A stretch of DNA of 63,202 bases, filler included, from Phoronis australis (taxonomy: Eukaryota > Animalia > Phoronida): the NCBI GenBank assembly GCA_002633005.1. It is 5 parts of 5 records of this genome, joined end to end, with 100 filler letters (N's around TTAATTAATTAA, not from the genome) between each part and the next. Parts side by side here need not be neighbours in the genome. Positions count along the whole stretch, not along the records: positions 1 to 28,095 come from NMRA01001028.1; 4 more parts are not named here. The stretch is one strand, 5' to 3'. Made by a program: the position numbers and the translations under genes. This document shows, piece by piece, positions 1-63,202 of the stretch (position 1 is the stretch's first letter; every line of letters begins with the position of its first letter). The notes below the pieces were generated by a model, which saw only the letters and a list, made by a program, of their open reading frames with translations, ran no database searches and was not told the DNA's origin.

Positions 1-79
1 TCGGGCAAATGTGAGTTTTATTTGTAGGTTGGAACCGATTAACTGCAACATTATTTTGACTACAGTCCCCTTTTAAGAG

Positions 80-282
80 CCGTGTTCACCCTGACGCCCG
101 TTCAAAACTTTCCAACTTTTCAAGCTTTCGGCAAAGCGTCCACCATCAAGTTACAGGATAGAACCTTCTGTAAAACCGCTAATATCTCTGTGAACGCGCT
201 CTGTCACAGAGAAATTTAGCCCTCAAAACGAGCCCCACTCTCTTACCATTAGGTATGGAGGTGTCAATTTCAGTGTAACCTT
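80..282. repeat. Dispersed repeat, copy 1 (about 200 bp; copy 2 at 16650-16875)
   Basis: Shares long near-identical blocks with 16650-16875, e.g. CAAAGCGTCCACCA, AGTTACAGGATAGAACCTTCTGTAAAACCGC and TGTCAATTTCAGTGTAACCTT. Confidence 0.8.
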
Positions 283-830
283 CTCACTGTTTCTGCGTGA
301 ATGACCTTCTATGTTATCTACCTTTGATTCCAGGTAGTCGAACCTGTGTTTTGAACACTCTTCTCCCAGGACTTTCGCCTCTTCTTCGATCACCTGGAAT
401 TTGTTATCGATTTTTTTATTTAACTTGTTGAACGTTTTGTCCATCATTCCATATACCCTTGTCAGTTGATTTTTAAGGTCACATAGTAAAAGGTACTAAT
501 GACATCGTCATTTTTTGGATTTAGAGTACCCGAAGCACTCACAGTTGCTTGTCTCATTTTAGGCCCGGTCTGTGTTTCGCTATCGGATCCGGGTTTGGGT
601 TCAACCTCACCGGACAGGATGAGGAGGAGTGAAAGGGACAGTAGAACCATGACCGTAAAGAACGTGTATTTAGCTTGAAAAGGTCGACCTACATGTATAC
701 ACATTGAGAGCTGGGTCATTGAGGGTGATTTGACTTCTGACCGGCACCCCGTGAACAGACCTATTTTGCATCTCCACTGTTCCACATTGATTCCCATTGT
801 TTTATAAATACACAACGGCTACCACGACAT
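283..830 (-). mobile_element. Fragment of a CR1/L2-type non-LTR retrotransposon ORF1 (decayed, truncated)
   Basis: ORF 462-815 contains MGINVEQWRCKIGLF, then a hydrophobic stretch ending LLLILSGEVEPKPGS (degenerate 2A-like DVExNPGP). ORF 223-447 is a coiled coil ending LESKVDNIEGHSRRN, like the LINE ORF1 LE.RSRRNN motif. Confidence 0.7.
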
Positions 831-3411
831 TTACAGTTACTTAAAGGGTATCAAATCTCTTCAATAAGTGTTTCTGGAGTCGATAAAATGAAAAAGTAAG
901 TAGATACACGCCAAAACTAAAACTTAGCTGAATAAAACAATATTCAGTTTTTGAATAAAAGTAATCCTATCTTTCATTTCATTCATGCTTCATTTTTTAA
1001 GAATTTTTTGTGTTCCATTTTCATGTGGAATTCAATTAAAACTAGGTTGTCTACCTCGGATGTTTAATCTGATTTTCGTCTGAGATGGAATTGTCAGGTG
1101 AGGTACATGTATGTGCCAGAGCACAACTATTCCTTACAGCCCGTGATACCTGTTTTTTCACCTGAAATCTCAAATATTACCTGGTAACGACTTGTCTCAG
1201 TGCACAAGATAACTTAAAAATAGCAAAAAAATGTAGGCGCATCTCACCCAAAACTATTCTCTCTAATAAATACTTTCAAAATTTAATTGCAAATGAGGAA
1301 TGCAGTTTTAAAGACGGATGGAAGTGCCAGTGACTTCATAACGTGTATGCTGTTCATGTCCACTGACGGACAGTTTTGGCCAATGCATACATGATACAAC
1401 TCACCCTTATCGTCGTGTGAAGTACGATCAAGGGGGTATACATGTAGGAAGAAGGCAGTACTATTCATCGGTCATTGTAGTCCGTTTTGGGTCCTCTTCA
1501 TTTTGCTTCGCATATTACCCATAAGTCACATGCTGGGCACGGCATGTATGCTACAGCTGTTCGGGCTGGTGACATCATTAATTCGTTTATTGCCCCAAAT
1601 CTATCCCATTCTTCCCAAAATAATACTGTACGAACTAAGTAAATCCACTGATTGTCTACTGTATTGCCAGGGCAACTAATTCACATTTTTATTCCTGACA
1701 TTCGGAACAGAATATAACTGATAGTGACCAGTATCGGATTTGCACGCAGCGCCTTGGGTGAGCAATAAGTCAATACCATGTTTATATTTCTCACTCTAAA
1801 GCACCTGGACTGTAATTCTTCTTTACAACTGCTTATTCAGTTTGGGAAAGTTTATTTCCATGATATAAAAGTTGTACTTTGGGTCGTCACCATTAATAAT
1901 AAAAACATCAGAAATTTTCAACTAACGTTTCGATGTCTAAAACGTCATCATCAGGACATGCAACCAAGGCCTTCTTACAACCTTGGCCCACACAGTGTAT
2001 AATAGAGCTATCAGCTTCCATCATGGCAAACATCAAAGATAATTCGTAAGACCAGTGAAAGCCAGCTGTGCGCCATCTGCTTATAGACCAGATCACGCTC
2101 GAACCAGCTGATATTTTCAGGTTCATTTTCAGGTTCATGTTTTACTGGGTTATCTATTGGACTATAACCTTCGGCGAAGATAAGATAAGAAAAATTGCAT
2201 GGAATAGATGAGTCAGAGGTATATTTTGGTCGTGCGTGACAGTCTATTGCACAGTCAACGAAGCCGACCTACTGACGAAAGTCGTCGAGCTGACTGCTCA
2301 GCCTTCAAGATTTTCCGCTTTGTGCAGACTGACGGGATGCAAGGAACCTGATCATCAAGTAAGTCAAATACCTCTGCTTGATATGCAGAAGTGTGCGTAC
2401 TATAACGTATCATTAATGCAGCAACTGAAACGTGTTGTTGAAGTCTCCTCAGCTTCGGGAACACGACTGCTTCTCGCTAGCTGAACAGACCTGCAGAACT
2501 GTGGTGTTCCACGCAGGTTCTCGTACACAGTCGAAATGTATACTTGAGATAGTTTATTGAGTTTCAAGTTTTTTGTGTCTCAGAAGTATATAGGTGTTCC
2601 AACAATTCTACACTGCTTGATCCACCCTAACAATAACATGGTTTTAGTCTTGTACCTCAATTTATGGACTGTTTTCGATTGGGTTTGAAAAAGAAAGAAC
2701 ACATTAGGCAAAGATATTTATTCGGACGATTGTTCCAGATTTGAGCGATTTGGAAAAAGTGGTTGGTCTCACGTTTGTGAACTTTTAATCCTCATCTGTT
2801 ATGAAAAATTGGCATGATATTTGCTGTGATCTTTAATTATTGATATTTTTAAAATCTCTTGTTGCCATTTCCTCGTAATGAAAATTTTCCCCTGCTCTCT
2901 TTAGCGTAAAATGTCGTTTTCACATGGGATATGGATAACAACGAACTTGAAGTTAACAGAAATTGCCGAGGCAGCTATTCCTTGCCGTAGTCATTAGTCT
3001 TTCACTAAATAATCCCTTTCCTTGAACTCGTTTTAGCAGTTACGTTCTCATTGTTTGCGAAACAGGGTTTTTGTGAGATAGTTGAAGGGGGTGCAATTTT
3101 TTATCCAACTTGACGTGTTTGACATCAATAGATGACAGAATTGAAATTAATTTCGAGCCGATTACTTTCATCATAGTGTATGTGGCAATCCCAGAGTAAA
3201 GCAATTTTTCCGCTAAAACTCAGATTTTGGTTATTGCAGTGTAATTTACATCACCGTGGTAATGAAAATACTTATCAACATAAACCAACAAAAAGAAAGT
3301 AGACAAAGACTCAGTAACTGCCACTGTTATGCTATGATCTGTTGTGAAGTAAAAGAACTGTTATAGTTTTAAGAGTAGAATCTGTTGCGTCTGATGGCTA
3401 CAGCTGAAACC

Positions 3412-3496
3412 CACAGAGCGTCACCAGTGGACCACGTGACTAGTGGGCGTATCTCACACAGTGTCACCAATGGTCCACGTGACTAGTGGGCGTACC
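3412..3496. repeat. About 45-bp direct tandem duplication
   Basis: CACAG(A/T)G(C/T)GTCACCA(G/A)TGG(A/T)CCACGTGACTAGTGGGCGTA occurs twice. Confidence 0.75.
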
Positions 3497-3860
3497 TGAT
3501 ACATGACTGAGCAGTGATGAGCGTCATATGCTATTATCGTCACACACATCATGACATAATAACAAAACTATTCGTCCACTCAAAACCTGGATATCAAGAT
3601 TGTTGCAATAGCGTTCTGTTTGCCAAATATTTTATCATGTATTAACGCTTACAAATAAAAATCTGCAGTGAGTAGATTTGACCTAGGTCATAAATGTATC
3701 GCCTGTCTATGTAAATAAACGAAATTAAGAGAACACGTATCCCACACATTAATGCTCGCCTTCAGGATTAAGTTGAGTGAGCAGAGTCTCCTATCGGAGT
3801 GATCTGAACCCAATATCATTCAAGTTAGATACAATGACTGATATTTACATTTTGTTACAG

Positions 3861-3959
3861 CTATAAATCCTGAGTGAGGAAGGCGGACTTTAAGAAGTTG
3901 CTGGACATGTTCTTCAACTACAGTTATAAATTAAGAAGATTTGTTAAAGCATTGTCAAC
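3861..3959 (+). other. Candidate 5'UTR exon of the NTase-TPR gene
   Basis: Acceptor TTTTGTTACAG ends at 3860 and donor GTGAGT starts at 3960. Its link to the downstream gene is inferred only. Confidence 0.35.
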
Positions 3960-4079
3960 GTGAGTTGTCGAGCGAGGCCGACAGTGCGCACGATTTTTTT
4001 ACGATTTTCTTCCGTCTATGAAACTAAGCTAGTTAATCTCGTTAACAAAGTTTTCTTATATCTGCATGGTGCTTACAGT

Positions 4080-5480
4080 TGAGTTTAAAATATCAAATTT
4101 CAGGTCATATGGTGCACCCACGTGTCATTAGGTGCATTTTTTATCTGAAATTTTGACTTTTCCATTCAACACCTATTCTGTTAAGTCAACTGTGATTCTT
4201 GGGCTATCCAATCGGAAACAATGGGTCCAAGGTCATTGGGTGCAAACAATTATATGAAGTGAGGCACTTCAAATTCACATGCCTGCTTAGTACACGTACA
4301 CTGTAACTGACTTCTTAACCTAAAGTTTCAGGTCATTTGGTGCATTTTTCTTCTGAAACTTTGGCCCTCTCATTCAACACGTATTCTGATGTTTCAACAG
4401 TTAGACAACTATGATTCTCAGCATTAAACACACTTTTCTTAGACATGGCAGAAATTCTACTCAAAGGGCTTATAAAGCACCGGGTAGGGCCACTTGGAAC
4501 AAAGGTCATTTATTGTTGACATTTTTATGGAATTCTTTTTAATTTCAACACACAGGTGTAAGTTCACATGCCAATCAAACAGCCTACTTTGCTAAGCAAT
4601 CGTCAAAGGTTATTGAGTGCCAAATAAGATTTTGGGCTAAACACTTCAGATTCTTACGCCTGCTTTGTACATGTAATTGAGTTCCAATTCTAAGGTTTCA
4701 GGTCGTTCGGTGCAACCATTGAGTCATTAGGTGCATTCTCCTTTGAAAATCTTGACTTTAAGTTCATTCAACATGTATTCTTAGATTTGAAATTTTGACC
4801 TTTTTGTTCAACATGCATTCCAAGGGGCTTTAAATGATTATTAGCATTAACCACACTATTCATTGAGTTTACAGTCATTCCCTTATCAGATATCATAAGG
4901 CACCAAAGGGTCAATTAATGCAGAAGTCATCAAATTATCATGTGATTTCAACTACAATTTTAAGAGTTCATTTTAATCTTGGTAAACGGGTTGTTGTCAA
5001 TAATTTCCAATACAAATTCCTGTAAAGTGCACACGCAGAGTCTATTATTGTCACTGCGTAACTCAAAAATGATGTCATTGGGTGCAAAGGTCATATAATT
5101 ATCAAAATGCTACTTCTTCAGTTTGAATGGTTCCCTCTTCAAATTAAGTGGATAGGAACAAGTCAATAATACAATTATAAATTACTTTTCTAAGTAATTG
5201 GGGCATCCAATCAGATTAGATAGCTCAACGTTTAGAGGTTGCAAACTAAGATTTTGAGCCACACACTAAAATTACGTATTTGATTGGAAAGCGTTATTGA
5301 GTTCCAAACCCATTGTTTTAGGTCATTTGATACAAACACGGTGTCTTATGCTGCAAAATATTTTGTGAAGTTTTGACCTATTCATTCAACACGTATTTTC
5401 CTGTGTCAAAGTTAGACAACTGTGATTCTCAGCAAGAAACACATTTTTCACATACTTTGCAATGCTTTACTAAAAGGGCT
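4080..5480. repeat. Degenerate array of long repeat units, possibly the internal array of a non-autonomous Helentron-like element
   Basis: The motif TTTCAGGTCATTTGGTGCA...TTTTGAC...TCATTCAACACGTATTCT recurs near 4098, 4326, 4697 and 5317. Confidence 0.55.
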
Positions 5481-7201
5481 GGAAGTCTAAAGTTCTTTTA
5501 TTTTTTAACACGCGGCCTGGGCTGAACAAGCATAATGTTACTACCTCACGCACTGTACACGCATTCTCATTATTAGCATCTAAAAGCATTCTAAAAGGAC
5601 GAGAGTTGCAGTAGCTTTCTCATCAAATGCACTTCATTTCCAATCCATTGAGGGCGTTTCTGATAGCGTGAAAGCCGTACTTCTAGAACATCCGTGAGTC
5701 TTCTGTGATGGTGAAGTTTAGTGAGATATATCTTCACTTACTATATATATAAGGAATATTCTAATTTTTACTGTGAATTTCTCATTCAGGTAATCCTACA
5801 CTGTGCTAAAAATAGTTGAAATCGTTTTTGGTTTGACGGTCAAATGCACTTTAAGGTTTGTCGATGTGTCACAATATGAATCATATTACTCTAAGTTTTC
5901 AGTCTAAATTGTGTTTTGAAGTCGTGTTTTGTAACTTCTTGCTTTCCTACTTCACGTTATCAATGCAACAATATAACGAATCTTAATTAGAAAAATAAGC
6001 TATGTTGGAATGTAAAGCTTCAAGCCTCCAATCCTTGTTCCTTGCAACTTCATATACAGTAGGTTTAAGTCATGCCTGAAACACCAATCGGTCGCCATGG
6101 TAATAGTTAGGCATGCCCGTGTTGTTGGATAAAGTTAGTAAAGTTTAAATATTCTCATGTACTGTGCATTCTAAGTTATTTATCAAAGTCAAACGTTAGA
6201 TCACTTCGGTTTATGTACATGTATTAACGTAGCAGTACGGAGATTATTTCAGTTATGACTTATGTGCAGTAGATAAAACCCTCAACTTCCTTGAAAGGAT
6301 TTAACTCAAGAAACAAAATAAGGAGTTCCAACTGAAAGAACTTAATTTTGATTTGAATTGTGGAAAACCTAAATGATTAAATCATAATCGTCCTTTAATT
6401 AGTTCTTTCATTTCCGCTATTGAGTGACCAAAGCATGATAGAATTAGTTTACCACAAATAATGTGTTCAGGCATTTTTCGTGATATTTTTGGTTTACTAC
6501 TATTTCAATAGATTAACACACCAATTTAAAAAATATTGTACAGTTGAAATACAAGGTAGCATGCTCCTCATTTGTCTATGCAATCTTTTGACTATCTTAC
6601 AACTGAACAGATATAGTGAAAACTCAGCTTGTCACAGCATTTTATTACAATACCACTTCATTTCGACTGTACAGGCGAAGACGTACCACTGAAAAGTCAT
6701 CCCTTCAAGTGACCTGTTCTGAAATAGGGAATTAATTCGACAGTGGAATGCGGTGATACAAGCGCCAGTTAGTCATTTAAAACACTTCAGAAACTGGTAA
6801 AGTTCACGAAAATTCATTTCTTTACTCTACTTGAAATGAAACTGGGCTTGGCAATGCACAGCTGTGCTTAAAATGTCATGTAAATGTGAAGTGATACTAA
6901 CACAATTGCATAGCACTTTGTTTACTTGGCTGCCATAAGTTATGGCAGACAAGTGCTGTTGTGGGGCTTAGGTGAACTGTGGGCCTGTGGCCTCTCGTGT
7001 TCAATAAAGTTAAAACATCTTATTACGAATTTGTGCTTAAAAGGTATATCGAGAAACAGGCCTTGTGCTTGTTTCCTTTGCTGTGACACGTGATGCTTAG
7101 AATGACTTTTCATGAGAGTCACGTCATAGTCACCCGATGTCAGGCACTCAAGTTCACTGCAATTCTGTTTCCAGAATTCACTCAAGATTCTGCTTTTAAG
7201 T

Positions 7202-7346
7202 ATGGAGAGCGCCCCAAGCAAAATAAGTGACGGTACTGGGCGTACAGACGACAACACTTCTCCGACGTCTCACGCAACTAGTTTTCTTAGATCAACATCT
7301 GAAGATAAACGCGATCCTATAGGTTCTGACAAAAACGTCGAAAAAG
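7202..7346 (+). CDS. First coding exon of the nucleotidyltransferase-TPR gene (low-complexity N-terminus)
   Basis: Acceptor TTCTGTTTCCAG ends at 7174, ATG at 7202, donor AAG|GTAATG after 7346. The 145 nt give phase 1, matching the acceptor at 9044 (G+AA = Glu). Confidence 0.65.
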
Positions 7347-7511
7347 GTAATGAAAACGAATCTTTACAGCTTTGTGTAACAATGATTAATTATTCGTTTA
7401 ACCACTGAAGTTAAACCTGTAGACATGGAACGGTAACTCTCACAAGTGACGCACGCATATTCTGGTGTTGCAGATTTACATAGTCAGATTGGATTTCTGT
7501 ATTTGACGGGT

Positions 7512-7662
7512 GATCCCGATCGCTCAGTGGCTAGAGCGTCTAAGTGATCAGCAGAAAGTCCTATGTTCGAGTCTCAATGAGAGGCAAAAATGTTTTCAGA
7601 CTCCTATTCATTAGGTTACGTAATGTGGCCAACAGGTGGCGTGCAGACCAGATTTAAAATGT
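7512..7662 (+). mobile_element. tRNA-derived SINE-like element or tRNA pseudogene, copy 1
   Basis: A-box-like GCTCAGTGGCTAGAGCG, B-box GTTCGAGTC, broken T-stem; 3' tail shared with copy 2 (GCAAAAA...TTCAGA...ATGTGGCCAACAGGTG). Confidence 0.6.
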
Positions 7663-7754
7663 GTGTGATCTATATTTCCACACCGATTCAATATTTACAT
7701 ATTTATATACACTCACGAGTTGATGATCGGGATGCCCACTGCTAAGTGTGATTG

Positions 7755-7913
7755 GATCCTTTTGTTTCGTTGGTGGTCTAGAGCACATGCACGGTTATCA
7801 GAGCGGGGTCCTGGGTTCGAGTCCCGGTGGGGGGCAAAAAGCTGTTCAGAGTTATGTTCATTACGTCACGTTATGTGGCCAACAGGTGACTTGCACATCA
7901 GACTTAAACATGT
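7755..7913 (+). mobile_element. tRNA-derived SINE-like element or tRNA pseudogene, copy 2
   Basis: GGTGGTCTAGAGCA A-box region, T-arm CTGGG-TTCGAGT-CCCGG, same downstream tail as copy 1. Confidence 0.6.
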
Positions 7914-8254
7914 TTTTAACACTCTAAATAATAATTGTTTGCTTCTGGTATAATCAAACACCATCATGAGCTCATGATAGATATTCTAAGGATATGACTT
8001 GTATGAAGTCACACGAAAATAGCAGAGTTGTGAAGAGATTTAGTGCCATTGAATAAAGTGACATTTTCCGTTTGACCTAGTTTTAGAATTTATTTCACCT
8101 CTTTTTGTGCCAGGTGTTTTACAAGATTGTGGTGATAATGATTGTGTGGATATGTCTTAAGAAAATATTATACTTTCGAAACTGTCTAGATAGCTTTACA
8201 TTGCGCCTAGTATATGTAGCTAAGCAGTGGTATTGACCACGACCTGCATCCGGA

Positions 8255-8320
8255 TTTGCAAGCAGACGATCATCCTTTTGCAAGCAGACGATCATCCTTT
8301 TGCAAGCAGACGATCATCCT
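8255..8320. repeat. 22-bp tandem repeat x3
   Basis: TGCAAGCAGACGATCATCCTTT repeated. Confidence 0.9.
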
Positions 8321-9044
8321 CTTGACAATAATAGTGGAGATTACACCGTAAAATATTTCAATGAAACATTAATGATTTTTTTCGGAAGAAGTTTTCGGTG
8401 ATAACAGATCTAAATTGATTTTACTTCTGCTAAACAAAAATTCAACCCTAAGCCTTATATTTCCTTGCAGCAAACAACACTGGGTCAAACAAATTTAACT
8501 AGCCTATGGATGCACAGCGTGTGATTGAAGTCCATAGCTTTGAAACAGAATTTGGTAATGACTATTACTTAGTCGTCATGAAAAATATTAAGGGTGTAAA
8601 GGGTGTACAAATGTTTATAAAATCGCACTCAAACACAGTGAATTTACTTTTAAACAAAACACATGGGCAAGAATTTAAACTCATGTTTAGAGTTACTGTT
8701 GTTGATATGGGGTAGAAATAAATATCAACAGACCTATCATTTGGATGATGACCATTCTTTGGGGGTATTTCTTTTTAGAACTGGCCAAATTACGCGATTA
8801 ACTGGGCATACGTGGGAGGATGTTCTCGCAGATTTAAAATTTGCGATAATTTGGGCGTAAGCTCGTAAAAGCCACTTTCTTGCTTGTGCTTTGTGGTGTA
8901 TATTTAATATACGCTTAAATTATTTTCTGGAGACTTTTCATTATGGAACCCAACAATTCATGTTAAAGATTCGCTGAAACAGGCGAAAAGTATTTGAAAT
9001 AAAATGACAATGAGAGATTTTCATGCTGACCCATCTCTTTTCAG

Positions 9045-12000
9045 AACAGCTTGACGATGAGGAAAAACGGTTGGCGTCAGAACTACGGCAACTTTCTGAA
9101 GAAGGTAGGAGTTCAAGATTAGGTGGTAAGATACTTCAAAAAATGGGTGACGTTTACAAGCGGCGAGGTTTATTGCAGGAACGAGCACAGCATTTTGTTA
9201 TGGCCTCAGCGTTGTACAATGCCGCATTAATGCGATATAACGAATCTGAACTGAAGCATCAAGTTGAAGCTTCAATGGAACAAAATGAACGAGCATTCTA
9301 CAAAACAATATCCATATCAAAAAATGAAATTCCAATGGGGTTCAGGAATGAAATAAAAAATAAATTGCATCGCATCAGGAAAGATATTACTCCGACAGCA
9401 AATCAGGTACTAGACAAATTTGCTCAAGAATTGAACTTGGACGCAGAAAATAGAGAAAGAGTGATGGTGGAAAAGGAGTTCACTAAAGAAACGAGGCATG
9501 TTTTTGGAGGCCTTTGTACCAATTTGAAGGAATTTCACAAAGATCTTCTGTCAAGATGTCAAAGGATATTAGGCCCACCCCCCCAGGAATACGCTGCCAT
9601 AGCCATGGGATCATTAGCGAGGGGAGATGCAACACCTTATTCAGACTTGGAGTGGGCCATTTTGGTAAAAGATGATGAACAAGATCTTGAGTATTTCAGA
9701 AACATGGTTCGACTTATGCATATATTCGTTTTAAACATTGGCGAAACAAATCTGAGGACCATGAATATTAGGTCACTCAATGATTATTTCACACCTGGTG
9801 AGAACTGGTTCAGTGACACCGTTGTAGCTAGGGGAGTTGAGTTTGATAGTGCTGCGCCTTTTGCTTGCAAAACGCCTCTTGGAAGACCTGACAGACCTGA
9901 AAGACAAGGCATAGAATTGATAAAAACACCCAAACACATGGCGGCATTATGCGAATATGAAACAGCCGTTAAGGAGGGCTATATCTTCGATCGTGTATTA
10001 ACAGTTACAACCAAACTCGATGGGGATGATCATCTTTTTGAAATGTTCAGACAACTTAGAGCAGGTAATCAGGATAAAGAAGACTCACGCAAAAAGTACA
10101 TTCAAGAAATCCGTGACATAGTGGAAGAGTTTTTGCCACAACTGAGTTTTCACACGGAAGCCGGAGCCACTCATGACATTAAAAAAGAGATGCTGCGGTT
10201 GCCGACTGTGGTCATTGTTTTACTGAAACCGTTATTCAGTTTGAATAATGACTTTATCTGGGAGACTATAGATGAGATGATATCTGAATCCATATTGACA
10301 TCCGATGGAGGGCATAATTTGCTTGTGGTCATTTCCATCGTGGCCCTTCTCAGACTCGTGATGTACTGTAGTAAAGAAAAACAGCACGAAGTGTTCGTTT
10401 TGTTTGGAAAATCAATCTCATCTGAGTCGGGAAACAATGCCGTAGTAGGATATAACAAATTCAAATCTTTGGTGGTTCGGTATTATTATTCATTGTTACC
10501 GTTAGCTGATTTTGTTGGAAGTGATCAGTTAGTAGATGCCTGTACAAGGCGACAAATATGTGACAATTTTTTTGAAAGAAGTCAGTTAACAGGAGGCTTA
10601 ATTGAATTATCCTGTTTCTCCTATGAAGATGCCAGAGAACAATTTTTTGCTCACATCGAATCACTTTCAACAAATCCACACGAAAGGACCGGGGAGGACG
10701 TAATAATTCAGCACAAAGGAAAAGATGTTTTCTGTGACCACACAAACAGGACAGTATTGCGATGCCTCTACAAAATCGCTCAAACTTACTTTGTACAAGA
10801 CAAGTTTGAAGAAGCTTTGAAATATAGCTTGCATGCTATCAGACTTGTCCAGCGAAAACACATGGTCAAAAACAGATTGAAAACTCATGACCATGGTCTA
10901 TCGAGGGTCATGTCTGTTTTGAATATGATTGAAAGCTTGCACGAAATGAATAAGCGCAAGTTGGTGTATTTGAGATATGCTGATGAGGAAGTTAGATACA
11001 TGGTAAGTATACTTGATGTAATAGGGAATGTGTGTTTTAGTATATGTAAGTATGACATGGCTTTACAATACTTCCTAGACTCACTGAGCATGGTGAGGAG
11101 GTTACACAGTGAGGGTGACCATTCCATGTTTGGCTCTACTTTGCATAGCATTGGAGATGTCTATAAGGAGATGAGTAAGTACGACTTGGCCTTACAATAC
11201 TACCAAAACTTAATGGGTATGATGAAGAGGATACACGGTGATGGTGACCATCCCTATATTGTCAGAAGTATCCATGCTGTTGGGGATGTGTATAAGGAGA
11301 TGAGTAAGTACGACCTGGCATTACAATACTACCAAGACTCACTGAGTATGGAGAGGAGGCTATACAGTGGCAGTGATCATCCCATCGTTGCGACTAGTTT
11401 GAGTAAAATCGGGGATGTGTATAACGAGATGTGTAAGTACGACCTGGCCTTACAATACTTCCGAGACTCAATGGCTATGATGAAGAGGATACATGGTGAT
11501 GGTGACCATCTCGCCATTGCCACCAGGTTACATTACATTGGGGATGTGTATAACGAGATGAGTAAGTACGACCTGGCCTTACAAAACTACCAAGACTCAT
11601 TGAGTATGAAGAGGAGGATACACGGTGATGGTGACCATCCTAGTATTGCTACTAGTTTGCATAATATTGGGGATGTGTATAAGGAGATGTGGCAGTATGA
11701 CATGGCCTTACAAAACTACCAAGACTCATTGAGTATGAAGAGGAGGATACACGGTGATGGTGACCATCCTAGTATTGCTACTAGTTTGCATAATATTGGG
11801 GATGTGTATAAGGGGATGTGGGAGTACGACCTGGCCTTAAAATACTACCAAGACTCACTGAGTATGAAGAGGAGGGTACATAATGATGGTGATCATCCTA
11901 GTATTGCAACTAGTGTGCATAATATTGGGGATGTGTATAAGGAGATGAGTGAGTACAACATCGCCTTACAATACTATCAAGACTCACTGGATATGATGAA

Positions 12001-12358
12001 GAGGAAACACGGTGATGGTGACCATACCAGGATTGCCATTAGTTTGAAAAACATTGGAGAAGTGTATAGGAAAATGGGTAATTACGACCTGGCCTTACAA
12101 TACTACCAAGACTCACTGAGTATGATGAGGAGGGTGATTGGTGATGGTGACCATCCCTACGTTGCCCTTAATTTGTTTAGTATCGCGATTGTACATTTAT
12201 ATAAAGAAATGAGTAAGTTCGGCCTGGCCTTACAATACTACCGAAACTTACTGAGTATTTTTAGGAGAACACACGGCAGTGACTCTCTCTACATTAAAAT
12301 TATTTTGGTTAATATTGGGTGTGTGTATATTGAGATGTGTAAAAGCAACCTCTCCTAA
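9045..12358 (+). CDS. Large coding exon: N-terminal helical region, DUF294/GlnD-like Pol-beta nucleotidyltransferase, helical substrate-binding domain, and C-terminal array of 43-aa kinesin-light-chain-type TPR repeats
   Basis: 1111-aa ORF 9023-12358 with an acceptor CTCTTTTCAG ending at 9044. NTase motif AIAMGSLARGDATPYSDLEWAILV (GS...DxE, 9608-9652), then HDIKKE (10172), then about 10 repeats such as PSIATSLHNIGDVYKEMWQYDMALQNYQDSLSMKRRIHGDGDH. Confidence 0.9.
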
Positions 12359-12415
12359 CAATACTATCATGACTTTGGCTATGAAAACGAGGTTACTCCA
12401 AAAATAACATTAATC
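10996..12415 (+). repeat. Coding tandem array of 129-bp TPR units (about 10 full plus one decayed)
   Basis: Period 129 nt (ACAAAACTACCAAGAC at 11581 and 11710). About 110 bp are identical between 11574-11684 and 11703-11813. Confidence 0.9.
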
Positions 12416-12717
12416 TGAAAGTTCATTTTAAAAAGTGTTAGTTGTCTCAGTAGAATGAGCTTCTACTTAACTAGCTTGGTGTTGTTTTTAACTATCTTTA
12501 AGAATTGTTCGGTTTGCATGCATTTTAGGTGATTGAAGTCGTTGTACGGTGACGGGGAAATGATCTCAGGATCTTGGGGTGTCCTTTCCCAGGCATTGTA
12601 GATCATGAGGCGAATGTAGTGAAATTACTGAGCAACTATGTCTAAAAACGTTAATTGCAACAAATGAGACATTCTGATTGTGTACTGAATATGACAGTAA
12701 AAATACCAAGTCTATCA

Positions 12718-14657
12718 CAGTGGCGGATCTACGTTTTCATTAAGGGGCTTAGGATTCCCGCAAAGGTCGAATCCGTGGCGCGTGGCGNACAACTTTTTGG
12801 ATTTGCAGCCAAACAGTGAAATTTCCATGCATCCTGGTACGTTTCTGGCACTTAACATGTCCCTGGAGTTTTTCTTAAGACAATTAAAAACCCTTCTCGA
12901 TTTCAAGTTCGTCACATGAACTTGGCAAATAACTAGTTTCGTGAAACCATATTTGTGCACATCTGGGTATGAGTCACACCACCAGCAAAATTTTTTGTTG
13001 GAACATCTGCTTACACACACCTGTTTAGCATACGAAAAAGTGTGGTGTGTATACAGGGGTTTAGACAACTACCAAATATTCAAGAGCATAAGGAGCACCG
13101 ACGGGGCGTAAAAACTTGAAATCAGATGATCGCAACAGCCTCAAGCTGTTTAAGAACGTAGACCTGTACTGTTAGTCCAGAAATAAACATGTGTTCTGTC
13201 TCGTTACGAGAAACTGACACTGGCGACAATAAACAATTAAGTATCACTTTATTAAGCTGAATCACGTTGACAACAATTGAAAAACGTCAAATGTATCAGG
13301 AAACAAATCATCTGAAAACAGTTTCACGAAACCAAAACACTCCGTAGGCCTACGGGAACGTTGGTTCTATCTTTCTGTTGTCTAGACTGCCGAGGGATCT
13401 GTACATCGGATCTAATGGTTTGCTGCTCTTGGAACCATTCTACCCAGGCATCTTCGACGTTTGTTCCCAACGCCTGTACTTCGTCAACTGCTGTGTCAAT
13501 GAGCTCGTACGCCTCTACAATATCAGCATCTCGTTTCGCAGCTCAGTTGGCACTAACCCCCCTGAGGTTACCAAGTCCATTCAAAAGACTTACAGCATGC
13601 GCAACTAAATTTGATCCGTTCATCATGGTCTACTTCAAACGTTGACGATGTATCCCAGGACCCATTTGCGTCTCTTGCAATTTTCGAAATAAACGTGCCA
13701 ATGGTCTCACGCTTGAAACCCGAAGTACTAACATCAATGCCCATGGGCATGGGCGTTTCGTCGGGTGGGCCTTTCTGCGGAAATTCCCAATATAGGAAAC
13801 GGCAGTGGTGCTTATTGCTGGTAGAAAGACGGTAGGTGTTGAGGTCAGCACTAGGCCTCCTTAATTAGGAGGCCCATTGAACATCGCACGAGTCCCGCAA
13901 GACGTTGTTGTGAAAATACAGCTTGTCCGCAATTTCTGGTACTGTACACTGTTCGCGAATGCGGTCACTTTGTCAATGTGAGTGCACCCTTGGTCATTCC
14001 GTGTATAGACATAACATGTTAGAGTGCATCTTCAAACAGACTCGCAACCAGNNNNNNNNNNNNNNNNNNNNNNNNNNNNNNNNNNNNNNNNNNNNNNNNN
14101 NNNNNNNNNNNNNNNNNNNNNNNNNNNNNNNNNNNNNNNNNNNNNNNNNNNNNNNNNNNNNNNNNNNNNNNNNNNNNNNNNNNNNNNNNNNNNNNNNNNN
14201 NNNNNNNNNNNNNNNNNNNNNNNNNNNNNNNNNNNNNNNNNNNNNNNNNNNNNNNNNNNNNNNNNNNNNNNNNNNNNNNNNNNNNNNNNNNNNNNNNNNN
14301 NNNNNNNNNNNNNNNNNNNNNNNNNNNNNNNNNNNNNNNNNNNNNNNNNNNNNNNNNNNNNNNNNNNNNNNNNNNNNNNNNNNNNNNNNNNNNNNNNNNN
14401 NNNNNNNNNNNNNNNNNNNNNNNNNNNNNNNNNNNNNNNNNNNNNNNNNNNNNNNNNNNNNNNNNNNNNNNNNNNNNNNNNNNNNNNNNNNNNNNNNNNN
14501 NNNNNNNNNNNNNNNNNNNNNNNNNNNNNNNNNNNNNNNNNNNNNNNNNNNNNNNNNNNNNNNNNNNNNNNNNNNNNNNNNNNNNNNNNNNNNNNNNNNN
14601 NNNNNNNNNNNNNNNNNNNNNNNNNNNCCCCCTGAACCCCCCGTAGATCCGCCACTG
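12718..14657 (-). mobile_element. hAT-family DNA transposon with decayed PRKRIR/THAP12-like transposase (spans an assembly gap)
   Basis: TIRs CAGTGGCGGATCTACG (12718) and CGTAGATCCGCCACTG (ends 14657), flanked by TATCA on both sides. Minus-strand remnant at about 13340-13700: ...KRDADIVEAYELIDTAVDEVQALGTNVEDAWVEWFQE...IPRQSRQQKDRTNVP, with a stop and frameshifts. Confidence 0.75.
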
Positions 14658-16649
14658 TATCAAATCTAGAGGGTATTAAGACTTTCTGTTTACTCTTCTG
14701 TCATTCTGACATTAGTGTTCATGTTGGAATATCAACAATACCGTTAGGCATTTTCTGTATTTTTGTTTCTTTTTCGTTTTAATCAAACGTTTTAATAAAA
14801 GTTTATTTTTGATAGCCCAATTAGACCAACTTAATAACAATTTGTAGCTACATTTACGGTGCATTGCATAAGGCATGGTATCTAAAGATTGATGTTAATC
14901 CGACCAGTAGTTTTTGAGATATCATGTTACCAAGTTGAACATTTTCTTACGGTTCTACATGTCTTATCGTTGAACTAGCTTTGACGTTTGTACTTCATTC
15001 TTGCAAATACATGATACTTTAGCCAAAACAGACAACTGCTTATACCACCCACGTTGAAATGTTAACACTTAGCAGACGACGCTCACTCGGACGCGTTTTT
15101 ACCAATCAAAGCCAATATTTACACTGGTCGGTCTATGATGTCAGTAACCACATCTTTTGGAGAGGAAAATAGTCCGCACAACCCCCAAAATGGCATGCCG
15201 ACGGCGCTTTCTTGGTCGCGACCGTGAGGTTGGGCAAACTTGTTATATGCGTTGAACCAGTGAGCCATTGGTATGCTGTAATGTGATGAATAAAAATTGA
15301 TGAAATAACGACCCCGTTACAAGAAGTGAATCTGCAAAATGCAATGAAATAAGGAATTTTTAGGTACGGTAGCAGCCTTCTATTCATCTCGGAACATTTC
15401 AATTACCCTGTCCATCTGAACTGAGCACAGTTTAACAATGTCTCATTATTTTTCTGACACTGGGCGTGTAACACACCATTAATGAGGTGCAAGATTCTTA
15501 CACTGACTAAAATTTACTGGCACCGAGGGCCTAATGGATCCGTTCTCTTTCACAAAGGGAGATGAAGCTAAATGATACCATTAGGACGACTAAACCATGT
15601 ACTGAATAACACAATGCATATCCAATCGAAGAAAAGGTTTATTCTTTCACCATCACTTGATAACTACAAATTCAGTAAACATAAAATAAGCTCCCTGAAA
15701 TATGAAAATATAGTAAAAACACATCTAGCGATGAAGAATTGCAGACCAAGATGGCGTGATACGTCATGGTCCGCCATCTGGCGGTCAACACACAATGTAC
15801 AATATAAAACAAACACTTTTAATAACAATGGTGATAAAAACGAAAGAATTTTAACGGGAAACACAATCAACAAAATGACGGATTGGGGGTCCGATTGAAC
15901 AGAGATGCAAACCTGTTCGATACTTTTTTACTAGAACTGGGTATAAGAGAAAATGTCAAAGGTCAAATCTTGTGTATTCCATACATTCTCCATCCACAAA
16001 ACGTTTTACATTATAGAGTACGAGCACAGCAACAGAAAAGCTACAAGTAACGTGAAGTGCCCCCTAGTGTTATGTGTTCAAACTAAGGATTGTAACTTTT
16101 TACGAGATGGGAATAATAAGTAAAATTAACTGTGAAATCACAGAATTTGATAACAGCGTATCTAAGACTCAATAAAACCTGTCAATGATGTATTAATAAG
16201 GCTTTTATAATGTCAGAACGAACTCGTACTCGCTGCACTAGAACTATAGTGGATCACTTAGCTAGCCACAAAAACATGAATTGGTGCGTTGATTAATTTC
16301 ACGCGTCACACCAGCATTACCCAATGCGTGAAACTTCATTCCTCTGTTAATGGGATTTTAAAACGAGCCATCATCACTGATCATTACAGTCACGATGAAA
16401 TACAGATGCTACGTGTTTGTTACCAACATTATAAAATGAACAAATTGATATAGAGCAAACTGTTCAAATGCATGTGTACGTGATCATTACAAATTCACAT
16501 TTAAAGCGGCATTAAACTCGTGCCTTCTGTCACGAAGGCAAGTTCTGATTCAGATCTCTTACTATTATGAAATGGCTCTCAAATAGTTGGATGGTCAAAA
16601 AAGGTCCGTTTTCCAGGCGAAATATGCTAACCATGGGCGGGTTAACGGC

Positions 16650-16875
16650 CAAGTTGACCCTAATGCCAGCTGAAAACTTTACAAATTTTCAAGCTTTGGG
16701 CAAAGCGTCCACCAAGTTACAGGATAGAACCTTCTGTAAAACCGCCAATATCTTTATAACTGGCAAAATCTTTGAAAACGCCCTCTATCACGGAGAAATT
16801 TAGCTATCAAAACGAGCGCAACTCACTTGCCATTGGGTAAGTTAAAGAGAATGATGTCAATTTCAGTGTAACCTT
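16650..16875. repeat. Dispersed repeat, copy 2 (matches 80-282)
   Basis: Direct similarity to 80-282 with small indels. Confidence 0.8.
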
Positions 16876-19270
16876 GCCACATTCCGCGGTAAAATATGTG
16901 TATTTCACTGATGGTGACATGAAGTACTTCCTTTGAGTCATACCATTATGATATTATTGTATGGGGGCAAAAAATTTAAGGCATTTGCAAGTGCAAATCG
17001 ACATTTCCATTTTTGATTCACGTCCACAACCGACTTCTCAGAACTTTCAATTTTAAAAGCCTAGGCTCCCCTTAGCAGTGTTTTTCAGGTGTTTTGGGCG
17101 TCAACACAGGCGATGGAGTACAACATTGCACACAATTTCAATACTTTCCAGGATGCTCTATATCCCCCAAGAGGTCAGAGGTCATATAACCTTGGGTAGA
17201 TCAACAGTAAACAGCCAAGAGACCCAAAACATATCACACTCTCCAATACACATGGTTGTGATGGAAATATTCCATCCACCCTTCACCAACAATCCATCCA
17301 AAAGAGATATAGCATAAAGGCATATCCCCAGGGTTGAAACTCAACAAGCATGGCCTGGGATATGTGAAAGTTAAAACCAAACCTCTTGAATTGTCTTGTA
17401 ACCAGTCATCAGATAACCAGTTACAGTAGATTCAATGGGGTAAAGTTGTCTGATAATCCAGTTCTATGTATTTTACACTTAAACCAAGGGAAATGCAGCA
17501 ACAGGAAGGCTTGTCCATCATATACGTAAATGAACAGGGTATACTGGGATAGTCCTAGTATTTTGTCTGTCAATGATGTCATCGATTAGTCCTACATCTG
17601 CATTCAGGCTACACAGATCAAAATATTAACTTAGTACATGAATGCACTTTTGAAATCATTCCGTTTTTGATGAACATAAATTACACATTAAGTTGGACAC
17701 AGTTCAGCATTACACCTTTAAAAGGGCCCCTGCAGATCGATGAATTATCCCCTCTCCCCTAGCTCATCAATGTTGGTTTTGCAAAATATGATTAGTAGCT
17801 GATATATATTGAAAATTCCTCTGAATATAACAATAGAGCAGTAATACTCAACTGCAAATTATTGGCTGTGTATCGCAGTTACTGTTCGAATACAAATAAT
17901 TTTCTTCAATAAAAGTACAATTTTTTTCATAATGGATCGATGATAATTACACCAAAGAAAATACAACAAATAGCAATGTTTAGCGATTTCAGCTAGATTC
18001 AAAAGTTGAATGAATTCTATAAATATGACCAAAGAGAAATAATGTTTTTACTTAAAGTCAAAAAGAACTTTTAATATTATTAGGAAGTTTGTTTCCTGGC
18101 AACCATTTGCAGACTGGCCACTTTAGGGGTAAAAACATGCATTCCACAACTGTGATTTCAATCAAACATATTCTTTTATGACTCAAAATGCAAAATTGCT
18201 CAAAGCGGGGCTGCCAATGAACAAATCAAAATAAACATTGAGTTTCAACAATAAAATACCAAAGGAAATTAAATTGAATACAAACGTGTTCACCCTTACC
18301 ATTTTGCCAGCCAAACAAAATACTGCAAATACTGGAGAATGTAAACAAAACATTAAAAGCCAACAAAACTGACAATACAAAGCACTTAAAAGTTGTTTAT
18401 GCACAGATTAAAATCCTGTAGCCTGAATATCACTTACTTTAAAATGTCTTAACTTAAAATACAATACTGTTAATAAAACAAATATACCGTGTATCACTAT
18501 TGGTCATCTTGTGATTTTTGAGGCTCAGAATTAAACTTTTGATTTTCACCTTTCTCCAGATACTTGTTTCATCCCCAACCTTATAGAGGCCATGTTACAC
18601 TTGAGTTCTCAGGGTCAAGAATCAGTCCATAGGCCAGACAGTATTTTGGCATTGTGTTGCCAGAGCCTTGTCAAAAGGTTTTGAAATCTCCCCAGCAAGG
18701 TTTCTAATCTGCTCACAGGAGTTGATCACTCAATGTGTACACAATTCAGCATTTGGATTTAAATGTCTGACAACAGTGTTTCGGAATTCGACAGTCGCTG
18801 AACCGTTTCTCACCCCTGAGACTAGTTCCAACAAGACTGTACACCAAGGCAACGTGAAACAATTACAGCACTTCTAAATTAGATATGGCTCACATGAGAA
18901 AATGGCTTAGAATGAAAAAACATGGCTGCCACTTGGCATCTACTTAAAAACAAAATGGCTGCCAACTGAATGAATATGGCTACCATATCATGAGTAAATG
19001 TTCCAAAGGAACAAATATTTCACAATGTCTTCAACCCTATCTCTTTGACATTACTCTTCACTCAGTCACTTGATAGGTCGCTGAAGTATTGCCATAGCTG
19101 AGAGAGGCAGAACAAGCAAAAGTGTCTTTCACTCTGTGTAAGCTACAGGTCCGATGCTGCAGTTGCTTACCCAAGCCAGGTATTTCACAGGGCGACATTT
19201 ATAACACACAGCATACAGACTTGCAAGATGGTTGCCAATAAAACCACGAATATGGTTGGCAGTTTGTTCA

Positions 19271-22200
19271 TCATTTCTTTTTATACTGGTTGAGCACAGA
19301 CGCGCTAGGATGATACTGCCGATATTGCACCTGGAGAAATAAAAAGTCACAATAAACAATCGGTTCAAACAAGCAGATAAAAAGACAAACAAATGTAAAG
19401 TACAAGATTGTTATTTTTTCAAAATGAACAATTATGCAAAGCACAATACTTACAATTTCATTGTCTGATGGCACCCTGGATAGATAATCCAACAACTCAT
19501 TATTGGGAATGAAGTTTGGTTTACGTAACTTTTTTGTAAACTTGTTGATACCTGAAAACAGAATTGTCTAGTCTAAGATTTACCAAACGATGTGGATTAC
19601 ACTGTTGTTAGACACGACACACCACGTATAACTGTACTCCTCTCAGAACCACGTATCACTTCACCCCTCTCATAACACAAAGTGGTGCATTTAACATTAA
19701 AACAATGACGTGAGCTTAGCTTTGGCTTCAGTTTGAATGAAATTCAGGAAATAAATTCATCAAGAGGACAGAACTAAGCAAAAATATCACATAGACAAAA
19801 CAGTTTTTGAAATTGCTAAGACCTGTCAAATGAAGTCCACTGACAAAATTCAAATAGGAACAAACCACAGACAAAAAAGGAAAACATACTGTATCACACA
19901 GACAATATCTGGATAAAAACAGTTGCAAGACTATTAAGATTTTGGTTCAAGGCAAAACTGAGATGCACTCCGTAAATGGAAGACAACTGCACCAAGAAAT
20001 TTTTGCTTAATGAGCTTATGAAATGGTAAACGCAAACTTTGCCCAATGGTTCAACCTTACAGCCTCGTTGATCAATTGCTTGAGTAGTGATCATTTTGCT
20101 AATCTATGGTGGGCAACACAGCCACAACATCTCATGAAATGACATTCATACTGACTTAGCAATCACACATCATCAAGAGAAAGGTAACCATCCATCTACA
20201 AGATCTTGAATTATTCATCCTAAGTTGTGTTTACATATTTCTAAATAGTTTCAGTATAAGACAAATTCAAGTAATCAACAGACAAAATACTGTCTCCTGG
20301 TCACGACAGCTAATCATCATGACAAATTACACCCCACTCAAATTGATCACCTGTTGACCAGGCCATAACCATTCCCTTTATGTTTCAAATTCAATAATCC
20401 TAATTTGGTGGAAATATTTACTGGCGAAGTATTTTATAACAAAAATTTACATAAATAACTTGGGCATATCTTTGAAATAGGTTTGCTTCTTCGTTTGGCT
20501 GGGGCATACTTTGCTGTCACCAAAATTTCATGGATGTAATAAGAGATTGTGCTGGGTAAAACATCTCGCCTAGCCTGATCTTGGTGAAACAACTGTTACC
20601 AGAATTCCTTTGATGTCTTAAGAGACAGTGCTGGGTAAAAGATCTCACCTAGCGTAGTTTTGGTGAAGCAATGTCTGTAAATTTATGTTATTCCTATGTC
20701 ACGTGCTCACAGCAGAAGTTACAGGTAATAATTATACACTCAGGCAGTAAGGATCTAATTATAAAGTGCATTTAAGTTAGCCACCTAACTTTCCTTCTAA
20801 TTCCATTTCATTCACAGTCATACGGGATGGCTAGTTGGATTTCGCCCAGCTGACAAGACAGGAGTTAATGGTCATTTTGTCTGAATACTTTTGGCTTGCA
20901 CTGTATGAATTACGTTCACATCTTGCTGTGCTGAGAAATTGAATCACAAAATTAACTTTTACACTGGGGGTAATACAAGAAGGAGATACTACATAGTAAC
21001 CTACCCTTACAAGAACGAGATAAGAACTACCCTTTACCCTTGACTCAAAGGCTATCATGGGATTTGATGCTTAAATGAGGTCTCGTGCTTACCCACCCAA
21101 CAATCGCATTTCAATCGCCAGATTCCGCTTGGTCTTGTGCGACCTCCCCCTCCCGGTTCTTGCAAGAAACACGCTCTATTAAATGCACTCCCTGTTTATG
21201 GAATACCCCAACTGGTGTTTGTTTCCACACACCATGCGGGTCACTTACCCCAGGCAAGTATGAGGTATCGGAGGGGAATGTTGTAGAGTATCACCGTGGC
21301 AACACACAGCACTAACACAGCCAGTATAGATAGCCAAGGAATCGTCCAGTTGACCGCACTGTAAGACAAAAATCATGACACAGGTCTACACTCAATACCA
21401 TTGTACTCACACCAGCTCAGTTCCAATAACTACCAGCAGTATCAGTTATAGTCACATACAGGGGTCACGCATTTTGAGAACCAGTTCCCCACACTGAATA
21501 ATGCCCATCTAACTGGTTCTTAAAACCTGTCGACCCCTCAAAACAACTATCGCCACATTGCCTATTAAATTTGCATTTTATCGACTTACTGGCCACATGA
21601 GAAATCATTAAAAGTCACATTCAAGCCTATCCCAACTGATTTTCAAAATTTTCAAAATTCTAATATCCAATAAAGAAATAAGTGAACCAATAGCATACAT
21701 GAATAGTATGTTCTTTTTATTATGGGATGCACTGCAATTCTTTGCATTATGGGATGTACTGCAATTCTTTGCATTATGGGATGTACTGCAACTCTTTGCA
21801 TTATGGGATGTACTGCAACTCTTTGCATTATGGGATGTACTGCAACTCTTTGCATTATGAGATGTACTGCAACTCTTTGTATTATGGGATGTACTGCAAC
21901 TCTTTGTATTATGGGATGTACTGCAATTCTTTGTATTGTGGGATGTACTGCTATTCATTGTATAATGGGATGTACTGCAATTCTTTGTACTATGGGATGT
22001 TGGAGAAGATTCTGTAGTGCGGGTAAATACCACATTTTCAGAGATAATTAAGCACGATTTTTATTCCTAATTCGAGATTTCGAAGATGTGTTGCACTGTG
22101 GGCCAATGGCACAAACGATTTTTAGAAGAATATAATTCATGAATTACGCTTTGGAGAATGTGTTCGGTTGTGGGCGAATAGCACGTTCTTCAATAGCCGT

Positions 22201-25200
22201 AAACGGCAACTTGGCTATCAATCGAGGGTCTTACTTTTTGATTCGCTCCCCTAAGCAAGCTATACTGTCCAGTACTTCTTGAACTGTGAGACAGATCTCC
22301 TGTATGGCTTGTAGGCGATTGAGCAGAGATTTCTTTTCCTCCTGCATGGAAACAATTATACAACGGGTGTATATTAGGGCAGACACATCTGTTACTAAAA
22401 CATAGTGATACACTGATGGAATTATGAAACAACTCAGACATTATTATTGGATGACAATGGGAATGAAATAATTATTAGGTGAATTTGCACAGCACAGTTA
22501 TAAGAATAGTTATCAAGTAGATAAATTATTTGTCCCTGGATTAGTCAAAGTTTTGTGAAAATCGACCCAGAAGAAAGCCATAAAGAAAATCACACAATAT
22601 GAAAAATTACCAAAAATGCATTCTTGGATATTTCACAGATTTTCGAGGAAAACAAATTTTGCCAACTTTGTTTTGAAAGCTACTCCAATAGTTTTGATTT
22701 GCTTAATAAGTACCCTTTATAACATTGCATAACTTCACTTGTACTTCACAAATTTCTCACCTGAGTTTCATCCTCGTCCTCCTCATTACCCACCCCTGTC
22801 TCACCTGTCTCGTCTACCTGCAAAGGTGAACAGAGTAACCGCAAACTTGATGGGCAACTTCAAATAAAAATTGTAAGAAAACTTGAATGTCTTTTTGCAA
22901 TAAAAATTGGCTAAGACTTCGGAAATACTGTCAGATTATCATTGCTGGTCACTGAGCTAAACTATAGTTGGAGTCCTACTCAATGTACTTGATACATAAT
23001 AGTTACTACCAACACTTTTATCGTCACAGTCCGTCCTGAGTAGATGACACGCTCACACCAAATTCTTTGTTTGGCGGATGACATGCTATTTCACGCCCCT
23101 ATACATTACGCCAGTGATGTTAAGTTTCTTAATGAAACTGAAGAAGAGTGTTCTGATCATTAAGACAAAAGGCCAAACATTATGAGTGGTAGTTTAGTAT
23201 TCAAATCTGTTATAACACCCTGTCCAGTTAATAGTTGCAGAAGACTCTCAGTTTGCAACATGGCTATTTTGCGTTATGTGAAAAAGAGGCTGGATCTGTA
23301 ACTCACACCAGATGGTGTTGACAACTAGTGGATACATGCCGGAGAAAATAAAAAAATTAGGTCATACGTAGCCCGTTTCAGCGTGGGACAAAGCAAAATA
23401 ATACAGTGCTTGGTGGTCGGCAGAGTTTAATACACTTGGCGCAGACTGGCAGAGCAGAAAGCACACCACTAGAAGCTGTCATGTTTAACAAATGATAGCA
23501 AAGATTTGAGCAGAGAAGAATCAGTACACATGGTCATAGTTCAAATGTATTAATCACCTTAACCGACAGGCCAACACATGCACTTCAGTGAAGACAGACA
23601 GTGGAGCTGGTATTGTTCTCATGGACAACTTGATGACATATGAAGATTATAAGTGGTCACTGGAAGACATGCCTGGAGCATGTTTCATTTATTTACCATG
23701 ATGTTGTTTTAGAGAGTCTAAACAGATAACTACAACAGATTAAGTTTTGAGTACTGTAAGCCTTCATTTAGACAATGTGTAAAAAACGTTAGCAATTTGA
23801 AATAGTGAAAGCGGCCACTGGTACCTAGCTAGACTCTACGGTAGTCAACAGGCCAAAATTGGATTACAGCAGAGTCCATTCAATTAGACATTTCATTAGC
23901 TTTTAATATCAACTGATATACCAGACAGGATCTCTGGCAGTCTGTAGCTGGCATATATCTGTCAGGGCAGATCTTGGCTATGGCTATTGAACAAAATCTA
24001 CATTATTATTATTATGATTCCATAAAATTCATCACCACTTACTATTGGTTGTATCTGTGGATTCTCCTTGTAGAAAGACTGTCTAACTTGACTGATGAAG
24101 AAATTCCACAAGAAGAGCAGTATCAATGTAACGGGCAACATATAGAGCTCGAAGTTCCACACCGCAACAAGAAATATCTGAAATCGGAAAATCAAATCTT
24201 ATTAAATAGCATGGTGTAAAAGACCTCCACTTTGGGACAGGTGTTACCAAGTCGGATCACCTAAAAATACCAAAAACGTTGCGGACATTGGCAAAGGTAT
24301 AACTTACAAGAAATGGAAGCAGAAGAATCTTTCCGAAAGCAGAAATGGTCAACAAGCCTTGTTTTGATACCCGATATTACAAGAAAACACTCAATTTGTT
24401 TGAATGTGGTTAAAATGTGTAAAATCTGACCACACATCAATCAGATACTTTGTGATGGAGTTGTCTTACCATTGGTGAAGTAATGACTGTGGATACTTAC
24501 AACAAACACTAGGATAGTTTGAGCAGGCACTTCCCAGTCAAAGCAACTCTGTATAAAGTTCCTCACTTGCAAAATGGACGAGATCATACTTGACACCCGA
24601 CTAACATTTTGTTTCATCACCTACAACAGATGGCAGCTTTGTCAATGGGATAGACAATCGCAGAGAAAAACTAACTATCAAATAAGTTTTGAAGCGAAAT
24701 GTTTTCCAACCAAAGTTTGGACACTGTCTTATCAAGTTGTTTTATATGTACCAGATAGTCTAATTGGCCCTCTGATGGATTCCATGCACCACGGTAGTGA
24801 GTAATATTTACAACATGTAAAATATGTGCTGCCAACATTTTCATTCAACTTCTGTCTTCTGGTGATCATTAGTTATTCACAATCCGATACAACAAAATTT
24901 GCCAATGGAGATGACAAAAACAAAAATGTCACTTTACTAAGCGTCCAACCACTACATCAAAATTGTGTCGAACAGTACTCACAGCTAATTTAAACTTTGG
25001 CTCCGCTTGCATAATTTTCTCTTCTCTCGGGTTGAAAGTGCGAACAACAGCTTTTACCTGAAATAAAAACCATTACTTACAATAAACATTAGGAAAACCA
25101 AAGTTGGTTTCGTTCATAACCGTAACTCATTTTGATACCTACACCCACATATTTTTCAGCCAAGGTTTCATGGTTCTTTTGAAACACTGCACAATGGATT

Positions 25201-28024
25201 GAAACGCTGTGCTTTTCTAAGCGATGAGCCACAAACAAACACATCCTACACTTCATTCATGCTCGTCTCAGGCAGATTTTCTTTTTTAGAAAAAGTGGGC
25301 AATAGATAATACTGCTCCACTGACTCAATTGTCAAAAAAAACCAGACAGGTAGTCATATGCTTTTCCCGTCTCGCGAATCAATTTTCCAAAAAGGTAAAA
25401 CATTCATCACATGCTCTATGACAGCTATGCAGCCGTACAAGCCATGAATGTCTTGTTGTAAACATCTCGTTACATGAAATAAGCATCGATTTTGAGAAAT
25501 CCTTAATTTGAATTTCAGGGTTTTTCTGTATCAAATTGTGACAAAACACACTATTCAGCCATGGCCTGTGCTAGACATGTAAAGAATTTCAATGGATACG
25601 GAGACAAGATCAACATACATGTTAAGTACTGAGATCAGTCTATCAACTGTACATATCAGAGTGGAGACACACCTCCAAGCTGATATTGTCATCAACTGTA
25701 CATATCACAGTGTAGACACACTTCCAAGCTGATATTGTCATCAACTGTACATATCAGAGTGGAGACACACCTCCAAGATGATATTGTCATCAACTGTACA
25801 TATCACAGTGGAGACACACCTCCAAGCTCATATTGTCCTTATTCAGCATTACTGTACAAAGCTTTCTAAATTCCATTTCACTGCAAGGCTATATTATAAT
25901 AAATTATACATACAAAACTATAAATTAAAGTTAGTTCATAAAATTATCAAATACAGTTGAGATAACACTCGTCATACATACAGGATTATAAATAAGATCA
26001 ACCTCCACCAATATTGCTCCCTTGACCCTGCTCATCAGTTTCTTGTCTTTAAGACCATACCATATAGGTTCATTAATCTTTGCCTGTAATAACAACTCAC
26101 AATTTTGATCCCAATTGAAATTGATTGAATGCATAATTTCTTCTATGACACAGACATCTAAATGATCAAAATTAACATAAACTTTCTAAAATATTATTTT
26201 ACAAAAAATCCTTTTTGATCTTGTTCAGAACTGGTCAATTTTCAAGTCACCCAAGGCACCACTTCAATCTGTCTGCCACTCAGTTGCTCCTTAGCTCCAA
26301 ACCTTTCACACATTGTCTGCATGACATGGACATGGTATCCGAAATATGAGCGCAATCGCAACTCTGATTTTAAAAATAAAAACGAAATGCCACAGATTGT
26401 TTCATCTTCTCCTGTTAGTTTCTAATATTATTGTATGATCTTAAATTATTATGAAATTTAAGGATGAATACTCCTTAGAGGTCAAATATTCAGTGCTGAC
26501 ACTAAGTTCAATTTTCAGCAAGGACTTTATGTAATGAATATTCATTGCTACAACTGACCAACAAGAGTGGAATGGAGACTTTGCCGAGAAACTCTGACTT
26601 CTTATCTCGGTCTTCGTCATAAACAGTCAACTCGAGTACGGAATGAATATCTTTTACAGTACTGCAACAAAATAACAATGCAATAAAACACACAGTTTGA
26701 AGTATTCAAATTAGAAATGAAGACGGAATGAAAGGTGAAAATCTCCTGTGATAAAAAAATTAGATTTTAAATCAAACGGCACATAGCACACAGAGGTATA
26801 TCACATTATGCACAATTCCTAATAGTGAAAGTTTTACAAATCGTCCAGTACGTCTTCACACTCACAAAGTGAACACTTTGCCCCATTCAGGATTGAGCGT
26901 CTTGTATTCTGTCTGTGTCTGTAGGCGAGCATTGACCAACTCCACCACACAAAACGGGTCACTTTTGCCCCCCAGGTCGGCCGCAGCAAGACCTTGAGCC
27001 TTGATCACCTTTACCTGCACCCAGCCCACATTCTTGAAGTCTTTGAAAGACTTAAACAGACCCTGGTGAGAGAAGGCGGAAACTTTTAAGTAAGAAAGTA
27101 CAGTAATTCTCCACTTATTTCGAACACTGAAGCGAATTTCCCACATTCAAAATTAAAAGGAAAAATAATTCATAGCCCCTTTCGCATGGGCATTTATTTG
27201 GTGTTGAAGCTTCTAATGTCAAACGTCCTAATAGTGGGCCGTTTATTCTGTATTTTGGGAAAAAATTCCTCTTAGAAGCCCACTAAGCGTCAACGTTTTG
27301 TCACAAATTCAATTTTGTGGAGCATTCATCATTATTATATAAAAACAAACAAGGTGATGGTGAACTATGCATTTACTAACATAAAATTTAAAAAGTTAGA
27401 CAGTTTTAAGTACTAAAAAATGCCTAAGTCAGTAAAACTGTGACTTTCCGTTTACACGCCCCCCTCTTTTCTGTTTATTTAGTGTTACTAAACACCTGAA
27501 AACTTTCATTTTCCGAACACACGCCCATGGGCTTATTTATGGAAAACCACGGTAGTGGTGAACTGATATAGCACAACAGTTATTCAACCATTGTTTCGAG
27601 GGTATTTCTTCACATTTGCATGCAATACAAACAGGTGAGATTAAACACCATGCGTGAGATTCAGAGAAAAAGGAACGAGTTTGCAAAAATTATGACACTT
27701 GTTAAGAAAGATTCTGCTCTTGACAAAACAATTGTAATTAAATATCAGTCTGAGTGTGGTTAGTGAGAAAGAATGACTGACATTTGAACTACATGTACAT
27801 GTAACTGGACACACACCTGCTCCATGGCCATACTCACATATTGTCTGACGAGATCGTCTCTCTGTTTAGAAATAGGAGTGTAGTTGGATAGGTCTGAGAC
27901 AGAGTCGGCGCCCATTGTTCCCGTTATGGTCAGTAGTAGTTTGATGGTGCCAGCACCATCTTCTAGCGGAATGTCCACGGAATGAGTCATCTCGTGCTCA
28001 TACTGGGAAAGGTCGACAATGGCC
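19271..28024 (-). CDS. MCTP1: Multiple C2 and transmembrane domain protein (MCTP1/2 orthologue), 3' portion, 12 exons; 5' exons lie beyond the contig break
   Basis: GT-AG exons in consistent phase: 28024-27838, 27062-26866, 26661-26559, 26083-25982, 25057-24983, 24620-24501, 24177-24043, 22817-22761, 22341-22235, 21358-21249, 19551-19454, 19330-19271 (stop). Peptides include C2 [50 protein letters not shown], then [49 protein letters not shown] and [14 protein letters not shown]. Confidence 0.93.
21465..21525. mobile_element. Small hairpin MITE remnant, same family as 42504-42617, opposite orientation
   Basis: Arms TTTTGAGAACCAGTT and AACTGGTTCTTAAAA; the loop resembles the reverse complement of the 42504 loop. 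Confidence 0.55.
21720..22000. repeat. 27-bp minisatellite, about 10 copies, in an MCTP intron
   Basis: Unit TTATGGGATGTACTGCAA(C/T)TCTTTG(C/T)A. Confidence 0.95.
25643..25838. repeat. 49-bp tandem repeat x4
   Basis: TCAACTGTACATATCA(G/C)AGTGGAGACACACCTCCAAGCTGATATTGTCA starting at 25643, 25692, 25741 and 25790. Confidence 0.95.
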
Positions 28025-28095
28025 CTAAAGGTAGAGAAACAGTTGACTTTGTTTAGTGCATGTGTATAGTGAGGACGAAGAGGAGTGTAGATCTG

Positions 28096-28195
28096 NNNNN
28101 NNNNNNNNNNNNNNNNNNNNNNNNNNNNNNNNNNNNNNNTTAATTAATTAANNNNNNNNNNNNNNNNNNNNNNNNNNNNNNNNNNNNNNNNNNNN
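28096..28195. other. Artificial contig-join spacer (N44-TTAATTAATTAA-N44); also at 44543-44642, 51614-51713 and 59783-59882
   Basis: The same 100-bp structure with a stop-rich palindromic linker occurs four times, and genes are truncated at the first two joins. Confidence 0.95.
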
Positions 28196-28626
28196 TGTGA
28201 TACGGGTCACTGACTGCAGCCATTTTCAGCTTACAACACACTAAACAATCCCTAAATCCAACGTAGTTGAGTTCTCTACTAACCTATCTTGCCGCAGAAT
28301 ACTCGCCGATGGAAAGTGATGGCGACAATTGTTGAAAAACAGCACAAAACAAAAGTAGAATAGAACAGATTTGCACGGTAAACTCAACGCAAAACCAAGT
28401 GGCGGGAAACGCTTGCCTCCTAAAACGTCACTTTTGGAGTAGCGGACGAGAAATTAATAAAATTACAAAAAGCTGTAATTAAGTGGAAAATATGTCTAGG
28501 ATAACCAACCAACCTTATTTTAGCTCAAAATGACATGAAAAAAGGTTGCCTTCGCCTTTAATGAGCCCCAGTGTGGGGGTATGTGGCAAATAGTTACCAG
28601 GTTTACAGAGTGCAAATGACACTTAC

Positions 28627-44239
<15,613 letters not shown>

Positions 44240-44395
44240 CTAAAACAGTCCAGAACAGATCAGTCATTCAAATTTTCTTTTGGCATTTTAACTGATGCAG
44301 TCATTATCGTACAGAGAGACAAACATCATAAGAACTTTTGTAAAACTAACTTGGCTAACAAACTTTGTACTTCAGGATATGACATTAAATACTTA

Positions 44396-44542
44396 CAGTA
44401 TGTCACAAGCCATAATTCTGATGAGCAATATATGATACAGTATGGCACAAGCCATAATCCTGATGAGCAATATATGATACAGTATGGCACAAGCCATAAT
44501 CCTGATGAGCAATATATGATACAGTATGGCACAAGCCATAAT
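44396..44542. repeat. 42-bp tandem repeat (at least 3.5 copies) running into the contig end
   Basis: CAGTATGGCACAAGCCATAATCCTGATGAGCAATATATGATA units. Confidence 0.95.
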
Positions 44543-45105
44543 NNNNNNNNNNNNNNNNNNNNNNNNNNNNNNNNNNNNNNNNNNNNTTAATTAATTAANN
44601 NNNNNNNNNNNNNNNNNNNNNNNNNNNNNNNNNNNNNNNNNNCATTTTAAAAATAATTTATATTAGCGTTTCGCAGAACACTGCATAAAGCACAGCATTT
44701 GTATGAATCAAGTCAGTTATTTCTGGGAAATGGTGTTCCAAAATTAGACAAATTTGAAATATTCCTAAGGTGCCACATCACCTTACAGCCGTCATCCACG
44801 AAACTCAGAAAGGAACATGTTGAGACAACAAGTTTACATTGAAAAGTGTTCTAAAACAAAAGTTGTTGCCGCTTTAAAAATGTTCACCAGCATGTCGTCT
44901 ATAACAGAAATATCACCAGAATTCTTTAATCAGGACTGAAAAACAACAAGAAAGAAAAACTTCATGCATAGCATAAATTATATCAAGTTAATGACCGATA
45001 ACAGAAAATTAGAATAAACGCGATCACGACGAATGCCAAAGAAAACCCTTTTCACGCAATGAAAATTTTTTACAATATCTGTCTGTTCTGCTTAACAAAT
45101 AATAC

Positions 45106-48100
45106 CTGCATGCGAAGCGAGTTCTGTTGGCATATTTCCAGACGTCCGTAACTTTGTCCATTTTCGGCAAGCTATGTTGAATCGCCACAACTGGAACATA
45201 AAAAGCCTTGACCTCAGTTATAATATTCAGCTTCAAAATGAATGGCCTTGACCTACTGCTTTGTCCACTCTGTTAATACAGTGCACCAAAGCATTAAGTT
45301 GGTGGTCATAACTGAACAGGTCAACTAGTCAGTAGGGGTGTTCAGCATACTGTACGTCCAAGATATTTTAATGAAATTGGTACAACAGAATAACAATAAC
45401 AAAATTAATAAAAAATAAAATAGATATATGGAAGTGAGTGAAATCACAGCTGAAAGTGGCTATAACTCAGGTTCAGCAATGTTTTGATTTTGACCTTTTT
45501 TGAAAAAATATCTCAATTTCTCTGTAACTAGTTGAGAACTCATTTCTTGATTAGAAATAACGAAGGAAATAAATCTGAAACTAAATAAGGCTATAATATT
45601 TTTGTTTCTGTTGACGAGGGATGTCATAACATCTGAAAATTCCAGTTTATCCATTATCATTTTATTTACCTAAATATATTCTGAATTAGAAAAAATTGAC
45701 TAATTTTTTTATTACTTGAGACTATTCTTAACCCATACAATCATAACTTTGACAAGCAAACTTGTAGAGCCTAATCTCAATGAACATCACTCAGTTTTCT
45801 CCAAGCTCAGAGATCATCTCATTCCCAAATCTGACAAAGGATCGAGTTGAGACGAATATCATAACAGCAAGTGACTTCAATCAAGTGAGGTTTGTAGCCG
45901 TTTTATAGTTGATCTGGTTTCATTTTGATTCTTCGCGACGACACAACTTCGGTCATGGAAATTGTGTGCAGTATGAACCAGGAATAAAACAAGAGTTGCC
46001 AGGGAGGCAACATAAAGGCAGCTCGCAGGTACTATACTGGGTGACATTTGTAAATTCTAATGTAGAATAAGAGCTATTTAGTGAAGTTGCAAGACTCATA
46101 ACGAGCACTCCATTATAAATAATTGAAATTACGAGAAAGCCAGATTTCCTTTCATAAGACCAAGGACTCATGTCATGAGAAGAGACATAGGGATAAGTCA
46201 GAAAATTCCAACTTCCATATTACTAAATAACAGTTATGACACTTGTTTGGCTACTGTAAGTAAATCAGAGTTTAGCATTTGATAACTTACAGCACTCGAT
46301 GCTTAGCTTAACGCCAAGTCGTATTTGGTGACCTGCCAAAAATCCTAGGTCGCTAGATGGAATCTGAGGTTGCAGAAATTGAAAATTCCCAGGTCACCAA
46401 ACGAAATCCGAAGTTGATGATCCTCCTTGAAATTCGCCCAGCAGCAAAAAAGGTTGTATGATCATAACGTGCCCCATTTGCATTATTTTACCGTGTACCA
46501 ATCCAAATTCTCTCGCAAATATGCCTATGATGGATATGTACATTCATTCTTTAACTCAATTCCTCCCTGCCACTGAACAAACATTGGAAGCAGACGATTG
46601 CGTGCACTGATGATGGCGTGGCGTATTTTCACCGATCGTGCCAGACTTTTATTACTAATTATGATCTAATCTCAGAGACTATTTAGTTGGTAGAGAGTAA
46701 TTTACTTTTGTACTTTCTAGCTAACTGGAAAGAGGATTATTTTTGGCTCATACTTGTGTGGAACACAATACGGGATTTCTGCCTTAAACCATACGCCACT
46801 ATTCAATGAAACAGAGATCATGTTACATGCCTAAAGTCGCTACGAACCTCCTTAAACAGCGGGTATATAGTGTCGCCTGTGTCATCGTTGTGAGCATTCG
46901 AGAAGTCAGGGTTGTACCCACCCAATGAATAGATATTGCCCTCGTCTACAACAATGCGATGACCACTCCTAGGTTCGGGTTTTGAGGCTAGAACACAAAA
47001 AGATAAACATCTCACCCAACACATTAGCTTAAATCTTAATTTCACCCTAATTAATTTACCTAGCTTAAGATAACAATCCAGATCTTTGGCCACTCAGTCG
47101 GCTTGGGCAACCGTCGGTCACAGCAGACATCGTCAAGGAGAGAATCCAACCATAACTGGACACGGCAGCTGTTACCTCTGAGGCCACGAAATCAAAGTCG
47201 CTCTTGGCAAGCGAGACCGGCCGATGGACATCACGGATCCAGAGTTCAGCCAACCAGAGTCGAGTAGATGGACAAACTTGTTGCCAAGATCAGCCAACCA
47301 TAGTGAGACTGTTCTGAACAGTTTTCCAACTGCTATTGCCCTTCATGTGAGGAGGACCATGATAACCTGGCCAGGCATGTCATATAACACCATCTTCTTG
47401 AGGGTATGGCATTGGGTGGCTTAACTCCCAGAACCAAGTGCAGTTAACGATCTAGTCCCTGGGTACTAAAGAACTGGGGAGACACGCTCTGGTGCACTTT
47501 GCTGGAAGACTTGTGCTGAGTAGAGCATAAGGTTACATGGGGGTCACCCCCAATATGGAGGACCTTCGAGAACAGGTGACAATGCAAAGTAATGTGTACA
47601 ACCTCCTACTGCCAGAGTGCCTAGACTGGCTAAACCTAAATAGTCCCTTGATGAACCATCTTGTGGTTCTTGAGCATCTACTAAGTCAAGGTCAGCGTAC
47701 AGACCTCATACATTTCAAAGACAAGGCCTGCAACCGGATTAGAGAACCAGTCGTGGTTGGGGGAGTATTGGTGCCCGCCCAAAGACTCACCCAAGAAAAT
47801 AGAGATGTCCTCCAATGAGATGTATTAAAGACCAGGGCAGGTAATAATATTTCAGATTTACATCTGACAACAGAGGATTTATTACACAGGGCCCCAGACA
47901 GAGTGTAAATCAAACCAGAAGTGAGAGTTCAGTAGCAGATGCTTACTTCGACATTAACAGATCGCTAGGAGGAGAGCAGGTAAGTAAAAACTCTCAGACT
48001 CTAAGTACTTGGACTTGGCAAAGTCTGCTGATGTTTTGACTTCTGTAAAATTCATTGCCATTATGGCTGTGTAATGCGATTCAAAAACCTGGGAACAGAT

Positions 48101-49592
48101 GAGTCCTCTCTTGGATCCTCAGTTGTGTTCCATCAAAGCATATGAATCCACGAAATTATGCGGGACTATGGGATAATATGGTTTATTATCTACTGGATCA
48201 TGATAGGGTGGTAAGTGCTCTGGGCGAAATTGGCATAGACTTCACTCAGGTCCACATGCAGGTAGAGTTGACAGATGTGAATGGCTATCAGCTTATTAAG
48301 TTCAATTCCGGAAGGATACCTTGGTGGAATGGCACAAACCTGATGTGGGTCGGGGACGACAAGAGGTATTTCATGCTAGGGATGAGAAAACATCCTGGAC
48401 AGCCTCAGTGATCTTGTTCGGATTAGTTAATGAAACATTGAACCCTGACATTAGGATCCAGATACATGCATTCCATGTTTTGGTGGAAGAGGTAAGAAAG
48501 TAACTGGCTTTAGTCATGGCATTCATACAAGACCCGAGAAGGGAATTCGTACAATTCCAATGAACTGTCGTTTGGTAGAAACTCGGTGAATGGCTAGAGA
48601 ATGTGGGCAGAATTCAAAATTTCAATCTAGAGGACTTGGAGTTCTTTGAACAACCATGAGTCAACGAGTTCGCCAGTTTTAGCACTTATTTGCTGTTTCA
48701 TTTTGGGAGAGGAAGGAGACAGTGCACTCATGACTTAAATTTTATATTGTATTTTTCAGGTCTCAGTTCAGACCTGTTGAATCTATAATGAAAAGAAAAC
48801 AAAACAAAAAGTGTAAATATGTTCAATTTAATGTCTGAGCCAGTTGGATTCTAGTGTACATATTGGGGATAGTATCCGAATTTGGCTTGTACTAGGCAAT
48901 TACATCACGATTTTGGGAACTGAAATAGGGACTGCTCGAAGAAAAAGTTTGATAACGGAAGTATTTGTTCGAGTTGGAAGGAAAAACACATCGACAAACT
49001 CCTAAGGTGTTCCTCTATGCGCAAAAGGTATTAATAACAACGTGACTTTGATGGTTTAGTCGGTGCGAGGCATAATTCGCCGAAAAGCTTCCGGCGTACA
49101 GAGCGCCTATAGGAGTTACATCGCCTCTGGTGTGGGCCAACAGAGGCGATGGTCATTGCCTAGGCCTAAGGCTGATATTACAGAACACAATGACAATGTG
49201 CACAATCAATAGCTGACTGGCCAAATTTCATTTTGTCACTTCTCAACAAAAAATTACTTTGCCTTAATTTAAGAAACTTTCTCTGGCATAGCTATCATCA
49301 AACAACATTTGGTAATTTTTTAGCATTTGCAGTAATAATGTAAACCTCTGAAAAATAGAAATATTATGAGCTGGCATTCCTCAGATTCCTGGACAAGTTG
49401 AATGAAGAATGTTTACAACCTCCTTCTATCTGGTAATTTACGTTCTTGAACCCCAAATGTCAGGAGCACTACCGGCTCGGGCACCAGCGTCAAAATAGGG
49501 AATGCATTACACTTATACTTACTGATAACATCATTTGCTGGGTTAAGTGTGAAAAATGTGAACGGACGCGTGCTTCCACGCGTACTTTGCAT
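45106..49592 (-). CDS. KLHDC10: Kelch domain-containing protein 10 orthologue, first three coding exons; the rest lies beyond the contig break
   Basis: Exons 49592-49523 (alternative ATG at 49631), 46987-46848 (KPEPRSGHRIVVDEGNIYSLGGYNPD...YPLFKE) and 45190-45106 (LWRFNIACRKWTKLRTSGNMPTELASHA), with GT-AG junctions in consistent phase. The exon 1 assignment is less certain than exons 2-3. Confidence 0.85.
47320..48660 (+). pseudogene. Decayed C2H2 zinc finger plus TatD-family DNase gene, probably transposon cargo, antisense in KLHDC10 intron 1
   Basis: Across frameshifts, in order: CPSCEEDHDNLARHVI*HHL; VADAYFDINR (cf. TatD D.H.HLD); IMAV*CD; MNP (cf. G.HP); LLDHDRVVSALGEIGIDFT (cf. VVAIGEIGLDY); IRIQIHAF (cf. 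HCF). Confidence 0.7.
49014..49164 (+). repeat. Left arm of a long inverted repeat; hairpin-ended Helitron/Helentron-like terminus
   Basis: Near-exact reverse complement of 50067-50225. Contains the palindrome CATCGCCTCTG...CAGAGGCGATG followed by GTCATTGCCTAG. Confidence 0.85.
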
Positions 49593-50066
49593 ATTCACCA
49601 AATCGTTCACAATGTGCGGAGCTTTCAACATATATCATTTTTTGTTTTCGTATTTAAATGGAAAACAAGATACATGTTCTTCGTTTGTCATGTTTAACTT
49701 ACAATCGCCTTTTGTGGGACATTAAAATTCATTTTAGCTCAATATTTCAAAAAAACTCTTTCAATGCACTTTGTGCTCTTAGTTTTCAATACCAAATTAG
49801 GATGAGAATTGCACGTTAGCTAACATGGCGGCGACGGAGAAGGCGGTCAAAGTTAAAGAGTTAATATCTGACTTTCTCTACAGATCCAACGACCAAGAAA
49901 AGTATTAATTTTTTTCCTGGGAAACTTTGTTGATTCTCATACGGTGGCGTTCTTTTCAATGTGTTTTCTTATGTTCTTGTTGCTTAAACTAGCTTGCCGT
50001 CTGGCACCTTCGAATGTTTTCGTTTTGGTCCAACTCCAGTTCAAGTCTGTTCAAGACTAAGAGACT

Positions 50067-50225
50067 CCTAGGCAATGACCATCGCCTCTGTTGGCCCGAA
50101 CCAGAGGCGATGCAGAGGCTATAGGCGCTCTGTACGCCGGAAGCTTTTCAGCGAATTATGCCTCGCACCGACTAAGAACTAAACCATCAAAGTCACGTTG
50201 TTATAAATACCTTTTGCGCATAGAG
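50067..50225 (-). repeat. Right arm of the inverted repeat
   Basis: CCTAGGCAATGACCATCGCCTCTGTTGGCCC...CTTTTGCGCATAGAG matches 49014-49164 in reverse, with a few substitutions and one small indel. Confidence 0.85.
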
Positions 50226-50300
50226 TAGCGAGGACAACATACGTCACCAAATCGCTTCGCGTATCTGTCACCGTGTAAAATTTGCACATTACAATCGGNG

Positions 50301-50750
50301 TGTCACCTGACCGGAGACAAGGGGTATCAATCGGACCCGAAGAGGTCAAAGTCAAGATACTCCTGACCAGGCGCCACAAAGGGGGATGATTGGGTTAGAG
50401 AGGCCTCCCACTCTAGAGCCACTGATCAATCACCCGAGAACAGAGAGTGCTTCCAACAAGGTTTTCGGCATCTCATATCGTTCGAAACAACAGTGGCTGC
50501 TAAAGACAGAAAACCCCCTTCCACAACCCGATCCCGCACAGTTTAGTCTGAGTAAACCCAGTCCATGTGTTGCCGCGTGGAGGCACTGCACGAGTCTTGT
50601 TGTGGGAGAAGCTATGTACTGACAGTCGGAACTGAACAGCGGCGGAAGCTGAAAGCAGAGCACTAAGCAGAGCTAGATACTACTACTAACTACACTACCA
50701 CACTAGACGCTAAGCACCACAACCTGTGGTCGAAACCACTAACACACACT
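50301..50750. mobile_element. Possible LTR or LTR-retrotransposon fragment
   Basis: Abrupt GC-richer block starting TGTCAC, a common Gypsy LTR terminus. No second LTR or TSD was found. Confidence 0.25.
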
Positions 50751-51884
50751 TGAATTAATTGGTACATTTCCTAATTTGCGCACATAATGAATCATATTGC
50801 GCACTAAAGGGTTCATCAATGAACTATTTCAAACACTTGTTGCAAACGCCGGGAAGCAGCTAAAGACTGTATCGGGCGTATTTCTGACTCACTTCGTAGT
50901 TCCGGGTACTGCCGCTAGGGGTGCGCCTTCGAATCGCGGCGAATTTTTTGTTCCCAAACTAAAGCATTTCAACTTTTCCTGTTGAAAAGTTAATGTAAAA
51001 GAGACCCAAAAAGTAATTTCTCGTTGTGAGAACAATGATTCTCTTATTTAAGGTTCTTTTTTCCTATTTTTGCCTCACATTTTGGTAGGTCAGGCCACTA
51101 AGACCTGACTTGTGGCCAGACAGGACCACCCATACTGGCAAAGACAGTTTAGCCAGCATATGTCATGATAGAAAATGAAAACATTTTAATTTTAGAGTAA
51201 ACAAATATTACAACTGTGCATTTCTACTCCAGTGCTGTGTTTTCAACCAAAACTGTATGTTTACTACCATGAAAAACTATACATGCTATCAATATTTTTT
51301 TACCATGAATATAGCTGTTTTTACAAAACAATTCAGAGGTTCGTCTAGATTGTTATATATTTCAGCCTGGCCTATGTCTTTCAGGTAACCTTTGTTGGAA
51401 AATGCTGTGGACCAAACCAGTTGTTATTTTCTCCATCATTTTTTCTTATAATTTCATTCCTATTTGTCAGTTTACTATAATACATATCATCATGTCTCAG
51501 CTCGCATTTCTGTCTCATCAGACTAGCTCTTGGTCCAGATCCTTCTTCTGTCCTGCTTCTACCGATTCTACTTGCAGTCAGCAAGTGAGTTTGGCTCAAT
51601 ACCCACTACGATGNNNNNNNNNNNNNNNNNNNNNNNNNNNNNNNNNNNNNNNNNNNNTTAATTAATTAANNNNNNNNNNNNNNNNNNNNNNNNNNNNNNN
51701 NNNNNNNNNNNNNTGTGTGAAGCTGCCAGTCCACTAATAAGCCCGAGACAGTTTTGTTAAAAATAATAAGTTTCTTAGTTGTTATTTGTATAATTCATAA
51801 TTTTTTGTAAGTATTTTACCTGAGCAGTTTCATAGTAATAAAAGTATTAAAGAACAAGTCTTTTCTTCTTGTAAGTCACAGCTA

Positions 51885-52161
51885 GTGTACTGGCTTAATA
51901 GGAGCCCATCAATGGCCCTGTACTGGGCCAACACAGTCTGTCAATACTGGCCCTTTACAGGGCCGAAACCGGTTATTGGTGTACTGGCCCAGTAATGGCG
52001 TGGTACTGGTCCTTTACTGGCTCGATACTGCAATCTTGTATCGGGGCCAATATGGGGAAGGTGTGCAGAATGTTATTGGGCCAGTACTGGCCTACATCAT
52101 TGGGCCAATACAAAAGACATTTCAGGGCCAGTATTGGCCCAGTACCTGCATGTTTACTGGG
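51885..52161 (-). mobile_element. Terminus of a non-autonomous CACTA/EnSpm-like element with subterminal repeats
   Basis: Many direct and inverted TA(C/T)TGGCCC motifs ending in TGTTTACTGGG, the reverse complement of a CCCAGTAAACA terminus. Confidence 0.55.
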
Positions 52162-54847
52162 TGGTAAGATGGGCAATAAAAAGCGCCACAGAGATGTTGT
52201 AAGACAGCTCATGCCCATCCGCCATTTTGGATTTGACTTTTGAACCCTGAACCAAATTTAGTCAACTCTAGTATAGAAGTTTGGCTTTATTGTGTCCATG
52301 TTCAAGTGTGTGCGTACCTTTGATGTGTATAGAGCCGTAGGCTTACTGTGAACAATACTGTTTCGCTGGTTCACCGCTACAGTGCTTTTAGAGCGTTGCA
52401 CAACTGCATGCAGTGTTACTAGTATAAGTGCCGTTTACACTTACAAATTGACACGAATCAGCTGACACGGAACAAGTTGTTCCAGAGTGTAAACGGACTG
52501 ACACTGCGCAAATTGACACCGCGGTGACAAATTTTTGCCACCCGTTTGTGAGGTAGAGTAATTTGCGCCCGAACATCTTGCGCCGTGTTAATTATAAGTC
52601 TAAACGCAAAAGTGGAGTAAGGCGGAAAGGATATCTCTACTGCGCTTGTGCAATGACCTACGCACGGGTTCTTTGTCTCTGCAACTCTCGTCATTTGTAA
52701 ACCTGCGCATGTGCGATCCAGTCTTTCCAGCCTTTAATTTCCGTGTTGCCACGGTTAGTGAGTTACATGTATTTGTGTAAACGGCCGCTTGACACGGGTC
52801 AATTTGCTCTGTGTCAGTTGCGCCGGGACAAAAGTTGATGTCTAAACGGGACTGTAGACTACAGTAAATTCTATATTTTGTGTTTCACACCATATGACTT
52901 TCCAAATTCCTAAACCAACATGCAGCTGAGCCGGGTGTGTTGTGTAGGAGGTGACACAAAGAATCTTCGCTCCAGTTGTCACCGACGCTTGGTGCGCCAC
53001 TGGCCTGCAGTGCTCCCCTTTACATGTAAGAAAGGGAATATACGTTACCTTCTTTAAATAGCTTAATTTGAACATATTCTGTGTAGTTGAGGTTTTAAGG
53101 GATTTGGATAAGGAGGAAATATCTTTTTAAAATGTCATATACCTTATCAACAAATCGGTGCATTTATCCCCAAATCGACAATCCTCCAGGACGAACACGT
53201 CAATCATCAGGAGGGATAATGTTAAAGTTTGTAAGCTCGATGATTACCTCGATGTCATTATTTCTTATCGGAATTGGAAAACCTCTAACTCTGTCATGAA
53301 AAATAAGACCTCTAAAGCGAAAGTCCGTGCCGTTGCCCAGTAGGGTTTTTTGTGAGTTTGTATGCCCTATGAACGAATGTCAAGCAATGTTACATTGATC
53401 AAACGGTTTGCTGTCTTTCCCGTGGGTTACCTGTGCATCTTCAGAATGGCGCAATCTAAGAACATTTTCTGCAACGTAAAATCACCCCACAAGAAATTGT
53501 GGAAATCACGTCAATTCCTTACGTAGAGTGCTGCGATTGAAAGTATATGAGTCCCTTTTGATTGTATTCGAGAAGCATATTTTGAATGAGCAGCAAACAG
53601 GGTCGCGCCGCACGCTACACTTCTTTTCGTGACTTTCCTGTTAACCCCCTTCATTTGTCATTCTTTGTAGTATTTCACACCTGTCGTGTCCCATTGCGAA
53701 TGTTTCCAGCCTTTGCCCTGTGGTGGTATTACAAAATAAAATTGTTAAAGCGAGTGAAATATTTCAATCAATTAATGGGAACTCGTTCAGCTATTTTTAC
53801 ACCATTCCTTAATTTTTGCAGTACTGGATTAAAATTTCTCTTTGGTTATAAATTATCAGAAGTCCATAAAATGTTAACCTGCAATTATTTTCGTCTTCCA
53901 TGGAATTTTAGGGATCGGGATTCCTGTGGCTACGAGGCAGGGCCCCAAGGGTGCGTTGCATAAACGCAAGACTCTCGCGAATAGGCAAGACTACACAATC
54001 TTACGTGAATGGTTCGCCCGCGTGCTCTAAACCGATCAGTCTGTGAGGTTGGATTATTGGGTGGTGGGATAGAAATCAGTATGCGTTCCATAAATGAAGA
54101 TTGCACTGCTAGTGCCTTTGGTCTACGCAACGCAACCCTGGTTTGTGCAAGCCTTCCGTCTCAGTTAAACTCGTCCCTTTTCTGCGGCAACATGTACATG
54201 TACAGTAGTTTGTCAATAGATTTTTTACAAGAGCCGATGTTCTAAAGAAGCCTGCTTTACAGGAGCGTTGATCTAAGTTCATTTTTGTGGAATTGGGTAA
54301 TTGCCGCATTAGAAATGACTTCAAGACAATAGAAGAGTGGATATAATAAATTGATATATCGTGGACTAAACTAGAGATTTTTCGAACTGTTATAGTTTCC
54401 GAACTCGAATTCCTGGTGAAAAGTTAGGTTAGAACCAATTTCGTCCCAAGAAATGCGTGAAAATTAGCCAAGATAATTGGCTTGCGAGTCTTGGTAAAGG
54501 GCGAAAGACCCCAACAGTGACTAACAATGGACTAGATTGATATCTGGACTCGATTTTGAAACAGTCATCGTCTGAAACTGAAACCAAAAGGGTTTCTTGC
54601 GATGTCTATGGCTTCACTCAATGGATTGTCTGGAGTTGACGGTTTGTAGTTCCTCGTTTATGCAATGTGTCCTAGAGTCATTTTATTTGAAGATTTGATA
54701 ACACAGCGATAACTGAATACTTACAACCAAACACGCTCGTGTTTGACTCATTTTACATGGCTCAAGTTTATATCACCATGACAACAACTAAATAGCATTG
54801 ACAGAGAGAAGCCATTCATAAAACGTTCAAAGAACGTTCGCAGAGGC

Positions 54848-54978
54848 ATGTACTGCCTGCTTACAATGCCACTTCCGGAGCCGGAAACATTCACACTGAA
54901 AACATTTCCTGAGCAAAACATCTTGACAAGCACTCGTAGCTCTTCAGATGTTTCGATACTGAACGGGAGGCGTTTTAG
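54848..54978 (+). CDS. Candidate first coding exon of the uncharacterised gene at 58828-59779
   Basis: ATG at 54848, open to donor TTTAG|GTGAAT. The 131 nt give phase 2, matching the acceptor at 58827. Confidence 0.4.
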
Positions 54979-56034
54979 GTGAATAATTAATGAATGTTTC
55001 CTAATTAATCGTTAGAGCTTAATTACCAACAACAGAGCCAAGTTTTTGAGGACAGTTCGCAATTAAAACTGGTGGAGGTTATATGGAGCATGGTTTGTGT
55101 TAAAATGGATCATAACATGTAGATGTTAACTGTACAAACCCCTTGGTTTGACATGACTGTTCGTGAATCTCGTGTTCAACAAGGACGTGGATCATGAGGT
55201 AGGGTTCAATCTCAATTCAGTGGTCATTTTGTTAACAAAATCTTCGAAATACTGAGCAATGTAGGAATTTAGTTTAATTGTATTTCGACAAAGTCAAAGC
55301 TTTTAAATATCTATGAGAAGCCCCTGTCAATAGCAACCAATTAAGGAGCCCACCATGAGTGGAGAAAATGGGAACGCACTTTCTGAAAGACAAACATTAC
55401 TGATTGACGCTCTTTTTGGTGAAGCCTTTCGTGTTTTTCCTCGACCCTTTGGTGGAAAAAAGCAATCGTGGAATATTTACGTTCCTCAACAATTAGAAAA
55501 GACTTAACTTCTGTGGCTTCGAAGAATATCCGGGGAATTTACAAGACAGCTGAAATGACATTATAGGTGAGAAACATAGAATCGAAGACATGCCCTCGTC
55601 GGTCGCATATTGACGTTCTGCTGGTGGGGCTAAACCCCACTGAATCAATGGCAGTGTATTTTACATGTAAGTACCTTAATATACATGTACCATAGGTAAT
55701 AAAGTCACGGGTCCTGATTTCAGCTAAGTTCTGACAGACAACGACGAGAATTTGCGATTTGTAATTTGATCACAAAAGCACAACGGATTTTTTGTTCCAT
55801 AGCTCTGGTCAAAGTTAATCAATCCGAGAGGTCCACACCACCCTACAATAATTACAAAATGATTTATTCGGTCGTNGCTGAATAAACAATGCATAGGCCC
55901 TGAACAAACCCCGTTTACCGTTTGTTTTTGTTTTTTTCTTTAGTCAAAAGGTGCGCAAAACCCAAAAATTGGAGACCCCAGCTGCATCTCTACACTTTTG
56001 GCTGGGCGCTCACATCTGCCGAAATTCTGGTTAT

Positions 56035-56081
56035 TCCTGTGCCCTGCCTCCCTCTAACTCAAAATCCTGGATCCGCCCCTG
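56035..56081. mobile_element. Terminus of a hAT/Harbinger-type MITE
   Basis: Ends in AAAATCCTGGATCCGCCCCTG, similar to the GATCCGCCACTG TIR at 14657. The partner TIR was not found. Confidence 0.4.
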
Positions 56082-57370
56082 GGCGCGTCCGCAGTTGCTC
56101 AAAACCTTTTCATTGATCGGAAATATTTCGATTTTTACTTGTTTTCTTTTGCTTGTGCAAGATAAATAATTGTCGACCTCTCGTGACTTTCGGGTACCGT
56201 TTTACTCTCGTAAGCTCACCTCAGTTTGCCCAGCACAAATGTGCTGTACATATTTTTACAGATCAGGTGCGATATCCGTAAACATGGTATTCAGTTAATA
56301 GTTACCCTCAAAGAACTGCATATGTAAGCAGACTTAATTACCAGCTGGTGGGGTTTCAAAGCGTATTTTGTTGTTTTGAAAACCAAGTTTTCTATTATTT
56401 TTGACCGAGACCATTTGAAATGTTTTGATATTTAACCACCGCGAGAAAGTCATACGGTTATAATTAGTCAAATGCTGAAAAAATATGAGTTCTTTTCAAA
56501 AATGTGAAGTTCATCTCGCACGACAGTCCAGCACTCGATTTCGCTCCCAAATGAAAATTCTAAAGAGCTATTCGCCTCTTCTTTTAATAAATAAGACAGT
56601 TAGTAGAGCAGTTCTCTTGACTTTTTACGCCAGTTATGTTATATAGACCTATCACCGTCGACGTCAGTAGGATATTTTGCGTTGCGAAAGAAACGGTTGA
56701 TAGCCCAGCGCGGGACTGGAAGCTGGCGTCTTCTAATAAATTCACGATGACACAAAGAATTGCTATTTAAGGGCTCTGTTCAAAGCTGGCAAATTCCAGA
56801 AGTCAATCCTACATAAGAATATTAATAACAATAGGTTGTTTTTTAACAGTTAAACCGTTTGCGTCCTTTTGGTTAGCATATTTTTTAAATTCCACAATAA
56901 GGTTGGTTATCAATTACAGGATTTTTCAGCGAGACATCAGAGAAGCGCGGATACGGCAAAAGTTTATGTAAGAAACCAGCGTGATGGCGGGCATGACAAA
57001 CCCATTGGCTGGCGCTGGGTACATTCATACGTGGAGCTAAGAAACTTTCGTTTTTCTTCAATTTACTCGTTTTTCTGGATCACGGTTATGATATGCCGTG
57101 CTAAGGAAAGATTAACGGTACTCATGGTGACAATATACATGTAGTCACTTGTCAAAACAAAGTACATGGTGTTTTTATTACAATTTCATCTAGGTAATCA
57201 CACGAGAATCATCCGAACAGTTACTTACATACATGTATATGACTGAACCCGCTTATTGCTGTTCTAATCTGTACAGGCCTACTCTGGTATCAGCTGTAGA
57301 TACAGTGCATACATGTATGCAAGTCTATTGCGTGTACCGTCGAATTAAATGTATACCTATTGACCTTCTG

Positions 57371-58692
57371 CAGGGTGCTCCTTTGATATTGCAATCCCGG
57401 GGTAAAACAGATACCCCGGAGTCGAAAACAGACCTCGCACTTTTAAACCAGCTAATCAGCCCGAAAAACACAAACCTCGAAGTTTAAAACACGAACCCTA
57501 AAGCTTAAAACACAAACCGCGAACTTTAAAACAGGAACCGTGGGGGGAACGGACACACAATCCGGACAATTTTTCAAATTTTCTGAGACGATGTCAGTAG
57601 TCTCAAGCTTTGAATTGAAGCATCTTCAAGTACTTTCCAGTTGTTTTCTGCATTAAAACTTTTCAATAATAAAACGTAACTTGAATATTGACTTTGTTAT
57701 TTGATTTTTATCAGTAAAACTCGTGCAACTTGTCTGTGGGCAAACTTCAACATATTCTACTCTCAACACATTGTTATCTCGTTGATATTTAGTTAATTTC
57801 AGATTATTCAACAATTTCTCCAAAATTTTTTTCAAAAATGAAAACCAAAAATATTATTTCGACTTTCGAGTACCAAAGTTGATTAATCCCCTTAAATATC
57901 TTTATATAGTGGCGCATTTTAAGGTTCGTCAATTTACTTGTCAAGAGTACATTATTCCCGGCACAATCAATTTCCGGATTTTGAAATGGACCGCGAGAAT
58001 TATTCACTCAAATGACCTGCACCGTCACCAATTTCACAGCTCTTGCCCTCAAAAAGAGTGCTTCAACGCCTCATCGATCATCAAAACGGAATTTGGAATC
58101 GAAATTTCTTAACTCTTTTTTGCCGGATCACTGCGGCAAAATTTGTTCTGAAATTCGATTTGCGAGTATTAAAATACTAAAAACTTGTAACGAAATGAAA
58201 CCAGTTCCGATAATATGTTGTCAACCTCGCAGAAGAACAATTGATTGAAGAATTGGGAAAAGCTGGCCAATAGGTGACGCAATATTTCAAAGCGCCGAAG
58301 ATAGCGCCACAACTTTAGCAGCGAAATAACGGCAGAATGCCAATCGGTCAAAAATTATCATATAGTAAAACAAGATATCACAAAAACTACCGATTATTTA
58401 ATTAAAGCAGGAAGATTTATGCTTCCATCAAAATGTGTAATTGTTACATGCCGTGTGAACACAAAGCGCTTTAAAGGTAATAAGGTATTTCTTGAGATAA
58501 ATAATGATTGACAGAAAGTGCGAGAGTGGTGTTTCGATCCCCGGGTGTCCTGACCTATCCCCGGGGTTCCTGTTTTAAAGGTCGGGGTTCGTATATTTCG
58601 AGCTGGTTAGCTGTTTTTGAGGTGCGAGAGCCTGTTTACGACTCCAGAATATCTGTTTTACACTGGTGTTCTAATTTCGATGGAACACCTTG
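57371..58692. mobile_element. About 1.3-kb non-autonomous Tc1/mariner-like element with long imperfect TIRs
   Basis: Left end CAGGGTGCTCC...GTAAAACAGATACCCCGGAGTCGAAAACAGACCTCGCAC...CAGCTAATCAGCCCGAAA. Right end in reverse complement: CAAGGTGTTCC...GTAAAACAGATATTCTGGAGTCGTAAACAGGCTCTCGCAC...CAGCTAACCAGCTCGAAA. The TSD is degenerate. Confidence 0.7.
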
Positions 58693-58827
58693 TTCTATGA
58701 TGTGGCGACACAATATGGCACAACGAGGCTACCGTACACGTATGATTTGACATGACTGCATTTGAGCGTTTACATGGCATAAAAATTAGTAGTAACATAT
58801 CAAATTGCAAGAATTTGTCCATTACAG

Positions 58828-59779
58828 AGCGTCAAGAAGGAAATGTCATCGTTACTCAAGTGACAATTGCGCTACACTGAATTATTCTTGTCATTCGAGA
58901 ACTGCTTATCTGCCATCCATCGACGCTCAACAACGCCATCAGCAAAAGTTGGATGTAAAGCATTCGTCTGCATTGGAAAGTAATTCATCAAAGAGCAGTC
59001 AAGATCAGCCAGCTACACTAGAGCCTGAAAACGTTGAGTTGCCTTCTGCCACGCGGGAATTGGTGAAATATCCCCACAGGCAGACGACACAGCAAGCGGA
59101 AGTATTTCGATCCAAATTTTTTGGGGAAGTTGATCGCAACTTTGCGCCGTCGTATTCCGTTAATCACGCACGGTATAACAAAAGAAAATGTGAAATTGAA
59201 AACGAATTGGAGAAACAGATTATGTTTATAAAATCAGAGAATCGAAGGAATCTCGCAGACAGCTTGAAAGGCAGGCAGGTTCTTTATACTTTGAATGGCA
59301 TAGACGAGTTTGAGTCTGTTTCATCTGAACAGGCAGAGATGATTATACAACAAAACAGGAAACTCAATATACATTTACCTGATGGAATTACGGACGAAAT
59401 AAGATCCAATGCATTACATTGTGGTCTGAAAGACGGCACACCACACAGAGTTAGTAACCGCCATTTACACCGGTTAACACGAACCGAAACCATGGCTTCG
59501 TTGCCGTCAGTTCCGTCCATGGCCAGGGATTTCATAAACCAGCCCGATAAAGTTCACGGCATGACAACCAAGTTTCCACTTCTAAAACAAGTCAGTAATG
59601 ACGAGTTCGAAGACCTGGAGAATGAGATGACGCTTAAAGGGTTCAGAGACACGCCTTTCATGAACCACAGAAGGAGACGGCCTGTCAAGAAGATCAAAAA
59701 AGTACTAACAATCGCACATGTGGTCACAAAGCTGCGGGGACTTCAGATTGCAGAGATAAATCGATATGGTCAAAGTTAA
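58828..59779 (+). CDS. Uncharacterised protein, terminal coding exon (about 317 codons), no recognised domain
   Basis: The 324-codon open frame has no ATG near its start but has an acceptor TTTGTCCATTACAG at 58827. It is Ser/Gln-rich with a short coiled-coil-like segment and a basic C-terminus (RRRRPVKKIKK). Confidence 0.65.
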
Positions 59780-62700
59780 TGCNNNNNNNNNNNNNNNNNN
59801 NNNNNNNNNNNNNNNNNNNNNNNNNNTTAATTAATTAANNNNNNNNNNNNNNNNNNNNNNNNNNNNNNNNNNNNNNNNNNNNAGTTCATGTTGAGTGTTC
59901 CGAAAACATTGAGTTGGTTCCAGAAAAAGACTCCACATTGCTGTTAGCTCTTAGCAATTTTCATATACTTGTACATGGACCAAATGCCGGACAGACCCGT
60001 AAAAAGACGAAAGAGATACAACAAACACAGTGGGACTAAGCATTCATCAGGATATTCTCGAATAGCTGGAGCCGGAGAACGGTAAAGAATCAGATGAAAC
60101 GTTTTCTTAAGCCATCGACGAGGTCTGTGTCCATGCCAATTTTCAAAAGACTGCAGATCTAGAGCTCCGAGAAGCGAAAATTCAAAAATCCTCTCAACAT
60201 ACGTCATTTCGAGTCCGATTTTCATGTACAAACCAGATATTGAATGGAAATTTCATGCTTATGGCTTAACCAAGAAAACAAAACCATTTGACTTGGATAA
60301 CTTTCAGTTATCCCAAGCAGAAATGGATTATGGAGTATTGTACTTGAGGAACGAGTTACAATAGTGGAGAGAAAAAAATTACGTCTACCGGTAACGATTA
60401 GATACTTACGGGTCGTTGTTGTTGTCGCCACTAAAACGAGATTATAACATTTGGAACTCAACAAAACATTAAATATAATTGTAATAATAAGACGATTTAA
60501 GCCAAAGCAATGGAAAAAACAACAATTAGACGATTTCGGGATATGCAGTCAAACAAGAAACGTTTTTTGCTAAACATTGACAAAGATGCTTGAAGTTGTT
60601 GTTGCACAAAAACAAGATTATGACCGTTGGATATCAACAAAAACAACAAACAGCACGACTATTTAGGAGTGTGATATGAAAAACACAAGACTTTTTGTAC
60701 TTTGATAACTATTTGAGTAAACGACGAAACTTACTTGTAGTTGTTGTTGTTGTTGAGCCTAAAACGAGAAACAAGTGCTGCTTTACTTGATTTATCAAAG
60801 AATTTCATAAAAATAATTTAAGTATAAAAGTCTTAATTTGATGACGATTTACCAAGACATTCAGCCACCACTGTCATGAGTACACGTATATTTTGTAGCT
60901 CTTTGCGAGCTATGCTGTAGTTGCATGGAAAGTTATCTAGTTTGGTATGCAACGCTTTATTTGCCAGGGTTCTGCTCAATTACAACTGCAAATGCCAGAT
61001 TACCCCAAAACCTGACCTTATTAACGACTTTGATTAAATAATTGTAGACCGATTTTAACCATCGAAAACAAACTTGGTTTCATAGAGCTCTTCGGGTTTT
61101 GTGCTAAGTTTTTGATAAATATATCAAAACCCCTTTCACCGGACATTGTGCTACAGTGTATGCGTGCTGATGATTAGCTCGATTAATTACCAGAACTCAG
61201 TAATTCACGACAAATGTGTATACAGTGTTGTCCACTGGGGCTCTGTTGGCTAAGCGGGATCTGTCCACCCGTTTGGCTCTTTGTCAAGTTCTCAGTATGT
61301 GGTAAAAGGCTACGTACACGTAGTCCAGGCCTTAAGGTATTGAAACAATTCGTGTGGATAGACGTCGTAGCGATATTTGCCGCACTCGACAAATTTTGTA
61401 ACCTGGAGCCTGTTCCAAGAAAACTGAACTAGCTAAAAAAACTTCCAGTCAATTTTAATACGAAACTTAAATTTGCATCAAGTCTCTTTCAAGAGTGTCG
61501 TGAATTATACTTCGGGTTTTGACTTAAGTTTTTGCCTAATTTTGGTTAACTTACCGAATGGGGAAGTTTCAAAGAGACTTAAGTCAAAAATGAATTCAAA
61601 ACAGCTTCTTGGAATGGGACCATGGACTACAATACATGTATATCTTGGCTTATGGCAAGTACAACCATACATGATGTCAATATTGAATATTGTTGTATAT
61701 GGATTTCAAAACCCATGCATACACGGTATATGGATTTCAACACCCAAATACTTTGTCCATACTAAAAAACTTCTATGGGCCAATGAGTTGAGAGTCACCT
61801 TTCTAGAGACGTGTAGGTAGTGTAATTCGAACAGTAAAAACACATTTGTTAAAATGAATATCATTTCTATTTCATTTTTTAAAATGCCTTTTGACAGAAA
61901 AAATCGAATTGACTTTCTCCTTTCATACCACTCAACTGGCCAGTATCGTGTATCGTTTTTTACGAGTTAGTGGTACCTCAAATGTTTGAGCTAGCTCCGT
62001 TTTTGAGTGATCCTTTTTAGAATATTGGTTTCAGTTGCGTCGAGTGCAATATTGAGGTCATAGACGAGTGGTGCTAAGTGCACCACAGCCCGTCATATTA
62101 TGCTATTAACCAGTAAGAGTGGCTCCTTGTATTATGCAACATTTGGCTTGTGGTTAGTATAAATGCAGTTAATCTCTTTCACACATAGAAAGTTCACATC
62201 CTGAGACCAGTCAATGAATGACATCCATTTTGAAAATACTGATGGCGCATACTAACTGGTCCCTCGTTAGGCTCCAATAAGTACACGTGTCGTGTTGATA
62301 TTGGGGTACTATTTGCATGCGGAGGAAAGTTATTATTCACGGTCGACTAGTTATAATCCCTGAGTACAGTGTGGTCAGCATGTGAGCAAGTGCAGACAGT
62401 TTTTAAAATTTAAATAAAGCATAGAAGTGGAGTGATGAGGCTACAACACCCTTGTGTGTGCCTCATTTCTAAGGTGAAACATATTCGTGTAGATTGCGCA
62501 GCGATGTAATACGCCCACGTCTGAAACGCAAACGGTGTCTTTCTTAGGGTGGTGCAAAATACAACAAACGGGTTCGAAAATGAGAACGTCTGTCGTCGTC
62601 TCCGGAAATGAAAGCAGTTTGATATAATTCCCGAAAATCAGTCACGGATTCCAGAGGCGAACGTGAAAAAATGGCCATTAGAAAGCAAAGAACTACTCCA

Positions 62701-63202
62701 ACCCGTGTCAATTCGACAAATGTTGCAACCTGTAGCACGAAAGACATAGACTAGCAAAAGTGTGACGATGGATTTGCCAATATAATAAATCTCGAATGAC
62801 ACGGAAATAGCATGACAAATCGGAGCCAGAAAGTGATGTCACGATAGAAATAGTGGTTTACAAAACCTATGCACACTCCAATTACAAAAAAGATTCATCA
62901 AGGGAAGCCCGATGCGCGACACCAGTACTGAATTAACGAAAAAGCATGCATAAAAAAATATAGAGAAAAACGCTGTCCACTTTCCGACAGCTCATCAAAG
63001 CATTCATCGAGATATCAAAATTTCAGAAAAATATTTCAAGAGGTAGCGAAGCAATGACTCGGCATACCCGGGACTAAAATTTGAAAAACTGCCGCCACTA
63101 CGAAATCTGTCATCTGATTTCACCACAAAATCACAGCTCTTGAGATAAATATTCCATGATTTCATGTTGACCAGACGAGCGCATTGCGAGAGACCAGCAG
63201 AC

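What the first reader, a model, noticed from the sequence alone, without database searches (positions are those of the whole stretch)
7202..12358. Animal gene fusing a GlnD/DUF294-type nucleotidyltransferase to a variable TPR array: candidate undescribed sensor-enzyme immune system
Seen: an intact GS...DxE motif (GSLARGDATPYSDLE), later acidic candidates (GVEFD), a helical domain starting HDIKKE and about 10 TPR units, all in one 3.3-kb exon. Established: this NTase plus helical bundle pairing is the GlnD/GlnE/DUF294 branch of Pol-beta NTases, mainly bacterial protein uridylyl/adenylyl-transferases. It is distinct from the cGAS/Mab21 and OAS enzymes of animal immunity. Enzyme plus variable superstructure-forming repeats is also the layout of fungal and bacterial NLR-like sensors. 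Inference: the TPRs bind a ligand and activate the NTase to nucleotidylate a target protein or make a nucleotide messenger. I know of no characterised animal pathway of this type.
Basis: partly seen in the sequence, partly recalled or inferred. Interest (0 to 1): 0.85.

Follow-up and report, generated by a model that had tools for sequence, protein, structure and literature searches.

The report
Animal DrrA-like AMP-transferase with TPR array
This spliced, expressed animal gene encodes an enzyme domain predicted to fold like the bacterial enzymes that attach AMP to other proteins, joined to a variable repeat array; it belongs to a large family shared by marine invertebrates and bacteria that live inside cells, and likely tags target proteins in host-microbe conflict.

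Summary
The gene has two exons (7202-7346, 9045-12358; GT-AG junction seen in RNA reads) and encodes 1152 aa: a TPR-like cap, a Pol-beta nucleotidyltransferase, a HEPN-like helical domain and ten 43-aa TPRs. A confident model (pLDDT 89) matches the protein-AMPylating domain of Legionella DrrA best (Z 23.5, 327 of 339 residues), then glutamine-synthetase adenylyltransferase (Z 18). G-S, D-x-E and a third Asp are intact in 179 of 183 family domains. The family is large (1,591 clusters at 50% identity), expanded in amphioxus, present in an annelid, an octocoral and a tunicate, and expanded in chlamydial and other intracellular bacteria, where DUF294+TPR was already described (Neochlamydia NEX2). 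TPRs vary more than the enzyme, mainly at groove positions; some amphioxus models add CARD, Death or Roc-COR. Best reading: a protein AMP/NMP-transferase whose TPRs pick its target or trigger, likely in host-microbe conflict. Activity, substrate and immune role are untested; transfer direction is unresolved. Nine literature searches found no account of the animal family; this scan noted it before in two other genomes.

The parts
7202..7346 (+). Exon 1 coding part: ATG, 48 low-complexity polar residues plus one base; no hydrophobic signal-like stretch
   Evidence: Junction reads and stranded depth; in-frame join; hydropathy
7347..9044 (+). Intron, GT..AG, 1698 bp; holds a dispersed repeat near 7480-7910
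   Evidence: Joint 7344/9043 'cut +2' GT..AG; self-match 7558-7662 with 7808-7913
9045..12358 (+). Exon 2 coding part, 3314 bp, uninterrupted to the stop
   Evidence: RNA depth checked only to 11050
9047..9316 (+). N-terminal TPR-like four-helix cap
   Evidence: Model helices 2-87; VIA matches to TPR proteins over residues 1-99, Z 9-12
9341..10069 (+). Pol-beta-type nucleotidyltransferase with its leading helices: G-S at 9608-9613, Asp at 9644, Glu at 9650, third Asp at 9845
   Evidence: Pfam DUF294; conservation; fold match to DrrA and GS-ATase. That 9845 is the third metal ligand is inferred from conservation, not measured on the model
10079..10519 (+). HEPN-like helical domain (DUF294_C/GlnD type) with conserved Lys 10181, Arg 10196, Arg 10352, Tyr 10364; no RNase motif
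   Evidence: profile alignment to the DrrA C-terminal half; VIA Z 12.1 to 3l0i_C
10985..12274 (+). Ten 43-aa TPR units (kinesin-light-chain-like, TPR_12/TPR_10), followed by a partial unit to the stop

Best explanation
The gene is spliced and expressed and encodes a nucleotidyltransferase predicted to have the DrrA/GlnE fold with intact catalytic residues, which likely transfers AMP (or another NMP) onto a protein that its variable TPR array likely selects, probably as part of host-microbe conflict. Shown: gene structure, transcription, conserved G-S/D-x-E/D and basic residues, family size, TPR variability. Predicted: the fold (AlphaFold2, pLDDT 89). Inferred from DrrA and GS-ATase: Mg-ATP binds between the Pol-beta core and the helical domain and NMP goes to a Tyr/Ser/Thr hydroxyl with loss of pyrophosphate. 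Inferred: the TPR groove binds the substrate or an activating partner, and paralogues differ in what they bind. Inferred, weakest: the role is defence or symbiont control, and the family reached animals from intracellular bacteria.
For: Fold: Foldseek top hit DrrA 6yx5_B E 3.8e-7, then GS-ATase E 1.6e-6 to 3.6e-6, nothing else under 1e-3; VIA Z 23.5, rmsd 3.8, 327 aligned, against 18.3 and 18.2 for GS-ATase. Sequence profile also finds DrrA in both halves (E 2.1e-6). DrrA and GS-ATase use three acidic residues and modify proteins (PMC7815794; PMC12409994); 179 of 183 family domains keep G,S,D/E,D/E,D/E at the matching columns. Family: 1,591 clusters at E<=1e-3, 1,073 at 1e-10; at least 21 RefSeq loci in Branchiostoma belcheri; at least three sequence types over the same positions in one sample of this organism. 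TPR region less conserved than the core in 215 of 216 close pairs; 4-30 units among such pairs; within-protein variation 0.64 at predicted groove positions against 0.36 on the outer face in 25 proteins, 0.66 against 0.37 in this one, the pattern reported for fungal NLR TPRs (PMC4986451). Conflict-type fusions: CARD in P0260 and P0067; Death+Roc-COR, GT4-conflict+Roc-COR, IRF, OTU; in bacteria F-box (P0077) and NB-ARC+TPR (L005). Bacterial members lie in chlamydiae, Jidaibacter, Holosporaceae and unnamed gammaproteobacteria, 6-18 matches per genome.
Against: No activity, substrate or infection data. Identity to DrrA is only 15% and the same fold serves small-molecule transferases (ANT-4) and reverse reactions (GS-ATase N-domain). 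The family has D-x-E where DrrA has D-x-D. DrrA's allosteric Rab-site residues are not conserved in the family, so a Rab target is unsupported. Immune-type fusions are a minority (7 of 26 hand-picked long proteins had any extra domain; none immune-type among 20 more), and some listed models look like chimeric gene predictions (OSBPL9, LRP1B). The gene is transcribed in samples of unknown condition, which fits housekeeping as well. The 216 pairs are not independent, repeat register can lower TPR identity, and among the window's own repeats pN/pS is 0.65, not above 1. Bacterial monophyly is not rejected (AU p 0.217).
Confidence: 0.5

Rival explanations
1. A regulatory, non-immune protein AMPylase: the TPRs dock a fixed host substrate, as the TPRs of FICD dock BiP, and paralogues tune ordinary cell functions.
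For: Same fold and catalytic evidence; FICD precedent (PMC8065156 abstract); transcribed in two of three RNA samples without known challenge.
Against: Lineage-specific expansions and patchy distribution, groove-focused TPR variation, CARD/Death fusions are not what a conserved regulator shows.
Confidence: 0.2
2. A sensor that makes a diffusible nucleotide messenger (cGLR/OAS-like logic on a different NTase branch) after the TPRs bind a ligand.
For: Pol-beta fold; CARD-NTase-TPR and NTase-NB-ARC-TPR layouts; a review passage lists a potential adenylyl cyclase among related enzymes (PMC3710099).
Against: The four significant Foldseek hits and the top three VIA hits are all protein (de)adenylylating domains; no receptor gene lies beside it in the window.
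Confidence: 0.14
3. A small-molecule nucleotidyltransferase (ANT-4/kanamycin-NTase-like) that inactivates microbial or dietary compounds.
For: Weak matches to aminoglycoside NTases (phmmer E 0.29; Foldseek prob 0.6-0.84, E about 0.2; NCBIfam E 0.014); D-x-E motif as in ANT-4 (E52 named in PDB titles).
Against: Far weaker than DrrA/GS-ATase; a long variable protein-binding array has no clear use.
Confidence: 0.07
4. A symbiont-derived gene family that multiplies selfishly or neutrally with little host benefit.
For: Close bacterial relatives in intracellular bacteria; the enzyme and repeats sit in one exon; some other copies show apparent frameshifts in contig alignments (table 4; may be alignment artefacts).
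Against: Intron, transcription, catalytic residues kept in 179 of 183 domains across cnidarian, annelid and chordates.
Confidence: 0.07

Closest known systems
DrrA/SidM N-terminal adenylyltransferase domain (Legionella effector; PDB 6yx5, 3nku, 3l0i)
   Same: Predicted fold over 327 of 339 residues, Z 23.5; G-S-x9-D motif and helical-domain Lys/Arg pattern align.
   Different: 15% identity; D-x-E instead of D-x-D; Tyr where DrrA has His four residues after the conserved Arg; no GEF or P4M domain; TPR cap and TPR array instead; Rab allosteric residues not conserved; encoded by a spliced animal gene.
Neochlamydia NEX2 family, F-box-(OTU)-DUF294-TPR (PMC4209131)
   Same: DUF294 followed by C-terminal TPRs in an expanded family; chlamydial homologues found here at E down to 1e-117. 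I did not retrieve named NEX2 proteins.
   Different: Bacterial, proposed to be secreted effectors; the window protein has no F-box or OTU; no activity was reported in the passages read.
GlnE (GS-ATase) and GlnD (PII uridylyltransferase)
   Same: Same NTase plus helical domain, Z 18; UniRef auto-names some members 'Protein-PII uridylyltransferase N-terminal domain-containing'.
   Different: NCBIfam GlnD models score 12-14 bits against cut-offs above 500; no HD, ACT or second ATase domain.
Canonical bacterial CBS-DUF294 proteins
   Same: Pfam DUF294 above cut-off; ESM Atlas neighbours are DUF294/DUF294_C clusters (0.92-0.94; homologue P0010).
   Different: They form a distant, fully supported outgroup and show no Asp at the column of the family's third Asp (sequences printed).
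FICD/HYPE (animal TPR+Fic AMPylase)
   Same: TPRs joined to an AMP-transferase; its TPRs give substrate specificity (PMC8065156 abstract).
   Different: Unrelated Fic fold, single conserved ER gene; this family is Pol-beta type, has no signal or membrane anchor evident, and is multi-copy.
Fungal/bacterial NLR-like STAND-TPR sensors
   Same: Enzyme plus internally similar TPRs with groove-side variation (PMC4986451).
   Different: No NACHT/NB-ARC in the window protein; internal identity is 79% DNA, 57% protein, below that paper's 85% criterion.

Membership tests
Pol-beta NTase, GlnD/GlnE/DrrA/DUF294 branch | G-S followed by D-x-D/E on the catalytic strand | tested here: met
   G 181, S 179, D 180, E 182 of 183
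Pol-beta NTase, GlnD/GlnE/DrrA/DUF294 branch | Third acidic metal ligand | tested here: inconclusive
   Asp278 (182 of 183) and Glu244 (178 of 183) are candidates; geometry not measurable, model coordinates not available
Pol-beta NTase, GlnD/GlnE/DrrA/DUF294 branch | C-terminal HEPN-like helical domain without RNase motif | tested here: met
   Rx4-6H pattern in only 28 of 183, not in this protein; PMC3710099 table
DrrA/SidM | ATase domain fold | tested here: met
   Z 23.5, rmsd 3.8, 327 aligned
DrrA/SidM | GEF and P4M domains; Pfam SidM_N above cut-off | tested here: not met
   SidM_N 21.2 bits against 27; no GEF/P4M hit
DrrA/SidM | AMPylation of Rab1 | not testable with these tools
   Allosteric-site residues not conserved
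GlnD/GlnE proper | Full-length model score; HD/ACT or paired ATase domains | tested here: not met
NEX2-like DUF294-TPR family | DUF294 then C-terminal TPR array | tested here: met
NEX2-like DUF294-TPR family | N-terminal F-box (most members), OTU (some) | tested here: not met
   None; exon 1 peptide frame gave no Pfam hit
cGAS/Mab21, OAS, CD-NTase | Mab21/OAS-type fold and C-terminal domain | tested here: inconclusive
   Not listed among hits; an unlisted family is not excluded
NLR/STAND sensors | Central NACHT or NB-ARC NTPase | tested here: not met
   No hit at E<=1; present in bacterial relative L005
Animal immune receptor | Induction or phenotype on infection | not testable with these tools
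   Run conditions not given

The most novel reading that the evidence does not exclude
Marine invertebrates carry a third, undescribed class of animal protein AMPylases, taken over from effector proteins of intracellular bacteria and expanded into a polymorphic immune repertoire in which each TPR array recognises a different microbial or altered-self protein and the DrrA-like domain AMPylates it or a host switch protein.
Probability: 0.3. Interest if true: 0.85.

Novelty: new variant of a known kind. Interest (0 to 1): 0.62.

Why it matters
Reviews read here name FICD and SelO as the endogenous eukaryotic AMPylases and treat the GS-ATase/SidM fold as bacterial (PMC12409994 passages; PMC8668991 abstract start). 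A family of over a thousand clusters with that fold, intact active sites and variable binding arrays in amphioxus, annelids, octocorals and tunicates would add a third class of animal protein nucleotidylation, give a directly testable enzyme for invertebrate immunity, and show an effector module shared between intracellular bacteria and animal genomes. It would also correct misleading annotations (TTC28, KLC, PII uridylyltransferase).

Tried and rejected
No own genome is held, so paralogues could not be counted in the assembly; tblastn found no second copy in the 63-kb window. Contamination or a bacterial contig: rejected (spliced intron; neighbouring animal-type exons matching Rab6IP1/DENND5 and MCTP2). 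Pseudogene: rejected (open frame, transcripts). HEPN RNase: rejected. Membrane or secreted protein: no N-terminal hydrophobic stretch; the one hydrophobic segment is a helix of the helical domain. Complex prediction of enzyme part with distal TPR array gave no answer. No RNA holder was listed among indexed runs; runs X1-X4 are only guessed to be DNA and X2 shows exon-1 letters at the acceptor, so they may be RNA and give no copy number. PADLOC gave only weak motif hits; Rfam one chance-level hit. The amphioxus HGT paper PMC13350694 has no mention of DUF294 or nucleotidyl-; whether its 'TPRP-like' gene belongs here was not checked, supplements not read. PMC2794190 gave no hit for five terms. 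Supplements of PMC3710099, PMC8195603 (12 of 13 files, one cut) and PMC3482391 gave no DUF294/GlnD hit, but two are near-empty as text. Burroughs and Aravind 2020 was not held and may bear on novelty. The unrooted tree put animals on one side with 38/0 support only; the AU test left direction open. cGAS/OAS were absent from fold hit lists.
Full report
Gene. The window holds one long frame, 9014-12358. Raw stranded RNA reads from three samples of the same species label (about 18-19% of each run read) cover exon 2 on the sense strand as far as I laid them (to 11050): mean depth 12-21 in X6, 7-25 in X7, 0-13 in X8, with the middle of the intron empty; 10 reads in X6, 6 in X7 and none in X8 join 7346 to 9045 across GT..AG. 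The join is in frame and gives 1152 aa. Neighbouring exons match Rab6IP1/DENND5 and MCTP2 (150 of 217 frames of 60 aa or more were scanned), so this is an animal nuclear gene. Residue numbers below are those of the 1114-aa frame P0001; add 38 for the spliced protein.

Domains. Pfam gives DUF294 above cut-off, SidM_N below, and ten TPR_12 stretches. AlphaFold2 on residues 12-579 with an 86-sequence alignment gives pLDDT 89.3, pTM 0.91: a four-helix TPR-like cap, two long helices, the Pol-beta core, a HEPN-like helical bundle and further helices. Foldseek finds 4 PDB chains at E<=0.001: DrrA-Rab8a (3.8e-7) and three GS-ATase chains. VIA over 48,161 chains ranks DrrA first (Z 23.5, rmsd 3.8, 327 of 339 aligned), then GS-ATase (18.3, 18.2); unrelated TPR rows start at 12. 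A 24-sequence profile independently finds DrrA in both halves (E 2.1e-6). The Atlas, asked with the octocoral homologue P0010, returns DUF294/DUF294_C/SidM_N clusters.

Active site. In 183 core domains (from 173 proteins and 10 loci; fragments under 230 model positions dropped) G199, S200, D211, E213 and D278 occur in 181, 179, 180, 182 and 182; K390, R395 and R447 of the helical domain in 181, 176 and 178; all five catalytic columns are intact in 179. DrrA and GS-ATase use three acidic residues to hold Mg-ATP (PMC7815794, passages). That D278 is the third ligand is my inference; E244 (178 of 183) is the alternative. The DrrA allosteric Rab-site residues map by the alignment to K172/E173/K176, which are not family-conserved apart from a basic 172; a Rab substrate is therefore not supported.

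Family. phmmer over 1.84 billion representatives gives 1,591 clusters at E<=1e-3 and 1,073 at 1e-10; only the best 150 were listed. Of 30 looked up, named ones were Branchiostoma (12), Owenia (4), Jidaibacter and a Holosporaceae bacterium; 12 had no organism. Other searches add Dendronephthya, Phallusia and Parachlamydia. B. belcheri has at least 21 RefSeq loci. In this organism, contigs of one sample show at least three sequence types over 10484-10668 (0, 79 of 485 and 92 of 540 differences), more than two alleles if the sample is one animal, which is not known. In GTDB, 10 of 19 pattern hits were relatives, from chlamydial and gammaproteobacterial records; these five genomes hold 6-18 matches each; 12 of 151 genomes of the chlamydial phylum match at 1e-20; 28 of 300 gammaproteobacterial genomes match at 1e-8 but only 3 over the full domain, the short hits inspected being mostly canonical DUF294 proteins. 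DUF294 plus C-terminal TPRs with F-box/OTU was described as the 50-member NEX2 family of Neochlamydia and proposed to act in host cells (PMC4209131, passages).

Trees. FastTree of 183 domains shows lineage-level expansions. IQ-TREE on 34 labelled rows puts the 15 animal rows on one side with 38/0 support. Rooted on four canonical DUF294 proteins (six rows dropped: one long branch, five near-duplicates), animals (61/79) nest among bacterial rows next to Jidaibacter (91/90), and bacteria are one side in 0 of 200 bootstrap trees; yet the AU test does not reject bacterial monophyly (p 0.217). Transfer from intracellular bacteria is favoured, not shown. The window protein groups with an Owenia protein (97/86).

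TPR array. Ten 43-aa units, 79% alike in DNA. Among 153 single-core proteins my unit model finds 0-30 units after the core (43 have none detected). For 216 pairs with core identity of 65% or more, mean identity is 73% in the core and 56% in the TPRs, lower in 215 (pairs not independent). In 25 of 50 proteins with similar repeats, variation is 0.64 at six helix-A positions that I assign to the binding groove (canonical TPR positions 2,5,6,9,12,13, recalled, not from a call) against 0.36 at eight outer positions; 0.66 against 0.37 in this protein. Fungal NLR TPRs of the same kinesin-light-chain type vary on the concave face under positive selection (PMC4986451, section 17). Here pN/pS among repeats is 0.65, so positive selection is not shown.

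Context by fusion. Of 26 long homologues picked by hand, 7 carry extra domains: Death+Roc-COR, GT4-conflict+Roc-COR, IRF, OTU, RickCE, ankyrin, EGF; 20 more gave no immune-type domain at E 1e-12; two amphioxus proteins start with CARD. Bacterial members carry F-box or NB-ARC+TPR. Some animal models are probably chimeric, so these are leads.

Mechanism. Most likely the protein binds Mg-NTP between the Pol-beta core and helical domain and transfers NMP, probably AMP, to a protein hydroxyl; the TPR groove supplies specificity, either by holding the substrate (FICD precedent, PMC8065156 abstract) or by binding an activator (DrrA is allosterically activated). Expansion, groove variation and fusions point to conflict with microbes. 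I put 0.5 on this whole reading, 0.2 on a non-immune regulator, 0.14 on a messenger synthase, 0.07 each on small-molecule transfer and selfish expansion.

Novelty. It works like DrrA/GlnE but fails membership of both; it shares the NEX2 layout without F-box. Nine full-text searches of an open-access library found no description of the animal family; databases auto-label members. Papers seen as passages: PMC4209131, PMC3710099, 10.1101/2023.01.24.525353, PMC13350694, PMC8195603, PMC6321704, PMC3482391, PMC12409994, PMC7815794, PMC12894286; section: PMC4986451; abstract: PMC8065156; listing only: PMC8668991; term search without hits: PMC2794190; supplements searched by term for three. Subscription papers and unseen supplements could hold a prior mention. 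This scan's notes record the same family in an annelid and a sea-squirt genome; they agree with, but are not evidence for, this reading, which came beforehand. Verdict: real, new variant of a known enzyme kind, interest 0.62.

Noticed in passing
window 33699-33896 (-): Exon of a RUN-domain gene, best PDB match Rab6-interacting protein 1 (DENND5), E 9e-11.
   Followed up: partly
window 26511-27146 (-): Two C2-domain exons, best PDB match MCTP2, E 1e-20; 7 kb from the RUN exon on the same strand, gene boundaries not worked out.
   Followed up: partly
window 58796-59779 (+): 327-aa open frame with no significant Pfam hit; may be a coding exon.
   Followed up: no
window 7480-7910 and 5990-6055: Dispersed repeats that collect many partial reads from elsewhere; two related copies in the intron; possibly a SINE.
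   Followed up: no
run X8 on window 9045-11050: Almost no reads at 99% identity (4, against about 200 in X6 and X7) and no junction reads: this sample shows mainly another copy or allele.
   Followed up: no
L005 2297-8596; G003: An unnamed gammaproteobacterial MAG has 18 matches, mostly in 1.7-3.0 k-aa frames; one reads NTase-NB-ARC-TPR, an NLR-like layout with this enzyme in the effector position.
   Followed up: partly
L001 2960-5737: Chlamydial member fused to a methyltransferase domain, no TPR hit.
   Followed up: no
window 10352-10366: Family-wide R-L-x-x-Y in the helical domain (Tyr in 172 of 183) where DrrA has His; role unknown.
   Followed up: no
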